Shown: one piece after another, positions 1-64,000 of the stretch
Layout of the letters: the number at the start of each line of letters is the position of its first letter
Position numbering within the stretch: position 1 is the stretch's first letter
Origin: an uncultured Candidatus Saccharibacteria bacterium
GTDB taxonomy: Bacteria; Patescibacteriota; Minisyncoccia; Phycocordibacterales; EsbW-18
Reading direction: 5' to 3'
Assembly (NCBI GenBank): GCA_964478705.1
Contig: CAYZIR010000002.1
Span: 23,760 to 87,759, forward strand
DNA: 64,000 nucleotides
Position numbers and translations under genes: made by a program
Notes under the pieces: generated by a model
The model's database searches: none
What the model saw: the letters and a program-made list of their open reading frames with translations, nothing else
What the model was told of the DNA's origin: nothing

Positions 1-33
1 GCACTTACACACATACCAGGGATTCCAATTCCG

Positions 34-444
34 GTGAAAGCGATTTCGGATCTCGTCGTGATTTCAAGTATTGATAAACATGCGGTTGATATCGTTGATC
101 ATAAATTTGTTGATTCGTATGGCAGTGTTGAAATTGATAACCCATTGTTTATGGTCCAAGCACTTTTCAATTACTACACGGTGCTTTCCGAGTTTAAACG
201 GCCGGTACGTCGGTTTATCGTGTATGAGTGCAGAAAGCGAAAAAATAAAAATGGAAAACCACAGCTCAAGCGCCACGTGATAGACTTCAGAAAACACGAA
301 GAAGAGTTCGTCCTCTTTCATCGTTTGGTGAAGGATGCGACCAAAGACCTTCTGTCACGAAAAATATTCTTACCAAATCCATCGGATATGTTTGAGGGGA
401 AAAACTCACTTCAAGTGTATCGATGGGGACTCGAAAAAGAGTAG
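34..444 (+). CDS. hypothetical protein
   Basis: 136-aa ORF with no recognisable motif; followed by a hairpin terminator. Confidence 0.35.
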   Translation: MKAISDLVVISSIDKHAVDIVDHKFVDSYGSVEIDNPLFMVQALFNYYTVLSEFKRPVRRFIVYECRKRKNKNGKPQLKRHVIDFRKHEEEFVLFHRLVKDATKDLLSRKIFLPNPSDMFEGKNSLQVYRWGLEKE

Positions 445-487
445 GATCGCGAATATTTGCGAATAGAGACGCGGATGCACGCAAATA

Positions 488-516
488 AAAACACCCCATA
501 GTATGGGGTGTTTTTA
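488..516. terminator. bidirectional rho-independent terminator
   Basis: CACCCCAT-agt-ATGGGGTG hairpin with an A-run on its left and TTTTT on its right. Confidence 0.6.
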
Positions 517-534
517 TGATCATCCGAAGTGTAT

Positions 535-1224
535 TTACTGTGCCGAGCCGTCGTCAGCCAAGATGGTGTCGATAACCTGCTTTACCACATCGTATGGTTG
601 TGCACCGTTTAATGGGAAGGTTTCGCCATCAGCGGTGAGAACAATGCTGTACGGCGTTCCGCGACCTCCTGCTGCAAGAGCGGCATCTCCATCAGCCTTC
701 ACGCGTGCTGCGAATGTTTTTGCTGCGATACAGCTCTCGAGTGCTGTCCTGTTAACGCCAAGCGTTGCTCCAATTGTGCCAAGGTCAGCACCAGTTTCTG
801 TTCCAGAAAAGAGTGTACCGAGGTATTTCCAGTATGTGTCGTTCCCTGCGAGAGACGCAACACACTCTGCGCTTTCTGCTTTCAGACGTGCTTCAGGGTG
901 GAGCGAGTCGAGAGGGAAGTTGCGATACACCCACGAAACGGTCCCATCTTTACCATAGGTTTCCATGATGCGCTCCATTGTTGCGTGAAAGTCCTTACAG
1001 AACGGGCAGTCGATATCAGAATATTCAATAATCGTGATTGGTGCGTTTGGACTTCCAAACACATGATCACTTGCTGATACTGGTGCAACTTCGATTTCGT
1101 CTGGTGTCCCATCATTATTTGCGTCTGGAGTTGTGTCCTTTGACTTAAAGAACACCGCACCGGCAACAAGCGCTCCTGCGACCAAGATCGCAATCGGTAT
1201 AAGCAATTTGTTCTCTTTTTCCAT
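535..1224 (-). CDS. DsbA-like thiol:disulfide oxidoreductase, membrane anchored
   Basis: N-terminal TM helix; thioredoxin CPFC active-site motif (DIDCPFCKDF). Confidence 0.7.
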   Translation of the reverse strand: MEKENKLLIPIAILVAGALVAGAVFFKSKDTTPDANNDGTPDEIEVAPVSASDHVFGSPNAPITIIEYSDIDCPFCKDFHATMERIMETYGKDGTVSWVYRNFPLDSLHPEARLKAESAECVASLAGNDTYWKYLGTLFSGTETGADLGTIGATLGVNRTALESCIAAKTFAARVKADGDAALAAGGRGTPYSIVLTADGETFPLNGAQPYDVVKQVIDTILADDGSAQ

Positions 1225-1285
1225 AGCTATGAAGATTTACAAGGTTACGTAATGACTGATAGATGCTATCATTGACGATTATATC

Positions 1286-2086
1286 ATGGAGATTCTAGAC
1301 GCAATCATTCTTGGCATTGTGCAAGGAGTAACCGAGTTTCTACCGGTTTCGTCAACAGGGCACCTGATTATTGCCCACCGGTTGCTCGGAGCGCATTCAT
1401 CGAGCGAACTGTTTTTTGACGCAACGCTCCACTTGGCGACGCTGGCTGCGGTTCTCGTATATTTTCGAAACGATATCGCTTCTCTTATCGGCGCGGTGTG
1501 GTCTTTTTTGCGCGGTAGAGGCATTCCTCACGACCAAAAAGGTCTCATGTATGGATTAGTGCTCGGCACGATTCCAGCCGTGGTCATCGGTCTTTTGTTC
1601 GAAGATATGATTGCAGGAGCATTTCGAGGTACAACGGTTGTTGCGTGGGGACTCATCATTGGCTCAATTCTCATGTATATCGCTGAGCGAAAATTCACTG
1701 GCACTGGGCGCGACATGACAGGTCGCCTCGGTTGGCGTTTAGGATGGTTCCAGGCACTCGCCCTCTTTCCTGGCATTTCTCGCTCGGGCGCAACAATATC
1801 GGGAGGATTGTTTGCTGGGCTCACGCGTCCACAAGCAACGCGATTTGCATTCCTTCTCTCATTCCCGATTTTGCTCGGTGGAGGCATCACATCGATGCTT
1901 AAGATTATCGATATGCCCTTTTCAGGTATCGAAGTGCCAGCACTTATCGCAGCGGCACTCGCGGCATCACTCTCAGGTCTTGCAGCAATCCATTTTTTGA
2001 TTCGGTTCGTCAGCACGCGGACATTCAAGTCATTCATTTGGTATCGACTGATTCTCGCAGTGTTCCTACTCCTCTTTCCGTTTTAG
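1286..2086 (+). CDS. uppP: undecaprenyl-diphosphatase
   Basis: N-terminus LPVSSTGHLII and multi-TM topology typical of BacA/UppP; TGCTATCAT -10-like element 13 nt upstream. Confidence 0.85.
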   Translation: MEILDAIILGIVQGVTEFLPVSSTGHLIIAHRLLGAHSSSELFFDATLHLATLAAVLVYFRNDIASLIGAVWSFLRGRGIPHDQKGLMYGLVLGTIPAVVIGLLFEDMIAGAFRGTTVVAWGLIIGSILMYIAERKFTGTGRDMTGRLGWRLGWFQALALFPGISRSGATISGGLFAGLTRPQATRFAFLLSFPILLGGGITSMLKIIDMPFSGIEVPALIAAALAASLSGLAAIHFLIRFVSTRTFKSFIWYRLILAVFLLLFPF

Positions 2087-2128
2087 AGTTTGAGAGGATT
2101 CTTGTGTCTAAAAATTGAGTTCTGTTTT

Positions 2129-2704
2129 TTAAAACCCCAATGAGTAGGTGAGAGCGCTGTCGTTTTTCTCGTCCCATCCGGTGGTATCAATAATGAGCGA
2201 CTTCGTCTCTTGACCGTCACGATACATAATCTTTTTGTTTTTAAGAATATATTCGTAGAGTTCTTTGGTGACCTTCACATCTTGAATACAGTAGTCTTTA
2301 ATCTCTTGAATCTTTCCCTCTTTCCACCAGCGATACGCCTGCAGACCGTCGGCACTTTTACCGGTCTTCAGCGTTGATTCAGCTACATTTTTTAGTGAAA
2401 GTCTGCGTCCGAGTGCGTTTTTAATCGAGACCATCATATCGATTGATTTGATGGTGTAGAGCGACCCAGGATAGTACTTATCGAGAAGGGGAATATCAAA
2501 ATGATCAGAGTTGAATCCGATGAGTACATCCGCACGTTCAAACAGTGGCCACATATCTTTGAATTCTTCTTGGAGATATGAGCTGTAGGAATCAGTTTCT
2601 GAGTCATAAACCCCGACCACAGAAATATCAAGAAGTGCCGGGTCATTTTTCCCGACATCGTCAAAAATATTTCGCGTTTCAATATCGAACACAATTTTTC
2701 GCAT
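2129..2704 (-). CDS. DEDDy-type 3'-5' exonuclease (RNase H-like fold)
   Basis: Exo motifs FDIET, NSDHFD and YCIQDV. Confidence 0.5.
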   Translation of the reverse strand: MRKIVFDIETRNIFDDVGKNDPALLDISVVGVYDSETDSYSSYLQEEFKDMWPLFERADVLIGFNSDHFDIPLLDKYYPGSLYTIKSIDMMVSIKNALGRRLSLKNVAESTLKTGKSADGLQAYRWWKEGKIQEIKDYCIQDVKVTKELYEYILKNKKIMYRDGQETKSLIIDTTGWDEKNDSALTYSLGF

Positions 2705-2706
2705 AC

Positions 2707-4005
2707 TTATCGTTTGGTGACGTGTCCTGCAATATCCTGTATCGCGAGGGTGGCTTCGGTGCCTGACGTAAGTTCTTTCACAGGAATTGTCCCGCGAGAG
2801 AGTTCTTCTTCACCGACCACTGCAATAAACGGGATACCAATCTTTTCTGCATATTTAATCTGATCACCAAGTTTTTTATCACCAAAATAGACCACAGTAC
2901 GTGCCCCATTTTTTCGAATGGTTTCAGCAATCTCGTGCACAGCGACACGGTCTTCTTCACGAAGGACGCAGAGCATCACATCCGCAGGATTTTTTCGTTG
3001 AGGAAGGAGGTTACGTATTTCAAGAAAATCGCGAATGGTGACATCTCCCATGCCGAACCCGACCGCAGGAAGGCTTTCATCAGAAAAGAGCTCGAGGAGG
3101 CGGTCGTATCGTCCGCCACCAAAGAGTGCGCGGTTGTTTTGTGGATCGGTATCAAAGAGCTCAAATACGATACCCGTGTAGTAATCGAACCCGCGCATCA
3201 GGGTTGGGTCGAATTGCACGTTCGTAACGCCAACCATAGCGAGCCCGGCAATGACCTTTTCCAGATCATCAATCCATTTTGTGTCACTCACGCAGTGTGG
3301 CATGTGTTCGCGGAGCTCACTGACACTTTTTGCTTTGAAAATTGAAAGAAGCATGTCGGCACCGACGCCAAGAATCTTCACGAGCGCTTCTTCAAACTCG
3401 CTCTCACTCATTTTTGCTTTTCGATCAATCAAGCCCGCGACAGCACGGCGCTCCTCTTCGGTGATTGCAAAACAATCGGTAAAGAGCGTGTGATACATCG
3501 CACGGTGATTGATTTTCACCACAAAATCTTTACTCGTTGCTCCAAATGCTTCAAGGACGCGCGATGCGATGGTAATTGTTTCAATTTCTCCCGCAATGCC
3601 AGGAACGCCAAATATATCGACATTAAGTTGCCAGTGCTCTCGCAAGCGTCCACGCTGGGGTCGCTCATAGCGAAATACGTTGGGAATCGAGAACCATCGG
3701 GCAGGGAAGGCAATCTCACGACGGCGTCCAGCAATCATACGCGCAACCGTTGGTGTCATTTCAGGACGGAGCGTTACCTTACGGTCACCACGGTCGGTGA
3801 AGGTATATGTTTGCTCGTTGACGTGCTCTTCGTTTGTTTTTGCTGAATAGAGTTCAGCTGGTTCGAGGAGTGACGCGTTATATTCTTCATAGCCGTAGCG
3901 GGCAAGCACAGAGCGCCACGTATCAAAAATGTAGTTCTGGATCGCCTGATCTTCCGGATAAAAATCACGGACGCCTTTATAGGATTCGGTAGAAAGTTTG
4001 GTCAT
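2707..4005 (-). CDS. hisS: histidyl-tRNA synthetase
   Basis: MTKLSTESYKGVRDFYP start and class II HisRS motifs; start trimmed to ATG 4005, which has GGAGG upstream. Confidence 0.9.
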   Translation of the reverse strand: MTKLSTESYKGVRDFYPEDQAIQNYIFDTWRSVLARYGYEEYNASLLEPAELYSAKTNEEHVNEQTYTFTDRGDRKVTLRPEMTPTVARMIAGRRREIAFPARWFSIPNVFRYERPQRGRLREHWQLNVDIFGVPGIAGEIETITIASRVLEAFGATSKDFVVKINHRAMYHTLFTDCFAITEEERRAVAGLIDRKAKMSESEFEEALVKILGVGADMLLSIFKAKSVSELREHMPHCVSDTKWIDDLEKVIAGLAMVGVTNVQFDPTLMRGFDYYTGIVFELFDTDPQNNRALFGGGRYDRLLELFSDESLPAVGFGMGDVTIRDFLEIRNLLPQRKNPADVMLCVLREEDRVAVHEIAETIRKNGARTVVYFGDKKLGDQIKYAEKIGIPFIAVVGEEELSRGTIPVKELTSGTEATLAIQDIAGHVTKR

Positions 4006-4388
4006 GTGCCTCCAAGTGTACGTAAATTTTTCAAAATAGAAAAGGCCTGCCGACGATGGCAGACCTGGGGCGTCATTGACCGTGTGGTCAAGAGAAAGAA
4101 CTGCAGTACGTGAGCCAAATCGAGATGGGCGTGTAGACCACCTCATCGGCTTCTTTTGGAAAATTCATGGAACAATCGCGCGGCTCTCTTTGAAACCATG
4201 ACACCGCGCTTTGACCACACTCCTTGTCCTGTGGCGGATCCCTATACTTCGACGGGGCAATCCGTTGAGAACCCTGTTCAGATATCCGACCAACCCCTCG
4301 GCGACTACTCCCTCAGGAGCACTAAAGAGGCTCGGATCTGACTCACGTACTGAAAAGAGTATAACGAAAGATTGGGATTGCGTCAACT

Positions 4389-6308
4389 CTACAAAATACT
4401 CTCTGGAAAAACATCAACAACGTACGACGGAGGAAGTGTACGAAGTGTCTCAACAACTCTCCGATCTGGCCATGATGTACTTGGCACACTGATGAGTGCG
4501 TGCGCGATAAACATTCCTTTTACTTTTGATATGAATGCGGGGTAAATCGTGATGGTGTAATCGGGAAGGAGGGTTTTGAGTATAGTGAGGTCAGTACGTA
4601 CAGTATCTTTGTCTCCTTTTCGAGTAATTTTGATGCATACGAAATATGGTGGATATCGAAAATCCTTTAATCGTTCTCCTTCGCCACGAACAAACGATAG
4701 TCCATCACCGCGTAGAGCATACATAAGAACCGGAAGCTCGGGCGAGCGTGTCTGTACCACTACGTGTTCACTGCTTGCTTCACGGAGCGACGTAATCAAT
4801 GAAAATGCACGCTCATGCATCCGTATATCGGGTAGTGATGTAAGCGTGTCGAGCGATGCGATAACTGATGTGCCAATGTGTGCACCGATGATGTAGGGCA
4901 AGGAGCGAGCGGTGCCAACAAGTATTCCGTTACCAGATGATTGCCACGCGGTTGCAACCTTCTCCGCTTCGGCGTGAGTTTTGATACTGTCACTCGATAT
5001 TGAAAAGAAGGGTAACGAAGGGAATTCACGCTTCACTGATGCTTCAACGGTTTCAGCACCTGCTCCGTACATGGCGAGGCGCCATCCTCCACAGACGGTG
5101 CAGAGTGTATCCGCATCTTTGGTACGTCCACATCGATGGCAGGCGAATAATCTTCCTGCACGTTCATCGTTTGTTCGTGTTGGCGATTGTCGGTGAAGTA
5201 CCATTGGTGCGTCGCACCGATCGCAGACAAGAATAGTTCCACAATCTCTACAAATGGTGAACGGGGCAAGACCTCGACGTGTTGCATAAATAAATGACAG
5301 AGAATTGGTATCAGCGCTTGTTTGTATTGCTCCGCGAGCAACTTCAGATATCACTGTAGGAGTAGCGTTTGTATCGTTTTCCGGGCGCATATCAACAATG
5401 GATACCGGCGCTCCTTCTTGGTGCATGCGAAGACGCATTGATTCATCGTAGGTGTGGTCGATTGTGTTAAGTATCGTACCTATACGAAGAAATGAGTCAG
5501 CGAATATGAGGGTTTTCCCGTATGTGCGCGCAAGAGTCTCGAAAGCCACACGAACGTCAAGAAATGGACGTGTAGCAATTTTATATGCAGGCGACGATTC
5601 GTGTTCAATGATGTATGAACGAATATCATCGCGCACCAATGAAAAACATACTGGTGTACCGACGAGTACTATAGATTCTTTTGACACAAGTGCTTTCGAC
5701 CACGTATCGCGGAACCGTTTTTTGGTGAGCGTACTCGTAATCAAAAAGCTCCGCTCTTCAATACCTCGCGATAATTGTTCGAACAGCACCTCAGCTTCTT
5801 TGATCGTAGGGGTAATAACAACGGTCGACTCGTTATTTGCTAAACCTTCCCGAATCATTACGCGGTATGATGCGTAGCGATCAGCGCGGGGCATTTGTAG
5901 TGTTTGTGGCGGATAGCGCGGGTTGTCATCTTTTTTTGTACCCAGTTTCTTTTTCTCTGCAGTGAACATGTCAGGCGATTCAAACATTGCCGAAGGCAAT
6001 AAATGTTCAAGAACTGCACCAAGAGGGGCTGCATGCATGTCAGCAATTGCTACCAGTGCCTGCATCATTCGCTCATCAAGCGAAGCATGCTTCACGACAC
6101 TGTCAATTTTTTTTGTCGCGAATGAAGCTTTGCGTAGCTCCGTTTTCAATGTCGACGCGTCTTTACTTTCGATAACCAACGCTATTGTCTTTCGAGAACG
6201 AATAGTGATTCGTACAAACGAGCCGACGGCAACAGCTTCTTTTGCGTAGTAGGAGAGAGCCTGTGGCGCAATCCCACGAAGGATTGGTACGACAGAAAGA
6301 ATGCGCAT
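4389..6308 (-). CDS. priA: primosomal protein N' (PriA helicase)
   Basis: N-terminal 3'-binding domain, helicase core and Cys-rich Zn-finger block (CRDCG...CDRC...CHRCG...CTVCG). Confidence 0.8.
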   Translation of the reverse strand: MRILSVVPILRGIAPQALSYYAKEAVAVGSFVRITIRSRKTIALVIESKDASTLKTELRKASFATKKIDSVVKHASLDERMMQALVAIADMHAAPLGAVLEHLLPSAMFESPDMFTAEKKKLGTKKDDNPRYPPQTLQMPRADRYASYRVMIREGLANNESTVVITPTIKEAEVLFEQLSRGIEERSFLITSTLTKKRFRDTWSKALVSKESIVLVGTPVCFSLVRDDIRSYIIEHESSPAYKIATRPFLDVRVAFETLARTYGKTLIFADSFLRIGTILNTIDHTYDESMRLRMHQEGAPVSIVDMRPENDTNATPTVISEVARGAIQTSADTNSLSFIYATRRGLAPFTICRDCGTILVCDRCDAPMVLHRQSPTRTNDERAGRLFACHRCGRTKDADTLCTVCGGWRLAMYGAGAETVEASVKREFPSLPFFSISSDSIKTHAEAEKVATAWQSSGNGILVGTARSLPYIIGAHIGTSVIASLDTLTSLPDIRMHERAFSLITSLREASSEHVVVQTRSPELPVLMYALRGDGLSFVRGEGERLKDFRYPPYFVCIKITRKGDKDTVRTDLTILKTLLPDYTITIYPAFISKVKGMFIAHALISVPSTSWPDRRVVETLRTLPPSYVVDVFPESIL

Positions 6309-6403
6309 AGTGAGGGTATGGTATCACGGCGGTATATCATAAAAGATGGGTATTTGAATAAAATCTTTGATAAGAATCAAAAAGAGCGTTACGATGGGAA
6401 CGC

Positions 6404-7417
6404 ATGAAATTCTTTGGAAAGAAACTCGGTATTGACCTTGGCACTGCAAACGTGCTCGTATTCGTGCCTGGCCGAGGCATTGTCCTCAATGAACCTTCGG
6501 TTGTCGCGGTGTCTGAATCAGACAATCGCATTCTCGCTATCGGGCTCGAAGCAAAACGGATGGTAGGGAAGACTCCCGAAGACATTATTGCCTACCGTCC
6601 TATGAAAGATGGCGTTATTGCGGATTACCGCGTCACGGAAGCAATGCTTCGTTATTTCATTGACAAGGCTCTCGGTAAGTGGAGCATCATCAAGCCTGAC
6701 GTTCTCATTTCTGTTCCTGCCGGCGTCACGTCGACAGAGCGACGCGCAGTGGTTGAAGCGGCAATCAAGGCTGGTGCAAAACAAGCATTCGTTATTAAAG
6801 AGCCGATTCTCGCAGCAATCGGTGCCGGTATTCCAATTCACGATCCGGAGGGTCATATGATTGTCGATATTGGTGGTGGAACAACGGATGTCGCTGTAAT
6901 CTCGCTCGGCGGTATTGTCACGTGCACATCAGTGAAGGTTGCAGGTAATAAAATTGATCAAGCAATCGTTGACTACGTGAAGAAGAATTATAATCTTGCG
7001 ATTGGTGAAAAAACTGCCGAGGAAATTAAAATCAAAATAGGTTCAGCGGTTCCTGTTGAAGAAGAGTTGTCATTAATTATCAAAGGGCGTGATGTTGTCA
7101 CGGGGCTTCCGCGTGAGATGGAAATGAAAACCAATGAGGTTGTGAAAGCGGTTCGTCGTGAACTGCGCGAGATGATTCGTGCTATCAAAGATGTCTTTCA
7201 AGAAACTCCGCCAGAACTTGCTGCCGATATCATCAGTAAGGGTATGACGATGACGGGAGGAACGTCACAGCTTCGCAATCTTCCCGAGCTGATGTTTCGC
7301 GCAACCGGCGTGAAGGCACGACTCGCTGACGAAGCGCTCTTTTGTGTAGCAAAGGGAACCGGTATTGCACTTGAGCATCTCGATACCTATAAGAAATCGA
7401 TCATCGCGAAACGTTAA
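6404..7417 (+). CDS. mreB: rod-shape determining protein MreB
   Basis: GIDLGTANVLVF actin-fold phosphate-1 motif; full length. Confidence 0.9.
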   Translation: MKFFGKKLGIDLGTANVLVFVPGRGIVLNEPSVVAVSESDNRILAIGLEAKRMVGKTPEDIIAYRPMKDGVIADYRVTEAMLRYFIDKALGKWSIIKPDVLISVPAGVTSTERRAVVEAAIKAGAKQAFVIKEPILAAIGAGIPIHDPEGHMIVDIGGGTTDVAVISLGGIVTCTSVKVAGNKIDQAIVDYVKKNYNLAIGEKTAEEIKIKIGSAVPVEEELSLIIKGRDVVTGLPREMEMKTNEVVKAVRRELREMIRAIKDVFQETPPELAADIISKGMTMTGGTSQLRNLPELMFRATGVKARLADEALFCVAKGTGIALEHLDTYKKSIIAKR

Positions 7418-7425
7418 TCACAAAG

Positions 7426-7503
7426 CATGTAACACGTATCATGTAGCATGAGACGTAGAGAAGGTAACGTTTTTGCTTTATGTTACATGATACGTGTTAC
7501 ATG
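7426..7503. repeat. 24-bp inverted repeat (22/24 match) with a 30-nt spacer, between mreB and holB
   Basis: catgtaacacgtatcatgtagcat ... atgttacatgatacgtgttacatg; the right arm overlaps the holB ORF start. Confidence 0.6.
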
Positions 7504-8174
7504 ATCTCCACCCTATGATTCTCAATCATCACGCATTCTTACTTCCAGGGCTTGGATCGCATGACGTATCGCGCATTCAAGATATTTTTAAAAAGAGCGT
7601 TGTATCTCTCACCGGGCGCATCGTAACCGTGACATCAACGATGCTTTCTGTTGACGAAGCGCGTCTCATCATTGATGAAAGTCTCATTAAACAGGATGCA
7701 GAGACACATTCTTATTTCATTATCGCAATCGACGGTGCAACTCGTGAAGCGCAGAACGCGCTTCTCAAAATTCTTGAGGAACCGCGAGACGGGGTATTCT
7801 TTTTCCTCGCCACTCCACGACCTGAGCGATTGCTACCGACATTTCGTTCTCGTCTCTACATGGATAGTGCGTTGCTTTCACTACTTGGGAAATTAGCAAC
7901 ACCTAGTGATGAGTTTCTTCAAGCGCCTTACAAAAAACGACTTGCCATTATTGCTCCTCTTATTGAAGAGGGTAATAAAGCGGGTGCATTCGAACTCATC
8001 ACGAATGCTTTGTACTCATTACACATTACACATCATACTTCTCCCACTGTTCTGTCTTCTCTCGATAGACTTCGCGACTATATAACGGACACTTCGTCGT
8101 CTTTGAAACAAATACTTGAATACAGCGCTCTTATGATTCCCCAGGTAGAACCCCACCACACAAGAAATTCATAG
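7494..8174 (+). CDS. holB: DNA polymerase III delta' subunit, minimal form
   Basis: AAA+ clamp-loader sensor motifs (NALLKILEEP, TFRSRL); only 226 aa. Confidence 0.65.
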   Translation: MLHDLHPMILNHHAFLLPGLGSHDVSRIQDIFKKSVVSLTGRIVTVTSTMLSVDEARLIIDESLIKQDAETHSYFIIAIDGATREAQNALLKILEEPRDGVFFFLATPRPERLLPTFRSRLYMDSALLSLLGKLATPSDEFLQAPYKKRLAIIAPLIEEGNKAGAFELITNALYSLHITHHTSPTVLSSLDRLRDYITDTSSSLKQILEYSALMIPQVEPHHTRNS

Positions 8175-8227
8175 AGAAGAAAGTGGTATACTGAGAGATA
8201 CGATTATCAGCGCTTACTATCACTTTC

Positions 8228-8740
8228 ATGGAACCAAACATTCAAACAAGTCAGTCTCGAACATTAATTACTATTATTGCTATCGCTCTTATTGTTGTTG
8301 CCGGTGGAGTTATTTGGTTTATGTTTGCTGATCGCGATGACAACTTTGATTTTGAAGGATCAACAACTACTCGACCAAATACCACAGATAGTCGTCCTGT
8401 TGTTGGGCAAAGCCAAAACATCATTGTGTACGCACCGCGTATGAATGAGCGCATCGGAACACCCGTTGTTGTTGAAGGTGAAGCGCGTGTGTTTGAGAAT
8501 GTCGTGAACTACCGACTTGTTGATGCAAACGGCAAAGAGCTCGCAGAAGGTTTTACAAGTGCGGACGCTCCTGACATCGGTCAATTCGGCGCATTTCGTG
8601 GTGAATTAAATTATGCATCGAATGTCGACCAAAAAGGAACGGTTGAGATCTTCTGGTATTCAGCAAAAGATGGTTCAGAGGTCGACAAAGTCACTATCCC
8701 TGTGACCATCACCAAGACTCCGGAATTCATCAAAGGCTAA
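8228..8740 (+). CDS. secreted/membrane-anchored Gmad2-like Ig-domain protein
   Basis: N-terminal TM helix; C-terminal region resembles GerM/Gmad2 Ig-like domains. Confidence 0.4.
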   Translation: MEPNIQTSQSRTLITIIAIALIVVAGGVIWFMFADRDDNFDFEGSTTTRPNTTDSRPVVGQSQNIIVYAPRMNERIGTPVVVEGEARVFENVVNYRLVDANGKELAEGFTSADAPDIGQFGAFRGELNYASNVDQKGTVEIFWYSAKDGSEVDKVTIPVTITKTPEFIKG

Positions 8741-8793
8741 CAAGACGCGGACTCAGGCCTCTTAGTTGATACGGCCGGCTCGCCGGCGGTAGT

Positions 8794-8830
8794 TCCGGAC
8801 TCTCCATGTGTGGGGAGTCCGGTTTTTCTT
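8794..8830 (+). terminator. rho-independent terminator
   Basis: CCGGACTCTCC-atgtgt-GGGGAGTCCGG followed by TTTTTCTTTT. Confidence 0.65.
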
Positions 8831-8846
8831 TTGCTACACTGTTCTT

Positions 8847-9515
8847 ATGACGCCTGCAAAACTTGTTGAACGGAAGAAACGTTTTCAAAAACTGAATACG
8901 GTCTTGAAGAAACTCTATCCTGAAGCAAAAATTGCACTCAATTTCAAAAATAACTGGGAACTGTTGGTCGCGGTTGAACTGTCTGCACAGTGCACTGATA
9001 AAAAAGTGAATGAAGTCACAGCAACGCTTTTTGAAAAATATAAAACACTCGACGATTATGTGAATGCAACCTTTGAAGAATTTTCGCAAGATATTCGCCA
9101 AACCGGATTTTTTAATAACAAAGCAAAGAACATTCTCGCAGCTGCAAAGATAGTGAAAGAAGAATTTGACGGGAAGATTCCAAAAACGATGCAAGAAATC
9201 CTGACAATCCCCGGTGTCGCTCGAAAAACTGCTAACGTTGTGCTTGGAAATGCGTACGGTGTTGTTGAAGGTATCGCGGTCGATACGCACATCAAACGTT
9301 TTTCCCAGAAGTTTGATCTCTCTGACTATACAGACCCGGTGAAAATTGAGCGTGACTTAATGGAAGTCATTCCAAAAGATGAATGGTTCGGATGGACCTA
9401 CCGTTTGATTGATTACGGTCGCGCGATATGCAAAGCAAACCCACACGATTGCACTGAACATCCACTCACAAAAATCTATCCAAAAGCTGCTCACATCTGG
9501 CCAAAAGCGAGATAA
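8847..9515 (+). CDS. nth: endonuclease III family DNA glycosylase (HhH-GPD)
   Basis: N-terminus LYPEAKIALNFKNNWELLVAVELSAQCTD; TGCTACACT -10 element 6 nt upstream. Confidence 0.8.
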   Translation: MTPAKLVERKKRFQKLNTVLKKLYPEAKIALNFKNNWELLVAVELSAQCTDKKVNEVTATLFEKYKTLDDYVNATFEEFSQDIRQTGFFNNKAKNILAAAKIVKEEFDGKIPKTMQEILTIPGVARKTANVVLGNAYGVVEGIAVDTHIKRFSQKFDLSDYTDPVKIERDLMEVIPKDEWFGWTYRLIDYGRAICKANPHDCTEHPLTKIYPKAAHIWPKAR

Positions 9516-9609
9516 ACCGATCTGAAAATCTTGGTTCCCGAGGCGAAGCAGGACGACTGTAGCCAGGGAGGGGTTTTCAGATTGGTTTAAATAAGTACAC
9601 TAAGGCGAT

Positions 9610-10884
9610 ATGAAATACCCAGCGCCCAAACGAACTATTCTCAAAAACGGTATCCGCCTCATCACCGTGCCGATGTCTGCATCGCCAACGGTTACGGTGA
9701 CGGTGCTTGTGGAAGCTGGCTCCCGCTACGAATCAAAAAATGATAACGGGCTTTCACACTTTCTTGAACACATGTGCTTTAAAGGCACCACAAAACGTCC
9801 TAATTCTGCAATTATCACACGCGAGCTCGAGACGATTGGTGCCAGTTACAACGCATTCACAGGTGAAGAAATGACTGGCTATTGGGCGAAAGCGCGTTTG
9901 GAGCATTTCGATAATATCCTTGATGTGGTGTCTGACCTCTATCTTGACCCATTGCTTCCTGAAAAAGAGCTCGAGAAAGAGCGCGGGGTGATTATCGAAG
10001 AAATCAATATGTATGAAGACCTTCCGCAACAGAAGGTTCATGAAATCCTCGATACGTTGATGTATGGCGATCAACCTGCAGGTCGTCCGATCATTGGACC
10101 AAAAAGCAATATAAAAAAGTTCTCACGCGCTGATTTCGTTCGCTATAGAGACACGCATTACACAGGAGCGAAAACCGCAGTCATCATCGCAGGGGGATTT
10201 ACCAATGCAGAGATGGTGCAAAAGGCAAAAAGATATTTCGGCACTGCGCGTAAGGGTGCTCGAGTGACGCGACGTGATACCAAAGAATCACAATCTGCTC
10301 CCGCGTTCATGCATCATGCAAAAACAACTGATCAGACCCACTTTGTGTTGGGCTTCAGAAGTTATCCATTAGGTGACAAGCGTCAGATGGCAACGCGCCT
10401 TCTTGCAGGAATCCTTGGAAGAGGAATGAGTTCACGCCTTTTCTTGAAACTTCGAGACGAGATGGGGGTTTGTTACTACGTTCGCGCGAATCAAGAGAGC
10501 GCGACCGACACTGGTATTTTTAAAATTTCTGCAGGGCTCGATAACAAGCGAGTCGAGGAGGTTATTGAAGCGATTCTTGATGAAGCACGAAAACTTCGAG
10601 ACGTGTTGGTGTCAGTCGATGAACTCGCAAAAGTAAAAGAAATGATTATCGGGGCAATCGCAATGGGGCTTGAAACATCTGACAGCGTTGCAGATTGGTA
10701 CCATGACGAAATTCTTCGCCAGCCACTCAAAACTCCTGCAGATATCATTAAAGAAGTACAAGCGGTCACTCCAGCTCAGATACAAAAAGTTGCAAAGGAT
10801 ATTTTTGTGAACAAGAAATTAAATCTTGCACTCGTCGGGCCAAAACGCAATCTCGCAAAACTCAGGAAAGTCACTAAGATATAA
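9610..10884 (+). CDS. M16 family zinc peptidase (insulinase-like)
   Basis: HFLEHMCFKGT inverted zincin HxxEH motif. Confidence 0.8.
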   Translation: MKYPAPKRTILKNGIRLITVPMSASPTVTVTVLVEAGSRYESKNDNGLSHFLEHMCFKGTTKRPNSAIITRELETIGASYNAFTGEEMTGYWAKARLEHFDNILDVVSDLYLDPLLPEKELEKERGVIIEEINMYEDLPQQKVHEILDTLMYGDQPAGRPIIGPKSNIKKFSRADFVRYRDTHYTGAKTAVIIAGGFTNAEMVQKAKRYFGTARKGARVTRRDTKESQSAPAFMHHAKTTDQTHFVLGFRSYPLGDKRQMATRLLAGILGRGMSSRLFLKLRDEMGVCYYVRANQESATDTGIFKISAGLDNKRVEEVIEAILDEARKLRDVLVSVDELAKVKEMIIGAIAMGLETSDSVADWYHDEILRQPLKTPADIIKEVQAVTPAQIQKVAKDIFVNKKLNLALVGPKRNLAKLRKVTKI

Positions 10885-10886
10885 CT

Positions 10887-12629
10887 ATGCAGTCTTCAGA
10901 GATTAGAAAACGGTTTCTCACATTCTTCGAAAAGCGCGGGCACGCCGTGCTTCCGTCGGCTTCTCTTGTACCCGAAAACGACCCATCGGTACTTTTTACG
11001 ACTGCTGGTATGCAGCCGTTGGTTCCATATCTCTTGGGACAGAAACATCCTGCGGGAGATAAGCTCGTGAACATCCAAAAATGTGTTCGCACCGGCGATC
11101 TCGATGACATCGGAGACAACCGCCACTTCTCATTCTTTGAAATGATGGGGAACTGGTCGCTTGGTTCGTATTTCAAACAGGAAGCAATCTCGTGGAGCTA
11201 CGAATTCCTCACATCCAAAGAAGAAGGATTGGGATTGGATCCAAATCGTCTCTACGTAACGTGTTTTGAAGGTGATGAGAACGCACCTCGCGATGAAGAA
11301 TCACCAAAAATCTGGCAGTCGCTTGGTATTCCCGAGCACCGCATCTATTTCCTTGGAGCAGATGATAACTGGTGGAGCCCGGGTGACAACGGTCCGTGCG
11401 GTCCCGACACCGAAATGTTCTACGACATGACCGATGCCGGTCTTGGTGATCTCTCAAAAGAAGATTTTCTTGCTGCACAAAAGCGCGAAGACATCATCGA
11501 GATCTGGAACGACGTGTTCATGGAATATGAAAAGAAAGACGGGAAGGTTGTCGGTAAGCTCGCAAAGAAAAACGTCGACACCGGCGCAGGTCTTGAACGA
11601 ATTACTGCTGTAATGCAGGGCAAAAAGACCGCATATGATACGGATCTTTTTGAACCGATTCTTGAATACATCAGAAGTCATTCCGCAAAAAAAGATATTC
11701 GCGCCGAACGCATTGTTGCAGATCATATGCGCGCATCGGTTTTTATGATCACTGATGGTGTTCGTCCTTCTAATACAGCTGGAGGTTACGTGCTTCGCCG
11801 TCTTATTCGACGTGCGGTACGTTTTTCAGATGTGCTTGAAATGCCTGAGAACGCTTTACAGATTATTCTTGGACTTGTTGCTGAACAATATTCGGCGGCG
11901 TATCCCGAACTCAAAGAATCAAACGTACAACAAATCTTCCAAGAAGAAGAATCAAAATTCCGTAAAACACTCCAACAAGGTTTGAAGGAACTTGAAAAGG
12001 GAACAGACCCGTTCATTTTGGCCACAACATACGGTTTCCCGATCGAACTCACACTCGAACTCGCTAAAGAAAAAGGAAGATCGGTTGATATCGACGATTT
12101 CAAGAAAAAAATGACCGAACACCAAGAACTTTCTCGCACTTCTTCAGCAGGAATGTTCAAAGGCGGACTTGGTGACACGAGCGAGATGTCGCTTCGCTAT
12201 CACACGGCAACACATCTTCTGAACGCAGCGCTCAAACGCGTGCTTGGTGCTCACGTAAAACAGCGGGGAAGCAACATCACTCCTGAACGTCTTCGTTTTG
12301 ACTTTTCTCATCCAACCAAAGTCACCGATGAAGAAAAAGAAAAGATTACAACGCTCATGAACGAATGGGTATCAAAAGGCTTGGTGGTAACCCGACAAGA
12401 AATGCCTCGCGAAGAAGCAGAAAAGATGGGTGCAGAAATGGAATTTGGCGCAAAGTATCCTGATATCGTCTCGGTCTACACCATCGAAGACACCGACGGC
12501 TCCCCAATCAGCCAGGAATTCTGTGGCGGCCCGCATGTCGAGAACACAAAAGTTCTTGGAACATTCACCATCCAAAAAGAAGAAGCGTCATCCGCAGGCG
12601 TTCGCCGTATCAAAGCAATACTTTCCTAA
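10887..12629 (+). CDS. alaS: alanyl-tRNA synthetase (catalytic, tRNA-recognition and editing domains only)
   Basis: Class II AlaRS N-terminus (FTTAGMQPLVPY, FSFFEMMGNWS) and editing HxxxH (HTATHLLN) present; 580 aa, no C-Ala domain. Confidence 0.85.
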   Translation: MQSSEIRKRFLTFFEKRGHAVLPSASLVPENDPSVLFTTAGMQPLVPYLLGQKHPAGDKLVNIQKCVRTGDLDDIGDNRHFSFFEMMGNWSLGSYFKQEAISWSYEFLTSKEEGLGLDPNRLYVTCFEGDENAPRDEESPKIWQSLGIPEHRIYFLGADDNWWSPGDNGPCGPDTEMFYDMTDAGLGDLSKEDFLAAQKREDIIEIWNDVFMEYEKKDGKVVGKLAKKNVDTGAGLERITAVMQGKKTAYDTDLFEPILEYIRSHSAKKDIRAERIVADHMRASVFMITDGVRPSNTAGGYVLRRLIRRAVRFSDVLEMPENALQIILGLVAEQYSAAYPELKESNVQQIFQEEESKFRKTLQQGLKELEKGTDPFILATTYGFPIELTLELAKEKGRSVDIDDFKKKMTEHQELSRTSSAGMFKGGLGDTSEMSLRYHTATHLLNAALKRVLGAHVKQRGSNITPERLRFDFSHPTKVTDEEKEKITTLMNEWVSKGLVVTRQEMPREEAEKMGAEMEFGAKYPDIVSVYTIEDTDGSPISQEFCGGPHVENTKVLGTFTIQKEEASSAGVRRIKAILS

Positions 12630-12633
12630 TACT

Positions 12634-13119
12634 ATGCGTATTCTTTCAGGAGAAGAAGCCAAACGAGCAGAAGGTTTTATGATTGCTGCAGCACATGCAG
12701 CAAAGAAGGCGACGTGTCACAAAGCACACTGTGGCACGGTCATTGTGAAGAACAATAAAATTCTTTCGGAAGGCTGGAATTCACCAGCACAGGAAGATGA
12801 GGGTCAACGCACCTGTGATAACTCATTTGGTCATGCTGATAAAGATGCATTCGACAGGACTTGCTGTGTGCACGCCGAATGGAGGGCTATTCTTAACGCT
12901 CTTCGTGATCATGGGAATGATGTTACGGGAGCGGAACTTTACTTTTCGAGAATTGATGAGACCGGCGCTATCAAGAAGGCGGGAGAGCCTTATTGCACGG
13001 TGTGTAGTCGTCTTGCACTTGAAAGTGGTGTAAGTGTCTTTTTGTTATGGCGCGAAGAAGGAATTTGTGCGTTCGATACACGAGAATACAATCGTCTGTC
13101 ATATCACTATTTCGAATAG
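12634..13119 (+). CDS. CMP/dCMP deaminase zinc-binding family protein
   Basis: HAE (CVHAEWRAI) and PCxxC (PYCTVCSR) motifs; start trimmed to the ATG after the alaS stop. Confidence 0.7.
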   Translation: MRILSGEEAKRAEGFMIAAAHAAKKATCHKAHCGTVIVKNNKILSEGWNSPAQEDEGQRTCDNSFGHADKDAFDRTCCVHAEWRAILNALRDHGNDVTGAELYFSRIDETGAIKKAGEPYCTVCSRLALESGVSVFLLWREEGICAFDTREYNRLSYHYFE

Positions 13120-13179
13120 CGCTGTGTGGGTTCAATTGTTTTCTTACGAAACAAAAATGCTACACTGATCGGTAGTAGT

Positions 13180-14364
13180 ATGAGTATTTTTTCTCGCGCA
13201 CAACATGCCAGCACGCTTAACCTCATAGTTGCAATTGAGAGTGGAAGTGTGTCAGTTGCAATCGTCCATACGACCGAAACAAACGGTCGTACATTTCTTT
13301 TTTCAACATCACGCTCATTTATGGGCGAGGCGCAAACGGGGAGTGAGCTTCTTTCTCGAATGGGCGATGCGCTGAGGCGTGCGTGTGATGATATTCAAAA
13401 AGAAGGGTTAACGCATATCATTCACGCAACAAAGTCTTCAAAAGGATTCGCAACTATTACTATTCTCTATGGAGCACCCTGGTATGTGTCTCGTGGACGA
13501 ACGGTCACCTTGAAAGAAGCAACAGGACGGACAATTACCAAACGGTTCCTCGCTGAATTGATAGAAGCACATAGTGCAGAAATGCTACCGTCTGAGTTCG
13601 CACATGCGGTCATCATTGAACGTGACGCACAAGCCTTTACCGTTAATGGATACCCTGTAAAAACACCCATCGGTATGACGGGAGAAACTCTGTCGATGAA
13701 GGTGTACGTAAGTGCTGTGGGGGCTGAAACCAAACGGATGGTTGAAGATACGATTGCACGATATTTTCATGCATCACATATCACACATGGGTCAGCATCA
13801 CGTACGCTCATGACAGCAATTGGCGGGTATGCCGTCACTGACCCTCGATATATTGTTGTTGCGGTATCCGAATATGCCACTGAACTTACGCTCGCAGAGC
13901 ATGGTGTCGCCGTTGATGCCATCTCTTTTCCTATTGGTACAGCGCATATTGAATCTGCACGAGCACATACTACGCTTCGTCATGAAGTCGTTCAGCGAGA
14001 GCGCCAGCCCTCTCATTTTGCAGATACAGGTGATCAAGCAGCGCGTGCCCATGCGCTTGTAGATTGGATGCGTGCGTGTGATGGAGCGCTCCGTGATATT
14101 GAAGGTGCCGGTGTTCCAACCGCAATTCCGATGGTTATTGTTGTTGATCCAATCTGGCAGACACTTATTGCAAACGGGCTTCGTTCGTATCGTGTCTCAC
14201 GGGGCGCACATCCATCTGATGAACATGTGTCACTATTTTCTTCGGCTCTTTACGACCGTTTTTATACAAAAGGATCTCACGTGAGATCGCTACCGCCTCT
14301 GTTTATAGCAACATCGGTAATTCCGGAAGCCCATAGCGCGTCTGGTGCACTGAAGAAAATGTAG
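13180..14364 (+). CDS. hypothetical protein, possibly actin-like ATPase fold (FtsA/PilM-like)
   Basis: N-terminal LNLIVAIESGSVSVAIV resembles an actin-fold phosphate loop; weak. TGCTACACT 13 nt upstream. Confidence 0.35.
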   Translation: MSIFSRAQHASTLNLIVAIESGSVSVAIVHTTETNGRTFLFSTSRSFMGEAQTGSELLSRMGDALRRACDDIQKEGLTHIIHATKSSKGFATITILYGAPWYVSRGRTVTLKEATGRTITKRFLAELIEAHSAEMLPSEFAHAVIIERDAQAFTVNGYPVKTPIGMTGETLSMKVYVSAVGAETKRMVEDTIARYFHASHITHGSASRTLMTAIGGYAVTDPRYIVVAVSEYATELTLAEHGVAVDAISFPIGTAHIESARAHTTLRHEVVQRERQPSHFADTGDQAARAHALVDWMRACDGALRDIEGAGVPTAIPMVIVVDPIWQTLIANGLRSYRVSRGAHPSDEHVSLFSSALYDRFYTKGSHVRSLPPLFIATSVIPEAHSASGALKKM

Positions 14365-14471
14365 GGTGAGGGGAAAACCACGAACTTGACGGGAATATGG
14401 TGTGGTATCATACAAGAAACCTCGCGTAAGCAGGGAAAACGCATTATCTGTTCTAAACATTAGCTTTCACT

Positions 14472-15791
14472 ATGCAGGATATTATCAAGCCACAAAGTGA
14501 GCGTCGATCGGTACGTAATATTGCAATTGATCGGCCACAAACGACATCACAGAGCACTGATACAGCAACTGCTCCAGGATTTTCAAAAGAATCATCACTT
14601 CCGCCTATGCCACCATCATCATTCCCCCGTATTCCACGAACAACATCGCACACAACATGGTACATCGTTGGAGGTGTTGTACTTGCAATCATCCTTGTCT
14701 TTGTCGTCGGTTCATTCTTTGCTGGAGCTCATGTTGCAATAACTCCCCGATACGCGGTTGTGAACTTGGACAGCACATTCACTGCATACCGTGATCCAGC
14801 ACCCGGCGCTGTTGGCTTTGAGATCGTTGAGGTCTCAAAGGAAAGCTCTCGTAGTGTGAAAGCAACAGGCGAGGAGCGCATCGAGCGCCCTGCATCAGGA
14901 AAAATCGTTGTCTACAACAACTACGACGACAAGCCACAAAAACTCATCAAAAACACGCGTTTTGAAACTCCAGACGGGAAAATTTACCGTATTCAAGAAT
15001 CAATCACGGTGCCTGGACAAACAAAAGACGCTTCAGGTCAAACGGTCCCTGGTAGTGTTGAAGCAACTGTTTTCGCTGACAGTGCTGGAGAGTCTTACAA
15101 CATTGACCTCACAGATTTCACCATCCCAGGCTTCAAAGAAGGTAATGACCCTCGCTACAACGCATTCTACGCACGCTCAAAAACAGCAATGACTGGTGGT
15201 TTTGCCGGCACCGTCAAGACCGCGTCAGATGCCGACACAAAGGCAGCCGAAGCAGAAATCGACGCAGAGCTTCGCGAGAGTTTGAAAACAGATGCAACGG
15301 TGGGTCTCGCCGAAGGGTTTGTTGTGCTCCCAGAAAGTGCTCAATACTCGTTTGAATCACTACCAAACAAAGAAGGAGAAAATGGAAACGTAATGATTGC
15401 TCGCAAAGGTACGTTAACGCTTCTTGCGGTCAATAAAGATGCCATTGCATCAGCGGCAGCTGCCGAGCGTATCGCTGGGTATGCAGGGGAGTCGGTCACG
15501 TTCTCTGACACCGATGAACTTTCGTTCCAAATTGTTACTGAACCATTCGACATCGTATCTGCAACAGCAACTGATATTCGCGTCACAGGCCCGTCAACAC
15601 TCGTATGGACATTCGATGCAGAAGACATTAAAGGAAAGTTGGCGACTAAGAGTCGAAGTGATGCGTCAGGCGTATTCTCGACATATCCAGGTATCGAAAA
15701 AGCTGATATAGTGATCCGCCCCTTCTGGAAACGATCATTCCCAAGTGACACAGCGGATATTGAAATTTCAATTGAAGAGGCAGGAAACTAG
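14472..15791 (+). CDS. hypothetical single-pass membrane protein
   Basis: Pro/Ser-rich N-terminus, one TM helix, large extracytoplasmic domain. Confidence 0.5.
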   Translation: MQDIIKPQSERRSVRNIAIDRPQTTSQSTDTATAPGFSKESSLPPMPPSSFPRIPRTTSHTTWYIVGGVVLAIILVFVVGSFFAGAHVAITPRYAVVNLDSTFTAYRDPAPGAVGFEIVEVSKESSRSVKATGEERIERPASGKIVVYNNYDDKPQKLIKNTRFETPDGKIYRIQESITVPGQTKDASGQTVPGSVEATVFADSAGESYNIDLTDFTIPGFKEGNDPRYNAFYARSKTAMTGGFAGTVKTASDADTKAAEAEIDAELRESLKTDATVGLAEGFVVLPESAQYSFESLPNKEGENGNVMIARKGTLTLLAVNKDAIASAAAAERIAGYAGESVTFSDTDELSFQIVTEPFDIVSATATDIRVTGPSTLVWTFDAEDIKGKLATKSRSDASGVFSTYPGIEKADIVIRPFWKRSFPSDTADIEISIEEAGN

Positions 15792-15792
15792 C

Positions 15793-16035
15793 ATGAACGA
15801 CCAAACAAAAGGCGAAGTAATCAAAGGACATGTCATTGAAGCATTAGCGAATGCCCACTTCAGAGTGACATTCGAAGGGAAAGAGCCTGACGAAGTGGGC
15901 GGGATGAACCAGCCGGTCATTGCCTATCTCGCAGGAAAGATGCGTCTTCACCGAATTCGCGTCATTGTCGGCGATACCGTTGAATTGCTTCTTGATCCGT
16001 ACGGTGGGAAGCCTCGTATCGTTCGACGTCTATAG
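15793..16035 (+). CDS. infA: translation initiation factor IF-1
   Basis: Full-length S1-like IF-1 sequence (KGHVIEALANAHFRV...RIRVIVGDTVE). Confidence 0.9.
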   Translation: MNDQTKGEVIKGHVIEALANAHFRVTFEGKEPDEVGGMNQPVIAYLAGKMRLHRIRVIVGDTVELLLDPYGGKPRIVRRL

Positions 16036-16199
16036 GTTTAAGGGGTTTCAAACCCTTGATTCCTGTTTTACCCACGTAGGTATTGTGCTTTCGGTATGCC
16101 CGTGTTACTATAGTCGTCTCATAGGGAGGCGACCGTACAAGCCGGTTGTTTTTATGTCTGAGTCGGTTGGAATGCTTGTGAAATCAAACAACGAATTTT

Positions 16200-16313
16200 A
16201 TGCAAGTCAAATCAGCAGTAGCAAAGCGTTGCAACAAGTGCAAAATGGTTCGCCGTGCGGGCCGTCTTCGAATCGTGTGCGATAATCCCCGCCACAAACA
16301 GCGCCAAGGCTAA
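16200..16313 (+). CDS. rpmJ: 50S ribosomal protein L36
   Basis: 37-aa [37 protein letters not shown]; below the ORF-track size cutoff, translated by hand. Confidence 0.85.
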
Positions 16314-16394
16314 AAATCGCTAGGGTATAGCCACTAGAGAATCAGAAACGAAATTCTTCCTACACCCTAGACCCCATACCCTAAAACCTAAACT

Positions 16395-16775
16395 ATGCGT
16401 ATCGCCGGTATCACACTTCCAGATAACAAACGAATGCCATATGCCTTGACGGCTGTGTACGGCATTGGTCGCTCACGCGCATTGAAAGTGCTTGCTACTG
16501 CAAAAGTTGATCCTGCTAAGAAGCCAACAGATCTTTCAGAAGCTGAAGAAGGTGCAATTCGAAAAGCACTCGAAGGGTACATTCTTGAAGGAGATTTGAA
16601 ACGTGAAGTATCAGGAAACATCAAGCGATTGAAAGACATCACATCAAACCGCGGTATGCGCCACAGCAAGCGCCTTCCGGTTCGTGGCCAGCGCACCAAG
16701 ACCAACTCACGAACAGTTCGTGGTAACGTCCGCAAGACCATGGGTTCTGGTAAGCGTAAGGTTGAACTTAAATAA
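16395..16775 (+). CDS. rpsM: 30S ribosomal protein S13
   Basis: Clear S13 homology. Confidence 0.95.
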   Translation: MRIAGITLPDNKRMPYALTAVYGIGRSRALKVLATAKVDPAKKPTDLSEAEEGAIRKALEGYILEGDLKREVSGNIKRLKDITSNRGMRHSKRLPVRGQRTKTNSRTVRGNVRKTMGSGKRKVELK

Positions 16776-16781
16776 TATTGT

Positions 16782-17213
16782 ATGGGAAAGAAACGAGTTG
16801 CATCAAAAGGAGGTACAGCAGGAGAAGGAGCGTCACAAGGCGGTTCACGTCTTTCGCGCAAGCGACTCGACACAGGTCTTTTGTACGTCGAAGCGACCTA
16901 CAACAACACGAAAGTGCTTCTCACTGACACAACAGGTAACACTGTTTCGTGGTCATCATCAGGTACCCTCGGTTTCAAAGGTGCAAAGAAAGGTACACCA
17001 TTTGCCGCTGCAAAAGTTGGTGAGCACGTCGGTGATATCGGCAAGCAGTTGGGCGTTCGAGAAATCGGCATCGTCGTCAAAGGCGTCGGTTCTGGTCGCG
17101 AATCAGCTATCCGTGCGTTCGTGGCAAAGAGCGGTTCCATTATTTCTTTCATCGAAGATCGAACACCGGTTCCATTCAACGGTCCTAAGCCGAAGAAAGC
17201 ACGTCGCGTGTAG
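16782..17213 (+). CDS. rpsK: 30S ribosomal protein S11
   Basis: Clear S11 homology. Confidence 0.95.
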   Translation: MGKKRVASKGGTAGEGASQGGSRLSRKRLDTGLLYVEATYNNTKVLLTDTTGNTVSWSSSGTLGFKGAKKGTPFAAAKVGEHVGDIGKQLGVREIGIVVKGVGSGRESAIRAFVAKSGSIISFIEDRTPVPFNGPKPKKARRV

Positions 17214-17297
17214 ATATAGCACTGGGATATAGGGTTGAGCCACGAGCAAGACCATATACTCCCTAACCCCCAAACCCAACACCCTAAACCCTAATCT

Positions 17298-17909
17298 ATG
17301 TTTCGCCCAAAACGATTTAAATTAGCTCGTCGCCTCGGTCCTGCGGTCTTTGATCAGACCCAGACTGAGCGTTTTGCAATTTCAGAAGCGCGCAAAAAGA
17401 AAGGTGGACAGAAAGACAAACACCGAAAAAATATTTCTGCATACAACACCGCACTTCGTGGCAAGCAATTGGTTCGTATCTACTACGGTATTCCAGAGCG
17501 CCAGTTCAAGCGTTACGTCAAAGAAGCAACTGAAAAGACTACCGGCAACCCAGTAGCCTTGCTCTACACACACCTCGAATATCGTCTCGACAATGTCGTC
17601 TATCGCATTGGTCTTGCACCAACACACCGTGCAGCTCGTCAGATGGTTTCTCACGGCCACATCACGGTAAACGGCAAGAAGATCCGTGTGCCATCGCACA
17701 TTGTTTCGAAAGACGATGTTGTAGCGGTTCGTGCAGGTAGTGCGACAAAGCCGTTGTTTACTGCAGAAAAGACAAATGAGACGAAAATTCCGTCATGGAT
17801 TACTGAGGCAGAGAAAGAAAAGAGCTGGAAGATTACCGGCATGCCACGTGTTGATGAGATTTCATCAGCATTCAATTTCCCGTCAGTCGTTGAATTTTAT
17901 TCACGATAG
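17298..17909 (+). CDS. rpsD: 30S ribosomal protein S4
   Basis: Clear S4 homology. Confidence 0.95.
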   Translation: MFRPKRFKLARRLGPAVFDQTQTERFAISEARKKKGGQKDKHRKNISAYNTALRGKQLVRIYYGIPERQFKRYVKEATEKTTGNPVALLYTHLEYRLDNVVYRIGLAPTHRAARQMVSHGHITVNGKKIRVPSHIVSKDDVVAVRAGSATKPLFTAEKTNETKIPSWITEAEKEKSWKITGMPRVDEISSAFNFPSVVEFYSR

Positions 17910-17940
17910 TATTTATTAATCGCGTATATAAGATTGAGTT

Positions 17941-18909
17941 ATGGAAAACGCAATTCACACACCATCACAGCCGAAAATTGTTTCTGAAAAGGGCAATGCA
18001 GGTATGTACCAGATCGACAACTTGTACCCAGGATATGGGCACACGCTCGGTAACTCGCTTCGCCGAATCGTTCTTTCATCGATTCCAGGTGCTGCGGTTA
18101 CTGCGGTCAAAATTGACGGAGTCTCTCACGAATTCTCTACGCTTGAAGGCGTCAAAGAGGATGTAGTGACACTTATTTTGAATATCAAGCAAATCCGTTT
18201 CGACCTCACCGGTGAAGAGCCACAAAAAGCAACGCTCTCTATCAAGGGTCCAAAGGAAGTGACGGCAGCGGATCTCGTTGTTCCCGGCCAGGTTCGCGTG
18301 TTGACGCCAGACATTCACATCGCAAGTGTGACTGGCAAAAATCCAATTGAGATTGAATTGACGATTGAAAAAGGCCTTGGATACGTTCCAAAAGAGATTC
18401 ACCACAAGGAAAAGGTTGAAGTTGGCACCATCTCACTCGATGCAGTGTTCACACCAATCAAGCGTGTAACGTACGAAGTTGAAAACATGCGTGTTGGCGA
18501 CCGAACAGACTTCAACCGTTTGAAGATGTTTATCGAAACCGACGGCACCCTCACACCTCGCGAGGCACTCGAGCAGTCGATTCGCATTATGATCACGCAG
18601 CTCAAAGCAATTGTTGGCTTTGAAGAGCCGGTCATCGAAGAGCAGTCGTTTACCGATGAACCAGCAGTGCACATCGTAACCGGCGCAGAAAACGAAGAGG
18701 CAGCAAAAGAGTTTTTGAAGACTCGCATTGAGTCATTGTCGCTTTCAACCCGCACCGAGAATGCTCTTACGAATGCAAACATCCGCACCGTTGGAGGTTT
18801 GGTTCGAAAGAAAGAAGAAGATCTTTTTGACCTCGAAGGATTGGGCGAAAAGGGAGTTCAGGAGATTCGTCGAGCGCTTGCAAACTACGGTATCACCCTC
18901 AAACAGTAA
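17941..18909 (+). CDS. rpoA: DNA-directed RNA polymerase alpha subunit
   Basis: Alpha NTD and CTD. Confidence 0.95.
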   Translation: MENAIHTPSQPKIVSEKGNAGMYQIDNLYPGYGHTLGNSLRRIVLSSIPGAAVTAVKIDGVSHEFSTLEGVKEDVVTLILNIKQIRFDLTGEEPQKATLSIKGPKEVTAADLVVPGQVRVLTPDIHIASVTGKNPIEIELTIEKGLGYVPKEIHHKEKVEVGTISLDAVFTPIKRVTYEVENMRVGDRTDFNRLKMFIETDGTLTPREALEQSIRIMITQLKAIVGFEEPVIEEQSFTDEPAVHIVTGAENEEAAKEFLKTRIESLSLSTRTENALTNANIRTVGGLVRKKEEDLFDLEGLGEKGVQEIRRALANYGITLKQ

Positions 18910-18961
18910 TCATTGCTTTCGATTCCCTAAACCCTACACCCGATACCCTAAACCCTAGACT

Positions 18962-19318
18962 ATGCGCCACCACAACGTCAACAGAAAATTCGGCCGAGAG
19001 AAAAACCAGCGTGAAGCATTCATTCGCTCACTTGCTGCTTCTCTTATCTTGAAAAACAAGATTACAACAACGCTTCCACGCGCAAAGGAAATTCGTCCCT
19101 TTGTTGAGAAGCTTGTTACTCGTGCAAAGAACCCAACGTTGGCAAACATGCGCATCTTGAATGCTCGATTGGGCACAGAGAATGGCAAGGTCTTGAAGAA
19201 ACTGATTGACACTGCAACATCAAAGTACAAAGAACGAGCTGGTGGCTACCTTCGTATCACGAAATCAGGCGTGCGAGAGGGCGATGCAGCGCAAAAAGCA
19301 GTTATCGAATTCGTCTAA
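18962..19318 (+). CDS. rplQ: 50S ribosomal protein L17
   Basis: Clear L17 homology. Confidence 0.9.
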   Translation: MRHHNVNRKFGREKNQREAFIRSLAASLILKNKITTTLPRAKEIRPFVEKLVTRAKNPTLANMRILNARLGTENGKVLKKLIDTATSKYKERAGGYLRITKSGVREGDAAQKAVIEFV

Positions 19319-19361
19319 TGCATTTCCTACACGCTATACGCTACAATCTAAACTCTAGAAC

Positions 19362-19703
19362 ATGATTACCATCGACGCACAAAACAAAAAACTCGGACGC
19401 TTGGCAAGCGAGATCGCAAAGCTCCTTATGGGCAAGGACTCTGCTGAGTACCGACGCAACACCGCTCCTGAGCGTGAAATTAAGGTTACCAACGCTTCAA
19501 AAATGGATATTGATGCACGTAAGCTCGCATCGAAGGAGTACGTTCGCTTCACCGGTCACCCAGGCGGTTTGAAAACAGAAACGCTCGGCGCGCTTTCAAA
19601 GCGAAAAGGGTTCGGAGCAGCACTTGAACTCGCAGTCTACGGCATGCTTCCGGGCAACAAACTTCGCCCACGCATGATGAAGCGTCTTACCATCGAGGAA
19701 TAG
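19362..19703 (+). CDS. rplM: 50S ribosomal protein L13
   Basis: L13 homology (short form). Confidence 0.85.
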   Translation: MITIDAQNKKLGRLASEIAKLLMGKDSAEYRRNTAPEREIKVTNASKMDIDARKLASKEYVRFTGHPGGLKTETLGALSKRKGFGAALELAVYGMLPGNKLRPRMMKRLTIEE

Positions 19704-19742
19704 TTAGTCACTCAGTAAACCCAACACTTAAACCCTAATCTT

Positions 19743-20144
19743 ATGGCGGTAGCAAAAAAATACATTGAAGGAATCGGACGTCGAAAGGAAGCGAATGCAC
19801 GCGTTCGTGTCACATTCGATGCGTCAAAGCCAACGTTTGTTGTAAACGACAAACCGCTTGATGAATTTTTCCCACTCCGCGATCTTCAAATGATTGCTCG
19901 CGAAGCGCTTGTAAAGGCTGATAAAGCAGATGCTGCTGTCACGGTGAAAGTTGTTGGTGGAGGAATTCACGCACAGGCTGAAGCAATTCGCCTTGGTACC
20001 GCACGCGCATTGGTTGCACTCGACAAAACACACCGTGCCGTGTTGAAACCAGCAGGCTTCCTTAAGCGTGACCCTCGTACTGTTGAACGAAAGAAATTCG
20101 GCTTGAAGAAAGCCCGCAAGTCTCCACAGTGGGCGAAGCGTTAA
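19743..20144 (+). CDS. rpsI: 30S ribosomal protein S9
   Basis: S9 homology, C-terminal KKARKSPQWAKR. Confidence 0.9.
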   Translation: MAVAKKYIEGIGRRKEANARVRVTFDASKPTFVVNDKPLDEFFPLRDLQMIAREALVKADKADAAVTVKVVGGGIHAQAEAIRLGTARALVALDKTHRAVLKPAGFLKRDPRTVERKKFGLKKARKSPQWAKR

Positions 20145-20149
20145 TTCCT

Positions 20150-20290
20150 TTTTGCCCACTGTGGCGGAAAGGGGTCGGGGAAACTCTCGTTTTCTCGTGG
20201 AGGAATGCAGGGCGAAGCCCGTTGAGAACCGTGGGTTCTTAAAGAGCGAGATGCTAATCTCGCGACGCAGGGGTGCAAAACGTTAGTTTA
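20150..20290 (+). other. structured intergenic region with three tight hairpins; possible small RNA or 3' UTR element
   Basis: GGGC-gaa-GCCC, GAACC-gtg-GGTTC and GCGAGAT-gcta-ATCTCGC in tandem. Confidence 0.25.
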
Positions 20291-20311
20291 AATGCAAAGA
20301 GCAATATCAAA

Positions 20312-20355
20312 AAACAAAATCCAATTTCTCACGCTAAGAAATTGGATTTTGTTTC
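20312..20355. repeat. 18-bp perfect inverted repeat (8-nt loop) upstream of grpE-dnaK; terminator and/or heat-shock operator candidate
   Basis: aaacaaaatccaatttct-cacgctaa-agaaattggattttgttt. Confidence 0.6.
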
Positions 20356-20443
20356 AGTAACTTTTGTTACACGGTACATGTTTCGTGATTATTTGACCTT
20401 TCTGTCAATTCATTTGTCGAGAGAAACATTGTAAAATACACCT

Positions 20444-21007
20444 ATGACGAAGAAGAAAGAAACCTCTCCTGAAGATATTGAGATCATAGAAGACGAAGAG
20501 ACCGTCGCTCGGAAACCTTTTGGTAAGAGCGACAGTAAACTTCGTGATGAGCTCGATCAGGCAAACAAAGAGAAAAAGGAGTACCTTGCCGGCTGGCAAC
20601 GTGCCCAGGCAGACCTCGCAAATTTCCGTAAAGACGCGTTTGAGGCCGAAAAGAAGGTCTTTCCGAGGGCTTTAACGACCATCCTGACCGACCTCTTGCC
20701 GGTCTTGGATAGCTTTGACCTCGCGTTTGGCAATAAAGAAGCATGGGAATCCGCTCCAAAGAATTGGCGTGATGGTGTCACCTATATCCATCAACAATTC
20801 TTAAGCGTTCTCTCGGGGTATGGCGTTTCGGTGATTGATCCCCTTGGCGAGCAGTTTAACCCCTCTGTCCACGAATCAATCGAAGCGATACCTGTTGCAG
20901 AGGCGGATAAAGACGGTAAAATCCTCTCCGTAATGCAAAAAGGGTATCGCATGGGCGAAACAATCATACGCCCGGCCCGTGTGAGAGTTGCAAAATTTGA
21001 GGAGTGA
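20444..21007 (+). CDS. grpE: nucleotide exchange factor GrpE
   Basis: GrpE coiled-coil and C-terminal domain. Confidence 0.9.
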   Translation: MTKKKETSPEDIEIIEDEETVARKPFGKSDSKLRDELDQANKEKKEYLAGWQRAQADLANFRKDAFEAEKKVFPRALTTILTDLLPVLDSFDLAFGNKEAWESAPKNWRDGVTYIHQQFLSVLSGYGVSVIDPLGEQFNPSVHESIEAIPVAEADKDGKILSVMQKGYRMGETIIRPARVRVAKFEE

Positions 21008-21094
21008 AACGACTACAAATTTCGACAACCCCGTGAGACCTCGTAAATTTTTAAACAATACAAACCAACTTACTAACTAATACACACAATAAAT

Positions 21095-22969
21095 ATGAGC
21101 AAAATCCTTGGAATCGATCTTGGAACAACAAACTCTGCTATGGCGGTGATGCAGGGAGGCGAGCCGACCATCATTGAGAACAGCGAGGGCGCACGAACGA
21201 CCCCGTCAATCGTTGCGGTCAGCAAGACAGGCGACCGTTTGGTTGGTTTGATCGCACGCCGTCAGGCCGTCACGAACCCAAAGAACACCATCTACGGCAT
21301 CAAGCGTTTGATGGGACACAAGTTTGATGAGGATGCGGTTCAGAAGGAGAAAACCGTCGTTCCCTACGAAATCATCCGCGCATCGGACGGTTCTGCTGCG
21401 GTGAAGATGAACGACAAGGAATACCGCCCAGAAGAGGTATCAGCGATGATCTTGGGAAAGCTTAAAGCAGATGCTGAAGCAAAACTTGGTGAGAAAATCA
21501 CCGAGGCGGTCATCACCGTGCCCGCATACTTCAATGACTCACAGCGAAAAGCGACCAAAGATGCTGGAGCGATTGCGGGGTTGGATGTGAAGCGTATCAT
21601 CAACGAACCAACAGCTGCAGCGCTTGCATACGGCTTCAACAAGAAAGCAAACGAGCAAATCGCGGTCTTCGACTTTGGTGGAGGAACATTCGACATTTCA
21701 GTGCTTGAGGTATCTGCAGCAGAAGGCGAGCAGAGTGTTGAAGTGAAGGCAACCGGTGGAGACAGCCACCTCGGAGGGCGTGACATCGACCAGAAGGTGA
21801 TTGAGTGGATCATCACTGAATACAAGAAGGAATCAGGTATCGACGTTTCAAAAGACCCACTCGCACTCCAGCGTTTGGACGAAGCAGCCGAAAAAGCAAA
21901 GATCGAACTCTCAACAGCAACAGAAACCGAAATCAATCTCCCATTCATCACGTCAGACTCGTCAGGTCCTCGTCACTTGGTGATGAAAATCTCTCGCGCA
22001 ACGCTCGAGAATATCGCACGCGAATTCATCGATCGTGCACTTACGATCACGAAGCAAGTTATTGCTGATTCACCATTTGAGATCAAAGATATTGATGAGG
22101 TGGTCTTGGTGGGAGGTCAGACCCGCATGCCAGCGATCCAGCAAGCGGTGAAAGAACTCTTCGGTAAAGAGCCAAACCGCTCAATCAACCCTGACGAAGT
22201 GGTAGCGCTTGGTGCTGCAATCCAGGCCGGCATCCTTCAAGGAGATGTCAAAGACGTGCTTTTGCTCGACGTGACCCCATTGTCGCTCGGTATTGAGACC
22301 TTGGGAGGTGTAGCAACAAAGCTTATCGAGAAGAACACCACCGTTCCTGCAAGCAAATCCCAGACCTTCTCGACTGCATCAGACAACCAGACCTCCGTTG
22401 AAATCCATGTGGTTCAAGGAGAACGCCCAATGGCGGCCGACAACAAAACACTCGGCCAATTTATCCTCGATGGTATTCCACCAGCACCTCGTGGTATGCC
22501 ACAAGTTGAGGTGACTTTTGACTTGGATGCAAACGGCATTCTTACCGTCAAAGCAAAGGATAAATCATCCGGCAAAGAGCAATCTATCCGTATCGAAGGC
22601 AGTGGAACCCTCTCTGAAACCGAAATCAACCGTATGAAAGCGGACGCAGAAGCGCATGCCGCAGAGGATGCAAAGAAGAAAGAGCTTGTGGACACTCGCA
22701 ACATGGCAGACCAGACAATCTTCACGGCAGAAAAAGCACTTAAAGACGCTGAAGGGAAGATCGGGGATGATGTGAAGACGTCAGTTACGGGAGCAATTGA
22801 GGAAGTACGCAAAGTGAAGGATGGAAGCGATATTGATGCGGTGAAGAAGGCGACGGAAGCATTGGTGACTGAGATGCAGAAGATTGGAGCTGCTATGCAG
22901 TCGCAGACCCCTCCGCAGGAAACTCCAAACGATGCAGCGGGAGGGGGTGAAGAAAAGAATGATCAATAA
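21095..22969 (+). CDS. dnaK: molecular chaperone DnaK (Hsp70)
   Basis: [16 protein letters not shown] and other Hsp70 signatures. Confidence 0.95.
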
Positions 22970-23147
22970 TGCGCCTTACCAGATTAACTTGGATAAGTAT
23001 GCCCCATAAGAAAAGCCAGTCTCACATTCAAGTTCGAGGTCCAAAGGGAAAATTTGTAAAAGATACTCCAGCAAATCGAAAAAAGAAGAATAACACCGTG
23101 GAACGAGTCCCTAATCCGGGATATGGAGATACCTAAGAATAACCAAC

Positions 23148-23176
23148 AATTCCGGCTTTATGCCGGAATTTGTGTT
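23148..23176 (+). terminator. rho-independent terminator of dnaK
   Basis: AATTCCGGC-tttat-GCCGGAATT followed by TGTGTT. Confidence 0.65.
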
Positions 23177-23201
23177 ATACAAGTGTCATGAATTCTTAAT
23201 T

Positions 23202-24686
23202 ATGCCTACTAAACGTCACACAATTTCTCTCAGCAAGCATCTGGATTTGACTCGCAAAAAATTGGAAAAGATTGGTGTTTTTGACGCAACCCTCGGTGTT
23301 GATACGAGACTCTTTATAGATCCTAAGCTTCTCATCAGATCTAAAATTCCCGAATTTAAGACGTCACGTTATAAAATACTGAAACATTTTGCCAAGCTGA
23401 TTCGCATTCATAAGCTATCTACTAAATCTTCACAGCTTGGCGAGATTGCGCTTTCAATGCTTGCGGTTCCCGAACCTCAAGGACTTGCGATTGGGTACGG
23501 ACATACGACGGATCGAGGTGTGGCAATTTCTGAATCAATCGCAAGAAAGATACTGTTACAGCTCAGTGAAATGATGTCTGTTGGATTGCAGGATAAAGAG
23601 TTGGTCGAACTAATGGCGCTGTTTGTGAAAGGATTTGCCTCCGACAGCATCAGTGATCTGTCGGCACATATTATTTATGACGATCTGTGTAGATATACAG
23701 AGCGAATAGCTAAAAAATTAAAGGTAGAAACAACACTTTTTGATGTAGGGGATAAAAAATACCAGTTACCTAAGCACCCTTTTAAAAACTCACAGGTAAT
23801 TTTTGTTCCTCACACTCTACTCAGCCCACTTCCTGTAGCTACTTCATGGGAGGAAATAGAAGCTGCTGCTGCACACAATCGAAAACTGAGGAAAACTTTT
23901 AGTGAAATTGTTAAGCCTAGTGTATATGCTGCGATCAAAGATTTGGAACGTCTGAATCCTGAGGAACGTGAGGATTTCAAGAGCGCGATAGAGAAGCTTG
24001 TTGAAGTCTATCAGGGTATTCGGGTATCGACATATAGCCTGCGACAAGATCGAAAGGGGTATTACGGCATCCAACCGTTTGTAGACAAGGAAGAGTCCAA
24101 TTATATTCCGTCTAACCTACCGACAACTGCGGAGGAACTAATCACTTCGGTTCGAGAGATTATCACACAGTACCAAAAATCTATTGAACATAATGCTGGT
24201 AATCGACTGCTCTATCATCGAACAAAATCAGGTTCAATTTTGAAAAATAAACCCCATAACGAAGACGTCGCTCAAAATTTGTTCTTCCAACTCGCTGATC
24301 AATACTGCTCAATGGCCAATATTCTTTTGTCCAGAGAGCCTAATGCGGGTATAGGTGCTGTTGATTTTTCATTAGGAAAAGGTTACGACTCTAAAATCTT
24401 AGTCGAAATCAAAAAATCTACCAACACTGGACTAGAGAGCGGCTACAAAAAACAAATAACGGCTTACGAGAAAAGCGAGTCATCAAAGCACTCTTTTTTT
24501 GTTGTGATTATCGTAAAGGAAGGAAAAAAGAAGAAAAATGAGTACCCCCCACAACTCCAAACGGTTAAAAATCTATACGACTCAAATGTCAGCAAATCTA
24601 TCTCTACTCCAGAATTGTTTATCATTGATGGCCTGATCTATCCCTCTCCCAGTAAGCGTCGTGAGAAAAGCAATACCTTATCTTAA
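23202..24686 (+). CDS. hypothetical protein with a PD-(D/E)xK-like motif near the C-terminus; candidate restriction endonuclease
   Basis: No recognised N-terminal domain; GAVDFSL...ILVEIKK fits D...ExK; AT-rich; first gene of a four-gene operon with an MTase. Confidence 0.4.
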   Translation: MPTKRHTISLSKHLDLTRKKLEKIGVFDATLGVDTRLFIDPKLLIRSKIPEFKTSRYKILKHFAKLIRIHKLSTKSSQLGEIALSMLAVPEPQGLAIGYGHTTDRGVAISESIARKILLQLSEMMSVGLQDKELVELMALFVKGFASDSISDLSAHIIYDDLCRYTERIAKKLKVETTLFDVGDKKYQLPKHPFKNSQVIFVPHTLLSPLPVATSWEEIEAAAAHNRKLRKTFSEIVKPSVYAAIKDLERLNPEEREDFKSAIEKLVEVYQGIRVSTYSLRQDRKGYYGIQPFVDKEESNYIPSNLPTTAEELITSVREIITQYQKSIEHNAGNRLLYHRTKSGSILKNKPHNEDVAQNLFFQLADQYCSMANILLSREPNAGIGAVDFSLGKGYDSKILVEIKKSTNTGLESGYKKQITAYEKSESSKHSFFVVIIVKEGKKKKNEYPPQLQTVKNLYDSNVSKSISTPELFIIDGLIYPSPSKRREKSNTLS

Positions 24687-24719
24687 TTTTATGGCCCTGT
24701 AGTAGGGTTGGGTTCAAAT

Positions 24720-25580
24720 ATGACCCCAGAACTGCTATATTTAAGGCCTCCCATGGCCACAAAAACGCAAACAAAGAAGGTGTTAGAGTCTGTTGGCCAG
24801 AAGCCGTATTTTCATGGTGATGATTTTGCCCTCTACCACGGCGATTCAATCGAACTCCTTTCAAAACTTCCTGAAAATTCAATCGACATGATTTTTGCCG
24901 ATCCTCCGTACAATCTCTCGAACGGAGGTTTTAGTGTTCATGCTGGACGCATGGTGAGTGTCAACAAGGGTGACTGGGACAGAAGTAAGGGTTTTCAAAA
25001 CGACTATGAATTTCATGTCCGCTGGCTCGAAGCCGTTCGTAAAGTACTAAAACCAGGAGGAACATTGTGGGTGAGTGGAACATATCACTCAATTTATCAA
25101 TGTGGCCATGCCATTCAATCGCTCGGATACCACATTTTGAATGATGTTTCGTGGTTTAAGCCAAACGCTTCGCCAAACTTAAGCTGCCGCTTCTTCACTG
25201 CAAGCCACGAAACATTAATTTGGGCACGCAAAGACAAGAAGGCAAAACACACCTTCAATTACGATAAAATGAAGAATGGTGATTGGGGTAGTGATTTCAT
25301 TAAAAAACCAGGGCTACAAATGCGCTCTGTCTGGTCTGTAGGAACACCAAAGCCGGACGAAAAGAAATTTGGTAAGCACCCGACACAAAAACCACTTGAA
25401 CTTTTGCGCCGTATTGTCCTGGCAAGTACCAAAAAAGGGGATATTGTTCTTGATCCATTCACCGGTAGTTCAACCACAGGTATCGCTGCTGCAAAAGAGG
25501 GTAGGAAGTTTATTGGTATTGATATGGAAAAGAACTACCTTGATCTTTCCGTTAAAAGGTTTAATTCTATTAAAATATGA
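24720..25580 (+). CDS. beta-class N6-adenine/N4-cytosine DNA methyltransferase
   Basis: Motif IV DPPY lies before motif I (DPFTGSSTTGIAA), i.e. beta-class permutation; the ORF track starts it at TTG 24708 but the first ATG is 24720. Confidence 0.85.
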   Translation: MTPELLYLRPPMATKTQTKKVLESVGQKPYFHGDDFALYHGDSIELLSKLPENSIDMIFADPPYNLSNGGFSVHAGRMVSVNKGDWDRSKGFQNDYEFHVRWLEAVRKVLKPGGTLWVSGTYHSIYQCGHAIQSLGYHILNDVSWFKPNASPNLSCRFFTASHETLIWARKDKKAKHTFNYDKMKNGDWGSDFIKKPGLQMRSVWSVGTPKPDEKKFGKHPTQKPLELLRRIVLASTKKGDIVLDPFTGSSTTGIAAAKEGRKFIGIDMEKNYLDLSVKRFNSIKI

Positions 25581-26098
25581 AAGAAGGTGGCTTTGGGGGA
25601 GGAAACACCATAACCGGATTAAACTTTGAAAAGGAGACGGATATCCTTTCTCTTTTGGCAACAAAAGCCGGATACGAAGTCAAAGACAACGTTATTTTCT
25701 ATGAAGGAAAGGAGGTTGCAAGAAACTATCGAAAAAATGGACTTTACAAGTTTCTCGAATCAAAAGGTGTCGACTATAAGAAAATTCTTTCCAAGAAACT
25801 CCTACCGGACGATGCACTTTATGTGATTTTAAACAACACTCTTTTTGTCATCGAAGTAAAGTTCCAAAAGGTTGCAGGTTCGGTTGACGAAAAGCTTCAA
25901 ACCTGCGATTACAAACGGAAACAGTACGCAAAATTGATGGCGCCTCTTAATATCGAGGTTGAGTATATTTATATTTTGAGCGACTGGTTTCGTGCAGAGT
26001 CTTATAAAGACACTTTAGATTACATAATCTCTGTTGGTTGTCAGTATTACTTCAAATATCTTCCTCTGCAAAAATTAGGATTGCCAGTACCGAACTAA
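25577..26098 (+). CDS. small PD-ExK-like protein, putative restriction endonuclease or partner subunit
   Basis: ATGA overlap with the MTase stop (translational coupling); DD...LFVIEVKFQK fits a D-x12-ExK core. Confidence 0.35.
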   Translation: MKEGGFGGGNTITGLNFEKETDILSLLATKAGYEVKDNVIFYEGKEVARNYRKNGLYKFLESKGVDYKKILSKKLLPDDALYVILNNTLFVIEVKFQKVAGSVDEKLQTCDYKRKQYAKLMAPLNIEVEYIYILSDWFRAESYKDTLDYIISVGCQYYFKYLPLQKLGLPVPN

Positions 26099-26106
26099 TC
26101 AAAAAA

Positions 26107-27789
26107 ATGCCTACAATAAATAATTCGACCAAGAAGACTCTTTCGAGTGTATTTGATAAGACTATTTTTAATATTCCTAGATACCAACGAGCTTACTCTT
26201 GGGAGGAAAGCAATTGGCGCGAATTGTGGGACGATATTAAAAATAATGTTCTAGAAAAAGACAAGGAGCATTTTCTTGGAGCAATAATTTATTATCATGG
26301 AGATTCCGGTGGCTCTCGATACACACATTATGAGGTCATTGACGGACAACAACGCATTACCACGCTCACAATCTTAATGCGTGTTCTATATGAAAAACTG
26401 AGAGAAAACAACGTTGAAGTCTATCAGAGATTTGCTGATGAACTCTATGAAAAATATATTGGTGATATAGAAAATGAAACTTTCTTCCTTAATTTAAGTA
26501 AAAAAGATCAAGTTTTCTTTAGAGAGTTTATCCAAAAGAGCGTTCCAATTAGAAAACAGGGGAAGTTAATTTCCAACAAAAGCATAAGAAAGTGTTATGA
26601 ATTTTTTGTAAAGAAAATCGATGACATTTCAAAAGAGAGCGGCATAAAAGAAATTGAAGAATTCTGTTGGGAATTAAAAAAGAAGCTCGAAACTAATTTG
26701 GTTTTTGTCGTCATTGATGTGAATACTGATGTAGATGCATATATGATTTTTGAAAGCATCAATTCCAAAAGACAAGGACTAACAACATCCGATCTTCTTA
26801 AAAACTATATATTTTCGGCTGCTGATCAATACGAAAAGATAAAGCCTGAATCAAAAAAATTATCAATTACAGAAGACGCATGGGACAGGATGGAACAAGA
26901 GCTAGACAGAATTGAAATAAACCAATATGTTCGACACTTTTGGATATCAAACTACGGAAAGGTTTTTGAGAAAGAACTTTATCAACAAATAAAACTCAAA
27001 TTCAATAATAATAACGAGGCGATATTAAACTTCTTTGAGAACGTCGTAACCGAGTCAGAGGCTTATTCGAGCATATTTAATGCAAACATTTCCAACTTTC
27101 CACAAGATGGTCTTCATGCGCTAGAACAACTACGTCAACTAAAAAATAGACAATACTACCCTTTAATACTATCTGCTTTGTCTGGGTGGCCTTCTCAGGA
27201 AGTTTCCGATCTCATAAAACAAATAGCTTCAGTGGCAGTTAGAAGAGCGCTTATTGGCAAAAACCCAAATGAACTAGAGAATTTCTTTGCTGAAAGCGCT
27301 TCAAAACTTAGAACCAAGAATGTTACCCCCCAAGATCTCATAACGATCCTTGCTACAGACTTCTGGATTGAAGACAGCGAGATCTTGGAAGAAATTAAAG
27401 ATACAGATTTCGAAGACCAGGAATACCTTGCAAAGTTCTTACTTAAGGAATTTGAAACAAGCAGTAATCCTGCCAATGAGAAAAGTCTTGGCAAGGTATC
27501 ACTTGAACATATTTTACCTAGAAATCCTGAGAGAGTTGAGGATTGGGATATGAAAGAAGATAGACAGACCGAGCTTGTTTGGAATATTGGCAATCTTGCC
27601 TTAATTGGTCAGACTTACAATAATAAGATGTCTAATAAATCTTTTTTAAAAAAGAAACCTTGGTTTAAGAAAACAGAAATTAAAACAACAGTTATTTTGG
27701 CAGAACACGAACAGTGGACAGAGAAGGAGATCTTAGAAAGAAACGCTCAGGTTGGAAAGTTTTTGATAAGATGGTGGGCAAAAAGTTAA
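26107..27789 (+). CDS. GmrSD-family type IV (modification-dependent) restriction enzyme-like protein (DUF262 + DUF1524)
   Basis: N-terminal DUF262 hallmarks (PRYQRAYSW, DGQQRITT); C-terminal His-Me/HNH-like block (SLEHILP...NIGNLALIG..YNN). Confidence 0.8.
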   Translation: MPTINNSTKKTLSSVFDKTIFNIPRYQRAYSWEESNWRELWDDIKNNVLEKDKEHFLGAIIYYHGDSGGSRYTHYEVIDGQQRITTLTILMRVLYEKLRENNVEVYQRFADELYEKYIGDIENETFFLNLSKKDQVFFREFIQKSVPIRKQGKLISNKSIRKCYEFFVKKIDDISKESGIKEIEEFCWELKKKLETNLVFVVIDVNTDVDAYMIFESINSKRQGLTTSDLLKNYIFSAADQYEKIKPESKKLSITEDAWDRMEQELDRIEINQYVRHFWISNYGKVFEKELYQQIKLKFNNNNEAILNFFENVVTESEAYSSIFNANISNFPQDGLHALEQLRQLKNRQYYPLILSALSGWPSQEVSDLIKQIASVAVRRALIGKNPNELENFFAESASKLRTKNVTPQDLITILATDFWIEDSEILEEIKDTDFEDQEYLAKFLLKEFETSSNPANEKSLGKVSLEHILPRNPERVEDWDMKEDRQTELVWNIGNLALIGQTYNNKMSNKSFLKKKPWFKKTEIKTTVILAEHEQWTEKEILERNAQVGKFLIRWWAKS

Positions 27790-27830
27790 AATAGGACAGA
27801 CACCTTTTTGAAAAATGGTAGAATGGGTGA

Positions 27831-28472
27831 ATGTACATCACCAAAATCGGCCATTGTTGCCTCCGTATCAAGGTTAACGGAGTAACATTCCTCACCGACC
27901 CGGGAGCGTATTCAGAAGGACAGGGGAGTGTCACGGGTATTGATATCATCCTTATCACCCACGAACATGGGGATCACCTCCACATCGAGTCGCTGAAAGA
28001 GGTGTTGAAGAACAATCCGACCGCAGACGTGATTACAAATGCAGGCGTCGGAGCTAAGCTTGGTGAAGCGGGGATTCCGTACACGATTTTGCAGGGAAGA
28101 GACTCATCCGAATCTCGAGGAATCATGCTCGAAGCATTCGATGCGAAGCACGAAGAGATCTTTGAGGACTTCGGTCAGGTGCAAAACACCGGCTATTTCA
28201 TTGCAGAGAAATTCTTTTATCCCGGCGACGCATTCAAAGACCCTGAACGCCCCGTCGATATCCTCGCGCTCCCCGTTGCAGGACCATGGTGCAAAATTGC
28301 TGATGCGGTTCACTATGCCCTGAGAGTGAAGCCTCGTGTCGCATTCCCGGTCCATGATGCAGGTGTCATTGAAGAGCGCCTCGGCAGTGCTCATGGCGCT
28401 CCCGCGCATTTCCTCCCAAAGCACGGCATTGAATTTGTCACTCTCAAAGAAGGTGATTCACACGAATTTTAG
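27831..28472 (+). CDS. MBL-fold metallo-hydrolase
   Basis: HEHGDH motif. Confidence 0.8.
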   Translation: MYITKIGHCCLRIKVNGVTFLTDPGAYSEGQGSVTGIDIILITHEHGDHLHIESLKEVLKNNPTADVITNAGVGAKLGEAGIPYTILQGRDSSESRGIMLEAFDAKHEEIFEDFGQVQNTGYFIAEKFFYPGDAFKDPERPVDILALPVAGPWCKIADAVHYALRVKPRVAFPVHDAGVIEERLGSAHGAPAHFLPKHGIEFVTLKEGDSHEF

Positions 28473-28487
28473 ACAGAATTTCTATAC

Positions 28488-29135
28488 ATGATCAAAGCAG
28501 TTATATTTGATATGGACGGGGTGATTTCTGACACGCAGAAACTCCATGCAAAAGTGGAATCTCGCATCCTTGCAGAGTTCGGCATAGTGCTTTCCCCCGA
28601 AGAAATTACGATGAGATATGCGGGCGTGAGAACACGCGAGTTCTTGTCTGACCTTTTGAATAAACAAGGAGCGGCCTACGACATTGAAGCTTTGCTCAAA
28701 GAGAAATGGGCTGCAATGGAGAAAGCAGCACAAGAAGAGGTTGAAGAAATTCCAGGCTCTGTCGCACTCATCACCGACTTACGGGAGAGGGGTATACCAC
28801 TCGCTGTTGCTTCCGCATCAAATCTTGAATATGTTCGCACCGTTCTTCAAAAACTCGGAGTATTTGAAAACTTTCAAGCGGTTGTGACAGGAGACATGGT
28901 ACAGAAAGGGAAGCCCGATCCTGAAAGCTTTCTTCTCGCTGCCGAGAAGTTAGGTGTCGCTCCTGAAGATTGTCTCGTGATAGAGGACGGAATCAGCGGA
29001 ATGGAAGCAGCAAAAAGAGCATCTATGTGTTGTATTGGATTGGTTGAAAACCTCAACAAAGAATACCCAACAAAAAACCTTGTTACCTCCATGAAAGATA
29101 TTTCACTCTCTTATATCCAAAGTCTCTCTACATAA
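28488..29135 (+). CDS. HAD-IA family hydrolase (beta-phosphoglucomutase-like)
   Basis: FDMDGVISDT motif I; C-terminal motifs K...EDGxSG. Confidence 0.8.
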   Translation: MIKAVIFDMDGVISDTQKLHAKVESRILAEFGIVLSPEEITMRYAGVRTREFLSDLLNKQGAAYDIEALLKEKWAAMEKAAQEEVEEIPGSVALITDLRERGIPLAVASASNLEYVRTVLQKLGVFENFQAVVTGDMVQKGKPDPESFLLAAEKLGVAPEDCLVIEDGISGMEAAKRASMCCIGLVENLNKEYPTKNLVTSMKDISLSYIQSLST

Positions 29136-29140
29136 AGCGT

Positions 29141-29169
29141 TATTGACAAAAACACTATTGTGGTGTATA
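29141..29169 (+). promoter_or_regulatory. consensus-like sigma70 promoter
   Basis: TTGACA, 17-nt spacer, TATATT; a GGAGG SD lies 6 nt before ATG 29225. Confidence 0.6.
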
Positions 29170-29224
29170 TTGGCAGTACGAATGCAAGAGTGCATTCATG
29201 CTCTTTCCCAAACGGAGGTTCACA

Positions 29225-29509
29225 ATGACCACGAAGACCGAAGTGCCCGTCGCGATGATCACCCCCGCCACCGAAGGAAAGTGGAAGCTCGAAGGGTACG
29301 ACACCTTCGAAGGTGGTCCGGACGCGTACTATCCCATCGAGGGTGAGTACGATTCGCAGGCGGAGGCAGAAGCTGCCGCCAGCAAGCAACTTCAGAATCT
29401 TGAGAAGTCCCAGCCGAGCAGTTCCTCGGGTGGTCAGACCTTCCAAGGGATCCAAGATCGAATCTATACCGTGTCGCCGGACGGTACCCGTCGCCGTTTC
29501 ATCGGCTGA
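29225..29509 (+). CDS. hypothetical acidic protein
   Basis: Strong GGAGG SD; start trimmed from ORF 29198. Confidence 0.5.
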   Translation: MTTKTEVPVAMITPATEGKWKLEGYDTFEGGPDAYYPIEGEYDSQAEAEAAASKQLQNLEKSQPSSSSGGQTFQGIQDRIYTVSPDGTRRRFIG

Positions 29510-29543
29510 TCTTCCAGATCACAGACAAACCAAGGAGGAAGCC

Positions 29544-29870
29544 ATGTACGACGGATTCTATTGCCTTGTGAAGCATCAGGTCGCGGTGACGCCTCAGCTT
29601 CTCCGAAAGCTTCTCGAAAAAGCGCAAGTGATGGCGAGAACTCGGGAGAGCAGAAGCCACTTTCTCACTGAGGATGCCACCGGCGTCGTGACGACAGTCT
29701 ATCAGCACAACGTGATGGGCTCGATCGCCGGCATCCGCTTCGACGCCGAAGTGGAGAGCGATCTTGGCAAGGGTCACGTCGCTTTCCTCGTCGAGGAGAA
29801 TCATCTCGACGAAACAGACATGAGCACCTTGCGCTTCTTCAGGGTTCCCCAGGGAGCCTGGGTTCGCTAG
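29544..29870 (+). CDS. hypothetical protein
   Basis: AGGAGG SD 6 nt upstream; start trimmed from ORF 29313. Confidence 0.5.
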   Translation: MYDGFYCLVKHQVAVTPQLLRKLLEKAQVMARTRESRSHFLTEDATGVVTTVYQHNVMGSIAGIRFDAEVESDLGKGHVAFLVEENHLDETDMSTLRFFRVPQGAWVR

Positions 29871-29894
29871 ACTTATCCAACGGTTCATCACCGC

Positions 29895-29937
29895 ACCACC
29901 CGCGGAGGCCACGCCTTCTTGGGTGGTCTTTTTGTTT
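29895..29937 (+). terminator. rho-independent terminator
   Basis: ACCACCC...GGGTGGT stem followed by CTTTTTGTTT. Confidence 0.6.
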
Positions 29938-29957
29938 AGTTCAATATGCAGAGGAGC

Positions 29958-30227
29958 TTATTCTAAGTTTCTGCAGAAACCGAGAACCCTTGCACCGGTG
30001 TCGGTGAGGAGATGTTCAAGGGCAAGTCCGTTTCTCCGTTTTGTAATCAAACCAGCCAACGCAAGCTTCCGTAGGTGCTCAGATATCGTTCTGAAATCAC
30101 CTCGGAGTGTGTCGGCGATGTCGAGTCCTGATAGTTTTGGCCGGCGTTCAAGCACGAGCAATATGTTGAGTCGATGAATATTTGCACACCCCTTAAAAAT
30201 TCGTTCCAATTCTTTTTGGTTTTTCAT
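29958..30227 (-). CDS. ArsR/SmtB-family HTH transcriptional regulator
   Basis: 89-aa winged helix (NIHRLNILLVL...LSGLDIADTL...ISEHLRKL); TATACT -10 directly before the ATG, so leaderless. Confidence 0.75.
   Translation of the reverse strand: MKNQKELERIFKGCANIHRLNILLVLERRPKLSGLDIADTLRGDFRTISEHLRKLALAGLITKRRNGLALEHLLTDTGARVLGFCRNLE
29967..29980. promoter_or_regulatory. palindromic operator candidate copy 1, inside the 3' end of the arsR-like CDS
   Basis: Perfect 14-bp palindrome GTTTCTGCAGAAAC. Confidence 0.45.
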
Positions 30228-30246
30228 ACTAGTATAAATCTGCCTT

Positions 30247-30268
30247 CTTAGTTTCTGCAGAAGCTAAG
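30247..30268. promoter_or_regulatory. palindromic operator candidate copy 2, in the divergent promoter region
   Basis: 22-bp near-perfect palindrome CTTAGTTTCTGCAGAAGCTAAG. Confidence 0.55.
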
Positions 30269-30290
30269 AATACTCATTTGGGATAAAGGG

Positions 30291-30842
30291 GTGGTAAAAT
30301 GCGAGTCTATGAAAAAACCGACGCGTCAAAAACGAACAAAGATGGTTGTCGTCAACGACTCTATGCAAAAGGGCTATCGGTATGAGCTCGTAGAACCAAT
30401 CGGTAAAAATTTTGATCCCACATTCAAACCAGATCTGACGCCTAAAGAAATACTCAAGCTCGGCATCTTCGGCGGGCTTCACCTGAACGATTGCACAAAA
30501 GAGTTTCCGAAGAGCTGGTTTGCTGGCGTGCAGTTTTCAAGCACAGGAAAACACGAAGCGAAGCTAAACTATTTTGGTGTAAACGCGTCGCAATCATTGG
30601 CTGAATGGAAACGTAAGGGCTGGGTTTATAAAGATGACCCGCGAGGGTGGTTTCAGTGGTACTGTCGCTACTACATGGGTCGCCGTATCCCGAAAGAAGA
30701 CGCGCGACAAATCAAACGCTGGAAGGCAATCACTCGTCATATTGCCCAAATCAAACACAACTGCAGAGCGGGGGATATCATGTGTCGCCCCGTCCAACGC
30801 CAAGCGCTCCTCCACTGGGCATACGATTCACGAAAATTTTAA
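30291..30842 (+). CDS. hypothetical protein with a conserved W/Y/R-rich C-terminal block
   Basis: GTG start; GWFQWYCRYYMGRR...IKRWKAITRH block of unknown family. Confidence 0.45.
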   Translation: MVKCESMKKPTRQKRTKMVVVNDSMQKGYRYELVEPIGKNFDPTFKPDLTPKEILKLGIFGGLHLNDCTKEFPKSWFAGVQFSSTGKHEAKLNYFGVNASQSLAEWKRKGWVYKDDPRGWFQWYCRYYMGRRIPKEDARQIKRWKAITRHIAQIKHNCRAGDIMCRPVQRQALLHWAYDSRKF

Positions 30843-30855
30843 ACTTCTTAAGCAT

Positions 30856-30895
30856 TTGCACATTCTCAAGTTCTTAAGAACTTGAGAATGTGCAA
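30856..30895. repeat. 40-bp perfect palindrome
   Basis: ttgcacattctcaagttcttaagaacttgagaatgtgcaa; all 20 base pairs verified by hand. Confidence 0.9.
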
Positions 30896-30951
30896 GTGTG
30901 CTGTGAGAGGTTGGGCGGGTTTTCTGAGCTCTATTCAAGCCTATTTCTATT

Positions 30952-30973
30952 CTCTATTTCTGCAGAAACAGAG
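30952..30973. promoter_or_regulatory. palindromic operator candidate copy 3, upstream of gene 31081
   Basis: CTCTATTTCTGCAGAAACAGAG, with a perfect 12-bp core. Confidence 0.5.
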
Positions 30974-31080
30974 AAGCCTCTTTTGTTAATTCGCACCATT
31001 TCACATTCTTGTCTTTTTAAGTCCGAGGCGTATACTCGCGGGAGATTGAACCAACCGATAGACGGGAAAGGAGATGACTC

Positions 31081-31626
31081 ATGAAAGCGATCGTTGGATA
31101 CGATAGGGATTTTGGTGTGCAGTTCTTCCGTCGAACGTTCGCAGAACTAACATCACAAGGTATCGATCTGTGGAAAGCGATTACAGAGGAAGAGCGAGAA
31201 TACATCGCTCAAAGGCTCGGTGACACGCTGGTTTTGCATCCATATTCTAAACTAGGGTCACCCTGGATTTCAGACGATTTTAAGAAGCTTTTCAAAGATG
31301 GGAAGTACTGCGTCGATCGGGTGACACACGACCGTGCTGAACTCATGGCAAATCAAATTCTGATCTACCAAGGCATCGTCTCCCTGGGAGGAATCTGGAA
31401 ATTCAGAGATGGTCGTTCGACCGGTACGACTCGTGCTTTCTACGAAGACGTTGCGGCAAAGCTCTTTCGTATCGCTGCTCGGTGGCCTTATCTGAACTCC
31501 GACGAACGGAGGGTTCTGAATGAGGTGGGAGAACACACGAGCTTGTGGATTGATATCTTGGCTCAGGTGATGGGGAATGACTATCTCGAAGAACTCGGGA
31601 CAGGCAGTCCAATCGTTCTCGCCTGA
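31081..31626 (+). CDS. hypothetical protein
   Basis: AGGAG SD 8 nt upstream; terminator downstream. Confidence 0.55.
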   Translation: MKAIVGYDRDFGVQFFRRTFAELTSQGIDLWKAITEEEREYIAQRLGDTLVLHPYSKLGSPWISDDFKKLFKDGKYCVDRVTHDRAELMANQILIYQGIVSLGGIWKFRDGRSTGTTRAFYEDVAAKLFRIAARWPYLNSDERRVLNEVGEHTSLWIDILAQVMGNDYLEELGTGSPIVLA

Positions 31627-31639
31627 TAGCAGTTCATAC

Positions 31640-31670
31640 TGGCTCCGCGCATATACCCGCGCGGGGTTTT
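31640..31670 (+). terminator. rho-independent terminator
   Basis: CCGCGC-atataccc-GCGCGG followed by GGTTTTCTTATT. Confidence 0.55.
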
Positions 31671-31689
31671 CTTATTATCTACAACCTTT

Positions 31690-31724
31690 AAAAACAAAAC
31701 GGGTCCGCACAAACGTGCGAACCC
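31690..31724 (-). terminator. rho-independent terminator for minus-strand gene 31750..32283
   Basis: GGGTTCGCAC-gttt-GTGCGGACCC followed by GTTTTGTTTTT on the minus strand. Confidence 0.6.
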
Positions 31725-31749
31725 TGTGAAAACGATGGGGAAGAACAGA

Positions 31750-32283
31750 TCAGGCAGTGCGACCACGACAGATGTTGATCGTGTGCCGAACGTCACTCGC
31801 GTCGTACTCGTTGAATCTCTCTCCGGGGTCCTCTCCATCCTTGTAATGGATAGAAGAGATGCGTTTCGCGAATCGCTCGAGCGCCGGAACGTGTCGCTCG
31901 CTACCGATCTTCTCCATGATCTCGAGGATCAGAGCACGGTACGAACGATCCTCTCCTTCGAAGAACTCATCCCACTCGAGGATGCTCGCGATGCGGTCGG
32001 CATCTTCTTTGCCTACCGCTTCCTCGATAGCGACTAGCAGATGCAAGAAACCGTCGTCGGGTGTCTTCAGAATCAACACACCATTTTCACGCTCGTGTTC
32101 GATGAGCGAGAGAATCGCATCGATCGCACCGGGGAACTTGTTCGCCCTCAAGTGCATCGCGAGCCACTCACTCCTAGCAAGCTTGGCGCAGTAGTTGGAA
32201 AAACCGGGGCGACCCTGGATCACGTCGCACAAGACCACCCTAGCGGTCTCCAGGATCTCTTCCTTGCTCATCACTACTGGCAT
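31750..32283 (-). CDS. hypothetical protein
   Basis: AGGAG SD 7 nt upstream on the minus strand. Confidence 0.55.
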   Translation of the reverse strand: MPVVMSKEEILETARVVLCDVIQGRPGFSNYCAKLARSEWLAMHLRANKFPGAIDAILSLIEHERENGVLILKTPDDGFLHLLVAIEEAVGKEDADRIASILEWDEFFEGEDRSYRALILEIMEKIGSERHVPALERFAKRISSIHYKDGEDPGERFNEYDASDVRHTINICRGRTA

Positions 32284-32385
32284 GCTGTTCTCCTCTGGTT
32301 TGATGGTTGCCTAGGATATACTCTGAAGACAGAGTACCTTATTTACTGTGATATGTCAAATCGCACAATGAGAATAACAATTTAT

Positions 32386-32416
32386 ATCAAAAAAGACTCT
32401 GCGCGTGGCAGAGTCT
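32386..32416 (-). terminator. rho-independent terminator for minus-strand gene 32430..32747
   Basis: AGACTCTGC-cacgc-GCAGAGTCT followed by TTTTTTGAT on the minus strand. Confidence 0.6.
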
Positions 32417-32429
32417 CGTGGGTTTGTGT

Positions 32430-32747
32430 CTAGGGCGACGGACAGTTCTTTTCGAAGCAGATCGGCACTCCACTGTTTCGGAGTGCCCGAGCAATCGCGA
32501 CCATCGTCTCTTGGTGGCGATTGCACACCGCCGTGATGGTTTGTACGGAACCGGGCGAGCGAATCTCCATCCGCACGCCGGTCTTGATTTCACCGGTGAC
32601 CGCAAAAGCGAGCTTCACCTTCCGCTCGGGACACCGGCCGTTGACCTGTCTGATTGCGCCGGGCTTGATGCTAGCGACCCCCGGCACCTGTGCAGTGAGT
32701 TCTGCAACGTTCCTCGCGAATTCGGTTGTTTGGGAGTGCGCCCCCAT
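32430..32747 (-). CDS. hypothetical protein
   Basis: GGAGGA SD 4 nt upstream on the minus strand. Confidence 0.5.
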   Translation of the reverse strand: MGAHSQTTEFARNVAELTAQVPGVASIKPGAIRQVNGRCPERKVKLAFAVTGEIKTGVRMEIRSPGSVQTITAVCNRHQETMVAIARALRNSGVPICFEKNCPSP

Positions 32748-32879
32748 TAATCCTCCGGAGTAGTGGTGCGTCCGGAGCGATTATTACAGCCATGTCGATA
32801 TTTGTCAATCGTTCGCGATGAGTTGCTGTTTTATATGAAAATCCCGCCGTTGGCAAAAAAGCCTGGGCGGGAAGATGTC

Positions 32880-33254
32880 TCAGAGAACGATATCTTCGAG
32901 GAACTTGTCCGTCGTTCGAAGAAGGAGCTCGATATGATCCTTGCTCGCGAAAATCTGGTTTTCACCCTGGATTAGCCCAAAAATGTCGCACTTCAACTGA
33001 TCGAGAAGATGCGCGACGATTGCTTGAGCCAGCGGTGTTAGCCTGTACTTCTCGTACGAACCAACCTTGTGGACATCTCTCTCAGAGAAGAGTCGAGAAC
33101 TCCCATCTTGAGATCTTCCGTCGACGAGCACGGCTAGCTTCTCCCGCAACTGCCTCACGAATTCTGGGCAGAAACCATTGATGACTACGGAAGAAGTTCG
33201 CAGAGACGGGAGAGCCGGCGTGGGCACTGTGGCAGGCTTTCTTTTTTGCATCAC
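32880..33254 (-). CDS. hypothetical protein
   Basis: AGGAGA SD upstream on the minus strand; weak resemblance to wHTH proteins. Confidence 0.4.
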   Translation of the reverse strand: MMQKRKPATVPTPALPSLRTSSVVINGFCPEFVRQLREKLAVLVDGRSQDGSSRLFSERDVHKVGSYEKYRLTPLAQAIVAHLLDQLKCDIFGLIQGENQIFASKDHIELLLRTTDKFLEDIVL

Positions 33255-33376
33255 TTTCTCCTATCGGTTATTACTCCACGAAGAAAGTACTGTATATTTT
33301 ATATGAAGTCAATACACTCACGCTGATGCACCATAGGTCATTGAAATTTCATAAAAAACTGTCATAATAGTCGCCT

Positions 33377-34468
33377 ATGGCAAAGGACTACTACTCCATT
33401 CTCGGCGTTTCAAAGAGTGCTTCAAAAGACGACATCAAAAAAGCATTTCGAACACTCGCGCACAAATACCATCCCGATAAAAAAGGTGGGGATGAAGCAA
33501 AATTTAAGGAAATCAACGAGGCGTACGGTGTTCTTTCCGATGATTCAAAACGTAAACAGTACGATTCATTCGGCAGTGCTGGACCTGGCATGGGTGGTGC
33601 AGGGTTTGACCCGCGTGGGTTCGGTGGCTTCGCGAATGGCCAAGGGTTTGATTTTTCTGGGTTCGCCGGAGCCGAAAACGGTTTTTCATTCGATCTCGGT
33701 GATATTTTCGGTGATATTTTCGGCGGTCGTGGAGGTGGTCGGGTTCGCCGTGGGCGGGACATCTCGATAGACATCGAACTCGACTTTAAAGATTCTATCT
33801 TTGGTACTACGCGGAATGTTTTGGTAAAGAAAGCAAATCTCTGTGGCACGTGTAAGGGTTCGGGTGGCGAGCCGGGAAGCCAGATGAAAAAATGTGAGAC
33901 GTGCAATGGTCAAGGTAAAATTTCTGAAACACGTTCTTCGTTGTTCGGTAACTTTTCGACCACCACCACGTGCGCTACGTGTAACGGTCGCGGAGAAACC
34001 CCACTAACACAGTGTTCAACATGTAAAGGTGCCGGCATTGTGAAAGAAGAAAAAGATATTCGTATTGCAATTCCTGCAGGCATCGAAAACGGTGAAATGA
34101 TTCGTTTGACGGGAGCTGGTGAAGCGATTCAGCACGGTTCTGCGGGCGACCTCTATGTAAAAATTCACGTAAAGGCGCACAAGATTTTCGAAAAAGAGGG
34201 ATTTGATTTGGTCACCTACCTCCCCATAAAAATTTCTGAAGCGGTGCTGGGAACAACGAAAAAACTTGAAACACTTGAAGGCGTCGAAGAAATTGTTATT
34301 CCGTCGGGTTCAAAAGATGGTCATGAAATAAGAATCCGCGGAAAAGGTGTACCCGCAAGTGGTGGGAAGCGGGGGAATCTCCGTGTTGTACTCGAGTTGG
34401 AAATCCCTCAAAAGCTCTCGAAGAGCGAACGCGAGTTGTTTGAAAAGCTTAAGGAACAGGGGATGTAG
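33377..34468 (+). CDS. dnaJ: chaperone DnaJ
   Basis: J-domain HPD, G/F-rich region, four CxxCxGxG zinc-finger repeats; TGTCATAAT -10 element 8 nt upstream. Confidence 0.9.
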
Positions 34469-34490
34469 CGACACAACAAAATAATTCTTA

Positions 34491-36278
34491 ATGAAACAAA
34501 CTTTTGCAACAATTGTTCGGGCATGCAAACTTGCGTGGGGCGCCACTCCATGGACGTCATTCATTTTGATCGTACTCCATGCGCTCATAGCACTCCTTCC
34601 GTTGGTGCAAGCAAAAGTAACGGGGTCTGTCATCGACTCGGTTGTTTCCTCACTTTCGCACGGCGTCGGTGTCCCTGTCATGCTTGTTGCTCTCTACGGT
34701 ATCGTGTGGGTGACAACGCGCCTCGCTCAAGCGGTGCGTGGTTTTTTCGACAAGCGCTGGCATTTGAGTGCTCAGGATGAGGTTGATATGACCGTGATGC
34801 GTGCGCGCACCAAAATTGATCTTGCACACCATGAAAACGCTGAGTTCCAAAACTTGATGACGCGTGCCTTTAACCGGAGCAACTTTCCCATCATCACGCT
34901 TGCCGATATTCAGTTCGACAACATCGGATTGATTATCGGTATCATCGGTTCGGCAGCACTCGCACTCTCATATCCGCTCATCTTCGTCATCGTCGTCGGA
35001 AGCCTCATTCCATCATTCATGGTTGAGGTTCGCTACGGCAACAAAAAATGGAACATTTGGTCTGAAAACAGCCCTCGTCAGCGCATGTACGGCACAATCA
35101 GAGGCCACATCAACGGCAAAATCGGCATCATTCAAACGAAGATGCTCCAAGCGGCCGACAACTTGATTGAGCGAGCACGTGGCATTCTTGCATCATTTAG
35201 AGAGGAGCAGTTCAAGGTTGATCGCGCTGACTTCACATGGAGAGTCGTCGCATCGTTGATTGGTGCTGTCGGTGTGGGCACAGCCTTTTACCTCATCGTG
35301 CAAAGTGTCATCCGAGGAGAAGCAGGCGTTGGTGACATCGTATTCTTGACGGGCGTTCTTGCACAATTCGCGGGTTTGAGCACCAATCTTCTTTCAAGCA
35401 TCGCTCGAATGTATGAATCGACCCTCTATGCAAAGGATATTTTTTCAGTACTCGATACGAAGCCAGCAATTGCTGTTTCTGCTCATCCGGTTGCACTCAA
35501 TCTCACCTCAGCGCCCACAATCGAATTCAAAAACGTCTCGTTTAAATACACGGGTTCTGAGGTATGGGCAATCAAAGATGTATCGCTCACCATCAAGCCT
35601 GGAGAAAAGCTCGCACTCGTCGGTGAGAACGGAGCAGGGAAGACGACACTTTTGAAACTTCTCTCACGCATCTATGATCCGACCGAGGGTGAGATTTTGG
35701 TTAACGGCATTTCGCTTCGTGATATTCATCCGGACGAATGGGGCTCGTACCTCGCAATCTTGCTTCAAGACTACCGTATCCATGAATTCAGCGTGGCAGA
35801 ATCAATCGCGATGGGACGCCCTGATGGAGAAGTCTCTCAAGCACGAGCGAAGCAAGCAGCCGAGCTCGCGGGAGCGCACGAATTCATTACCGAGCTAGCT
35901 GATGGGTATGAGGCGCAAATCGGACGAGAGTTCGCGAACGGTATCGAACTTTCAAAAGGTCAGGAGCAACGTGTAGCACTTGCACGCACACTCTACCGCG
36001 AAGGGTTCGTTGTTATTCTCGATGAGCCGACCGCATCGGTTGACTCAATTGCCGAAGAGCGATTCTTCAATCAGATTGAGCAGGCGGTATCAGAGAAAAC
36101 ACTCCTCTTGATTTCGCATCGCTTCAATACCGTACACGGCGCAGACCGTATCGCGGTCTTTGATCACGGCACGCTGGTCGAGCTCGGTTCGCACCATGAC
36201 CTCTTGAACAAGAAGGACGGCCACTACAAGAAAATGTGGGAAAGTCAGGCAAAATCCTACGTTGAGGCCATTTCATAA
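34491..36278 (+). CDS. ABC transporter permease/ATP-binding protein (exporter type)
   Basis: Six-TM N-terminal domain; Walker A GENGAGKTT, signature LSKGQEQR, Walker B ILDEPT. Confidence 0.85.
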   Translation: MKQTFATIVRACKLAWGATPWTSFILIVLHALIALLPLVQAKVTGSVIDSVVSSLSHGVGVPVMLVALYGIVWVTTRLAQAVRGFFDKRWHLSAQDEVDMTVMRARTKIDLAHHENAEFQNLMTRAFNRSNFPIITLADIQFDNIGLIIGIIGSAALALSYPLIFVIVVGSLIPSFMVEVRYGNKKWNIWSENSPRQRMYGTIRGHINGKIGIIQTKMLQAADNLIERARGILASFREEQFKVDRADFTWRVVASLIGAVGVGTAFYLIVQSVIRGEAGVGDIVFLTGVLAQFAGLSTNLLSSIARMYESTLYAKDIFSVLDTKPAIAVSAHPVALNLTSAPTIEFKNVSFKYTGSEVWAIKDVSLTIKPGEKLALVGENGAGKTTLLKLLSRIYDPTEGEILVNGISLRDIHPDEWGSYLAILLQDYRIHEFSVAESIAMGRPDGEVSQARAKQAAELAGAHEFITELADGYEAQIGREFANGIELSKGQEQRVALARTLYREGFVVILDEPTASVDSIAEERFFNQIEQAVSEKTLLLISHRFNTVHGADRIAVFDHGTLVELGSHHDLLNKKDGHYKKMWESQAKSYVEAIS

Positions 36279-36340
36279 GGATTTTTGGGCAAATTGATGG
36301 GGGAGTTGCTTTTCTTGTTAAACGTGCTATTATTCTTCTC

Positions 36341-36640
36341 GGAAGTTAGAGTGTTCTTTTGGGTTGACTAAGGCTCTATCGCGAGGAATCGGCACAGGGG
36401 GTGCTTGAGACCGCGATATACCGTGTGGCGACCATGCATGCAGTGGAGCGACGACTACCTCCGGTCTTCGGTCTCCTGTTCCATGAAGCAATCGCCCTGT
36501 CATTCCTGGTTGTTAAGACCTGGAGTGCGACGCCGAAAAAACCCATCCGGAAGTTCACTGTAACTTCCCCCATCAATGAGCGAAATAGCGAGATGTCCCC
36601 CTCGCTATCGAACTCCTCTTGGTGGGGCTTTTTTTATACA
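36341..36640 (+). ncRNA. candidate structured non-coding RNA or cis-leader of unknown class
   Basis: TGCTATTAT -10 element at 36325; about 300 nt with several hairpins (GGAAGTT-cactgt-AACTTCC, ATAGCGAG/CTCGCTAT); ends GGTGGGGCTTTTTTT; no convincing ORF. Confidence 0.3.
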
Positions 36641-36669
36641 AAACAGGCTCGCTGTGCTATATTTTTTCC

Positions 36670-38055
36670 ATGACTGAGGGCACACAGGTAACCATGGAGT
36701 CAATCATCAGCCTCGCTAAGCGACGCGGGTTTGTGTATCCCGGCTCCGAGATTTATGGCGGAATGGCTGGAATGTATGACTTTGGCCCATACGGTGTTGA
36801 ACTCTTAAACAACATCAAAAAGGCTTGGTGGGAAGAACACGTTCAAAAACGTGACAACTACGTTGGTCTTGATTCGGCGATGTTTAAGGATCCGCGTGTT
36901 TGGGAAGCGTCTGGACACACCAGCGGTTTTTCTGACCCGCTCTCTGAGTGCAAAAAGTGCAACACCCGCATCCGTGTTGATAAAGAGTTGGAAAAGATAG
37001 GCGTTACCGCTGACGAAAAAATGACCGAGGCTCAACTGAACACGCTCTTTGACGAACACAAGACAAAAATAAAGTGTCCTAAGTGTGGAGCAAATGACTT
37101 CACACCCGTCCGTGCGTTTAACCTTTTGGTAAAGACAAACATGGGCGACTTCACCGGCAAGAACGAACAGCCGGTCTACCTCCCAGGAGAAGCGTGCCAG
37201 GGAATCTATTTGAACTTCAAAAACGTCGTGGACACCACACGCGTAAAGATTCCTTTTGGTATCGCACAAATTGGTAAGGCGTTCCGCAATGAAATCTCGC
37301 CACGCAACTTCTTGTTCCGCACGCGTGAGATGGAACAAGCCGATACACAATTTTTTGTTCGCCCGAATGAAAACAAAGAAGCATACGATCGCATCAAGAA
37401 CGAACGCTTTACCTGGTATATAAAAATGGGCATCCGAGAGGAGAATTTGCGTTGGAAACAGCACGAGAACCTCGTTTTTTACGCTTCTGATGCATGGGAT
37501 ATCGAATATAACTTCCCATCCTACGGCTTTGACGAGATGGAGGGTATCCACGACCGCACCGACTACGATCTGACCCAGCATATGAAGCATTCAGGAACCG
37601 ACCTGAACTATACGGACCCGCATACCGGAGAAAAATACATTCCATGGATCTTGGAAACATCGGTCGGGCTTGGACGCATGTTCCTTGCATTCATCTCTGA
37701 CGCGTACGCGGAAGAAGGTGTTGGTGAAGAGTCTCGTACGGTTCTGAAGCTTTCTCCAAAGCTTGCACCAATTAAAGCAGCGGTTTTCCCGCTCTTGAAG
37801 AATAAACCCGAGCTCGTCGAGAAGGCTCGCGCGGTATTCGATATGTTAAAAGAACGCGTTCGATGTGAATTCGACGACAACGGTAACATCGGCAAACGCT
37901 ATCGAAGGCAGGATGAGATAGGCACACCGCTCTGCATCACGATCGACTTCGACACGCTTGAAAACGACACCGTGACCGTTCGCGATCGCGACACCATGGA
38001 GCAGGCGCGTGTCCCTATCTCTGAGCTTCTCGCACGTGTTACCCGCGACCTCTAA
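36670..38055 (+). CDS. glyQS: glycyl-tRNA synthetase (alpha2 class II, archaeal/eukaryotic-like)
   Basis: SLAKRRGFVYPGSEIYGG N-terminus; TGCTATATT -10 element 6 nt upstream of the ATG. Confidence 0.85.
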   Translation: MTEGTQVTMESIISLAKRRGFVYPGSEIYGGMAGMYDFGPYGVELLNNIKKAWWEEHVQKRDNYVGLDSAMFKDPRVWEASGHTSGFSDPLSECKKCNTRIRVDKELEKIGVTADEKMTEAQLNTLFDEHKTKIKCPKCGANDFTPVRAFNLLVKTNMGDFTGKNEQPVYLPGEACQGIYLNFKNVVDTTRVKIPFGIAQIGKAFRNEISPRNFLFRTREMEQADTQFFVRPNENKEAYDRIKNERFTWYIKMGIREENLRWKQHENLVFYASDAWDIEYNFPSYGFDEMEGIHDRTDYDLTQHMKHSGTDLNYTDPHTGEKYIPWILETSVGLGRMFLAFISDAYAEEGVGEESRTVLKLSPKLAPIKAAVFPLLKNKPELVEKARAVFDMLKERVRCEFDDNGNIGKRYRRQDEIGTPLCITIDFDTLENDTVTVRDRDTMEQARVPISELLARVTRDL

Positions 38056-38059
38056 ATAT

Positions 38060-39007
38060 ATGTCTAAAAAAATCTTACTTTCAGGAATACAGCCGAGCGG
38101 TGTTTTGCACATCGGAAACTATTTTGGTGCGATGAAGCAGTTTGTTGATATGCAGGAAGACTACGAATCCTACATTTTTATCGCCAACTATCACGCGCTC
38201 ACAACACTTCAGGATGCCGAAAAGCTCTCACAGTACACACTTGATAGCGTGATTGACCACTTGGCGGTTGGTCTCGACCCGAAGAAGGCAACAATTTTCG
38301 TCCAGTCGGATGTTCCACAGGTCACCGAGCTCACGTGGATCTTCAATACGCTCATCACCGTGCCATACATGGAACGCGCGGTCGCTTTTAAAGACAAAGT
38401 CGCGAAGGGGATTGAACCGACCATGGGACTGTTTGACTATCCGGTCTTGATGGCCGCAGATATTCTCTTACCGTTGGCGGACATCATCCCGGTTGGTCAA
38501 GATCAAAAGCAACACGTCGAATACGCACGCGATATCGCACAGAAGTTCAACAACACGTTTGGTGAGGTATTTAAAATTCCTGAAGCAAAGATTTTACCTG
38601 AAGTCGCAACGGTGCCTGGCACTGACGGACAGAAGATGAGCAAGAGCTACGGCAATACGATTCCGCTCTTCTCCACACGCGAAGAAATCACCAAAGCGGT
38701 TATGTCGATCGTGACCGACTCATCGGGCGGTATCCCGGTGAACGTCTACAACCTCCACAAGTGCTTCCGCCCTGAAAGTGAATTAAAAGAGCTCTACGAA
38801 GCTAACAAGGGAAGCTACAAGACGCTCAAAGAGGCGTTGATTGAAGATATTGATGCGTTTATCGCACCACTTCGCGAACGCCGTGCAGAGATTGCACAGG
38901 ACAAAGATGCGGTTATCGCAATGCTCAAAGAAAACGGTGAGAAAGTTCGTGCTCGCGCAGAGAAGGTGATGGATGACGTGCGAAAGAAGACGGGGTTGAA
39001 GTTCTAA
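38060..39007 (+). CDS. trpS: tryptophanyl-tRNA synthetase
   Basis: HIGN variant and KMSKS motifs. Confidence 0.9.
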   Translation: MSKKILLSGIQPSGVLHIGNYFGAMKQFVDMQEDYESYIFIANYHALTTLQDAEKLSQYTLDSVIDHLAVGLDPKKATIFVQSDVPQVTELTWIFNTLITVPYMERAVAFKDKVAKGIEPTMGLFDYPVLMAADILLPLADIIPVGQDQKQHVEYARDIAQKFNNTFGEVFKIPEAKILPEVATVPGTDGQKMSKSYGNTIPLFSTREEITKAVMSIVTDSSGGIPVNVYNLHKCFRPESELKELYEANKGSYKTLKEALIEDIDAFIAPLRERRAEIAQDKDAVIAMLKENGEKVRARAEKVMDDVRKKTGLKF

Positions 39008-39010
39008 AAG

Positions 39011-39040
39011 AAAAAGACCGCGGGGTTCCGCGGTCTCGGC
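39011..39040. terminator. bidirectional terminator
   Basis: GACCGCGG-ggtt-CCGCGGTC; A-run on its left gives a U-run for the minus gene. Confidence 0.6.
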
Positions 39041-39094
39041 GTCAGGGCGCCATCGATTCTGCTCCTGCTAGGGGCGACTGCCTCGAAACTCACA

Positions 39095-39370
39095 CTAGCG
39101 ACTCCTCAACTTCTCAAGGTTTTCTACAAAAGTTCGGAGACCCTCAATCATCTCTCCGAGAAACTTGATAGAAAAACTTTGAGTGAAAGTTGCATTGGAG
39201 TATCGAATCCAGACGAAGGTCTCACCGTCCTCATAGAACAGTGCGTCCTCGCAGAATGCGTACTCGATGATGTCCTCGGTGGTAGCCGAGTACAAATCAT
39301 CTCGCTCGAGCACCACTACTGAGCTGATATCAGCCCGAGAGGGTAGCCACTGTGGGATTTCAGAGTACAT
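39095..39370 (-). CDS. hypothetical protein
   Basis: GGAGG SD; TTGACA -35 upstream on the minus strand. Confidence 0.45.
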   Translation of the reverse strand: MYSEIPQWLPSRADISSVVVLERDDLYSATTEDIIEYAFCEDALFYEDGETFVWIRYSNATFTQSFSIKFLGEMIEGLRTFVENLEKLRSR

Positions 39371-39489
39371 ATCGTCCTCCTAGCTCGTATCGAGCCAGAG
39401 AACTAATCTGTTCGGCGTAGGCCGATACGATTCCTTTTATATCGTATCATTTAAATTATATTTGTCAATTCATAAAAAACGTGCTTCAT

Positions 39490-39745
39490 GTGATATGTTT
39501 TATGAGTAAAGACACCGACGCCGATGACACGGCCGAGTTGGGGAAAGAACCCTCGAAAGAGGTAGTAGAATCTCCCGGGGATGCCCGTAATAGCTGTAAT
39601 GAAGATCCTCCTACGCCAAGGCTTCGGAGGATGCAGTAAGGTGGTACCGCGCTTGGTCTTCCGAAGCCGTTTGAGGCGAAGGAGACACCACAATCGCCCT
39701 TACAAAAGTCACTGACTATTCGGTGGTTTTTGTAAGGGCTATTTT
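39490..39745 (+). promoter_or_regulatory. T-box riboswitch-like leader
   Basis: AGUAAGGUGGUACCGCG at 39635-39651 matches the T-box consensus; GUAAGG pairs with CCUUAC at 39688-93, which is also part of terminator stem CCCTTACAAAA/TTTTGTAAGGG + TATTTTTGTTT (39683-39750); GAC Asp codons followed by A in a 5' stem-loop. Confidence 0.5.
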
Positions 39746-39750
39746 TGTTT

Positions 39751-40059
39751 ATGAAACCAGACACAGTATCATTCATCTATCGATGGCAAATTCCACCCGA
39801 CCTTCACGAGAGCTTCTTACAACAATGGGAAGAACTCTCAAAAATAAACGTCGAGAAATATGGCCTGATAGATGCAAATCTCTATCGCATCGAACCAGAT
39901 AATTTCGTTTCAGTGACACAATGGCCTGATGAAGAAAGTTGGAAAAAATGGAAGGAAAATGATGCGAATCATGAATACCGAGAACGATGGAGACCGTATC
40001 GCATAGCAGGACCAGAACAAATGAGCAGTATTGTTAAAATAGCTAACATTAAACCATGA
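39751..40059 (+). CDS. small ABM/Dabb-like protein (putative monooxygenase fold)
   Basis: 102-aa ORF right after the T-box terminator, overlapping the aspS start by 4 nt. Confidence 0.4.
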   Translation: MKPDTVSFIYRWQIPPDLHESFLQQWEELSKINVEKYGLIDANLYRIEPDNFVSVTQWPDEESWKKWKENDANHEYRERWRPYRIAGPEQMSSIVKIANIKP

Positions 40060-41462
40060 ACCCACGCACACTCATCAAAGATCTCTCAGACCATGTTGGT
40101 AAAGAAGTATATTTTTCTGGATTCGTTCACGCGCGTCGTGACCATGGAAAAATTGTTTTCTTCGATATGCGCGACGAGACAGGGCACGTACAGACTGTTA
40201 TCTCAAGCAAAAATGAAGCTGTGTTCGCGTCAATCAACGATGTGCGCAGTGAGTGGGTACTTACGATCAAAGGTTTGGTTAAAGCGCGTCCGGAAAAGCT
40301 CGTGAACGTTGATGAGGCGAATGGTGGCATCGAGGTTGAAGCGCTTGAAGTGGAAGTGTTGAACAAAGCGAACACACCACCATTTGACCCGACAGCGGAC
40401 ACCGCAGGTATCAACGAGGAAACCCGTCTCCAGTATCGCTACATTGACCTTCGTTCGGAGCGTATGCAAAAGAATATTCGATTGCGAAGCGAGTGGGTGC
40501 GTCGCTGCCGTGACTACCTCTTCGGCGAGCGATTTGTCGAGATTGAAACACCGCTCCTCACACAATCAACGCCTGAAGGTTCACGCGACTTCATCATCCC
40601 ATCACGCCACAACCCCGGCACCTTCTACGCGCTTCCGCAGTCACCTCAGCAATACAAGCAACTCCTCATGGCATCAGGCTTCGAGCGATACTTCCAAGTC
40701 GCACGCTGTGTACGCGACGAAGACCTCCGTGCTGACCGTGGCTATGAATTCACACAAATCGACCTCGAGATGGCGTTCGTGACCAAAGAGGATGTCATGC
40801 AGACGGTTGAAGCAATGGTGACCTCTGCTGCAGAAGCGATGGGCTTCACTATCAAGGAAAAGCCATTCCCACGCATTTCATACAAAGACGCAATGGCGAA
40901 GTACGGTGCAGACAAATTCGATATGCGCACTGAAGAAGACAAAGCAAACGGCGTCCTCGCATACGCGTGGGTTGTTGATTTCCCATTCTTCGAGAAGACC
41001 GACGAAGGGAAGTGGACGTTCACCCACAATCCATTCTCGATGCCAGCTCCAGAGCACCTCGAGTGGCACATGAAGGGCGAGCATCTTGAAGACATCATCA
41101 CCCAGCAGTACGACCTAGTATGCAACGGCTTTGAGTCAGGCGGGGGAAGCATCCGTGCGCACCAGCCAGAAATCTTACGCGCTACCTACAAGAACATGGG
41201 CTACACAGACCTCGAAATTGAAGAAAGTGTCGGCCATATGCTCGAAGCGTTCGGGTATGGTGTTCCACCGCACGGCGGTATCGCGCTTGGTGTTGAGCGA
41301 AACATCATGAACCTTTCGGGAGAATCATACCTCCGTGAAGTACAGCCATTCCCGATGACCGGACGTGGCAAGACCGCAATCATGAACGCACCAACACCGG
41401 CAACACCGGAACAATTGAAAGAACTCGGCCTCTTGGTCGTGAAGAAAGAAGAGAAGAAATAA
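40056..41462 (+). CDS. aspS: aspartyl-tRNA synthetase (short archaeal-type)
   Basis: OB-fold N-terminus; class II motifs (FQVARCVRDEDLRADR, GGGSIRAH). Confidence 0.9.
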   Translation: MNPRTLIKDLSDHVGKEVYFSGFVHARRDHGKIVFFDMRDETGHVQTVISSKNEAVFASINDVRSEWVLTIKGLVKARPEKLVNVDEANGGIEVEALEVEVLNKANTPPFDPTADTAGINEETRLQYRYIDLRSERMQKNIRLRSEWVRRCRDYLFGERFVEIETPLLTQSTPEGSRDFIIPSRHNPGTFYALPQSPQQYKQLLMASGFERYFQVARCVRDEDLRADRGYEFTQIDLEMAFVTKEDVMQTVEAMVTSAAEAMGFTIKEKPFPRISYKDAMAKYGADKFDMRTEEDKANGVLAYAWVVDFPFFEKTDEGKWTFTHNPFSMPAPEHLEWHMKGEHLEDIITQQYDLVCNGFESGGGSIRAHQPEILRATYKNMGYTDLEIEESVGHMLEAFGYGVPPHGGIALGVERNIMNLSGESYLREVQPFPMTGRGKTAIMNAPTPATPEQLKELGLLVVKKEEKK

Positions 41463-41466
41463 ACCT

Positions 41467-41727
41467 ATGCGTAAAGCCTTTGGTTGTATCTTGGGGAGTT
41501 TGACGATACTCTGTGCGATTGTTCTTGTTCTACTCTCCTTCAGCGTCTATGAAAGAAAGCTTTATTATGACAAAGGAGTTGTCGGACCACGTGTAGAAGT
41601 TGGTGGCACTGATCTTTCGGTACGCCAAGAGTGTCTGACAAGAAACCGAATCCCTTGGGAAATTGACGACGGAATTCTCTATGTCAGTGAACAAGATTTT
41701 GACAGTGTGATCAGCGCATGCGCATAA
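41467..41727 (+). CDS. hypothetical small membrane protein
   Basis: 86 aa with an N-terminal TM helix. Confidence 0.4.
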   Translation: MRKAFGCILGSLTILCAIVLVLLSFSVYERKLYYDKGVVGPRVEVGGTDLSVRQECLTRNRIPWEIDDGILYVSEQDFDSVISACA

Positions 41728-41757
41728 TTCTCTTTATTCCTAGGGTATAATAAGACA

Positions 41758-42510
41758 ATGAGTTTCGCAGTCAAAACTCCTGTCTTTGAAGGTCCGCTTG
41801 ATCTGTTGCTTTCGCTTATCGAAAAACGGAAGCTTTTGATCAACGACGTGTCGCTCGCATCCGTTGCGGACGATTATATGGCACACCTCCAAACGACTGA
41901 GAAGTTCCCGACACACGATGTCGCTCAATTTGTGCTCATTGCTTCAACCTTGGTGTTGATTAAGTCACGCTCGTTGCTACCAGAATTCATCTTAAGTAGC
42001 GAAGAAGAATCGGATGTGAAGGAGCTCGAACGACGATTACAGATGTATAAAATCATTCAAGAAGCGTCCCAGAGTCTTCGTGTTCGATTTGGCAAAGCCG
42101 TGTTGCATGAGAGCGTGCGTTCCGCATCAATGGATACGATGATATTTGCTCCGCATGCGGGCATCACACAAAGCGCACTACGAACCGCGGTCGATTGGAT
42201 TATCGCGCGATTTCCAAAAGTTGAAGCACTCAAGAAGACCGTCGTCGAAAAAATCATGAGTCTTGAAGACATGATGACAACATTGTCTGGCCGTATCCGC
42301 TCAGCGATCAAACTTCGCTTCAGTGACTTTGCAAAATCAGCATCAGCGCATGGAAAAACAGAACGGGAAGTGAAGGTGAACACCATCGTCTCATTTTTGG
42401 CGATGCTCGAATTGGTGAAGCAGGGTATACTGATGGTCGAACAGCGCGGTCTTTTTGCCGATATCGATATGGAACCGCACGCTGTCGCAACGCCGGACTA
42501 TTCTTCCTAA
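41758..42510 (+). CDS. scpA: segregation and condensation protein A
   Basis: FEGPLDLLLSLIEKRKL N-terminus; TATAAT 6 nt before the ATG. Confidence 0.8.
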   Translation: MSFAVKTPVFEGPLDLLLSLIEKRKLLINDVSLASVADDYMAHLQTTEKFPTHDVAQFVLIASTLVLIKSRSLLPEFILSSEEESDVKELERRLQMYKIIQEASQSLRVRFGKAVLHESVRSASMDTMIFAPHAGITQSALRTAVDWIIARFPKVEALKKTVVEKIMSLEDMMTTLSGRIRSAIKLRFSDFAKSASAHGKTEREVKVNTIVSFLAMLELVKQGILMVEQRGLFADIDMEPHAVATPDYSS

Positions 42511-42512
42511 CA

Positions 42513-43100
42513 ATGAATCTCTCAAACACCATCGAATCAATACTTTTTTTCAAGGGTGAGCCACTTTCTATCAAAGAGTTGGCGAAGCTTTCAGGCGCAT
42601 CACCTGAAGAGGTTCGAAATGCACTCACTACATTAGGAGAGAGTCTTACGGGACGGGGGGTTGTTCTCGTACAAACCGATGACGAGGTGGCTCTTCGCAC
42701 AGCGCCTGAGAGTGCAGAACTTATTGAGCAACTGCGCAAAGACGAGCTTGAGAAGGATATCGGAAAGGCTGGCCTTGAGACGCTCGCAGTCGTTCTCTAT
42801 CAAGGCCCGGTGACCCGCGCGCACATCGACCACGTACGCGGTGTGAACTCAGCATTCATTGTTCGAAATCTTATGATTCGTGGACTGATTGAACGCGTTG
42901 ACAACCCACACGATCAGCGAAGTTTCCTTTACAAACCAACGCTCGAATTGTTATCGTTTCTAGGCGTCCCTTCGCGCGAAGCACTTCCTGATTGGGAGCA
43001 TGTCCGTAACGCGCTTGGAGCACTTGATGCCGTACCAATAGAAAACGATACACCTAATGCCACCACTACAGCAGACACCACAACCGGAGGAGCGGAATAA
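42513..43100 (+). CDS. scpB: segregation and condensation protein B
   Basis: Tandem wHTH, ESILFFKGEPLSIKEL. Confidence 0.8.
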   Translation: MNLSNTIESILFFKGEPLSIKELAKLSGASPEEVRNALTTLGESLTGRGVVLVQTDDEVALRTAPESAELIEQLRKDELEKDIGKAGLETLAVVLYQGPVTRAHIDHVRGVNSAFIVRNLMIRGLIERVDNPHDQRSFLYKPTLELLSFLGVPSREALPDWEHVRNALGALDAVPIENDTPNATTTADTTTGGAE

Positions 43101-43992
43101 TACAGCGCTCATTTTAACTGGACTCTTATGTATCCTTCTCATCGGAGCAGGGGTCTATTTTTCAACGTACCGACGAAGCGGTCGTACCGATATCCCCGCA
43201 GAAACAAATTCATCGACAGTGACCGATACCAAATGGGACACACTGACGCTTGAAGCACAGGCGGTGTATGTGCTCGATGCGCGAAATCGAGAGCCATTAT
43301 TTGCAAAAAACAGCGACACACCTCTCCCATTGGCATCACTCACGAAGCTACTCACCGCACTCGTCGCTCTTACCACGCTCCCTGAAGATACCCTTGTCAC
43401 AATCGATGCATCATCGCTTCTCACCGAAGGGGACAGTGGACTTGTGGCAGGAGAAACATTCGCACTCAACGATTTGGTTGCGTTCATGCTTGTGGTTTCA
43501 TCGAATGACGCTGCAACAGCACTGCGCCATGCATATGAATCGAAAACCGGTGGTTCTTTTATAACCGCAATGAATGCTGAAAGTGAGCGCTTGGGACTCT
43601 CGTTAAGCTTCCAAAATGAAACAGGGCTCGATGTCGGAGAGATTCCAGCAAATATGGGAAGTGCCCGCGATGTTGCTTTTTTGATGGCAGAAACACTTCG
43701 TCGAATACCCGATGCGCTCGATGCAAGTCGAAACGATTCATTTGTGCTGATCTCACGGGAGGGGAATCGACACGCTGTTAAAAGTACCAACATGATTGCC
43801 AACGATATTCCATGGTCACTCGGCGCAAAAACTGGCTTCACTGACAGCGCGGGAGGCAATCTTGCAATCTCACTTGATACATCAATCGGGTATCCTGTCG
43901 TTATCGTCGTACTTGGCTCAAGTAAGGAGGGGCGTTTCAGTGATGTAACGCAACTCGTTAACGCGACTCTTCACGGTGCGAGCCAAAAATAA
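43057..43992 (+). CDS. D-alanyl-D-alanine carboxypeptidase (S11, PBP5/6-like)
   Basis: SxxK (ASLTK), SxN (SSND) and KTG motifs; N-terminal TM helix. Confidence 0.75.
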   Translation: MPPLQQTPQPEERNNTALILTGLLCILLIGAGVYFSTYRRSGRTDIPAETNSSTVTDTKWDTLTLEAQAVYVLDARNREPLFAKNSDTPLPLASLTKLLTALVALTTLPEDTLVTIDASSLLTEGDSGLVAGETFALNDLVAFMLVVSSNDAATALRHAYESKTGGSFITAMNAESERLGLSLSFQNETGLDVGEIPANMGSARDVAFLMAETLRRIPDALDASRNDSFVLISREGNRHAVKSTNMIANDIPWSLGAKTGFTDSAGGNLAISLDTSIGYPVVIVVLGSSKEGRFSDVTQLVNATLHGASQK

Positions 43993-44013
43993 AGTGCTAC
44001 ACTACTCATATCT

Positions 44014-45078
44014 ATGGAGCTGGATATCGTTAAAGTCATCGCACCGGCAACAGTCTCGTTTATTGTTGGTATTGGCATAACGCCACTCGTTACACACTAT
44101 CTCTACAAATACCGAGCATGGAAAAAACGTGCGGGAAACACGAAGGGGGTCGGTGATATCGAAGGGGTATCAGGGACGCCAATTTTTAACGAATTGCACA
44201 AAGATAAAGAAGTTGGGACGCCACGTATGGGAGGGCTGGTGGTGGTTATCGCTGTCACCGTCACTATTGCGCTCTTTTGGTTGATATCGTTTATCACATC
44301 GGGCGGTCCATCAGGAAAAATCGACTTCCTTTCCCGCGCTCAAACATGGCTTCCATTCGCCGGCTTTATTCTTGGCGCAATTGTTGGCTTCATTGAAGAT
44401 CTTGTGGTCATTGGTGTCTCACGACGTTTTCCTGACGGTCTACCATTTTCATATCGTGCCGCACCGATACTTCTTTTTGGTGTTTTTGTTGCATGGTGGT
44501 TTTATGCAAAGCTCGGCATGACAGCCGTTTTCGTCCCATTGTATGGTTTTTTTGATCTCGGCATCTGGTTTATTCCGTTCTTTCTTTTTGTTCTTCTCTC
44601 AATTCTTGCATCTGGCGTCATCGACGGTATCGACGGTCTTGCGGGTGGTGTACTTGCGATTGTATTTTCTGCGATTGGTATCATTGCGTTTTTTGGAGCA
44701 CACATCGATGCATCAGCGTTTTCGTTTGTAATCGCTGGAGGACTTCTCGCATTCTTATGGTTCAATATTCCGCCCGCTCGCTTCTATCTGACCGAAACAG
44801 GATTCATTGCGCTTGCTCTTGCACTCACTATTCTTGCGTTTTTAACTGATACAGTCGTTCTCCTTCCAATTATTGCATTCATCCAATTCATCACTGTCGT
44901 CACCAACGTACTCCAGGTTGCATCGAAAAAACTCCGCGGAAAAAAGATATTCCGTATCGCACCAATTCATCACCATTTTGAAGCTATCGGTTGGCCTTCC
45001 TACAAAGTTGTAATGCGCTATTGGGTCATCTCAGTCATCTGCGCATTCATCGGTGTTATTATTGCGCTCGTCGGGTGA
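44014..45078 (+). CDS. mraY: phospho-N-acetylmuramoyl-pentapeptide transferase
   Basis: Ten-TM polyprenyl-phosphate transferase with a DGIDGLAGG motif; TGCTACACT 10 nt upstream. Confidence 0.85.
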   Translation: MELDIVKVIAPATVSFIVGIGITPLVTHYLYKYRAWKKRAGNTKGVGDIEGVSGTPIFNELHKDKEVGTPRMGGLVVVIAVTVTIALFWLISFITSGGPSGKIDFLSRAQTWLPFAGFILGAIVGFIEDLVVIGVSRRFPDGLPFSYRAAPILLFGVFVAWWFYAKLGMTAVFVPLYGFFDLGIWFIPFFLFVLLSILASGVIDGIDGLAGGVLAIVFSAIGIIAFFGAHIDASAFSFVIAGGLLAFLWFNIPPARFYLTETGFIALALALTILAFLTDTVVLLPIIAFIQFITVVTNVLQVASKKLRGKKIFRIAPIHHHFEAIGWPSYKVVMRYWVISVICAFIGVIIALVG

Positions 45079-45092
45079 TTGCCTCCTGTTCT

Positions 45093-46205
45093 ATGCGAAA
45101 AAAAATCGATTCTGTCTTTCTCACCATTACACTCTTGCTCACCGGTGTCGGTTTTTTCATTTTTATCTCAGCACTCCTAGGACTCCTTGCGCGTGAAGGG
45201 GGACGATTCTCAGGACTTGCCATCAACCAAGGGCTTTCACTTCTTATCGGACTCGTGCTTTTGTACGCCATGTACCGCATCAAATACACGGTATGGAATA
45301 GATATGCGTTTTATGTTTTTCTTGGAAGCGTCTTGGCGTGTGCGCTCGTCTTCATCCCTTTTTTCGGCTTTGAGCATGGTGGCGCTCGTCGATGGATTGT
45401 TGTCGGAGGGTTTTCATTTCAACCTGCTGAACTTTTGAAATTTGGTTTCGTGCTTTACCTTGCGGCGTGGTATGCGATGGTCAAAACAAAAATTGCGACA
45501 TGGGTGTACGGCATAGGGCCACTCGCAGGACTTCTCGGAATTTCGCTCGTCATGCTCGCTCTGCAACCTGACTTTGGAACAGCTATCATTCTCTCGATTA
45601 CTGGGCTCGTTATGTACTTTGTCGCTGGAGGTGGATGGAAGCATACCGGAGCAATCATTGGTGCAGGATTACTCTTTGTCACACTTCTTGGACTATTCGT
45701 GCCATACATCAAAGACCGCGTGCTTACCTTCGCTGACCCCTCTCGTGATCCACAAGGCGCAGGCTATCAAATCCAACAGTCACTGATTGCAATCGGTTCG
45801 GGCGAAATCGCTGGTAGGGGATTCGGCCAGAGTATTCAGAAATTCAATTTTCTTCCTGAGCCGATTGGTGACTCGATTTTTGCGGTCTTCGCCGAAGAGT
45901 GGGGATTTATTGGAAGCGCCCTCTTGATTGCACTCTTTCTCTCGTTTCTTTTGCGAGGGTATAGAATTGCCCAAGAAGCGCCCAATCAGTTTTCACGCTT
46001 AGTGGTGATTGGTTTTGTTACCATGATTGTCACGCAATCATTCGTGAACATTGCATCAATGCTTGGCATCTTTCCTTTGACAGGGGATCCATTGGTATTC
46101 GTCAGTCAGGGAGGATCATCGCTCATCATGGCGCTCACCGCCTCTGGCATCATTCTTAATATTTCAGGATATACCAAATCTCCAGATCCATTTACTGCAA
46201 GATAA
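45093..46205 (+). CDS. ftsW: SEDS-family peptidoglycan polymerase (FtsW/RodA)
   Basis: Multi-TM protein with SEDS conserved blocks; start trimmed to the ATG after the mraY stop. Confidence 0.8.
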   Translation: MRKKIDSVFLTITLLLTGVGFFIFISALLGLLAREGGRFSGLAINQGLSLLIGLVLLYAMYRIKYTVWNRYAFYVFLGSVLACALVFIPFFGFEHGGARRWIVVGGFSFQPAELLKFGFVLYLAAWYAMVKTKIATWVYGIGPLAGLLGISLVMLALQPDFGTAIILSITGLVMYFVAGGGWKHTGAIIGAGLLFVTLLGLFVPYIKDRVLTFADPSRDPQGAGYQIQQSLIAIGSGEIAGRGFGQSIQKFNFLPEPIGDSIFAVFAEEWGFIGSALLIALFLSFLLRGYRIAQEAPNQFSRLVVIGFVTMIVTQSFVNIASMLGIFPLTGDPLVFVSQGGSSLIMALTASGIILNISGYTKSPDPFTAR

Positions 46206-46209
46206 GTCT

Positions 46210-46737
46210 ATGAAAAAAGTTCTTCTTTTCCCTGGGGCATTCAATCCACCTCACCTAGGACATGTAGCGATTCTTGAGCTGGCACTTAAAAGTGAATCGT
46301 TCGACGAAATTTGGATCATTCCATCAGGAAACCGGGATGATAAGGTCATTTCAACAACCTACGAGAATCGCCGTAATCTTGGTAATCTTTTTACCAAATT
46401 TCTTCAAACAAAGATTTCTACACCAATCAAATTGGTGACTGATGAGCTTGATGACACAACCGGTAGATACACACAAGAAATATTAGGAGAGATCAAATCA
46501 CGACGCGATATACAAACGATACAACTTATCGGATCTGACGGCATGTCGAAGCTTCAAGAGTCACCTAATGAGGAACTAAACACGAAAGACTTTATTGTGG
46601 TACCACGAGATGCCACAAATATCTCAAGTACTCAAATACGCGCCATGATAGAAAAAGGGGATGTGGGTTATCGAAATCTTGTTCCTGAGGAGATCGCCGA
46701 CTATATTAAGATACACGGACTGTACCAGACGAAATAA
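46210..46737 (+). CDS. nadD: nicotinate-nucleotide adenylyltransferase
   Basis: GAFNPPHLGH (HxGH) motif. Confidence 0.8.
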   Translation: MKKVLLFPGAFNPPHLGHVAILELALKSESFDEIWIIPSGNRDDKVISTTYENRRNLGNLFTKFLQTKISTPIKLVTDELDDTTGRYTQEILGEIKSRRDIQTIQLIGSDGMSKLQESPNEELNTKDFIVVPRDATNISSTQIRAMIEKGDVGYRNLVPEEIADYIKIHGLYQTK

Positions 46738-46761
46738 GCTCTTTTTGCTACACTGTATCGT

Positions 46762-47916
46762 ATGAAAATCGTATTAACCGGAGGAGGTTCAGGAGGACAT
46801 TTCTACCCTCTGATTGCCGTTGCGGAAGAAATCCGCCGTATTGCACGAGAAGAACACCTTCTTGAACCGACCCTTATCTACATGGCTGAGTCTGCATACG
46901 ATAAAGACGCGCTCTTTGAACACGATATTGAATTCAAGAAAGCCACCTCAGGAAAGCGTCGTGAATATGCATCGGTTCAAAACTTCTTTGATCTTTTCAA
47001 GCTCGGATGGGGGACACTACAAGCGTTGGTCAAGCTTTTCTTTATATTTCCTGACGTTGTATTCAGTAAAGGCGGATACGTGAGCGTGCCGATACTTATT
47101 GCCGCACGTTTTTTTGGCATTCCTGTCATCATCCATGAATCAGACAGTGTTATCGGTAAAGCGAGCGCATGGTCAGCACGCTTCGCAAAACGCATTGCGA
47201 TTTCATATCCTGAGACAGCGCTTGAATTTCAAAAACTTCTTTCACCAAAAAACAGAGATGCAAAAATTGCAGTTACAGGAAATCCTGTCCGCACTGAAGT
47301 ACTCACTCCTGCACAGACCGGTGCGCGCGAATTCTTGAATCTCAAGGAAAATCTACCGGTTATTGTTGTCTTCGGAGGCTCACAGGGTGCCAAAGCGATC
47401 AACGAAATCATTGTTGAAGCACTTCCACAGTTAACTGAACGTGCCTATGTCATTCACCAGACAGGAAAGGATCATTTTGAGATTACCAAAGAAACCGCAC
47501 GCTTGGCACTTCCTGACGTACAGATGTTTGAACGATATAAACCATTTCCATTTTTGAATGTCCTCGCGCTTCGTATGACAGCGGGAGTTGCCGACATCAT
47601 CATCTCACGCGCAGGATCGGGAGGAATTTTTGAAATCGCAGCGTGGGGCAAACCATCGCTTATCATCCCAATTCCTGAAGATGTAAGTAGAGATCAGAGA
47701 AGCAACGCCTTTTCTTATGCTCGCACCGGAGCTGCCATTGTGATGGAGCAGGCGAACCTTACCCCACATCTTATCGTCTCTGAAGTAACACGAATTCTCG
47801 ATGACGCACAACTTCGCGAACAAATGAGCAATGCAGCAAAAGCGTTCGCGCGCCCTGATGCATCCACAAAAATTGCACGAGAAATTCTTGACTTGGCACT
47901 TGAACACGAAAAATAA
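46762..47916 (+). CDS. murG: UDP-GlcNAc:lipid I N-acetylglucosaminyltransferase MurG
   Basis: GGSGGHFYPLIAV glycine-rich loop; TGCTACACT 7 nt upstream. Confidence 0.85.
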   Translation: MKIVLTGGGSGGHFYPLIAVAEEIRRIAREEHLLEPTLIYMAESAYDKDALFEHDIEFKKATSGKRREYASVQNFFDLFKLGWGTLQALVKLFFIFPDVVFSKGGYVSVPILIAARFFGIPVIIHESDSVIGKASAWSARFAKRIAISYPETALEFQKLLSPKNRDAKIAVTGNPVRTEVLTPAQTGAREFLNLKENLPVIVVFGGSQGAKAINEIIVEALPQLTERAYVIHQTGKDHFEITKETARLALPDVQMFERYKPFPFLNVLALRMTAGVADIIISRAGSGGIFEIAAWGKPSLIIPIPEDVSRDQRSNAFSYARTGAAIVMEQANLTPHLIVSEVTRILDDAQLREQMSNAAKAFARPDASTKIAREILDLALEHEK

Positions 47917-47964
47917 GAGGCGCGGATTATAGCATCTGCCAGCAGGAACACGGTTCAGAAAGCC

Positions 47965-47992
47965 TATTTTTAGGCCTTTTTATTGAACCCTC
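47965..47992 (+). terminator. terminator of murG
   Basis: AAGCCTA-ttttt-AGGCCT followed by TTTTTATT. Confidence 0.5.
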
Positions 47993-48019
47993 AAAAGGCT
48001 TGACAAATGAAATGGAACT
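47993..48019 (+). promoter_or_regulatory. sigma70-type promoter
   Basis: TTGACA, 16-nt spacer, TATACT. Confidence 0.6.
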
Positions 48020-48029
48020 GCTATACTAC

Positions 48030-48385
48030 CTCTGGAGGGTTGGTTGGCGCTGGAGACGTCCGACGCAATCTTCTTTCTTTGGATACACCAGCCTACGGGG
48101 TCCAAGGAATCTGACGTAAAAGAAAGGCTACTCGCGGGGGTGCTCTAATTGAGATTAGACTTGGCCACCCCTTCGAGGAATTTGTTCTTCCGGCACTTGT
48201 ACCCCTCGCGCAGAAACAAAAGCGGAGCTTACGGACAAGCCAGCCGACCAATGCCAAGTCACCCCCACCTTCATCTGTGTCCGGGAGGAAGGGGGTTCAG
48301 AGGCTCTGTCTAACTTTGTCTCTGCGTTGTGGACACGCTTTGCCCCCACGGCTCCTCCAAGCCGTGGGTTTTTCTTTTATCTGAA
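48030..48385 (+). ncRNA. candidate non-coding RNA of about 355 nt with a tmRNA/tRNA-like 3' end (class unresolved)
   Basis: Promoter-to-terminator unit with no ORF; 3' end GGGGGUUCA...CCCCCACGGCUCCUCCA resembles the tmRNA T-arm and acceptor 3' strand; terminator CCCACGGCT-cctccaa-GCCGTGGG + TTTTTCTTTT. Confidence 0.35.
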
Positions 48386-48414
48386 AGCATAAAAATTATG
48401 CTAAAATGGTTGTT

Positions 48415-49731
48415 ATGACCAAGGTTATTACACGCTTTCCACCGTCTCCGACAGGACTTTTTCATATCGGTAGCGCACGAACCGCACTTTTTAACTATCT
48501 TTTTGCACGCCAGAACAAGGGTGAGTTTTTGATGCGATTTGAAGACACCGACAAAGAGCGAAGCAAACGAGAGTTCGAGGACGATATCCTCAAAAGCCTC
48601 ACATGGCTTGGGATTACTGCAGACAATGCTGATATTCCTCGTCAATCTGAACGTACAGCACTCTATCAAGAGTACTTACAAAAACTGATTGCATCGGGTG
48701 GTGCATACGAGGGAGAAAAATCAGAGAAAGGGGAGGGAAACGTAATCCGTTTCAAAAATCCGAATACAACCATCACCTTCAGTGATGTCATTCGAGGCGA
48801 CGTGACGGTCGACACCACTGACCTCGGTGATTTTGTGATTGCACGAAGCGCAGACGAGCCAATCTACCACTTCACGGTTGTCGTCGATGACATCCTTGCA
48901 GGCGTCACTCACGTAATTCGCGGAGAAGATCATGTATCGAATACTCCACGCCAAATTTTGATCCTTGAAGCTCTTGGCGGAACACGACCGGTCTACGCAC
49001 ATATTCCACTCATCCTTGGTCCTGATAAAGCAAAACTTTCAAAACGCCACGGCGCTGCATCAGTGAACGAATATAAAGCACTTGGGTATCTCCCTGAAGC
49101 GATTATTAACCATCTCGGGCTTCTCGGATGGCATCCAAGCACCGATCAAGAGTTCTTTACCATAGAAGAGCTTACAGCACTTTTCACCATTGATCGTGTT
49201 CAAAAAGCGCCCGCGGTGTTTGATATCCAGAAATTAAACGATCTCAATCGCCAACACCTTGCAAAACTATCTAACGAGGACTTTCTTGCTGTTGCGGACC
49301 CATTCATTCCTCCATCGATTAATCGAGCAAACCTCATAAATTTGCTTCCAAGTATTCGTGAACGTGTGACACTGCTCTCAGAACTTCAAACACTGTTGAC
49401 GGACGGAGGAGAGCTTTCTTTTGCCTTTGGGCTCGGAACATACGACTCGGAAAAATTAATCTGGAAAGATAGTTCAAGGGAAGAAACGCTCGAGCATCTC
49501 GTCTACGTACAAAAAGTCATTGAAGATCTTCCTGACTCATGCGAATCATCTGTAGTAAAAAATGCCTTGTGGCCGTATGCGGAAGAAAAAGGAAAGGGGA
49601 ATGTGCTCTGGCCACTTCGTTTCGCGTTGACCGGTAAAGAAAAATCTCCTGATCCTTTCACCGTAGCAGGAATTCTTGGTAAAAAAGAAACGCTCGCTCG
49701 TATTGCATTCGCCATTCAATCTCTTGCATAA
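48415..49731 (+). CDS. gltX: glutamyl-tRNA synthetase
   Basis: HIGS variant and KLSKR motifs; TGCTAAAAT -10 element overlaps ATG 48406, so start placed at ATG 48415. Confidence 0.9.
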   Translation: MTKVITRFPPSPTGLFHIGSARTALFNYLFARQNKGEFLMRFEDTDKERSKREFEDDILKSLTWLGITADNADIPRQSERTALYQEYLQKLIASGGAYEGEKSEKGEGNVIRFKNPNTTITFSDVIRGDVTVDTTDLGDFVIARSADEPIYHFTVVVDDILAGVTHVIRGEDHVSNTPRQILILEALGGTRPVYAHIPLILGPDKAKLSKRHGAASVNEYKALGYLPEAIINHLGLLGWHPSTDQEFFTIEELTALFTIDRVQKAPAVFDIQKLNDLNRQHLAKLSNEDFLAVADPFIPPSINRANLINLLPSIRERVTLLSELQTLLTDGGELSFAFGLGTYDSEKLIWKDSSREETLEHLVYVQKVIEDLPDSCESSVVKNALWPYAEEKGKGNVLWPLRFALTGKEKSPDPFTVAGILGKKETLARIAFAIQSLA

Positions 49732-49734
49732 GTA

Positions 49735-51030
49735 ATGAATTACTTCCGCACCACATTTTGTATTGCACTTGTAACGCTTCTCTTGGTGAGCGGTGGCAAC
49801 AACGTGAATGCCCAAGATGTCGATGAGCTCCGCGATAAAATCAACGAGGCGGAACAGCAAATCGATAAATTAAATGACGAGATTGCAGTGCTTGAAAAAG
49901 AGCTTCAGAAGGTTGGTGCGGATCGTTCAACACTCGAGGCTGCAATACAAGCGTTAAACCTTACGCGTCAAAAACTTCTCTCGGATATCACACTCACACA
50001 AAAGAAAATCGAACAGACAGGGTATTCCATCAAACAACTGGGGATCGAAATAAGCGACAAGGAAGCAAAAATTGAGCGCAACAATACAATACTCGGAAAT
50101 GCGCTTCGCACCGTACAAGCGGCAGACGATCAATCATTGATTGAAACCATACTCGCATACGACTCGCTCTCTGAATTGTGGGTTGAACTTGACCAACTTG
50201 AGACCATACAAGATATCGTGCGCGACCAATTAATCGAACTCCGAGGACTTAAAAGTGAATTGGAATCTGAAGAAGCAAAAGAGCGTCGTGCCCATGAAGA
50301 TTTGAGCACATACAAAAGCAAGCTCGATGGTCAAAAGAAAGTGATTGAAGAAAATAAGAAAGAAAAAGACTCACTCCTTGCAACAACCAAAAGTACTGAA
50401 GCGGCGTACCAAGCGCTCCTCGAACAAAAACGTCTCGCTCGTCAGCAGTTTGAAAGTGCGATGCAAGAATTTGAATCACAGCTTGAATATGCGCTCGATC
50501 CGTCCCGATTGCCGAAAGAGGGAACCAGTATTCTTTCGTGGCCAGTTGAATCACCTGAGATTACGCAGGGCTTTGGATTGACCTCATTTGCGCGAAACGG
50601 AGCATATGGATATGACAAGGCGGGAAACCCAAATCCGCACCGTGGAATCGATTTTAGAGCCTCTGTGGGCACACCATTGCTCTCAGCGGGCTCAGGAACC
50701 GTTAGGGACGCTGTGGATATGGATAAAACCCCTGGATGCTACTCGTACGGCAAATGGATCCTCGTAGATCACGATAACGGCCTCTCAACGCTTTACGCAC
50801 ACCTCTCTGTTATGAGTGTTTCTGCAGGGGATTATGTGAAGCAAGGACAAATCATCGGCTACGCAGGTGCAACTGGCTATGCAACGGGGCCACACCTGCA
50901 TTTTACGGTCTTTGATCAAGAAGCGGTTAAAGTCGCTCCATTCTCATGGAGTAATGGATGTAAAAACACCAAAATTGCCTACGCGCCATTTGAAGCATAC
51001 TTGAATCCGCTCTCATATCTGCCACAATAA
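49735..51030 (+). CDS. M23 family metallopeptidase with an N-terminal coiled-coil (EnvC-like)
   Basis: Signal/TM, long coiled-coil, HRGIDF...HLHF M23 motifs. Confidence 0.8.
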   Translation: MNYFRTTFCIALVTLLLVSGGNNVNAQDVDELRDKINEAEQQIDKLNDEIAVLEKELQKVGADRSTLEAAIQALNLTRQKLLSDITLTQKKIEQTGYSIKQLGIEISDKEAKIERNNTILGNALRTVQAADDQSLIETILAYDSLSELWVELDQLETIQDIVRDQLIELRGLKSELESEEAKERRAHEDLSTYKSKLDGQKKVIEENKKEKDSLLATTKSTEAAYQALLEQKRLARQQFESAMQEFESQLEYALDPSRLPKEGTSILSWPVESPEITQGFGLTSFARNGAYGYDKAGNPNPHRGIDFRASVGTPLLSAGSGTVRDAVDMDKTPGCYSYGKWILVDHDNGLSTLYAHLSVMSVSAGDYVKQGQIIGYAGATGYATGPHLHFTVFDQEAVKVAPFSWSNGCKNTKIAYAPFEAYLNPLSYLPQ

Positions 51031-51051
51031 GAAGAAAGAAAATCACGAATC

Positions 51052-51396
51052 ATGAAGCACGAATCATGTAACATGGAACATACAACGCGGAATACGGAAC
51101 ACGGAACATATACCATAGAACAGGCTACACGTTTTGCGCTTCATAACCGAAGGGGATTCATTAAAATTATTTTACTCATCGTCATCGGTCTCGTGGTGCT
51201 TGGATACTTTGGTTTGAACATCAAAGACATCCTCGCGTCACCCGTCGTCAAAGAGAATCTTGCCTATGCATGGGAACTTGCAAAGACACTCTGGGCGAAT
51301 TACCTCCAGGCACCCGCACAGTGGGTATGGGAACACCTTATTAAGTTCCTCTGGAACCTCTTTTTGGAAGGCTTAGGAAATCTGAAGTCGAATTAG
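51052..51396 (+). CDS. hypothetical membrane protein
   Basis: One TM helix; the 5' end sits in a short tandem-repeat tract, so the true start is uncertain. Confidence 0.35.
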   Translation: MKHESCNMEHTTRNTEHGTYTIEQATRFALHNRRGFIKIILLIVIGLVVLGYFGLNIKDILASPVVKENLAYAWELAKTLWANYLQAPAQWVWEHLIKFLWNLFLEGLGNLKSN

Positions 51397-51399
51397 TTT

Positions 51400-51897
51400 A
51401 TGAAACTCGAATCATCCGAGAATGTTTCGAGTAATCCGCTCCATCAAGCCTATGAGCTTATAGGTGTCACAACGATGCACGGTTTGTCACGTGCCTATAC
51501 CGCAGAGGATCAAAAATTAATGAAAGAAGGGAAGTGGGATTATGAAAATCCAGAACTTCTGACGAATAAAATTAAAATTCTTTTAGAAAAAATCGATCCG
51601 ACTACCCTATCTGAAGAAGAAAAAGAGTGGAGAGGGGAGATTCTTTGGTTCTGGTACCACCATGCCATTAGTTGTGCCATATCGAGATACAAGGATAAGG
51701 AACGCGCTCAAGAATACGTCGAGAAGGCTCTTGAATATCAAGATAATGATCATCCGAACAAAATAACGCGTCTTTTTTATTTTTTACTTCATGATGATTT
51801 AAAGGCAGCTGAAGATTTTGCCGAGGAGATAGAGAATGACAAAGAGACGGCGCAGTGGCTTATCGACGACTACGTTGCAGGAAAGTGGTTTGCTTAA
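51400..51897 (+). CDS. hypothetical protein
   Basis: AT-rich 165-aa ORF. Confidence 0.4.
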   Translation: MKLESSENVSSNPLHQAYELIGVTTMHGLSRAYTAEDQKLMKEGKWDYENPELLTNKIKILLEKIDPTTLSEEEKEWRGEILWFWYHHAISCAISRYKDKERAQEYVEKALEYQDNDHPNKITRLFYFLLHDDLKAAEDFAEEIENDKETAQWLIDDYVAGKWFA

Positions 51898-52035
51898 GCT
51901 TTGCAGGAACTTTATTACAGCGCATTATTTAGTCCTTATTTTAATATATAATGTGTCGCAAAAGATATATTGTGCGACGTTATCTATTTTGAAAAGCCGC
52001 ACAAAGAGGCCTTTGACATTCCTCCCCTCGCGTGG

Positions 52036-52476
52036 TCACTGACAGTTTTGTGCTTTCGTATATCCTGCTTGCTCTGCATCTTTCTCTGTAGCAAACCATA
52101 TTTTATTTTCCTCTTTGATGGTGCGAGCTCCAGGGCACCAAGGGAAGTGGTACTTGCTCCCATGCTTTGAAGCAACAATAGGCTCCGACGCTGACTTCCC
52201 TACCCCTCCTACCTGTGGTGCCTGTGTATCGTCTTTAGCGAGAGTATTTTCTTTGCATACTGTATTGACGCTGGCATTCGAGAAAACGTGCTCTATAACA
52301 ACTTCTGACGACTGTATCTCACCAACAGAAAGCCTACCTGTAGCAAAAGAGCCCACAGCGAGGCAAAGGCCGACCAGCACCGAGAGGAGCTCATCCCGAA
52401 CTGCCTCATCGTGAAGCCAGTATTTGCCTTTTTGCCAAAGCTCTGCTATATTTATGCGGTCTAATAACGCTTTCAT
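52036..52476 (-). CDS. membrane-anchored protein with an Ada-like metal-binding domain
   Basis: C-terminal YHFPWCPGAR...NKIWF...AGY...C matches the Ada N-terminal Zn-binding pattern (CPxAR..N..F..A..G[FY]..C). Confidence 0.45.
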   Translation of the reverse strand: MKALLDRINIAELWQKGKYWLHDEAVRDELLSVLVGLCLAVGSFATGRLSVGEIQSSEVVIEHVFSNASVNTVCKENTLAKDDTQAPQVGGVGKSASEPIVASKHGSKYHFPWCPGARTIKEENKIWFATEKDAEQAGYTKAQNCQ

Positions 52477-52548
52477 GTGGGTCAGATGTCCCTATCCGCA
52501 GGCTAGCATCACGATAGTAAAGACACTCTAAAATTTTAGGTAAATACT

Positions 52549-52821
52549 ATGGCACATAGAAAAGCTGGTGGAACAGCGCGAAACCTGCGAGATTCAAATC
52601 CGAAATTCCTCGGTGTGAAGATTGCTGACGGACAGACTGCAAAAGCTGGTGCGATTATCGTACGTCAGCGTGGTACACCTATCATGCCGGGCAAGAATGT
52701 CGACATGGGCAAAGACCACACGATTTTTGCTCTTAAAGCAGGAGTGGTGAAGTTCGGAACACGACGAAAAATTCGATACGACGGATCGAAAACGACACGA
52801 AAGATTGTCGACGTCATTTAA
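52549..52821 (+). CDS. rpmA: 50S ribosomal protein L27
   Basis: MAHRKAGG...IIVRQRGT L27 signature. Confidence 0.9.
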
Positions 52822-52826
52822 CAAAA

Positions 52827-52862
52827 ACTCTCCCCGCAAAACGGGGAGAGTTTTTGTTATGA
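52827..52862. terminator. bidirectional terminator between rpmA and rplI
   Basis: CTCTCCCCG-caaaa-CGGGGAGAG flanked by an A-run and TTTTTGTT. Confidence 0.7.
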
Positions 52863-52871
52863 AAAGAACTG

Positions 52872-53315
52872 CTACGCTTCGCGCTCAAGGAGTAGAGTGA
52901 CGGTTGCTCGTGCTCCGTGCGCAGAGAGCGTCACCTCATGTGTACCGATATTTTTTATACCATCAACAGGAACGAGATCATTTGCGATGCACACACCCAA
53001 TTGATCATAGATTGCACTTGCAATGGCATCTTTGTGGAGGCGTGCGAACAGATGGCCCTCATCGTTTGCTTTCATACGAATCGTAATCGATTTGCCATCG
53101 ATTGCTTTAAGCGACTCAACCACCTTACCTTCATTTTCTGCTTGATTTTTTGATTCGATTCCCTTCTTTGATTCGAGCTCACGACGCGCTGATGGCGTTG
53201 CGGCTTTTGCCATACCTTTCGGAATAAGAAAATTGATTGCGTATCCTTCAGATACCGTCACAACCTCGGCACGACGGCCTACTTTTGCGACATCTTTGAG
53301 CAGAATGACTTCCAT
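52872..53315 (-). CDS. rplI: 50S ribosomal protein L9
   Basis: MEVILLKDVAKVG N-domain. Confidence 0.9.
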   Translation of the reverse strand: MEVILLKDVAKVGRRAEVVTVSEGYAINFLIPKGMAKAATPSARRELESKKGIESKNQAENEGKVVESLKAIDGKSITIRMKANDEGHLFARLHKDAIASAIYDQLGVCIANDLVPVDGIKNIGTHEVTLSAHGARATVTLLLEREA

Positions 53316-53372
53316 AGTGTCTCCAGACTACTATGTAATGAAGCCGAAATCAAACGTTTGTATACCCTCGCA

Positions 53373-54593
53373 TTATAAGCCCGTAAGGAGGAATCTGACC
53401 GCTCGGTCAAACGGCGGATCCTGCTCCGCAAGAATATCTTCCTCAGTGCGAACTACTTCTATATCGGGGGTAAGACCTGCTTCTGAAATTGAAAGACCTT
53501 CGGGGGTGAGCCACTGTGCAATCGTCAATTTAAGTGCAGTATCATCGGTAACCGGAACAAGTTCTTGCACTGACCCTTTGCCGAATGTACGCTCGCCGAT
53601 GAGCGTCGCTTTCCCATTTTCACGAAGTGCGCCTGCAAGAATTTCTGACGCTGAGGCTGATCCTCTATCAACCAAAACTGCGAGGGTCACAGGCGTCTTA
53701 AGCAACGAGTACCCCTTGCTTCGGTGGACACTTTCTTCGACTCCCCCATCGAACGATTCGCGCACAACAATATCTCCCGCGGGCAAGAAGTAGCTTGCGA
53801 TATCAACCGCCGCATCGAGATAGCCACCCGGATTTCCGCGAAGATCAACGAGAAGTTTCGTACTTCCTGATTGTACAAACTCTTTCATCGCACCATAAAA
53901 TGCATTCGTTGCATTCGCATCGAAGTTATAGAGTGAGATAACAAAAACACCATCCGATCGCATCTCCGTATCAAGTGTTGGTATCACTATCTCAGCGCGG
54001 GTGATAGAGATGACCTCGGGCGCATCGGCACTTTCTCGCAGTGTGGTGAGTTTCACCACGGTGCCCGGCTCGCCTCGTATCAATCCAACCGCTTCATCCA
54101 CAGAAAGATCTCCCGTTGTTTTGCCATCAATTTCAAGAATCATATCTCCAGCGCGAATGCCAGCCATCTCAGCTGGGGTACCTTTGAGTGGCGCAATCAC
54201 CGTGATGATGTCATTTTCCTTACCAATCTCCATACCAACGCCACCAAAACTTCCGCCAATCATTTCTTCAAATTCTTTTGCTTCTTCCGGTGGGAGAAAT
54301 ACGGTGTACGGATCGCCAAGAGAGTTTGCAAGCCCTTCGATTGCACCCCATACCTTGTCTTGAGAAGGCGTTGACGTGCCGGTATCAGCATACTTTTCAT
54401 TGATAAGATTCCAGACCTCCCAGAAGGGCTCAAAATCGACGTCTGTAGGCGCGCCAAGATCCTTGTTATAGACATCGGTCACCGATTCACTTGGAAGTGA
54501 GCGCCGTTCCCCGACAATCATGCCGACATAGAAGACGGCGAGAAAAAGAAATCCTATGCACAGACGTCGTGTGAGCTTCGAAGGAGTCTTCAT
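53373..54593 (-). CDS. ctpA: carboxyl-terminal processing protease (S41)
   Basis: PDZ domain plus the S41 RGNPGGYL block. Confidence 0.85.
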   Translation of the reverse strand: MKTPSKLTRRLCIGFLFLAVFYVGMIVGERRSLPSESVTDVYNKDLGAPTDVDFEPFWEVWNLINEKYADTGTSTPSQDKVWGAIEGLANSLGDPYTVFLPPEEAKEFEEMIGGSFGGVGMEIGKENDIITVIAPLKGTPAEMAGIRAGDMILEIDGKTTGDLSVDEAVGLIRGEPGTVVKLTTLRESADAPEVISITRAEIVIPTLDTEMRSDGVFVISLYNFDANATNAFYGAMKEFVQSGSTKLLVDLRGNPGGYLDAAVDIASYFLPAGDIVVRESFDGGVEESVHRSKGYSLLKTPVTLAVLVDRGSASASEILAGALRENGKATLIGERTFGKGSVQELVPVTDDTALKLTIAQWLTPEGLSISEAGLTPDIEVVRTEEDILAEQDPPFDRAVRFLLTGL

Positions 54594-54637
54594 AGCACTT
54601 CAGTATCGCATGAAGTACAATTGAAGCAAAGAAAAAT

Positions 54638-55558
54638 ATGTCACTCGTACGACGAACATATAAAAAACTCACCTGGATTGATTGTGAGCGACCAACCCGC
54701 GATGAAATTACCTCTCTCATGGAGGAGTATAATATCGACCCCTTGGTTGCAGAGGAGCTGCTCTCTCCAACACGAAAGCCTCGAATCGAACGCTACGCAC
54801 AGCACCTTTTCCTGATTCTTCACTTCCCTGCCCTGCGTCACACTCATCGTTACGAACAGACATTGCAAGAAATCGATTTTGTTATCGGAAACACATTCCT
54901 CATTACCGTTCGATACGATGCGGTTGATGCCATTGAAAAATTCGCTCAAGTGTTTGAGACCAACGTTATCCTTGAACAATCACCTATCGGAGATACTGCC
55001 GGATACCTTTTCTACTTTCTTATCAAAAAACTCTACCACAGCCTCGAGCATGAGCTTGAATATATCGACAGCGGTCTTGAGGGAGTTGAGGGGCGTATCT
55101 TTGCCGGGAAAGAGCGCGCAATGGTTGCTGAACTATCTCTCGTCGGTCGCGACTTAGCCGATATCAGCAAAGCGGTCGGATACCATGAAGAGGTGTTGGC
55201 GTCCCTTGAACGATTTGGAGTGGTATTTTTTGGTGAACCATACCGTGACTACATGAAGCACATTATGAGCGAGTATCATCGTATCAAGCATCAATTATCT
55301 GCATCAAAAAACTTCTTTGACGAGCTCCGAGAAACCAACAATTCACTTCTTTCAACAAAACAAAATGAAGTGATGCAAACATTTACGGTTATGGCGTTCA
55401 TCACACTCCCCCTCTCACTGGTTGCGAGTGTCTTTGGTATGAATGTTGACCACACACCGATTGCTGGGCATCAATTCGACTTTTGGATCGTCGTCCTTCT
55501 CATGGCAATCCTTTCACTTGTGATGTTCTCTCTGTTCAAGTATCGTAAATGGCTCTAA
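54638..55558 (+). CDS. corA: CorA-family Mg2+/Co2+ transporter
   Basis: C-terminal two TM helices with a GMN motif. Confidence 0.85.
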   Translation: MSLVRRTYKKLTWIDCERPTRDEITSLMEEYNIDPLVAEELLSPTRKPRIERYAQHLFLILHFPALRHTHRYEQTLQEIDFVIGNTFLITVRYDAVDAIEKFAQVFETNVILEQSPIGDTAGYLFYFLIKKLYHSLEHELEYIDSGLEGVEGRIFAGKERAMVAELSLVGRDLADISKAVGYHEEVLASLERFGVVFFGEPYRDYMKHIMSEYHRIKHQLSASKNFFDELRETNNSLLSTKQNEVMQTFTVMAFITLPLSLVASVFGMNVDHTPIAGHQFDFWIVVLLMAILSLVMFSLFKYRKWL

Positions 55559-56931
55559 ACCCTATGCTGAAGCTCCATAATACCCTCACCCGCAGAAAGG
55601 AAGTCTTTGAATCGATTGCTCCCCAACACGTCGGAATGTACAACTGTGGCCCCACGGTCTATGACTATGTTCATATCGGTAACCTTCGCACCTATATTTT
55701 TTCAGATATTCTTCGTCGCACACTCATAAAAAACGGCTACGATGTGAAGCAGGTAATGAATATCACCGACGTCGGCCATCTCACCTCGGATGCCGATTCT
55801 GGCGAAGACAAAATGATGAAGGGTTTGAAGCGAGAAGGGCTACCCATCACGCTCGACGGAATGCAGAAACTTGCAAACATCTACACTGAAGCTTTTGTCG
55901 AAGACTCAGTATCTCTTAATCTTTTACCTCCCTCAGTGATGCCGAGAGCGAGCGAGCATATCGCGGAGCAGATTGCGCTTATCACCCAACTCGAAGCAAA
56001 AGGTCTTATCTACAGCACATCAGACGGTGTATATTTCTCCACAAAAGATTACGCAGAATACGGAAAGCTTGGTGGAATCAGTGAAAACGACGAAACATAC
56101 GGGCGCATCGAAGAAAATACAGAGAAGAGAGACAAGCACGATTTTGCCCTTTGGAAATTTAATACCGAGCTCGGTTGGGAGAGTCCATGGGGCAAAGGAT
56201 TCCCCGGTTGGCATGTAGAATGTTCTGCGATGAGCATGAAGTATCTTGGCGAAACATTTGATATTCACACCGGTGGTATCGATCACATTGCCGTCCACCA
56301 CAATAACGAGATCGCTCAATCAGAAGGAGCGTCAGGAAAACCTTTTGCTTATTTTTGGCTTCATGGCGCGTTTCTCAATGTGGACGATACAAAAATCGGA
56401 AAGTCAGCCGGCAACGGCATCACGCGGAAGGAACTTGAAACGAAAGGAATTACTCCCCTCGCCTACCGATATTTTATTCTCACCGCACACTATCGAAGTA
56501 CGGTGAACTTTACCTGGGAAGCGGTTGAAGCAGCACAAACTGCATTCAAGCGTCTCATTGAACGCATTACTGAACTCCCCGATGGTGGCGCGGTGCATCA
56601 AAACTACGACGCACGCTTTCTCGATGCAATCAATGACGACTTAAATACCCCGCAGGCGCTCGCGCTCGTCTGGGATTTATTGAAAGACTCTTCGGTCTCA
56701 GATGCCGATAAAAAAGCGACAATTCTCTCTTGGGATCAGGTCTTTGGACTTCGTCTTGGAGAGACACAAAACATTGTTATCCCTGAGGCAATAACCACTC
56801 TTCTTGGAAAACGCCGTCTTGCACGAGATGCTGGAGATTTCGCCACATCTGACACTCTTCGTGAAGAGATCGAAAAAGCAGGGTTCATCGTCAAAGATAC
56901 AGAAGAAGGCCAAAAAATAACGGTTCGATAG
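55549..56931 (+). CDS. cysS: cysteinyl-tRNA synthetase
   Basis: HIGN variant and KIGKS (KMSKS-type) motifs; overlaps the corA end by 10 nt. Confidence 0.9.
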   Translation: MALNPMLKLHNTLTRRKEVFESIAPQHVGMYNCGPTVYDYVHIGNLRTYIFSDILRRTLIKNGYDVKQVMNITDVGHLTSDADSGEDKMMKGLKREGLPITLDGMQKLANIYTEAFVEDSVSLNLLPPSVMPRASEHIAEQIALITQLEAKGLIYSTSDGVYFSTKDYAEYGKLGGISENDETYGRIEENTEKRDKHDFALWKFNTELGWESPWGKGFPGWHVECSAMSMKYLGETFDIHTGGIDHIAVHHNNEIAQSEGASGKPFAYFWLHGAFLNVDDTKIGKSAGNGITRKELETKGITPLAYRYFILTAHYRSTVNFTWEAVEAAQTAFKRLIERITELPDGGAVHQNYDARFLDAINDDLNTPQALALVWDLLKDSSVSDADKKATILSWDQVFGLRLGETQNIVIPEAITTLLGKRRLARDAGDFATSDTLREEIEKAGFIVKDTEEGQKITVR

Positions 56932-57038
56932 CCTTACCGGTAGAGATACAACGACGTTTCTTTTCCCCAGATAACGAACAGAATACTCCCCTATCCGTTT
57001 CCCATTCGTGAGACTGTTTTGTGCTACCATGGCGACAC

Positions 57039-58430
57039 ATGAGTAATCCAATTACCGGCGTTCGCACCCCACCACAAGACCTCGGCGCAGAACGTGCGCT
57101 CCTTGGCTCTATCTTGCTTCGTCCAGAAGCAATGCATGAAGTATCGGATGACATCAACGCCGAATCATTCTATGCACAGAAGCATCGCATGATTTTTGGG
57201 GCGATGTTTGACCTCTTTAAAAAAAACGAGCCGATTGATCTCGTGTCGGTCTCTTCCCGTCTTAAAGAAACGAAACAGCTTGATTCTGCTGGTGGCATGT
57301 CATATCTCGCCTCGTTGGTCGACACCGTCCCATCGTCGATGAATGCAAAACACTATTCCGAAATTGTTATGCGTAAATCGGCAATGCGAAACTTGATTGA
57401 AGCGTCCCATCACATTGCAGAGCTTGGTTTTAGTGAAGAAGAAGAACTCGACGAGCTTCTTGATAAAGCTGAGAAAAAAATCTTTGAAGTTACCAATGCT
57501 CCCTCACATCACAAATTTATATCAGTAACGCACGTACTCGCTGACGCGTTTGAACGACTTGAGAAACTTTCAAAAACTGACGGCGAACTTCGTGGTGTGC
57601 CGACCGGATTCACCGAGCTCGATAATAAACTCTCTGGATTGCAAAAATCAGACCTCATCATCCTCGCGGCGCGCCCATCTGTTGGTAAAACGTCCCTTGC
57701 ACTTGATATTGCACGAAACACCGCCGTGCGTTTCGGTAAAAGTGTCGGAATTTTCTCGCTCGAAATGAGTTCACAGCAATTGGTCGACCGTATGCTCGCT
57801 GCAGAAGCGCAAGTTGATGCTTGGAAGCTTCGTACCGGAAAGTTAAAGAGTGATGAAGAGTTTGACCGTATCAGCGACGCATTGAATCGTCTTTCTCAAG
57901 CAAAGATTTATATTGACGATCAGCCGGCGAACAACATCATCAAAATGCGCGCTGTTGCTCGACGATTAAAGAGCGAGCACGGTCTCGACCTCATTATCGT
58001 TGACTACCTCCAACTCATGGCGCCCTCAACACGCCTCAAGGCGGATTCGATGGTTCAACAAGTGACGGAAATTTCGCGTTCGTTGAAACAGCTCGCGCGC
58101 GAGCTTGAAGTGCCGGTCGTTGCTCTTTCTCAGCTCTCCCGTGCAATCGAAACCCGCCGAGGTCGTCCTCAACTCTCCGACCTCCGCGATTCAGGTTCTA
58201 TCGAACAAGACGCGGACATCGTTGCCTTCATCCACAGTGAAGACCGCTACAAAGAGCAGTCTGAACGAAGCAATATCATCGAGCTCATTATTGCAAAACA
58301 TCGCAATGGGCCCGTTGGTACGATTGAACTCTTCTTTGACGATAAGAAGACTTCATTCCGCTCAATTGAACGCCATGGTGTACAAGAATTTGAGCAGATG
58401 GCAAAGGGTGCTGACGAACAGGTATTTTAG
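57039..58430 (+). CDS. dnaB: replicative DNA helicase DnaB
   Basis: Walker A GKTSLAL and RecA-like motifs; start at the ATG 8 nt after a TGCTACCAT -10 element (the ORF track extends to GTG 57021). Confidence 0.9.
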   Translation: MSNPITGVRTPPQDLGAERALLGSILLRPEAMHEVSDDINAESFYAQKHRMIFGAMFDLFKKNEPIDLVSVSSRLKETKQLDSAGGMSYLASLVDTVPSSMNAKHYSEIVMRKSAMRNLIEASHHIAELGFSEEEELDELLDKAEKKIFEVTNAPSHHKFISVTHVLADAFERLEKLSKTDGELRGVPTGFTELDNKLSGLQKSDLIILAARPSVGKTSLALDIARNTAVRFGKSVGIFSLEMSSQQLVDRMLAAEAQVDAWKLRTGKLKSDEEFDRISDALNRLSQAKIYIDDQPANNIIKMRAVARRLKSEHGLDLIIVDYLQLMAPSTRLKADSMVQQVTEISRSLKQLARELEVPVVALSQLSRAIETRRGRPQLSDLRDSGSIEQDADIVAFIHSEDRYKEQSERSNIIELIIAKHRNGPVGTIELFFDDKKTSFRSIERHGVQEFEQMAKGADEQVF

Positions 58431-58453
58431 TGATTCTGCTATTGTGTAGACTT

Positions 58454-59062
58454 ATGAAAGGTATTGAGAAACTCGCGAGCTATTTCCAATCATTCCCTGG
58501 CGTTGGTCCTCGCCAGGCAAAGCGTTTTGTCTACTTCCTCTTGCGACAGGACAAGAAAACGCTTGAAGATATTTCGCGCGTGATTGAAAACCTAAAAGCG
58601 AATGTTGCCGAGTGCACATCGTGTCACCGGATGTATGAAGCTGACGGATATGCTGAGGTATGTGACATTTGTGGAAGTCCGAATCGCGACACCGGCCTTT
58701 TGATGATTGTTGAAAAAGATGCCGACCTTGAAGCACTTGAAAAAAGTGGGGTCTACAACGGCAAATATTTTGTACTCGGCGGAACGCTCCCACTCCTTGA
58801 GACTGCTCTCTCTCCTCTTCGCACCGATGGATTAAAAAACCGTGTGAAAAACGCACTCTCAGTACTGACTGAAATTATTTTAGCGACCGGTGCACATCCC
58901 GAAGGAGAATATACAAGCGACCATGTCCGACTGATACTTGAACCATTACTCAAAGATACAAAGATTGCTGTGACACTGCTTGGCCGAGGACTTTCAACCG
59001 GCACGGAGCTCGAATACTCTGACCGCGAAACGCTCAGGAACGCACTGTTGAATAGAAAATAG
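58454..59062 (+). CDS. recR: recombination protein RecR
   Basis: HhH, C4 zinc finger (CTSCHR...CDIC), Toprim. Confidence 0.9.
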   Translation: MKGIEKLASYFQSFPGVGPRQAKRFVYFLLRQDKKTLEDISRVIENLKANVAECTSCHRMYEADGYAEVCDICGSPNRDTGLLMIVEKDADLEALEKSGVYNGKYFVLGGTLPLLETALSPLRTDGLKNRVKNALSVLTEIILATGAHPEGEYTSDHVRLILEPLLKDTKIAVTLLGRGLSTGTELEYSDRETLRNALLNRK

Positions 59063-59075
59063 AAAACCGCCCGAC

Positions 59076-59106
59076 GCTTCATTGCGTGGGCGGGGTTGGA
59101 GCGGAG
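59076..59106. terminator. bidirectional terminator
   Basis: CCGCCCGACGC-ttcatt-GCGTGGGCGG with an A-run on the plus strand upstream. Confidence 0.55.
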
Positions 59107-59117
59107 GCTCCGAGGGG

Positions 59118-59588
59118 TTAGTCAGCGACTGGTAGGACTCTCTCTTCGAACTCCCAATGATTCTGAGAGCCCGCATAGGGATTGTTGGTGGCGGTGGTCT
59201 GGCGAATCAGAATGCGTTCACCGACCGACAACACGAGCCCTTTGTCTCCACGAACCAAGTGAGGAACGTTTCGTGGTTGTTCTCGCGCCACGAAGTAGCA
59301 GGAGTGTCCTGTTGGCTCGTTGCACAGGACAGCTACCGTTGCTTGGCAGACACGACTCTCTTCGATGAAAAGACGAACATGCCCCTTCTCCTCGAAGACA
59401 ACTTGGTAGCCTTCGGGATGTCGCTCTTCACGTTTCACTCCCTTGTTGGTCGAACCTTCCCCATAAAAAACATCGTAGGTGAGACCGGCCACACATAGGA
59501 GCAGAATACTGATTACAGGGTAAGCAATTCGAAGGATGGTTTTGTCGGTCACGAGAGTCTCCTTGGCCAATGGCCATTCAAAGATCAT
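59118..59588 (-). CDS. hypothetical membrane-anchored protein
   Basis: N-terminal TM helix; no recognisable domain. Confidence 0.4.
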   Translation of the reverse strand: MIFEWPLAKETLVTDKTILRIAYPVISILLLCVAGLTYDVFYGEGSTNKGVKREERHPEGYQVVFEEKGHVRLFIEESRVCQATVAVLCNEPTGHSCYFVAREQPRNVPHLVRGDKGLVLSVGERILIRQTTATNNPYAGSQNHWEFEERVLPVAD

Positions 59589-59709
59589 TATTTAAAAGGA
59601 TATTAACAATATAAAAAGTATTTGTCAAACATGACACACTACAACAAAACCCTCTTTCGAGGGCTCTGATTCGCGTGCATTCGCGCTTCGTATTCGCGTA
59701 AATTCGCGG

Positions 59710-60030
59710 TTAGTTAGATAGAATAGAGTCAACTGCAATCGTCGCAAATGGCTGGCGGTGTCCGCGTTTCTTGTGGTATCGGCTCTTTGCCTTGTATTTG
59801 ACCACTACAACTTTCTTTGCGCGACCCTCAGATTCGTAGGTTCCAGTGACCTTTGCACCTGCGATGTATGGTGTGCCGATGGTTGTCGTCTTGCCATCAT
59901 CAACGAGGAGCACTTTGTCGAAAGCGATTTTCTCTCCCGCCTTTGCGTCCTTAATGATTTCAGTGGTGAAGCGGCTCTTCTCGGTAACGAGATACTGCTT
60001 TCCGCCGGTCTGTATAACTGCGAATTTCAT
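59710..60030 (-). CDS. rplU: 50S ribosomal protein L21
   Basis: MKFAVIQTGGKQY L21 N-terminus. Confidence 0.9.
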   Translation of the reverse strand: MKFAVIQTGGKQYLVTEKSRFTTEIIKDAKAGEKIAFDKVLLVDDGKTTTIGTPYIAGAKVTGTYESEGRAKKVVVVKYKAKSRYHKKRGHRQPFATIAVDSILSN

Positions 60031-60098
60031 AACAAATGTGATAGTGGAATCATACTAACAGATAATCCGGCCTACGGCAAGGTCTTTTGGAACACATC

Positions 60099-60138
60099 AC
60101 CCTTATTCTCAAGTTCTTAAGAACTTGAGAATAAGGGT
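60099..60138. repeat. 40-bp perfect palindrome sharing its inner 26 bp with the palindrome at 30856
   Basis: acccttattctcaagttcttaagaacttgagaataagggt; all 20 base pairs verified by hand. Confidence 0.9.
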
Positions 60139-60240
60139 CACTTCAAATTCTATAGAACGACAATATATCGTCAAATATGCTCGTTCTTCGAGAAAAACCA
60201 ACGACACCAGCATGCTACAATTGAAGGCAATCACACTCCT

Positions 60241-61629
60241 ATGAAGAACCGTTCCCCGTGGCTCCACCAACTCCGCTCTGATCGCGAGTCAGCACGACTC
60301 TCTCACGATATCTCAACCGATATCGCGATCGTCGGAGCGGGTATCGCAGGTGTCGCGACCGCATTCTTCACGCTCAAGTACACAGACAAAACAGTTACCC
60401 TTCTCGAAGCCTTTAAGCTTGCCCACGGTGCAACAGGACACAATGCAGGACAGGTTACCAGCTATTTTGAGCGAGGTTTTGCCAGTATCTCAGATGAGTT
60501 TGGATTAAAGCTTGCTGCCGAAGGACAAAAAAGTGTTGAAGGTGCGTGGGAACTCCTTGATGAGATGTATACCGACGCAGGGCTCACTATCCCCTTCTCC
60601 CGATTCGAAGGGCATGCTGGCCTCTCAACATTCGACCAAGTCATTTTTCATTTGCGTAACAATCATGCGCGAAAGAATGCGGGTCTTCCTGTCGAGACAT
60701 TTCGCATCTCAGAGAATGCACCCTTTCTTTCAAGTATCTCAGACGAGTACGAGGGGCTTTTCTCGATTGTTCCTCATGCAGACATTCTTGCACTCCTTGA
60801 AACACACGATGAACGTTTTTTTGCCACAATTTCCTATCAAAAAGGATGCTTGAACAGTGCGCTCTTTTGTGAAGAAGTAATTTTGTTCCTCCTCAAACAC
60901 TACCCTGACCGATTTGCCCTTTTCGAACACACGCCTATCGCAAAAATTATACTGCATGATGACAAAGCAATACTTGATGCAGAAACGCACACCATCAGCA
61001 CTTCTCGTGTTGTTCTTTGCACCAACGGTTTCGACAATATTCATGTGATTACTGCCGATGGACTTGATATCGACACGAAGCTCCACCACAACATCCACGG
61101 TGTTGTTGGGTATATGTCGGGGTATCTTGAGAAGATGAACAAACTCCCGGGCGCATGGAGCTATCTTCTTCCGCCCGATGAAGCCGATGAGTTTTATCGA
61201 AGTGACCCCGATACCGGTGATCCATACTTTTTGATTACACGACGCCCCTATGTGTACGAAGAAAAAACTGATCACAATTTGATTTCTGTAGCAGGACCCG
61301 AAGTGTCTCTCCCCGATAGACGACACTATTCGCGAGACACCGACTACCCTGATGCAATCACCGATGAAATTGATCGGTTTGTGAAGCAAACGTATAACAT
61401 CGAACCTAACAAAAAGATTGACTATATTTTTACCTGGCACGGATTGATGGGCTACACAAAAAATCTGGTGCGCTTGGTCGGGCCCGAACCGACACATCCA
61501 GTACTTCTGTATAACCTTGGATGCAATGGTGTCGGCATCCTTCCGTCGGTGTTTGGCGGGCGCAGGATTGCTGACGTCATCGCAGAACGTCCCGTTGCTC
61601 CATCGATTTTTGATATTCCAGGAAAATAA
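60241..61629 (+). CDS. FAD-dependent oxidoreductase (DadA/DAO-like)
   Basis: DIAIVGAGIAGVATAF Rossmann dinucleotide-binding motif. Confidence 0.75.
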   Translation: MKNRSPWLHQLRSDRESARLSHDISTDIAIVGAGIAGVATAFFTLKYTDKTVTLLEAFKLAHGATGHNAGQVTSYFERGFASISDEFGLKLAAEGQKSVEGAWELLDEMYTDAGLTIPFSRFEGHAGLSTFDQVIFHLRNNHARKNAGLPVETFRISENAPFLSSISDEYEGLFSIVPHADILALLETHDERFFATISYQKGCLNSALFCEEVILFLLKHYPDRFALFEHTPIAKIILHDDKAILDAETHTISTSRVVLCTNGFDNIHVITADGLDIDTKLHHNIHGVVGYMSGYLEKMNKLPGAWSYLLPPDEADEFYRSDPDTGDPYFLITRRPYVYEEKTDHNLISVAGPEVSLPDRRHYSRDTDYPDAITDEIDRFVKQTYNIEPNKKIDYIFTWHGLMGYTKNLVRLVGPEPTHPVLLYNLGCNGVGILPSVFGGRRIADVIAERPVAPSIFDIPGK

Positions 61630-61698
61630 GACATTTCCCTACAACTTCTTTATTTGATATAGTCCTCTCGGACCGCAGGTACAAGGAGGATTTTAGCC

Positions 61699-62190
61699 GT
61701 GAGATTTTTGCTCGGAGGCATGTTGATGATTACTCTTGCCCTACCGTCTGTCTCAAGCGCTGGTTCAGCAAAAATCGATGCACAAGAAGTGCATCTAGAG
61801 CTTTTTTCACTCCAAGAAAACTCACAGGCCAAGGAGTTCCCTCGAGTCGTGTGGCAAACGTTCGGGAACGGAGATACATTCCTTTCCGTTATCACCGACA
61901 GGAATCGCTACCGGTCAGTCTCGGTGACTCCTTGGATTCGAGAGGAGCGGAAGGGTTTCTTGGGAGAATGGCAGAAGTTGCCATCCTTCGGGATCTCTCA
62001 ACAGAGATCTAATCCCCCACGAGTCATTTCAGGGCTGAAACAGGAACGCCGATTACGAGCGATGAACCTGGATGTCCGGCTCGGCGAGTTTAGAGGTGGC
62101 GCCCGATACTGGCTCCGCGTCGAGGTCTTCACCGACGGATACTACGGAAGCCATGAGTTCTCTCAACCCGTCGATCTCCGTAATAACTGA
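61699..62190 (+). CDS. hypothetical secreted protein
   Basis: GTG start with AGGAGG SD 8 nt upstream; signal peptide. Confidence 0.5.
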   Translation: MRFLLGGMLMITLALPSVSSAGSAKIDAQEVHLELFSLQENSQAKEFPRVVWQTFGNGDTFLSVITDRNRYRSVSVTPWIREERKGFLGEWQKLPSFGISQQRSNPPRVISGLKQERRLRAMNLDVRLGEFRGGARYWLRVEVFTDGYYGSHEFSQPVDLRNN

Positions 62191-62195
62191 TTTGC

Positions 62196-62226
62196 TCTGC
62201 CTCCCTCCATGGGAGGTTTTTCTATC
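62196..62226. terminator. terminator hairpin
   Basis: CTCCC-tccat-GGGAG followed by GTTTTTC. Confidence 0.55.
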
Positions 62227-62623
62227 CAATCAAACGGGAAACATACGTGGTGATTCCAGCTACCGCACCTGATACGAATGTTCCCCATGCCATATCAATC
62301 AATGAAATTGAAAGTGTCCAACCCTTGAGCGTCGCAAGATTTGTCATATCGTAAACACCATAAACGACCAGCCCAAGCAATGCGCCCGAGAGTGCAATAG
62401 AAAATGTCGAATGCCCCAGAGAGATACCGGGAACGATGACAAAATATAGAAGTCCAATAACCAAGAGAAGATAAACACCTCCTACAGCAATATAATGAAC
62501 CTTCTCGAGCATCAACGAACCTAATGCTTTCCCATAGATATTTTTTGCGATTCCCAAAAGCCATATCGCATCCAAGACAAGAAATACTCCCAACGCAATA
62601 CAAAAAAGTTTAAATGTGGTCAT
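62222..62623 (-). CDS. hypothetical four-TM membrane protein
   Basis: Hydrophobic throughout. Confidence 0.5.
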   Translation of the reverse strand: MTTFKLFCIALGVFLVLDAIWLLGIAKNIYGKALGSLMLEKVHYIAVGGVYLLLVIGLLYFVIVPGISLGHSTFSIALSGALLGLVVYGVYDMTNLATLKGWTLSISLIDMAWGTFVSGAVAGITTYVSRLIG

Positions 62624-62653
62624 ATGTAAAAAGTATACCGCTAAAATGGAATA

Positions 62654-62680
62654 CCGCGTACAGCACGTACGCGGTATATC
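62654..62680. repeat. 11-bp perfect stem hairpin
   Basis: ATACCGCGTAC-agcac-GTACGCGGTAT, between two minus-strand genes. Confidence 0.5.
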
Positions 62681-62923
62681 TATCGAAACTAGCTACAGTG
62701 TGCGTCGCAAATATCAACCATCCTGATGAAATGTGACACCCCCTCAACGAGAAGGATGATGGATGATGCGTCAGTGCGATGAACACGCCCCGTCACAAAA
62801 CCTCCGCCACGAACCTTGATATACGCTGTGCCACCTCTCCAGAACTCAAACAAGAACATCGCCACCTCCGTAGTGTGGTGTTTCCAGAAATAGGTATAGC
62901 GCAGTTTTTCTTTCTGTGCAAAA

Positions 62924-63325
62924 TTATTCTGTCTTTTTGATGTCCTGCCACACACCGATGATATTGCCTTCAGTGTCTTGTATATACGCGTAGTATCCCA
63001 TACCTGCGATTTCTTGTTTGGGCATTGCAACAGAACCACCCGCAGTAACCACTTTCTCAAGTGATGCATCAAGATCTTGTACGATTGTCGCGATTGTCGG
63101 CGTTGTCGCAGGAAATTTGCCACCGCGTTTAAACATACCGCCGTTGATGAATCCCGATTCTTTCGGCATATTCTTTTCATCAATAGGACCGGTGTGAAGA
63201 CCAACATAGTCTGAACCATCGGGCATTGGGAAGCTCGATGTCTTCCATCCGAATGATGCTTCATAAAATGCTCGTGCGCGTGCCAGATTGTCAGCTGGTA
63301 TTTCGAAGTGTTGTACTTTGTCCAT
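62924..63325 (-). CDS. VOC family protein (glyoxalase/bleomycin-resistance fold)
   Basis: Paired beta-alpha-beta-beta-beta modules, HFEIP...GYYAYIQDTEGNIIGVWQ. Confidence 0.75.
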   Translation of the reverse strand: MDKVQHFEIPADNLARARAFYEASFGWKTSSFPMPDGSDYVGLHTGPIDEKNMPKESGFINGGMFKRGGKFPATTPTIATIVQDLDASLEKVVTAGGSVAMPKQEIAGMGYYAYIQDTEGNIIGVWQDIKKTE

Positions 63326-63382
63326 AGTTTGAATAGTTAGATGAGTAAGCTCTCGTAGTATAGCAATTATATTTTTCTGTAA

Positions 63383-63425
63383 AACAAGAACCCGCCTCGA
63401 GAGGATTAGATTCCTTTGTGTGAGG
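63383..63425 (-). terminator. rho-independent terminator for minus-strand gene 63437..63913
   Basis: CCCGCCTC...GAGGCGGG followed by a T-rich tail on the minus strand. Confidence 0.5.
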
Positions 63426-63436
63426 CGGGCGGGTGT

Positions 63437-63913
63437 TCACTTGCGGAGTTTAGGAACGCGGCTTTCGAGGTGAACGAGCTCTTCCTCAAGGCGAGCTCGA
63501 ATGAAATCCCACGACAGAGTTTTACTAGTCCACTCTTCAAGTGAGACGTATTCGTTGTCACCGAACCGGAAGTAGTTCGGTGCAAACGCCCGGTCATCGA
63601 AACAGAAAAAGCGAACGTCGTTCAGCTTCTTGAGTGGCGGTAAACCTGGAAGAGATGAGTCGATTTGAATCATGAAGGCCATCGTGCTTACCGTTGGCCA
63701 ACCAACGATTTTCTGATCATCGTCCATCAATGTTTTTTTCCGAAACTCCTTTTCCAACTCGGAAAGAAGATACGGGACTCCGGCATCGGTTCTGCGGAAC
63801 AACTTGATTCGCGGGGAGAGTCGCTCGAAGTAGCTGATCCACTCCTCGAGTCTCTGGAGGTCTTCCTGGGGAATCGAGACTTGTTCTGAGGGCGCTTCGG
63901 GCACTCTATTCAT
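63437..63913 (-). CDS. hypothetical protein
   Basis: Start placed at internal ATG 63913 (MNRVPEA); the ORF track extends it to the window edge. Confidence 0.4.
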   Translation of the reverse strand: MNRVPEAPSEQVSIPQEDLQRLEEWISYFERLSPRIKLFRRTDAGVPYLLSELEKEFRKKTLMDDDQKIVGWPTVSTMAFMIQIDSSLPGLPPLKKLNDVRFFCFDDRAFAPNYFRFGDNEYVSLEEWTSKTLSWDFIRARLEEELVHLESRVPKLRK

Positions 63914-64000
63914 GGTACGTTCCTTTCGGGAGTGGTGGGGAGGTACGAAATCTAGCCGTACCATACACCTTTGGTATTGCCGAAGCAATCTCATATACAA

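Follow-up and report, generated by a model that had tools for sequence, protein, structure and literature searches.

In T-box leaders (RF00230), a promoter and a structured leader of 250-330 nt are followed by an intrinsic terminator that lies directly before an aminoacyl-tRNA synthetase gene. Several divergent copies of these leaders, including the aspS type with a very short Stem I, precede different synthetase genes within one genome, and a small hairpin loop of the leader shows the cognate codon followed by an A. In the four-region attenuators of the trp and pheST leaders, successive segments can pair as 1:2, 2:3 or 3:4. Stable housekeeping RNAs (RNase P and 6S/Ms1-type RNAs) are autonomous promoter-terminator genes with a GC content above that of the genome and a fast sequence drift, which in the CPR can carry them past the models; in about 10 of 35 complete CPR genomes, the RNase P RNA lies below the Rfam thresholds (PMC8172020).

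We analysed a 64-kb stretch of a Patescibacteria genome (hereafter the window). Positions 48000-48378 of the window hold a real unit (hereafter the gltX unit) that runs from a promoter to a terminator and specifies a non-coding RNA of roughly 320 bases, with estimates of 310-345 nt. It resembles each of these systems in part. The unit matches no known RNA family tested and is an unclassified non-coding transcription unit. Since it is one of four synthetase-linked units, of which the aspS unit is a true T-box, our tentative reading, with a probability of roughly 40%, is that the gltX unit is a synthetase-linked, attenuator-type regulatory RNA, T-box-like in working but outside the T-box family.

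The promoter-to-terminator unit upstream of gltX

The unit sits between murG, identified by Glyco_transf_28 synteny, and gltX, the gene of glutamyl-tRNA synthetase (Table 1). Promoter P1 agrees with the consensus at 11 of 12 positions and has an additional TG upstream. In the whole window, 11 of the 13 promoter matches with at least 10 of 12 positions are intergenic, and this promoter type therefore appears to be in real use here. On the basis of the promoter spacing, the RNA is predicted to start near G48034. The terminator has a 9-bp stem with seven G-C pairs and the loop CCUCCA, and its pair probability in the fold ensemble is 0.9-1.0. Terminators of comparable strength elsewhere in the window are mostly intergenic. 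An earlier note on this DNA had described a consensus-like TTGACA-16-TATACT promoter, a strong intrinsic terminator and about 355 nt without an ORF. The present analysis confirmed both signals, the stem being followed by the T-run TTTTTCTTTT, as well as the lack of a credible ORF; from the predicted start (~48034) up to the T-run, the unit measures about 345 nt here.

Table 1. Features of the gltX unit and its surroundings, with the other synthetase-linked units (window positions). The Stem-I-like hairpin and the T-box-core-like element are as read from the sequence.
Feature	Position	Strand	Description
Weak terminator-like hairpin and T-run ending the murG transcript	47962..47985	+	GCCTATTTTTAGGC then CTTTTTATTG; 5' of the unit
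Promoter P1	48000..48027	+	TTGACA, 16 nt spacer, TG-n-TATACT (extended -10)
Body of the predicted non-coding RNA	48034..48344	+	Several G-runs and C-runs, GC ~55%, no credible ORF
Stem-I-like hairpin	48046..48060	+	GGCG-CUGGAGA-CGUC; loop ending GAG (Glu codon) and A
Motif shared between units	48174..48196	+	CGAGGAAU-N9-CGGCAC; common to the glyQS unit (36382-36395), degenerate in the hisS unit (4251-4231, minus)
C-rich region 1	48260..48272	+	CACCCCCACCUUC; can pair with region 2 (-18.5 kcal/mol, not significant against shuffles)
G-rich region 2	48283..48297	+	GGGAGGAAGGGGGUU; pairs with region 1 or with the terminator 5' arm and loop (candidate antiterminator)
Local hairpin	48298..48324	+	CAGAGGC-N13-GUCUCUG; in minimum-free-energy folds
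T-box-core-like element	48327..48338	+	UUGUGGACACGC; 8/11 positions of GUGGNACCGCG, flanking helices missing
Intrinsic terminator	48345..48378	+	CCCACGGCU-CCUCCA-AGCCGUGGG then TTTTTCTTTT
gltX promoter, extended -10, leaderless-type	48399..48407	+	TGCTAAAAT; 7 nt before the ATG
gltX (glutamate--tRNA ligase), directly downstream	48415..49731	+	TIGR00464 gltX_bact, 422 bits
Unit before hisS	4386 to 4030	minus	
Unit before glyQS (glyQS-trpS)	36306-36640		
Unit before aspS	39506-39745		T-box

The GC content of the unit is 55.7%, against 46.9% for the window. The predicted fold of the RNA is multi-branched and its stability is not significant (z = -1.2 and -1.4, about -1.3). Neither an internal duplication within the RNA nor a further copy of the unit within the window was found.

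The T-run of the terminator ends 37 nt before the ATG of gltX, on the same strand. The gene has its own promoter: in relatives without the RNA (L001, L006, L007, L011 and L044), a corresponding element (TATGCTAAAAT, TGCTATACT or TGCTACAAT) precedes the gltX ATG by 6-8 nt. Since gltX keeps this promoter, P1 is not needed for its expression, and since the promoter is conserved in relatives without the RNA, the unit represents an insertion upstream of a complete gene. According to our tentative reading, the insertion is confined to this lineage and separated murG from the ancestral leaderless gltX promoter. In the relatives, the murG-gltX gap is only 40-60 nt or is filled with unrelated inserts. 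No homologue of the unit was found by nhmmer and blastn in 134 related loci, among them 45 gltX, 80 aspS and 8 glyQS loci, and the nearest GltX among 5.8 billion proteins is 61% identical. A phage or plasmid origin was rejected on the basis of blastn searches of phage and plasmid collections, which gave no match to the unit. The ORFs found in the murG-gltX interval of relatives gave no tblastn match, and descent of the unit from such an ORF as a pseudogene remnant was likewise rejected.

T-box leaders and the other synthetase-linked units

Four units in the window have the order of promoter, GC-rich RNA and terminator, and each of them directly precedes a synthetase gene whose orientation it shares. 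Apart from the gltX unit, the 64 kb yielded no non-coding promoter-to-terminator units other than those of hisS, glyQS and aspS; synthetase genes number five among about 68 ORFs of the window. The earlier note had overlooked both gltX directly downstream and these three analogous units.

The aspS unit is a genuine T-box. Its Rfam score is 20 bits in the window, T-boxes of the same gene in relatives score 34 and 45 bits, and the antiterminator shows covariation. Since the Rfam threshold is 93 bits, true T-boxes of this clade (20-45 bits) are missed by default annotation. We also used a clade-specific T-box covariance model built here (R1), which was run with filters off.

The gltX unit shares with T-box leaders the location 5' of a synthetase gene with a terminator at the end, and T-boxes exist both in this genome and in the clade. 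The GAG-then-A hairpin at 48046-48060 is similar to Stem I of the clade's aspS T-boxes, which is very short and has the loop CU-GAC-A, and there is also a GUGGACACGC element. These features would favour a canonical T-box riboswitch for tRNA(Glu). The hairpin is of marginal significance, since a hairpin of this kind turns up within the first 80 nt in 4.9% of dinucleotide shuffles; in the his and gly units, no counterpart with the respective codon is seen. The searches, however, spoke against a canonical T-box. Rfam was empty at E ≤ 10, whereas the same kind of search gave 20 bits for the aspS T-box 9 kb away; R1 scored the aspS leader at 132 bits and found nothing in 48000-48400, likewise at E ≤ 10; and a T-box profile HMM had no local match in the unit. 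The hisS and glyQS units likewise failed both with the Rfam T-box model and with R1. In a T-box antiterminator, a 7-nt UGGN-ACC bulge lies between the helices A1 and A2. In the gltX unit, UUGUGGACACGC has no A1 and A2 partners, and there is no UGGN bulge between such helices. The UGGA at 48330-48333 would require a U73 discriminator, which is not normal for tRNA(Glu). The unit also differs from T-box leaders in lacking the T-box sequence and in that the gene downstream retains its own conserved leaderless promoter, and from the local T-boxes in being about 100 nt longer and in having no recognisable Stem II or IIA/B. A canonical T-box was thus rejected by Rfam, R1 and the profile HMM, and we regard this identity as hardly credible.

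A convincing promoter of its own is missing for hisS, and a GGAGG, rare here, stands before its ATG. The gene therefore needs read-through, and the hisS unit thus seems to be required for hisS transcription. The RNA upstream of glyQS stays with glyQS in four genomes (the window, L127, L128 and L130) despite differing upstream neighbours. These RNAs have very stable folds (z from -3.7 to -5.8), and in all four genomes a closed domain, in which the 5' end is paired with the 3' end, is followed by the terminator and then by a conserved leaderless promoter. Since the closing helix abuts the terminator, there is no room for a switch in the glyQS analogues.

Similarity among the three non-T-box units was not significant, either pairwise or in a multiple alignment with the gly orthologues. 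The pattern CGAGGAAU-N9-CGGCAC, which was derived after seeing the sequences, matches only the three units in the window, where about 0.07 matches are expected. As a sign of a family it was rejected, since the single match of CGARGWAT...CGSCAC in the fetched loci (L025) lies inside the ftsW coding sequence. The motif GAGGGKTTGGTNGG has seven matches in the window against 1.4 expected; it was rejected as a common-family motif since the additional sites fall in hairpins of no relation or within genes.

tmRNA, other RNA families and coding potential

The earlier note had taken the RNA for a tmRNA-like, perhaps permuted ssrA or for a new RNA. The length roughly fits a tmRNA, as do the strong promoter and terminator, a pair of G5 and C5 runs of which the first leads into UUCA, and a CCA near the 3' end. 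The note's claim that the 3' portion is nearly identical to the T-arm and acceptor end of E. coli tmRNA proved void, since the E. coli sequence was wrong: the quoted GGGGGUUCAAAUCCCCCCGGCUCCACCA is not present in E. coli ssrA, the 3' end of which reads GGACGCGGGUUCAACUCCCGCCAGCUCCACCA in RefSeq. In comparison with the real E. coli ssrA, the similarity is at chance level, with a global alignment score of 7.0 against 8.2 ± 2.8 for shuffles and a best local match to the 3' end that was equalled by 142 of 500 shuffles.

The geometry does not fit a tmRNA either. The 5' GGAGGGU pairs with CGGCUCC at only four positions, so that no 7-bp acceptor stem forms; in the alternative register GGAGGG/UCCUCC, position 3 is A:U and no CCA follows. 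The alanine identity pair G3:U70 is therefore missing, as the earlier note had itself observed. Its proposed T-loop with an insert of about 47 nt did not stand: the 46 nt between GGGGG (48291-95) and CCCCC (48343-47), at the place of a 7-nt T-loop, fold into hairpins of their own, and the CCA of the supposed acceptor end, within CCUCCA, is the loop of the terminator hairpin. The frames ending at UAA (...ERLLAGVL*, ...GFRGSV* and ...PRNLT*) show no tag-like sequence with the typical hydrophobic tail, although a strict tag rule does not exist, and no smpB gene lies nearby. The checks that the note had suggested were also negative. ARAGORN reported no tmRNA gene in the unit at default, -ps or -ps80 (80% thresholds) and a single nonsense call on the opposite strand at -ps60, and the Rfam tmRNA families gave no match at the gathering score or at E ≤ 10. 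Neither program recognised a pseudoknot pattern. A divergent, intron-containing or permuted tmRNA was thus rejected by ARAGORN, Rfam and direct comparison, and its probability is close to nil; what holds of the proposal is the new RNA. A tRNA gene with an intron was rejected as well: ARAGORN -i produced nothing but nonsense calls when the thresholds were lowered, and the geometry of T-arm and acceptor did not pass inspection by hand.

With the unit taken at 318-551 nt, Rfam showed no tmRNA, RNase P, 6S, SRP or T-box match at E ≤ 10, and the RNA alone gave no match to other Rfam families at this value. The size, the strong promoter and the strong terminator would be compatible with a strongly diverged RNase P RNA, and in the CPR such RNAs can evade default searches by scoring very low (PMC8172020). 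There is also a loose likeness of AGAAAGGCU to CR-I and of GCAGAA...GCUUACGG to CR-V. On the other side, neither RNaseP_bact_a nor RNaseP_bact_b matched the 318 nt at E ≤ 10 (below about 13 bits). In RNase P RNA, CR-I (GAGGAAAGUCC) and CR-V (ACAGAA..GGCUUA) form P4 near the ends; the look-alikes in the unit are separated by just about 90 nt and sit centrally in the RNA, so that their position with respect to the ends is wrong and no space is left for a specificity domain. The manual CR-I/CR-V and SRP helix-8 look-alikes were dropped, since their positions and partners misfit. The window holds two more unclassified RNAs of similar size, whereas a genome has one rnpB. We consider an RNase P identity extremely improbable. 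The end-closed irregular rod with a large central bubble that characterises 6S RNA is not seen in the predicted fold of the gltX unit. Pairing of the 5' and 3' ends, as in stable housekeeping RNAs, is found in the gly and his units. The occurrence of several distinct copies in one genome, each adjoining a synthetase gene, also distinguishes the units from such RNAs.

The longest ORF on the + strand of the unit has at most 54 aa. Real genes have codon-usage scores of 0.30 ± 0.17, whereas those of the ORFs inside the transcript lie between -0.43 and 0.01. The unit might be an mRNA for a small protein, encoded by a 34-aa ORF (48044-48148, TTG start) or a 54-aa ORF (48149-48313). The TTG codon of the former lies 4-5 nt after GGAGG, and its codon score of 0.01 is between coding and non-coding values. 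A Shine-Dalgarno motif, however, precedes only 1 of 32 genes of this genome, in which typical genes have leaderless ATG starts, and the GGAGG at the 5' end of the RNA is therefore no evidence of a ribosome-binding site. The score of the 54-aa ORF (-0.43) is non-coding-like. The ORFs as translated from the window, those with TTG or GTG starts lacking an initial Met, are absent from a collection of 15 billion proteins, and such an mRNA would leave about 200 nt of its GC-rich 3' sequence unaccounted for. A small-protein mRNA is thus highly improbable.

Possible roles of the gltX unit

In the attenuator-type reading, the unit would act in cis. RNA polymerase would transcribe a structured 5' domain from the strong P1 and would usually stop at the terminator. 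When the G-rich region 2 pairs with the terminator 5' arm and loop instead of the C-rich region 1, read-through into gltX would occur, and this would supplement the basal leaderless transcription from the gltX promoter. The signal may be the charging state of tRNA(Glu) or GluRS itself. Region 2 holds GGGGGUUCA, the supposed T-arm of the earlier note. As in the trp and pheST leaders, successive segments of the unit can pair alternatively, with comparable strengths of -18.5 (1:2), -21.4 (2:3) and -19.2 kcal/mol (3:4); regions 1 and 3 both begin with CCCCCAC and both complement region 2. In contrast to these leaders, the unit has no leader peptide, and its alternative pairings are no stronger than those of composition-matched shuffles. 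The 2:3 duplex is matched by 26% of shuffles, and both alternative pairings are at least as strong in 16% of dinucleotide shuffles, so that the switch is not statistically distinctive. When the 5' sequence was masked, the predicted terminators remained formed.

Several points argue for an attenuator: the synthetase linkage of all the units, the aspS T-box, the need of hisS for read-through, the constant association of the stably folded glyQS RNA with its gene in four genomes, the comparable alternative pairings and the GAG-then-A loop. The points against it are the own promoter of gltX, the shuffle-level switch, the robust terminators, the folding z of about -1.3 and the lack of a T-box core, as well as the glyQS closing helix abutting the terminator, the lack of a homologue and the insignificant similarity between the units. 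The main rival, which we regard as possible but rather unlikely, is a free-standing small RNA gene whose transcript always stops at the terminator and works in trans, through base-pairing for instance or by serving as decoy for a tRNA or for a protein such as GluRS, with gltX expressed only from its leaderless promoter. The unit is intergenic, lacks an ORF and has its own strong promoter and strong, thermodynamically robust terminator, as a generic small RNA gene does; the gltX promoter is conserved in relatives without the RNA, and the layout of the glyQS analogues in four genomes (closed domain, terminator, leaderless promoter) is typical of stable RNAs. A trans-acting RNA would, however, have no need of its placement, and every non-coding unit found in the window precedes a co-oriented synthetase gene; the hisS unit is apparently required for hisS transcription. 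No repeated protein-binding motif stands out either. GGA occurs 10 times against 5 expected (z = 2.4), a weak enrichment seen in the gltX unit alone, and a CsrA-type repeated GGA motif was rejected for this reason. Nor is there distinctive complementarity with the downstream mRNA: pairing of each RNA with the 5' end of its downstream mRNA gave no cognate-specific signal.

It is also conceivable that the unit is a decaying or non-functional remnant, perhaps still transcribed, such as a duplicated T-box-type leader made redundant by the gltX promoter. Its absence in every relative examined and its insignificant folding stability would agree with this, and faint T-box-like fragments can be made out by inspection in the canonical order (the Stem-I-like hairpin, GAAUCU...CGUAAAAG, a hairpin, UUGUGGACACGC and the terminator). 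A promoter with 11 of 12 positions and an extended -10 together with a perfect 9-bp terminator would hardly last unselected in a streamlined genome, however; the GC content exceeds that of the genome background by about 9 points, and profile methods detect no T-box remnant. We therefore consider a remnant very unlikely. A broader proposal is that the gltX, hisS and glyQS units, together with the glyQS orthologues (L127, L128 and L130), form an undescribed class of synthetase-linked regulatory RNAs of a Paceibacteria clade, which would sense tRNA or synthetase status without a T-box antiterminator, beside leaderless promoters. We regard such a class as unlikely.

For genome scans, the present case shows that a tmRNA likeness quoted without reference to the real ssrA sequence can be spurious. 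Should the gltX unit be just a small RNA without family or a relic, there is nothing unusual about it. If it is a working regulator, ultra-small Patescibacteria, with mostly leaderless mRNAs and almost no Shine-Dalgarno sites, put large non-T-box RNAs before several aminoacyl-tRNA synthetase genes; the supply of synthetases would then be matched to demand in a new way, and there would be a new class of RNA for modelling. An undescribed class common to the three units would represent a second, independent RNA solution to synthetase control.

The predicted transcription unit between murG and gltX

The intergenic space between murG and gltX contains a unit that consists of a promoter, a predicted non-coding RNA and an intrinsic terminator (hereafter the gltX unit). 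In the whole window, 11 of the 13 promoter matches at 10 or more of 12 positions were intergenic, and strong terminators were mostly intergenic as well. Both types of signal therefore appear to be truly used in the organism. With 55.7% GC, the predicted transcript (spanning roughly 48034-48378) exceeds both the window (46.9%) and the genes on either side (45-46%). Its predicted folding energy, expressed relative to shuffled sequences (z), was not significant (z = -1.2 and -1.4).

Coordinates of the synthetase-linked units and neighbouring features in the window
Feature	Coordinates	Strand	Remarks
murG	46762-47916	+	
murG-gltX intergenic space	47917-48414	+	
weak murG terminator	47962-47985		upstream of promoter
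gltX-unit promoter	48000-48027	+	TTGACA-16 nt-TG-n-TATACT; 11/12 positions match
gltX-unit intrinsic terminator	48345-48378	+	9-bp stem with 7 G-C pairs, then TTTTTCTTTT
gltX (glutamate--tRNA ligase)	48415-49731	+	
hisS unit	4386-4030	-	promoter TTGACG-17-TATACT 4386-4358, ~320 nt at 53% GC, terminator 4066-4043
hisS gene	2707-4005		
glyQS-trpS unit	36306-36640	+	promoter 36306-36333, ~300 nt RNA, long terminator hairpin, then glyQS-trpS
aspS unit	39506-39745	+	leader ahead of ABM-domain ORF and aspS
glyQS, trpS, aspS genes	within 36670-41462		

The longest plus-strand ORF in the region is at most 54 aa. ORFs within the transcript scored -0.43 to 0.01 under the codon model, against 0.30 ± 0.17 for real genes. 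The RNA carries GGAGG at its 5' end; since a Shine-Dalgarno motif was found in only 1 of 32 window genes, this is no ribosome-binding signal. It is very improbable that the unit is an mRNA for a small protein. The promoter match, the 9-bp terminator and the noncoding ORF scores confirmed the earlier note's physical description of a promoter, an ORF-free stretch and a strong terminator. That note, however, had missed the glutamate--tRNA ligase gene, which starts 37 nt past the T-run.

The earlier note had proposed a tmRNA-like RNA or permuted ssrA, or else a new RNA. ARAGORN found no gene in the window; relaxing its thresholds to -ps and -ps80 for the region brought up nothing either, and -ps60 yielded only a nonsense permuted call, on the opposite strand. 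Rfam 15 gave no match in the window at gathering thresholds. At E<=10 (551 nt or 318 nt), the matches on the gltX unit were terminator-driven or microRNA noise only, with no tmRNA, RNase P, 6S, SRP or T-box among them. The E. coli ssrA sequence, taken from RefSeq for comparison, ends in GGACGCGGGUUCAACUCCCGCCAGCUCCACCA, and the string that had been quoted as E. coli tmRNA is absent from it. Global alignment of the unit with ssrA scored 7.0 (shuffles, 8.2 ± 2.8); in local alignment, 142 of 500 shuffles matched the 3' end of ssrA as well as the unit did. The 5' end and the proposed 3' strand cannot form a 7-bp acceptor stem, position 3 being A:U at best; 46 nt occupy the place of the 7-nt T-loop, and the supposed 'CCA' sits in the loop of the terminator hairpin. 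The neighbourhood contains no smpB gene. The tmRNA identity thus failed every test, namely ARAGORN, Rfam, ssrA comparison, acceptor stem and T-loop, and its probability is close to zero. RNase P RNA is extremely improbable; the little weight it retains comes solely from the known tendency of CPR RNase P RNAs to slip below Rfam thresholds (PMC8172020). The gltX unit holds up as a predicted gene for a non-coding RNA. It is no tmRNA and is a member of no RNA family described so far, which leaves the new-RNA alternative standing.

Synthetase-linked units and the aspS T-box

Scanning the window for strong promoters and terminators revealed three further units of this layout, each of which immediately precedes an aminoacyl-tRNA synthetase gene on the same strand. 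Besides these four, no non-coding unit of the promoter-terminator type was found in the 64 kb. Synthetase genes are unusually dense here (hisS, glyQS, trpS, aspS and gltX). As they number 5 among about 68 ORFs, chance is a very unlikely explanation of the association. No tRNA genes were detected in the window. On the minus strand, a unit at 39468-39014 (strong promoter TTGACA-16-TACGAT with TG, terminator 39037-39014) lies between trpS and the aspS T-box, and includes a 91-aa ORF (39095-39370) with no Pfam match.

The aspS leader is a genuine T-box riboswitch. It carries AAGGUGGUACCGCG at 39638-39651, a very short Stem I with the loop AU-GAC-A, an antiterminator loop enlarged by ~43 nt of inserted sequence, and at 39696-39739 a terminator of 20 bp. 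Its Rfam T-box match was sub-threshold (20.3 bits, E = 0.013; gathering score 93). The element GGUGGCACCGCG was found upstream of aspS in 9 of 80 AspRS relatives from metagenomes, and these nine leaders have a very short Stem I with the loop CU-GAC-A. Homologues of the window leader were detected by nhmmer (E 1e-41 to 1e-10) in closer relatives found via GlyRS, at the fetched loci L127, L128/L129 and L130. The leaders of L127 (33.6 bits), L128 (45.3 bits), L130 and nine other Patescibacteria loci were also below the Rfam threshold. An 11-sequence alignment recovered the antiterminator A1 helix, 7-nt bulge and A2 helix with compensatory changes. The clade-specific covariance model built from it (R1) was run on the whole window with filters off, and scored the aspS leader at 132 bits.

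At E<=10 with filters off, R1 gave no match within the gltX, hisS or glyQS units, nor did a profile HMM give any local T-box match there. Since R1, Rfam and the profile HMM were all blank, the gltX unit is not a T-box by any model applied. T-boxes are present and detectable in the same genome, and a canonical T-box is highly improbable for this unit. R1 also matched 20429-20589 (+) weakly (14.8 bits; E about 0.002 on a rough calibration), probably by chance because the match is limited to the Stem I/Stem II part and falls largely within a coding region. In another relative (L122, 1641-1830), the Stem I loop of the aspS-upstream T-box shows AAC then A (Asn codon) in place of GAC, which might mean that tRNA(Asn) controls a non-discriminating AspRS there.

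In the hisS-unit RNA (fold z = -2.4), the 5' 12 nt are perfectly complementary to positions 236-247, and a rare GGAGG precedes the hisS ATG (4005). Rfam in E-value mode gave no match for the hisS (E<=10) and glyQS units. Homology among the three non-T-box units was not statistically demonstrable. The gapped motif CGARGWAU-N(0-12)-CGSCAC, a pattern set after viewing the sequences, matches exactly these three units in the window; its single match among the fetched loci is inside the ftsW coding sequence.

Related genomes

Positional orthologues of the glyQS-upstream RNA were found at L127 2190-2440, L128 2190-2470 and L130 910-1090, each with a promoter, a GC-rich RNA of 175-280 nt and a terminator. 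A conserved extended -10 element, TATACA...TGCTATATT, follows the RNAs 7 nt before the glyQS ATG, as a leaderless-type promoter. The RNAs share only 39-46% identity with one another, against 74-81% nucleotide identity for the GlyRS gene; sequence drift is fast in the synthetase-adjacent RNAs of this clade. Folding was well beyond that of shuffles (z -3.7 to -5.8; T-box -5.8), and here, as in the hisS RNA, the 5' end is base-paired to a segment immediately ahead of the terminator. The RNA stays beside glyQS while the upstream neighbour varies between genomes; it is absent from the more distant Paceibacteria GlyRS loci (L131-L134). Structured RNAs next to synthetase genes are therefore a real feature of the clade.

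A further GC-rich segment lies between glyQS and trpS in L127 (3853-4061; beginning GGAGGGGUUGGUG, which resembles the gltX-unit 5' end) and L128 (3889-4147), followed by a highly conserved small terminator and extended -10 element before trpS. The window lacks this segment; there, glyQS overlaps trpS.

Judged by its GltX relatives, the window belongs to Patescibacteria (Paceibacteria-like MAGs); the nearest GltX among 5.8 billion proteins, source contig excluded, was 61% identical. In 45 related gltX loci the order ftsW-(nadD)-murG-gltX is retained, and the murG-gltX gap is 40-60 nt or holds unrelated sequence. No homologue of the gltX-unit RNA was found by nhmmer and blastn in the 134 fetched loci, or in phage or plasmid collections. 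The region did not arise by internal duplication, and the window has no further copy of it. The gltX unit is a lineage-specific orphan. An origin as a remnant of ORFs that relatives carry between murG and gltX was ruled out. The closest GltX relative (L044, 61% identity) has such an ORF, of 382 aa with no Pfam match, preceded by a leader of 365 nt (1264-1629) whose promoter is consensus-like. In a Paceibacterota MAG (L021 3830-3990; also L020, L022), gltX is directly preceded by two ~60-nt direct repeats (CAGC..CACTCGCTCG.GAAAGAGTTAGCAGCCTCTTTCCCCTCGACTCGTTAGACTGTAA).

A possible attenuator ahead of gltX

The gltX unit may be a synthetase-linked, attenuator-type regulatory RNA, T-box-like in logic and not in membership (probability about 0.40). 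Its position, orientation and analogy with the neighbouring units are consistent with this reading. So is the hairpin GGCG-CUGGAGA-CGUC (48046-48060), in which GAG then A lies beside the 3' arm, as GAC then A does in the aspS T-boxes of the clade. A four-segment arrangement would also allow alternative pairings: the G-rich segment 48283-48297 can pair with C-rich 48260-48272 (-18.5 kcal/mol) or with the terminator 5' arm and loop at 48343-48358 (-21.4 kcal/mol), the mutual pairing of the terminator arms being -19.2 kcal/mol. However, both alternative pairings were reproduced by 16% of dinucleotide shuffles and the codon-bearing hairpin by 4.9%; the his and gly units have no hairpin bearing their own codon, and masking of the 5' sequence left the predicted terminators stable.

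The most important objection is that gltX is served by an extended -10 promoter of its own (TGCTAAAAT, 48399-48407), which lies 7 nt upstream of the ATG. This element recurs 6-8 nt ahead of gltX in L001, L006, L007, L011 and L044, all without the RNA. Since the promoter is shared by relatives that lack the RNA, gltX is ancestrally leaderless and self-sufficient, and the RNA unit is an upstream insertion. A free-standing small RNA is somewhat less probable than the attenuator, and a relic of a former leader is improbable; part of the weight falls on none of the readings named.

In many genes of the window, an extended -10 element stops 6-9 nt short of the ATG, as seen for murG (TGCTACACT), gltX, glyQS, dnaJ and scpA. 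Together with the near-absence of Shine-Dalgarno motifs, this implies widespread leaderless mRNAs. It is possible that the gltX, hisS and glyQS units together form a new class of RNAs associated with synthetase genes, in a clade of Patescibacteria with leaderless translation.

Follow-up and report, generated by a model that had tools for sequence, protein, structure and literature searches.

What function does a 40-bp palindrome serve between the genes for ribosomal protein L21 and an FAD oxidoreductase in an uncultured Candidatus Saccharibacteria bacterium? The original prediction favored a shared regulator site or a mobile palindromic element over a gene-specific terminator. Patescibacteria (CPR), the group to which this bacterium belongs, have tiny genomes and very few transcription factors, and to our knowledge almost nothing is known about their gene regulation. 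We analyzed the whole 64-kb stretch of DNA that contains the palindrome (the window) together with related sequences. We propose that the palindrome is a putative 12-2-12 operator of an 89-aa regulator with an ArsR/SmtB fold, which would repress its own gene and modulate rplU. We infer the binding, the promoters, and the direction of regulation, and we put the probability of this reading at roughly 0.7. The analysis establishes the motif and its excess over expectation, the tight association of the motif with the regulator gene across lineages, the constraint at the DNA level, the positional conservation of sites, and the ArsR fold.

The palindrome and its motif in the window

The sequence ACCCTTATTCTCAAGTTCTTAAGAACTTGAGAATAAGGGT at 60099-60138 is a perfect 40-bp palindrome, as first reported, with two 20-nt arms and no spacer. 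When up to three mismatches were allowed, it had no match in 100 dinucleotide-preserving shuffles. Its location also agrees with the earlier description: Pfam identified rplU on the minus strand (59710-60030; Ribosomal_L21p, E=2.5e-31), which is a candidate regulated gene, and on the plus strand a DAO-family FAD oxidoreductase gene (60241-61629). Rfam at gathering thresholds and a tRNA scan gave no matches in the whole window, and thus the palindrome represents no known RNA family or L21 leader. The palindrome had been labeled copy 2 of copy 1, a 46-bp palindrome with 23-nt arms and one mismatch (30853-30898), which begins 11 nt past the last stop-codon base (30842) of the gene at 30291-30842. 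This label is appropriate for the central 28 bp, ATTCTCAAGTTCTTAAGAACTTGAGAAT, which copy 1 shares at 30862-30889, but not for the whole. The outer arms differ (ACCCTT/AAGGGT in copy 2, GCAC/GTGC in copy 1, each pair self-complementary), and there is no full second copy.

The palindromes of the window and of related DNA share the motif TTCTNNNNTTCTNNAGAANNNNAGAA, that is, TTCT-N4-TTCT-NN-AGAA-N4-AGAA, with four invariant tetrads in a 12-2-12 layout. The 26-bp core of copy 2 (60106-60131, TTCT-CAAG-TTCT-TA-AGAA-CTTG-AGAA) matches this motif at 16/16 positions and is the proposed operator. The same 26-mer recurs identically in Saccharibacteria, Sungiibacteriota, and metagenome contigs. There are five perfect (16/16) matches in the 64-kb window, while 0.05 were expected and no shuffle contained more than one. 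They start at 29961, 30245, 30863 (copy 1), 30950, and 60106 (copy 2), and the first four are all less than 1 kb from the gene of the 89-aa regulator.

Three of these sites are centered on CTGCAG and had not been linked to copies 1 and 2 before. The one at 29961-29986 makes up the last nine codons of the regulator gene (VLGFCRNLE). Another, at 30245-30270, is intergenic: the regulator gene and its divergent neighbor, 30291-30842, are separated by 63 bp, within which this site begins 43 nt before the regulator ATG and, as read by eye, overlaps the -35/spacer region ahead of TATACT. A perfect version of it was found in the relatives L010-L014. The third, at 30950-30975, is upstream of a promoter-like sequence (31009-31036). 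While the regulator's own sites have CTGCAG centers, copies 1 and 2 have CTTAAG, identical to canonical sites in other phyla. Therefore, copies 1 and 2 may in fact be bound by a second paralogue encoded outside the window, or the window protein may tolerate both centers.

The gene 30291-30842 (9385-9918 in L010) encodes a conserved protein of 177-183 aa, is divergent from the regulator gene, and has copy 1 directly 3' of it. The protein contains the motif WFQWYCRYYMGRR and had no match in Pfam or NCBIfam. This gene is probably the primary target of the regulator.

Several other features of the window were noted. A low-GC island at 24000-28000 (0.36-0.41 vs ~0.47 elsewhere) encodes an N6/N4 DNA methylase (24708-25580) and a GmrSD-type restriction enzyme (26038-27789), and is probably an acquired defence island. 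Three other perfect hairpins (485-517, 20312-20354, and 52819-52859), with arms of 16-18 nt, loops of 1-7 nt, and A-run/T-run arms, look like ordinary bidirectional terminators. At 7426-7503 there is also a pair of inverted arms of 24 nt each, separated by 30 nt.

Probable promoters, and protein contacts versus hairpin formation

On the minus strand, TTGCCG (60080-60075) is followed after a 17-nt spacer by TG-n-TAGTAT (60057-60052). This sequence was read from the window, where it falls just below the threshold of the promoter scan. The block TTGCCG-17-TAG(A/T)AT on the rplU strand is common to the window and the contigs L044 and L045, and in the latter two the scan reported it. The sequence at 60052-60080 is probably the rplU promoter, judging from this shared block, and copy 2 is about 20 bp upstream of its -35. 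If transcription starts about 7 nt past the -10, copy 2 and its counterpart are centered at about -73 in the window and about -61 in L044, roughly one helical turn apart. The rplU strand also carries a stronger match to the consensus, a sigma-70-like TTGACG-16-TAGAAT at 60147-60174 (10/12 consensus positions in the scan), which is absent from L044 and L045. Transcription from this one would place the palindrome in the RNA, at positions of about +2 to +41.

For the oxidoreductase gene, an extended -10 (TGcTACAAT, 60213-60221, plus strand) can be read from the sequence as a putative promoter element. TGnTAnAnT occurs at the equivalent place in L039, L040, L044, and L045, and thus in five sequences with the window. 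Relative to this -10, copy 2 is at about -110 in the window and about -55 in L044. Three oxidoreductase homologues (63-64% identical) that are not beside rplU have no motif, and are uninformative for orthology. Since the position of the site is not conserved for the oxidoreductase gene, and the site is absent in homologues away from rplU, it is more plausibly tied to rplU. In these genomes, -10 elements can be very close to the ATG: TAGAAT precedes the rplU start by 9-10 nt in L044 (2814-2830) and L045 (2838-2852), and TATACT is 3 nt before the regulator start in the window (30228-30240). Such short distances suggest leaderless or near-leaderless mRNAs in Paceibacteria-like genomes.

The four tetrads are identical across 45 distinct 16/16 sites. 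In the same sites, the N4 blocks vary (CAAG, CATG, AATG, TAGT, AGGC, and others), as does the central dinucleotide (TA, GC, TT, TG). The N4 blocks are sometimes non-complementary, chiefly at coding-constrained 3' sites (1-3 of 5 variable pairs). Invariant tetrads combined with N4 blocks and centers that vary and are at times unpaired point to a protein that contacts specific bases, and not to a conserved stem.

These observations bear on another explanation, in which the palindrome would be a structured nucleic-acid element. An RNA or ssDNA hairpin might serve as a factor-independent or bidirectional terminator, an mRNA-stabilizing stem-loop at a 5' or 3' end, or an RNase III target, and its apical part might be recognized by a protein. 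Copy 2 does fold very stably (-32.1 kcal/mol as RNA, z = -8.4; -18 kcal/mol as DNA), and the flanks remain complementary past the motif. Several sites either follow a stop codon at a distance of 9-33 nt or separate convergent genes, and A-run/T-run flanks are seen at a few (L004, L007, L037). With TTGACG-16-TAGAAT as the promoter, an rplU transcript would carry the hairpin as a cap at its 5' end. However, the paired tetrads never covary, some N4 blocks cannot pair, and the two-fold symmetry extends through the 'loop' itself. Moreover, copy 2 is upstream of both conserved promoters, that of rplU and that of the oxidoreductase gene, and would not be transcribed from them; it also has no Rfam match. 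We therefore consider a hairpin function quite unlikely. An intrinsic terminator was rejected, as in the original prediction, because copy 2, with a gene start on either side, has an AT-rich stem without a T-run (U-tract) and went unreported in the terminator scan.

For the putative operator, the length of the arms needs an explanation of its own. Perfect complementarity continues past the 20-nt core for a median of 7 nt and a maximum of 14 nt, and outside the 26-bp motif it extends for up to 11 nt. Perfect palindromes of 30-48 bp are common among the sites, and most intergenic sites are perfect far past the length that a protein would require. Part of the flank complementarity belongs to a conserved consensus, ttYA-TTCT...AGAA-TRaa. 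At flank positions 5-9, a fraction of 0.38-0.56 of the sites is complementary, and the sequence differs between sites. The first flank mismatch is a G:T pair in 14/45 sites and any transition-type pair in 21/45, which is a slight enrichment. Since the G:T enrichment is equally explained by transition decay of a perfect palindrome, it is not diagnostic for RNA. The right flank of copy 2, TAAGGGT, mirrors a left flank that is also present in L045, where there is no site, and from the sequence it looks as if one flank had been copied from the other. Correction of quasi-palindromes by template switching is known from E. coli. Provisionally, the perfect and outward-extended arms may be attributed to such template-switch 'correction' of a long inverted repeat, which is the weakest step in our explanation. 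A plain operator needs neither perfect symmetry at non-contact positions nor complementary flanks to 40-48 bp, and a function that requires a hairpin or a cruciform is conceivable.

The regulator and the distribution of sites in Patescibacteria

The 89-aa winged-helix protein encoded at 29958-30227 on the minus strand (or a paralogue outside the window) is the proposed binder. It is borderline in Pfam (HTH_5, 22.8 bits with a cut-off of 22; HTH_20, 26.6 bits with a cut-off of 27), and its relatives match the Pfam ArsR models clearly (36.8-38.6 bits). NCBIfam NF033788, an ArsR/SmtB subfamily, scored 42.7 bits against the window regulator, below its cut-off of 55. An AlphaFold model from a 52-sequence alignment had a pLDDT of 94.6 and the topology alpha1-alpha2-alpha3-alphaR-beta1-beta2-alpha5 (H4-14, H17-28, H34-40, H45-57, E61-66, E69-74, H76-86). 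The best Foldseek matches were ArsR, CadC, PagR, CzrA, SmtB, and HlyU, with TM scores of 0.78-0.87; the winged-helix pNOB8 centromere-binding protein was also in the list, at rank 46. No metal or metalloid site (CxC in alpha3/alpha3N, or a His/Asp/Glu cluster in alpha5) is conserved in the 9- and 52-sequence alignments, in which Cys14 and Cys85 are restricted to the window's clade. ArsR-family members without metal sensing are known, and thus the missing metal site does not exclude membership in the family.

The window's clade has unusual residues in and beside the recognition helix (D44/K54). Proteins with RRL in the recognition helix (Arg54) have F-L-R near the C-terminus in 108/109 cases and F-C-R in none, while those with RKL (Lys54), which include the window's clade, have F-C-R in 4/5. 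F-L-R corresponds to a TTA/TTG codon and a T-centered site, and F-C-R to TGC and a CTGCAG (GC) center. The upstream sites of RKL (F-C-R) family members are likewise GC-centered. The apparent covariation of residue 54 with the central dinucleotide, the latter deduced from the C-terminal codons, probably represents few independent events and is therefore only suggestive.

Our profile search for the regulator retrieved at least 4,004 protein clusters, almost all of 89 aa. Their source names include Patescibacteria, Sungbacteria, Pacebacteria, Minisyncoccia, Brennerbacteria, Liptonbacteria, and Parcubacteria, and the family appears to be restricted to, or centered on, Patescibacteria. Among the matches listed, the C-terminus is exactly ILKFLRTLE in 85/120 clusters. 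A neighborhood with a HAD hydrolase gene, the regulator gene, and dnaJ is kept down to 60% regulator identity.

The sites have a similar distribution. We scanned 185,579 species-representative genomes with the 20-nt core TCAAGTTCTTAAGAACTTGA and found ten exact sites in six reference genomes, all from Patescibacteria (three Saccharibacteria, one Sungiibacteriota, one Campbellbacteria, and one 'Patescibacteria group'). The exact core was also on 20 metagenome contigs, which brings the total to 30 places beyond the window. There were no matches in the viral contig collection scanned. Thus, the two copies are not strain-specific noise, which the original prediction had considered as one outcome. 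Literature searches with the core string GTTCTTAAGAAC, and on palindromes, ArsR proteins, and binding motifs in Patescibacteria/CPR, returned no description of the motif or the regulator.

Many of the sites accompany the regulator gene. Five distinct exact-core sites are directly upstream of a family member (L001, L008, L026/L030, L028, and L029). All six members in which the distance was measured have a site that starts 29-66 nt upstream of the start codon, scoring 16/16 in the window, L001, L008, L010, and L015, and 15/16 in L018. The metagenome scan added three members, each likewise with a site directly upstream. We compared nine independent family members, which are 43-90% identical to the window protein and come from several Patescibacteria lineages. 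Seven of the nine genes have a 16/16 site within the last nine codons; in five of the six measured members this second site begins at nucleotide 241. If ILKFLRTLE were encoded by synonymous codons drawn at random according to the codon usage of these loci, a 16/16 site would be retained with p ~5e-4 per gene, which indicates that the 3' site is constrained as DNA and not only as protein. Both in the window and in no fewer than nine independent relatives, the 12-2-12 core is thus tied to an ArsR-family gene, and this supports the shared regulator site of the original prediction.

The metagenome contigs L002, L021, L025, L028, L031, L036, and L037 end less than ~150 nt from a site, and many regulator-bearing contigs are under 1.5 kb. 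Short-read assembly of CPR genomes may be interrupted at such long perfect palindromes.

Copies 1 and 2 both have orthologous counterparts. In L010, whose regulator is 90% identical, a site at 9350 is at the same place as copy 1, just past the stop codon of the neighboring gene. In the window's orientation it reads TTCT-CAAA-TTCT-TA-AGAA-CATG-AGAA, with all tetrads, imperfect N4 complementarity, and shorter flanks. In L044, where DnaB, RecR, rplU, and the oxidoreductase gene (71% identical) are in the same order as in the window, copy 2 corresponds to a 36-bp perfect palindrome, GCTTATTCTCATGTTCTTAAGAACATGAGAATAAGC, with a symmetric change from CAAG to CATG. L045 (67% identical) has the same gene order and no site in the spacer between rplU and the oxidoreductase gene. 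It keeps the left flank of the window, ...TCACCCTTA, followed by a left-arm match of 9/16 after a 1-nt shift, which leaves two readings, decay of a former site or the ancestral state. The contigs L039 and L040 (88% and 77% identical) end 65 and 45 nt upstream of the oxidoreductase gene, short of the site.

About a quarter of the exact-core sites are intragenic, in holA, hisS, uvrC, and fmt. An identical palindrome is at the same holA codons in L005 (1704-1739) and L032 (3608-3635), where it encodes (S/P)QVLKNLR. Since these holA proteins are only 40% identical, this conservation indicates a DNA-level constraint inside an essential gene. In L023, a site at 718-745 is exactly between the ORFs of the Competence domain and the metallo-beta-lactamase domain of comEC. 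This palindrome has stop codons in 2/3 reading frames, and the site may split comEC or mark a two-gene comEC. Some sites are between convergent genes. Intragenic sites and those between convergent genes are at locations atypical of promoter operators.

Such locations raise the possibility of a parS-like or chromosome-organization site, in which the same winged-helix protein, bound at a few palindromes that are often intragenic, would organize or segregate the chromosome or insulate transcription units instead of regulating particular promoters. The low copy number, the near-identical sequence across phylum-level lineages, the sites held at the same holA codons, and those between convergent genes would fit this idea. 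There is also a site inside the gene of the putative binding protein, and a parS site lies inside B. subtilis spo0J. The pNOB8 centromere-binding protein in the fold search points in the same direction. On the other hand, no ParA/ParB-type partner was found beside the regulator among the neighboring genes, the site over the regulator's own promoter has the classic geometry of autorepression, and the sites of the window are 30 kb apart. Such a role seems very unlikely to us.

Finally, the original prediction had also offered a mobile palindromic element (REP/MITE-like). The palindrome could be such a mobile or selfish mini-element, or one that gene conversion has spread, with a regulator site in it only by chance. 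Identical 28-mers occur at unrelated loci in different phyla, some copies are intragenic, and the spacer of L045, although otherwise syntenic, has no site. Two sites of L021, at 158 and 3996 (orthologues in L022 and L036), share longer flanks that include TTAAGCCAAGAA in either orientation; this pair could be a larger repeated promoter module. Nevertheless, orthologous counterparts exist for both window copies and for the holA copy, the hisS copy of L009 has no gap compared with the window's hisS, and no target-site duplications were seen. There are only 2-5 sites per 64 kb, and 4/5 of those in the window are around one gene. Moreover, viral contigs had no matches, the neighborhood of the regulator is conserved down to 60% identity, and no transposase or RAYT was found among the neighboring ORFs scanned with Pfam. 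A mobile element is thus highly improbable. Other candidates were rejected as well: an RPE-like insertion into genes, because the hisS alignment is gapless at the site and the Pfam model HGTP_anticodon is covered end to end, and an Xer/dif-like 11-6-11 site or DNA-uptake sequence, in view of the multi-copy tetrad motif, the regulator link, and the low density.

Proposed operator function and comparison with known systems

In the repressor-operator reading that we prefer, a dimer, or a pair of dimers, of the 89-aa regulator would bind the 12-2-12 operator and read the four invariant tetrads (TTCT..TTCT / AGAA..AGAA). It would repress its own gene from the site over its promoter and bind a small set of further sites, including copy 2. 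From copy 2 it would modulate the transcription of rplU, and perhaps also of the divergent oxidoreductase gene. An 89-aa regulator and an almost invariant 26-bp site make a directly testable regulon, which would include a ribosomal-protein promoter, the regulator's own gene, and the sites inside holA, hisS, uvrC, and fmt. Recognizing these palindromes could also help explain the fragmentation of CPR genome bins.

Three properties set this system apart as unusual, namely an operator in the regulator's own codons, conserved intragenic palindromes, and perfect symmetry that extends itself. The intragenic sites, those between convergent genes, and those at the 3' end of the regulator gene suggest roles beyond promoter repression, for example, as a roadblock, in looping, or in chromosome marking. 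A further-reaching proposal, which we regard as unlikely, is that the regulator and its sites form a global regulator or chromosome-marking system throughout Patescibacteria. The sites inside essential genes (holA, hisS, uvrC, fmt), in the last codons of the regulator gene, and at gene boundaries would then be protein roadblocks, insulators, or centromere-like anchors, and template switching would continually re-perfect and extend their arms. A binding site would in that case behave as a self-renewing palindrome.

Regulators of the ArsR/SmtB family are reported to recognize 12-2-12 inverted repeats, which can be located upstream of regulated genes or inside them (PMC8790569). Similar to SmtB, CzrA, ZiaR, AztR, and AzuR, the Patescibacteria regulator is a small winged-helix protein of the homodimer type with a 26-bp 12-2-12 dyad. 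The site over its own or the divergent promoter follows the architecture of SmtB/ArsR repressors (PMC8790569). However, the half-site here is TTCTnnnnTTCT, while SmtB/ArsR operators have TGAA/TTCA-type cores. The metal site of alpha3N (CxC)/alpha5 is not conserved in the Patescibacteria regulator, which also differs in the second operator in its last nine codons and in the many perfect palindromes of 30-48 bp.

In CIRCE/HrcA, the LexA box, and the NrdR box, a long inverted repeat is near-identical across lineages, occurs in few copies, and belongs to an autoregulated repressor. The Patescibacteria palindrome resembles CIRCE/HrcA in being nearly identical across distant lineages with few copies per genome. 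It differs from all three boxes in protein family and sequence; moreover, these boxes are promoter-proximal and have neither conserved intragenic copies nor variable complementary extensions. Like parS/ParB and pNOB8 AspA, the latter an ArsR-like winged-helix protein, the system has a short conserved palindrome of low copy number that is often intragenic, with one in the gene of the putative binder; unlike them, it has no partition ATPase or adaptor gene adjoining the regulator. REP/BIME, Correia, and RPE repeats are palindromic, multi-copy, and mostly intergenic, and RPEs can sit in frame inside genes. Compared with these repeats, the Patescibacteria sites have a far lower copy number, add no length to genes, and are associated with no transposase seen here, while their orthologous positions are conserved and their protein-type tetrads are invariant. 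By fold, sequence family, and operator architecture, the regulator and its site are thus an ArsR/SmtB-type repressor-operator pair with putative binding.
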